A stretch of DNA of 6,104 nt, taken from Promethearchaeia archaeon. Its GTDB lineage: Archaea > Asgardarchaeota > Lokiarchaeia > Sigyniarchaeales > SOKP01. This document shows positions 1 through 6,104 of this stretch, in pieces. The DNA lies in NCBI GenBank assembly GCA_046497275.1, contig JAWOFX010000123.1, positions 1 through 6,104 on the forward strand. Direction: 5' to 3'. How positions within the stretch are numbered: position 1 is the stretch's first letter; every line of letters starts with the position of its first letter. A program made the translations under genes and the position numbers. Below the pieces are notes generated by a model. It was not told the origin of the DNA. It worked only from the letters and a program-made list of their open reading frames with translations, and made no database searches.

Positions 1-236
1 CCTTCTCCAAATTCTAGATTTCCCTCAGAAGCTTTAACCCACATTTTTTTATCGGCGTCAGTTAAGATCATTTGAACTGCAATATCCATATCTTCAAGTT
101 CTTCTTTTAAGTCTTCCATTTCCTCAGCAATTTGCTGGTATAATGTAAAACATTTTATTGCATCATCTGGGTCAGCAGCAGCTGCGCCAGCATCAAATTT
201 CTCTTTTAATTCTTTAACTAATGCTTCATCTACCAT
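1..236 (-). CDS. SCP2 sterol/lipid-binding domain protein, paralog A (5' part only; runs off the left edge)
   Basis: Not in the ORF track. Manual translation from ATG at 236-234 gives MVDEALVKELKEKFDAGAAAADPDDAIKCFTLYQQIAEEMEDLKEELEDMDIAVQMILTDADKKMWVKASEGNLEFGE(G), open to the edge. 60/78 aa are identical, ungapped, to the 831-1259 protein. The family call is transferred from that paralog. Confidence 0.9.
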   Translation of the reverse strand, partial: MVDEALVKELKEKFDAGAAAADPDDAIKCFTLYQQIAEEMEDLKEELEDMDIAVQMILTDADKKMWVKASEGNLEFGE

Positions 237-261
237 TGTAATTTTTCACATCGAATTGGTA

Positions 262-276
262 TTTTATATATATTAA
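262..276 (-). promoter_or_regulatory. Candidate archaeal TATA box for SCP2 paralog A
   Basis: The - strand reads TTTAATATATATAAA, ending 26 nt upstream of the ATG at 236. This spacing fits a short-leader or leaderless archaeal transcript. The AT-rich background limits certainty. Confidence 0.4.
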
Positions 277-746
277 ATCAAAATTTGCAATTTAATATAA
301 CACAAGAACATATAAAAAGATTAATACGAAGAGCGTATGCAATATTGATCAAATAATGAGGATTTATATATTGTTCGACCATCTAATAGATTAAAAATCT
401 AATTTGGTATTTGAAAGTGTATGTATTTGTTGTTTAAGGTCTGAATTGAAGAGTTAAAGACAAAAAAAGAGGAGGGTAACCAAGATAAAAATGAAAGTAT
501 CACAGAAATTATATAAGAATAGCTTTATTTCGACAAAACCAGTATAACAGAGTTATCTTACATTAAATTGAGCTCTAAACCCAATGATAACAAAACTTAT
601 GTACATAAAAATGAGATTACTACTTTCGAAGGAAGATAATCTTTAAAAATGAAATTTTCTAAGTCATCCAAGAAAAAGTAAAGAAGATTAAGTCATTTCT
701 ACATAAAATTAAGGTTATTTTAAGATATATTGACCAGATTAATTTG

Positions 747-770
747 AAAAAATAAGGAGAAAAAAAAGAA
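747..770 (-). terminator. Oligo-T terminator candidate of SCP2 paralog B
   Basis: The - strand reads TTCTTTTTTTTCTCCTTATTTTTT (T8 plus T6), 60-85 nt downstream of the TAA at 831-833. Archaeal termination uses U-tracts. Confidence 0.5.
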
Positions 771-830
771 TAATTGTTATTTAGGATTGATTTAAATCTA
801 TTGGTATTGATCTTTAATCTTCTGGGAATT

Positions 831-1259
831 TTACTCTATTGCATCTTCAAAGGCTTCCATAGCTAACTCAATAATTTCTTGGAAAGCCATGGCATCTTGA
901 AGGTTTCCTTCTACGGTGATATCACCTGCCATGTATGCGCTGGTCGCATCTACTTCTCCATACAACATCCCAGCCCCTACTTCGCTTGTTGCAGAAAAGG
1001 TAAATGAAGGATCATCGATTTCTCCCTCACCATATTCCAGAGTTCCTTCCTTGGCTTTCACCCAAAATTTCTTATCAATATCCGTGAGGATCATTTGGAC
1101 AGCAATATCCATATCTTCTAATTCTTCTTTAAGATCCTCACTTTCTTCAGCTAATTGTTTATATAACTCATACACTTTCAATGCATCATCAGGGTCAGCA
1201 TTCGCTGCGCCCGCTTCGAATTTTTCTTTCATTTCATTTAATAATGCTTGATCAACCAT
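831..1259 (-). CDS. SCP2 sterol/lipid-binding domain protein, paralog B (142 aa, very acidic)
   Basis: It shows the SCP2-family pattern: beta strands (FWVKAKEGTLEYGEG..P.FTFSAT) and the C-terminal AYMAGDITVEGNL (A(F/Y)MxGxlxxxGdl-type) motif. I moved the start from the track's GTG (1268) to ATG 1259. Paralog A begins at the equivalent MVD, and that GTG forms part of an SD-like AAGGTG 6 nt upstream of the ATG. Confidence 0.92.
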   Translation of the reverse strand: MVDQALLNEMKEKFEAGAANADPDDALKVYELYKQLAEESEDLKEELEDMDIAVQMILTDIDKKFWVKAKEGTLEYGEGEIDDPSFTFSATSEVGAGMLYGEVDATSAYMAGDITVEGNLQDAMAFQEIIELAMEAFEDAIE

Positions 1260-1296
1260 ATTTAACACCTTGATTAACTAGTATTGCTAATTAAAA

Positions 1297-1318
1297 ATTT
1301 ACAATTTTTTTTGTAAAT
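1297..1318. promoter_or_regulatory. Perfect 8-6-8 inverted repeat (ATTTACAA-N6-TTGTAAAT), operator-like
   Basis: ATTTACAA at 1297-1304 and its exact reverse complement TTGTAAAT at 1311-1318. It lies between the predicted TATA box and the start site of paralog B. Confidence 0.4.
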
Positions 1319-1337
1319 AATATAATTTTCACTCTTT
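1318..1337 (-). promoter_or_regulatory. BRE/TATA candidate for SCP2 paralog B
   Basis: The - strand has a purine-rich AAAGAGTGAAAA followed by TTATATTA (1325-1318). This predicts a start near 1293 and a ~35-nt leader containing the SD-like AAGGTG. Confidence 0.45.
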
Positions 1338-1415
1338 CCATTTAAAAATCTTTTGAAAGACGAGAACTTGGGAAGATTGTATTCCAAATGAAATTAAAAT
1401 TCTTAGTACAAAGTA

Positions 1416-1431
1416 TTTGATTTAAATCAAA
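1416..1431. repeat. Perfect 16-bp palindrome TTTGATTTAAATCAAA
   Basis: The sequence is exactly self-complementary. A near copy ATTGATTTAAATCTAT lies at 786-801 (12 contiguous identical nt) and a half copy at 273-282. Function unknown. Confidence 0.5.
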
Positions 1432-1480
1432 ATTTTCAATTACACTTTGAAATTTAAGAAAAATATTTGTAAATCTAATT

Positions 1481-2020
1481 CTATATGGTCAAAACAAGAA
1501 AGAATGGATAAATAATAGAAAATATTATTGCAACCAAAATTATTTTCCACATATGAAATTCACTTTTAATGATATCATTCATTTTTTGTCTTTTATACTC
1601 GCCCTCAAATTCTTGTGTGGTAGGTCGCCAATGATACCCATCTATATCCTTCATTACAAAACCTCTACGTAAAAATTCTGTTTTCATCTTTTGGGTGACC
1701 ACCATTGTAGCAAAACTTGTTTTGCCTTCAGTTAATATATAAAGATAGAACAAATCCAAAAAAAATAAAATGATGCTGTATGGTTCAATGATGATACTAA
1801 TAAAAAAGTTAGAAATCGCAAGACTAAGGAGAAATATATAATAATAGGGATTTTTTTTGATATAAAAGTATATCAATAAACCAAGAGGGATAAAAAATGA
1901 AATTATTTGAATGATAGAAACTAATGAAAAAGCAATTTCAAAAAGATATATAAATATAAAGGAAGTACAATGAAAAAAAGTCAATAATAAGGTCAAAAAA
2001 TTAAATATTTTATTAGTCAA
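1481..2020 (-). CDS. Hypothetical integral membrane protein (179 aa, about 5 TM helices)
   Basis: TTG start with an SD-like AAAGGT 8 nt upstream, and a TAG stop. Four hydrophobic segments lie in aa ~5-97, then a charged ~60-aa loop (..LRRGFVMKDIDGYHWRPTTQEFEGEYKRQK..), then a C-terminal hydrophobic helix. I recognise no family. The start codon is uncertain. Confidence 0.72.
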   Translation of the reverse strand: MTNKIFNFLTLLLTFFHCTSFIFIYLFEIAFSLVSIIQIISFFIPLGLLIYFYIKKNPYYYIFLLSLAISNFFISIIIEPYSIILFFLDLFYLYILTEGKTSFATMVVTQKMKTEFLRRGFVMKDIDGYHWRPTTQEFEGEYKRQKMNDIIKSEFHMWKIILVAIIFSIIYPFFLVLTI

Positions 2021-2348
2021 CTGTAAATACCTTTTCTGATTGAAGATTTCTTCTTTAAGAATAAAAATTATAATTATAAATATAAATCTTCCCTTGGGGT
2101 TAATAAATGGAAATTACATATTCAAGGAATTTAAATATAAATGAAGTATATATTTTTGCTTGATTCTCTTTCCTAAAGAAAATGTTCATTTCTATGATTG
2201 TTAATTATAGAGTGATTAAGTTTTATTTCGTTACTGGGATATTAGGGTATAATTTTCTTTAGTTTCCTCAATAATAAAAAATCTTTAGTTGAATTGAGCA
2301 TTTAAATATTGAAGTTATGAAAAATTGTAAATTTATGATTTCTATATT

Positions 2349-3596
2349 ATGTCTTCTACAAAAGAACTAAGTCATTGGCGTTTCTGGCCTGTGTTTATTT
2401 TAGCATTTTTTTATCCCATGAATAATGGAATGATTAATCTCTTAGTTCCAATCTATTATCTGCAAGAAGGTTTATATGAGGGGGCAATTGGTGTGCTTTC
2501 TGCGGGAACTACCATAGCATATGTATTTTCTCCATTATTACTTAATAAAGTCTCTCAAAAGATTAAAAGAAAGACCAGTATTATAATCTCATTAACAGGA
2601 GTGTTTCTCTCTGAAATTATCTTTTATTTTACCTTAAATCCCATATTATTTATAATTTCCAGGACAGTAGAAGGTATTTTCATGGGATTATATTGGCCAA
2701 ATCTGCAATCTTCGATTTCTGATAATATTTTTCATGAGCATCGGAAATTAACTGCTAAATATAATATCTCATGGAATTTAGGAATATTAGGGGGGTTTTT
2801 ACTGGGCGCTTTGTTGCTATTCATATTTGAATTACTAGAAATTATATTTTATATTGCTCCGATTTTAATATTTATCAATTTAATCATCGCAATAGGCGCG
2901 TTTCAAGAACCAAAAAAGATAAATATTCATTCTAAAGAATTTAAAGAATATATAAAAAAAAAGAAACTCAATCTTGTAAAAGCAGTAAAAATTAAAGAGG
3001 AAAAGGATGATTTTACTAAAATATCTTTTCCATTAATATTTCCCGTTCTTTTAGTAATCGGATATTGTCTACCTCGGGCAGCGATAAATTTTTTATATCC
3101 CCTTAAATCTGAATTACTCAATTTTGAACCATATACTGTATATATTGCGATTTTTTTCTTAGCACTTTCCCAAATGATTTCAATGATTTTCGCTAGTTTA
3201 ATGAAATTGAGAAGGTTTAATAAAATTCCCCCTATTATGATTGGTATTTTGGTGCTGATCTTTCCGATAATCGCATTAAATCAAGAGTTTCTTATATTTA
3301 TTATACTTTTTCTTATAATCGGTTCTTGCACTGGTATTTTGTATGGTGTTTCATTACGTTTATTTTTAATTTTAAATATGAAAGAAAACAAATCTATATA
3401 TTCAGCATTTTTAGAGAGTATTCTTGGTCTTGTATTTCTGATCACCCCGATTCTTTCAGGCGTTATTGCTGCAATTGATTTGAATATCACCTTTTACTTA
3501 TTGACTTCAATACTAGTTATTCTATTTTTTGTTTTGCTGATTCTTAGCATTAAAAAAGTGAATTTTGAAGTAAATGAAAAAGAAAACGTAGAATAA
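2349..3596 (+). CDS. MFS transporter (12-TM, DHA1-like), substrate unknown
   Basis: 415 aa with two hydrophobic halves separated by a Lys/Glu-rich central loop. It has a motif-B-like SRTVEGIFMG, a motif-C-like LGILGGFLLGAL, and a degenerate motif A (NKVSQKIKRK). Confidence 0.9.
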   Translation: MSSTKELSHWRFWPVFILAFFYPMNNGMINLLVPIYYLQEGLYEGAIGVLSAGTTIAYVFSPLLLNKVSQKIKRKTSIIISLTGVFLSEIIFYFTLNPILFIISRTVEGIFMGLYWPNLQSSISDNIFHEHRKLTAKYNISWNLGILGGFLLGALLLFIFELLEIIFYIAPILIFINLIIAIGAFQEPKKINIHSKEFKEYIKKKKLNLVKAVKIKEEKDDFTKISFPLIFPVLLVIGYCLPRAAINFLYPLKSELLNFEPYTVYIAIFFLALSQMISMIFASLMKLRRFNKIPPIMIGILVLIFPIIALNQEFLIFIILFLIIGSCTGILYGVSLRLFLILNMKENKSIYSAFLESILGLVFLITPILSGVIAAIDLNITFYLLTSILVILFFVLLILSIKKVNFEVNEKENVE

Positions 3597-3602
3597 AAGA
3601 AG

Positions 3603-3712
3603 TGGCGCCCGCGCCGGGATTTGAACCCGGGTCGCAGGAGTGACAGTCCCGAATGCTTTCGGCGAAGAATAGATGAGATCTATTCTTTTAGACCGGACTA
3701 CACTACACGGGC
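3603..3712 (-). tRNA. tRNA-Asp(GUC), CCA encoded, with a 32-nt D-loop intron
   Basis: The - strand folds fully once the intron is removed. Acceptor GCCCGTG/CGCGGGC, D-stem GTGT/GCAT, anticodon stem CGGGA/TCCTG with loop CT-GTC-AC (anticodon 3644-3642), T-arm CCGGG-TTCAAAT-CCCGG, discriminator G73, then CCA (3605-3603). The mature length of 78 nt matches archaeal tRNA-Asp with 17a/20a/20b. Confidence 0.97.
3658..3689 (-). other. tRNA-Asp intron, 32 nt, D-loop position 20b/21 (21/22 gives the same mature tRNA)
   Basis: Intron sequence AAAAGAATAGATCTCATCTATTCTTCGCCGAA. The central 4-bp helix is exon CGGU (17a-20) with intron GCCG. The bulges are CU^A and AA^A, and there is an internal perfect 10-bp hairpin AAGAATAGAT/ATCTATTCTT. 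Confidence 0.88.
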
Positions 3713-3754
3713 ATTTGATATAAAGTTTGGTACTTTGTTCCAATCACATCCGCT

Positions 3755-3770
3755 TTTATATATTCGCTTG
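3755..3770 (-). promoter_or_regulatory. BRE-TATA promoter of tRNA-Asp
   Basis: The - strand reads CAAGCGAA-TATATAAA, ending 43 nt upstream of tRNA G1. This matches the archaeal BRE+TATA arrangement and predicts a ~20-nt pre-tRNA leader. Confidence 0.65.
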
Positions 3771-3949
3771 TTGGAAGTAAAGAAACTTTATAGTAACAAA
3801 AGAAATAATTAAAAATTTAAAAATTTTATTCTCGGAGATTCTAATGGAAATGCGTAAGAAAACGAAAAGTTTAAATTCATTAATTCCGCAATTCTTAATA
3901 AGAAGCCTTTGAATAGGTTTTTTAAAATTTATCTAATAATGGAATTAAT

Positions 3950-4420
3950 ATGAACAATTTCGAGAGCATTTACTCTATCCTCAAAAGTTTACTTAAAGTG
4001 GATAATGATGAATTTAAAAACCTATTAGATAAGTATTTGCAGAATGTTACGAACCTTTTTGCGAATCTCGATGAAATAAAACAAAATTTTTCCGATATGG
4101 ATGACATTTATCAATTTTACATTACTGATATAGATTTCCAATTCTGGTTTAAAATTAAAGAAGGCTCACTAAGTTACTCACAAGGACTTAATGAAAACTA
4201 TGATATAAAATTTAAGTTAACCAAGGAAGTTTTTTTAAAAATAATCACACTTCAAATTCAAACATATGATGCTTATATGAGGGGTTTAGTTAAATCAGAA
4301 GGTGAATTATCCTATGTAATACAGTTTAGAAATTTTTTTAATGAAATGACCGAATATATCTCATTCTTGTTAAAAAAACAACGAAAGAAAAAGAAATCGT
4401 CCACTTCTCATAATCAATGA
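3950..4420 (+). CDS. SCP2 sterol/lipid-binding domain protein, paralog C, with polybasic C-terminal tail (156 aa)
   Basis: It aligns without gaps to paralog B (34/142 identical by hand count). Shared blocks include D49-M50-D51, TDID, FWxKxKEGxLxYxxG and AYMxGxxxxEGxL. It has an extra tail KKQRKKKKSSTSHNQ. Confidence 0.85.
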   Translation: MNNFESIYSILKSLLKVDNDEFKNLLDKYLQNVTNLFANLDEIKQNFSDMDDIYQFYITDIDFQFWFKIKEGSLSYSQGLNENYDIKFKLTKEVFLKIITLQIQTYDAYMRGLVKSEGELSYVIQFRNFFNEMTEYISFLLKKQRKKKKSSTSHNQ

Positions 4421-4505
4421 TGATAATAAATTTTTTTAGCCATAGAGGACGATATTAATATAACTTCACATTTTATTATGAGAGAAGATCAATTTCTCTC
4501 TTTAA

Positions 4506-4600
4506 GGACCCGTAATCTAGTCTGGATAGGGTACCCGCCTTCGGAGACTTCTAAATGGAGCCGAATTGGGATGTCGCAGGTTCGAATCCTGCCGGGTCCG
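4506..4600 (+). tRNA. tRNA-Arg(UCG), no encoded CCA, with a 20-nt intron
   Basis: Acceptor GGACCCG/CGGGTCC, D-stem ATCT/GGGT, anticodon TCG at 4541-4543, variable loop ATGTC, T-arm GCAGG-TTCGAAT-CCTGC, and G73. The Arg identity elements A20 (4526) and C35 are present. Mature length is 75 nt before CCA. Confidence 0.96.
4547..4566 (+). other. tRNA-Arg intron, 20 nt, non-canonical position 39/40
   Basis: Intron sequence ACTTCTAAATGGAGCCGAAT. It forms a strict BHB: outer helix C31C32U33/G41G42G43, bulge AU^U, central helix UCGG/CCGA, bulge AG^A, inner helix CUUC/GGAG. Only this junction restores the C31-G39 pair. Confidence 0.88.
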
Positions 4601-4601
4601 C

Positions 4602-4621
4602 TTTTTAATTAATCTTCTTTT
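4602..4621 (+). terminator. T-rich terminator candidate after tRNA-Arg
   Basis: TTTTT at 4602-4606 and TCTTCTTTT at 4613-4621, immediately 3' of G73. Confidence 0.45.
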
Positions 4622-4959
4622 ATATCTCCTCGTTTAGATGAATAAAGGTTTAAGAATAATGAAAATAATGAGATTTATATGGTTTAATTTTGAAAAAATA
4701 AGAGGAAAAGGTTAACGAATTTTTTTAAAGGATTTCAATAATTAAAATCACACAAATTAGCATTTAATCGAAATAATTTGTGATATGCTGTTATATAGGA
4801 GAGATCATGAAACTCAACTTTCACGAAGATTGTTCGCATAAATTGAACTCTTTAAAAGCATTATTAATGAATTCAAATCTATTAAAGATAATAGATGTAA
4901 TTTTAAAGTTAAAACAATTCATACACAAAAAAATATAAAAATTTTAATTTGAAAAAAAT

Positions 4960-6104
4960 ATGGCATCAACTACAAAAAAACTTTCAGAAACAGAATACGT
5001 ACCTCTTAAAGAGAAATTGACTTATGCATTTGCTACAATGCCAGGAGTTTTTTATGGTTCTGTTATGGGATTAATTCAATCTTTTTATTATGCATGGATG
5101 GGGCTCCAAAATAGCTGGATTATTATCGCACAAATTGTATACGCAATATGGAACGTCGTAAACGATCCTCTCTTTGGTAATAAGATTAATAATACGAAAT
5201 TCTACAATAAACGCCGTGGAGAATATCAGCGATATATACCATATATTAAATATGGAGCTCCAATTTTCAGTTTGGCATTTGCCTTGGTCTTTTTTCCACC
5301 AGGTATATTGAAGGATAATCTAACCTTAACAGCTCAAATATGGTTATTTGTGTGGTATTTAGTAACACAAGTAGCGTATGATACTTTATTCACTATTGTA
5401 CTCTGCGCGTATGTAGCATTATTACCCCAAATGACCCTAGATCAAAAGGAAAGAGAAAAAATTCAGATTCTATGTACACTTTTTACTTTACCTGGAGCAC
5501 TTATAGGGTTTATCTTGCCTTTAGTGTTTCTCGCTAATCCTACACAAGAATCCATCACAATCTTTCAGTTTCTGGTAATTGGAATAGCAATTTTCGGGAT
5601 AATTCCGTATATCCTATTATCATATACCGTACGTGAGCATTCTGAACACATTCCACAAGAGCCCACTCCTTTAATTAAGGGTCTTAAGCTGGCTTTTAAA
5701 AATAAATCATATGTGATTTATCTAATATATGATGGGGTAAGTGTATATATACTTAATGTTGTTATATCGACACTTCCCTTCTTTCTAACATGGGTTCTAG
5801 CCCCTATGATTTCTTCACCTTTAGAAATGATTTTTTTTTGGATACCTCCAATAATATGCCTACTAATTGGTGCTTTTATACAATTAAGAATTGCGGACAG
5901 GCATTCAATAAAAAAAGCGTTAAGTTTTAATCAAGGAGTCTTAGCTTTGGGATTTATACTTAGTTTTACTCTTGCTTTTACGGGTCTATGGTATTTATTA
6001 TGCATTGGATTTTCAATAGTGTTTCTTGCGTTTGCTGGAGACTTCATTCTCCACAATCCGATGCGAGCTGATACAATTGATTATGACTTTTGGAAGATAT
6101 CAGG
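4960..6104 (+). CDS. GPH / MelB-like (MFS_2) glycoside-pentoside-hexuronide:cation symporter family transporter (3' end truncated by the window)
   Basis: Not in the ORF track. An open frame of 381 codons runs from ATG 4960 to the edge: MASTTKKLSETEYVPLKEKLTYAFATMPG... It has GPH hallmarks WNVVNDPLFG (TM2), YVALLPQMT.D..ER and ADTIDYD (TM10-11 region), plus many TM segments. A TATA-like AATATAAA at 4932-4939 suggests a leaderless start. Confidence 0.92.
   Translation, partial: MASTTKKLSETEYVPLKEKLTYAFATMPGVFYGSVMGLIQSFYYAWMGLQNSWIIIAQIVYAIWNVVNDPLFGNKINNTKFYNKRRGEYQRYIPYIKYGAPIFSLAFALVFFPPGILKDNLTLTAQIWLFVWYLVTQVAYDTLFTIVLCAYVALLPQMTLDQKEREKIQILCTLFTLPGALIGFILPLVFLANPTQESITIFQFLVIGIAIFGIIPYILLSYTVREHSEHIPQEPTPLIKGLKLAFKNKSYVIYLIYDGVSVYILNVVISTLPFFLTWVLAPMISSPLEMIFFWIPPIICLLIGAFIQLRIADRHSIKKALSFNQGVLALGFILSFTLAFTGLWYLLCIGFSIVFLAFAGDFILHNPMRADTIDYDFWKIS

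Follow-up and report, generated by a model that had tools for sequence, protein, structure and literature searches.

The locus examined here raises two linked questions: where is the intron of its tRNA-Arg(UCG) gene removed, and is that position out of the ordinary for the organism that carries it? The gene lies in a 6,104-nt stretch of DNA, referred to throughout as the window, which is contig C177 of a draft genome (G000; 3.85 Mb in 188 contigs, 98.9% complete). A preliminary description, made from the sequence alone, had placed a tRNA-Arg(UCG) gene at 4506-4600. A covariance-model search identified the gene there on the plus strand, with a score of 40.6 bits against Rfam family RF00005 (gathering score 29, E 3.6e-6). 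The match was full-length over the gene (model positions 1-71) and left a 24-nt block unaligned in the anticodon arm. The parts of the gene and its flanks, with the basis for each assignment, are listed below.

4470-4479, plus strand: candidate archaeal TATA box, A/T-rich ATTTTATTAT, about 31 nt upstream of position 1 (assigned by reading)
4506-4546, plus strand: exon 1, positions 1-39, comprising the acceptor 5' strand, D arm, CCCGC, loop CUUCGGA and G39 (RF00005 alignment, hand numbering, excision test)
4506-4512, plus strand: acceptor 5' strand GGACCCG (hand numbering)
4534-4538, plus strand: anticodon stem 5' strand CCCGC (hand numbering)
4539-4545, plus strand: anticodon loop C32-U33-U34-C35-G36-G37-A38, anticodon UCG (hand numbering)
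4547-4566, plus strand: predicted BHB-type intron, 20 nt, between positions 39 and 40 (excision test, helix frames, homologue in genome G002)
4567-4570, plus strand: UGGG, positions 40-43 (hand numbering)
4567-4600, plus strand: exon 2, positions 40-73, comprising UGGG, variable loop AUGUC, T arm GCAGG-UUCGAAU-CCUGC, acceptor 3' strand and discriminator G4600 (RF00005 alignment, ARAGORN call on the 39/40-spliced sequence)
4602-4606, plus strand: run of five T directly past the discriminator, a likely transcription stop (assigned by reading)

CCA is not encoded in the gene. Minus-strand Rfam matches to HPnc0260 and Plastid-ycf2 over 4557-4698 were set aside as artefacts, being sub-threshold and antisense to the T arm and acceptor.

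The position of the intron was examined by comparing excision products. Removal at 37/38 or at 38/39 gave one identical product, because A4545 equals A4565, and left a C31.U39 mismatch, while removal at 40/41 left G30.A40. Excision at 39/40 (intron 4547-4566) was the sole option that produced a fully paired 5-bp stem, CCCGC/GUGGG, just as the preliminary description had maintained. The resulting 75-nt product carries the arm CCCGC-CUUCGGA-GUGGG, with U33 in a 7-nt loop and a purine at position 37, and ARAGORN called the spliced sequence as a 76-nt tRNA-Arg(tcg). A search across helix frames gave the same answer. Among 16 alternative 20-nt excision frames, all four pairs of the central helix were found in the 4546/4566 frame only. 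When the intron was shuffled, only 89 of 100,000 sequences reached four central pairs together with at least three h' pairs at 39/40. Both controls speak against a chance match.

Intron-free relatives provided a further comparison. In three genomes of the same family (G123, G135 and G150), the gene has an uninterrupted anticodon arm, CCCGCCUUCGGAGUGGG, that equals the predicted 39/40 product exactly; in G017 the gene is compact and its arm nearly identical. The same-family arms read CCCGC-CUUCGGA-GUGGG, so that the aligned nucleotides are A38-G39-U40, and they agree with the mature junction UCG-G-A-G-U-GGG forecast earlier. Three independent lines, namely restoration of the stem, the 4/4 helix frame with its hairpin, and the uninterrupted arm of relatives, place the predicted intron at 4547-4566.

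It could be argued that excision takes place at 37/38 or 38/39 after all, with the mature tRNA tolerating the C31.U39 mismatch. The 37/38 site is by far the commonest in archaea, mismatches at 31-39 are generally known from some tRNAs, the intron mode of ARAGORN favours excision within the loop, and the orthologue in genome G018 has a textbook strict BHB intron at 37/38. Against this, the 37/38 (4544/4564) and 38/39 frames each allow one of the four central pairs, and the intron-free relatives carry G39 rather than U39. In addition, archaeal EndA obeys the motif and not the position (PMC4090602, PMC5829648). We regard excision at either of these sites as very improbable and retain 39/40.

The choice of site has consequences for annotation, which is mainly where this locus matters. 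In default mode, ARAGORN found no tRNA in the window. With the -i option, it found the gene but removed 4544-4563, cutting after G36, which turns position 37 into A and creates a C.U mismatch. A generic finder can thus miss the gene or splice it wrongly, so that position 37 changes and the 31-39 pair is lost. The earlier warning that pipelines will mis-splice the gene holds for ARAGORN, but it is not supported for the standard archaeal pipeline, tRNAscan-SE 2.0, whose archaeal mode is described as looking for non-canonical BHB introns by default and so does not assume 37/38 (PMC8450103).

The precursor had also been described as a strict BHB with two 3-nt bulges, in which the anticodon and G37 pair with intron CCGA as the central helix. 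Folding of the precursor gave the following elements.

4541-4544, plus strand: helix H 5' strand, U34-C35-G36-G37, pairing with 4561-4564 (pair probability 0.90-0.91; MFE folds)
4561-4564, plus strand: helix H 3' strand, intron CCGA (pair probabilities; pairing kept by CCGG in genome G002)
4545-4547, plus strand: 5' bulge A38-G39-A4547 (unpaired probability 0.92-0.94), predicted cut after G4546
4548-4560, plus strand: h' hairpin CUUC/GGAG with loop UAAAU, 4548-4551 pairing with 4557-4560 (pair probability 0.84)
4565-4567, plus strand: 3' splice-site nucleotides A-U-U (unpaired probabilities 0.18, 0.93 and 0.21), predicted cut after U4566

The pair probabilities are in keeping with the central helix as it was originally read. 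The insert therefore has the features of the BHB class, with a central 4-bp helix in which all four pairs of UCGG/CCGA form, a 3-nt bulge on the 5' side, and at least one flanking helix (h', 4 bp). In BHB geometry, each cut falls after the second nucleotide of a bulge and the two cuts are four base pairs apart. Applied here, this predicts cuts after G4546 and U4566, which is the stem-restoring excision.

The two sites differ in how they are predicted to fold. A4565-U4566-U4567 forms a 3-nt bulge in a register-shifted conformer only; otherwise U4566 alone is unpaired, opposite C31 and C32. The shifted outer helix consists of C31-G43, C32-G42 and U33.G41, at -8.7 kcal/mol compared with -12.5 kcal/mol for the MFE of the arm, and its pair probabilities of 0.004-0.006 correspond to less than 1% of the ensemble. 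The predicted precursor instead retains stem 27-30/40-43 in the cloverleaf register (0.72-0.87) and has U33 paired to A4565 (0.77), leaving the 3' site as a 2x1 internal loop of C31 and C32 against U4566. The description as a strict BHB is thus apt for the 5' bulge (unpaired at 0.92 or above) and for a structure that can be drawn, but not for the favoured fold of the 3' side. In these models, the 5' site is a clean bulge, and the 3' site is probably relaxed. Since the strict form is disfavoured, the 3' cut would depend on the enzyme's fixed geometry and its assumed tolerance of relaxed motifs.

That assumption would be unnecessary if the enzyme acted on the strict hBHBh' conformer with the outer helix shifted. 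On paper, this conformer has an h of 3 bp, an H and an h' of 4 bp each and two bulges of 3 nt. Its counterpart in G002 permits a 4-bp h, and protein binding can select a minor conformer. The shifted form is 3.8 kcal/mol less stable than the MFE, however, with no pair probability above 0.006. None of the other five 39/40 orthologues has a perfect central helix, so the enzyme of this lineage must accept relaxed motifs in any case, and its alpha subunit bears the loop that confers such tolerance (PMC3241643). Recognition of the strict conformer is possible, though we consider it on the unlikely side, and we favour a relaxed 3' site.

The host genome encodes two EndA paralogues, both of which match PF01974 and PF02778.

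Contig C46, L001:1168-1773: EndA, alpha-type, 201 aa (PF01974/PF02778)
Contig C168, L002:1216-1818: EndA, beta-type, 200 aa (PF01974/PF02778)

The 201-aa protein is closest to the alpha subunit of Aeropyrum pernix (3P1Z_B, E 3e-38). In the alignment to that subunit, it retains Tyr, His and Lys, the catalytic residues of the EndA family. The specificity loop aligns without gaps (...SPLGISKPRLEYF... in the host and ...QPLDVEKPRGADF... in A. pernix), and the conserved K-P-R holds the equivalents of A. pernix K44 and R46. In the 200-aa protein, Val replaces the catalytic His of M. jannaschii EndA in the alignment, as would be expected of a structural beta subunit. These features are those of a putative broad-specificity (alpha-beta)2 EndA with a crenarchaeal-type specificity loop. 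In A. pernix, loop residues K44 and R46 enable the enzyme to cleave introns that are relaxed or off-position (PMC3241643). A loop-bearing (alpha-beta)2 architecture would explain how the relaxed motifs of the orthologues can be processed.

Two further observations concern these proteins. The beta-type EndA is closest to the homotetrameric M. jannaschii enzyme and yet lacks the catalytic His. The alpha-type EndA is unusually conserved, at 73-88% identity across 80 Asgard MAGs, including those labelled Hod-, Hermod-, Thor- and Odinarchaeota. Relatives at this level of identity occurred only in Promethearchaeota/Promethearchaeia and other Asgard-labelled MAGs, and Promethearchaeota belongs to the Asgard kingdom Promethearchaeati, in accord with the earlier view of the host as a probable Asgard archaeon.

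We infer cleavage, ligation and the conformer bound by the enzyme, and the proposed pathway is as follows. The host EndA, as a putative (alpha-beta)2 heterotetramer, would cut after G4546. A second cut, at a distance of four base pairs and two nucleotides on the other strand, would follow U4566. The joining of G39 to U40 by a ligase of the RtcB type would then create the C31-G39 pair.

The locus is present in public sequencing runs, and DNA runs that contain 0.6-0.87 of the sequence words point to samples with this organism. Transcript data were searched for the splice joint over 3900-5300, and none was found in the contigs of three metatranscriptome sets and one DNA set; ordinary RNA-seq contigs rarely hold mature tRNA. 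The sole RNA-library contig across the gene, 151 nt long at depth 3 and spanning 4435-4585, is unspliced, and may represent pre-tRNA or carried-over DNA. Separately, record 10 of salt-lake metatranscriptome X5 is a 305-nt contig that matches window 4561-4593 (3' exon) and continues into a 3' flank of the type found in G012, a relative considered below. Its loose end beyond the 3' exon reads AGGCCCACTACTTTTTAACA.... This flank indicates that a related organism with its own 39/40-intron gene was present in the salt-lake sample.

The unspliced contig would also suit a decaying, unspliced pseudogene, with another gene supplying tRNA-Arg(UCG), and copies may be hidden in a draft assembly of 188 contigs in which about 26-30 tRNA genes are detectable and more hidden ones are likely. 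Once spliced, however, the gene has all stems intact with conserved T-loop and D-loop, and both gene and intron site are kept in G002 with changes that preserve pairing. In a crude regular-expression scan of the 98.9% complete genome, no other tRNA turned up with a UCG anticodon loop close to a T-arm; copies whose T-loop has diverged, or whose intron precedes position 37, would escape such a scan. We find a pseudogene scarcely credible. The gene seems to be the only UCG-anticodon arginine tRNA of the genome and, given the outcome of the scan, is probably essential.

The gene, its insert, a unique stem-restoring site, a motif that matches this site, the recurrence of the site in relatives and the genes for the enzyme are all observed directly. 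The best explanation of the whole is a functional tRNA-Arg(UCG) gene in an Asgard archaeon of the Loki type, interrupted by a 20-nt BHB-type intron (4547-4566) at 39/40, within the 3' strand of the anticodon stem, to which we assign a probability of roughly 85%.

Interrupted tRNA genes are not confined to this locus. In Rfam alignments, 12 other tRNA genes of the genome carry inserts, located in the anticodon loop, D-loop, variable region or T-loop, so the cell must process such introns routinely. A census combining a BHB scan with ARAGORN was too permissive, giving many alternative calls per gene, and clean cases alone were used. These lie at 37/38 in Arg-GCG, Ser-UGA and Gln-UUG, and elsewhere in Val-GAC (variable region) and Glu-CUC (D-loop). 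Double inserts were seen in three tRNA genes: D-loop and anticodon loop (C180:5672-5802), anticodon loop and T-loop (C85:8694-8819), and D-loop and variable region (C156:4271-4374).

The window itself contains a second interrupted tRNA gene, tRNA-Asp(GUC), at 3603-3712 on the minus strand. It has the acceptor GCCCGUG/CGCGGGC, the anticodon arm CGGGA-CUGUCAC-UCCUG, the T arm CCGGG-UUCAAAU-CCCGG and an encoded CCA. Its D-loop insert of about 30-34 nt contains a 10-bp hairpin and can be drawn by hand as a relaxed BHB with a putative cut near 20b/21. The gene was detected neither by Rfam at E<=1 nor by ARAGORN with or without introns; deletion of 30-35 nt from the D-loop led ARAGORN to call tRNA-Asp(gtc). 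Around the two tRNA genes, the ORFs at 831-1268 (minus), 3950-4420 (plus), 2349-3596 (plus) and 4960-6102 (plus) encode two SCP2-domain proteins and two MFS-type transporters. The 179-aa ORF at 1481-2020 (minus) had no Pfam match.

A survey of orthologous Asgard tRNA-Arg genes, proposed in the preliminary description, recovered the 39/40 site in seven genomes of five genera. The orthologous genes of one family, which show the range of arrangements given below, are L004 (G002), L005, L006, L008-L011, L013, L014, L016, L017, L019, L020, L145 and L146. When the 154 genomes of the order were scanned by pattern, inserts at 39/40 turned up in G000, G002, G012, G014, G058 and G060, and BLAST found another in G031, of a different family. 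The intron of G002, which belongs to the same genus as the host, is homologous and 19 nt long. In its helix H, the strand CCGG converts a U-A pair to U.G with pairing preserved, and in h' (CUCC/GGAG) a U.G pair has become C-G; loop and bulge letters differ. These one-sided, pair-preserving changes in H and h' are, as read from the sequences, the pattern expected of a conserved structure. G002 also has an additional D-loop intron.

The introns of G012, G014, G058, G060 and G031 are different, at 30-43 nt. In all seven genomes, the site that restores the stem and shows the best motif is 39/40, and an A-G/C-N 5' bulge is common to them. The central helix has only three of its four pairs in five of the seven, these being the five from other genera.

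Other orthologues are interrupted elsewhere. Besides the 37/38 intron of G018, introns were found at 45/46 (G021, G010, G008, G019 and others), at 29/30 (G080) and in the D-loop (G016, G007, G024 and others). Some of the genes have two introns at once, others none. Within the genus of the window, G001 and G005 have a variant gene with the stem CUCGC/GUGAG and without the 39/40 intron. The predicted intron position in tRNA-Arg(UCG) is highly fluid inside a single family, and the gene and its orthologues illustrate the free movement of intron positions within one Asgard tRNA gene family.

It is tempting to view 39/40 of tRNA-Arg(UCG) as a recurrent insertion hot-spot in this Loki-type order. The basis is its occurrence in seven genomes, five genera and two families, with introns of 19-43 nt that have no evident shared sequence, while in many close relatives the arm is uninterrupted or the intron lies at 37/38, 45/46 or in the D-loop. 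Between genera, these introns are too short and constrained to be aligned meaningfully for homology. We hold the hot-spot to be doubtful. If the gains were independent, the anticodon arm of tRNA-Arg(UCG) would attract introns, possibly by a reversed EndA/ligase reaction at a site already able to form a UCGG-centred helix. Such gains would give direct access to how archaeal tRNA genes acquire introns. Possible recurrent gain at 39/40 is the only mildly interesting point beyond known examples.

The intron had initially been presented as bearing on the origin of site selection by eukaryotic TSEN. Neither this significance nor novelty is supported. Any archaeon can be expected to have sites that follow no ruler, since archaeal EndA goes by the BHB; cutting guided by the motif is general in archaea and already documented for Asgard. 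A TSEN of the ruler type would not be expected to choose the 39/40 site. Anticodon-stem sites such as 38/39 and 39/40 may already be listed in Thermoproteales catalogues. A literature search for a prior record of the 39/40 site returned nothing relevant, slash notation not being searchable.

Non-canonical Asgard introns were published in 2018, 2024 and 2026. Kaneta et al. 2018 reported them together with an (alpha-beta)2 EndA bearing an L1/CSL loop (PMC5829648). Valentin-Alvarado et al. 2024 found 92-95% of tRNA genes interrupted in three complete Asgard genomes, often at non-canonical sites (PMC11291895). The preprint of Goswami et al. 2026 counts Asgard anticodon-stem insertions. According to it, 44 of 60 genomes have two EndA paralogues, and introns were gained and lost repeatedly at the same positions (10.64898/2026.10.13.758758). 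For Crenarchaeota, introns of the non-canonical BHB type are classical (PMC4090602, PMC3241643). A review of archaeal introns names 20/21, 22/23, 25/26, 29/30, 30/31, 45/46, 53/54, 56/57, 59/60, 'etc.', an open-ended list in which 39/40 is unnamed (PMC4090602). Off-site tRNA introns are thus well documented in Asgard, and the 39/40 intron of tRNA-Arg(UCG) is an ordinary, correctly read example.

The present case resembles the published Asgard introns in belonging to the same superphylum, in the kind of intron, which is short (about 20-30 nt), spliced by proteins and located outside 37/38, and in being accompanied by a two-paralogue EndA. It differs in coming from a Loki-type family, whereas the published studies centre on Atabeyarchaeia, Freyr-/Jordiarchaeia and a few reference MAGs. 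With Crenarchaeota and Thermoproteales, it shares an intron position set by a transplantable BHB or relaxed BHB. As in Aeropyrum pernix (Hirata et al. 2011, PMC3241643), the catalytic subunit, which is most similar to A. pernix alpha, keeps the K44/R46 equivalents. Unlike those lineages, the host belongs to a different phylum and has a mesophile-like, AT-rich genome (window 29% G+C). Compared with canonical 37/38 introns, the chemistry and motif logic are the same. Helix H, however, is shifted two nucleotides in the 3' direction, so that the anticodon and G37, rather than positions 32-35, pair with the intron. The predicted cut also falls inside the anticodon stem, and the C31-G39 pair would exist only after ligation.
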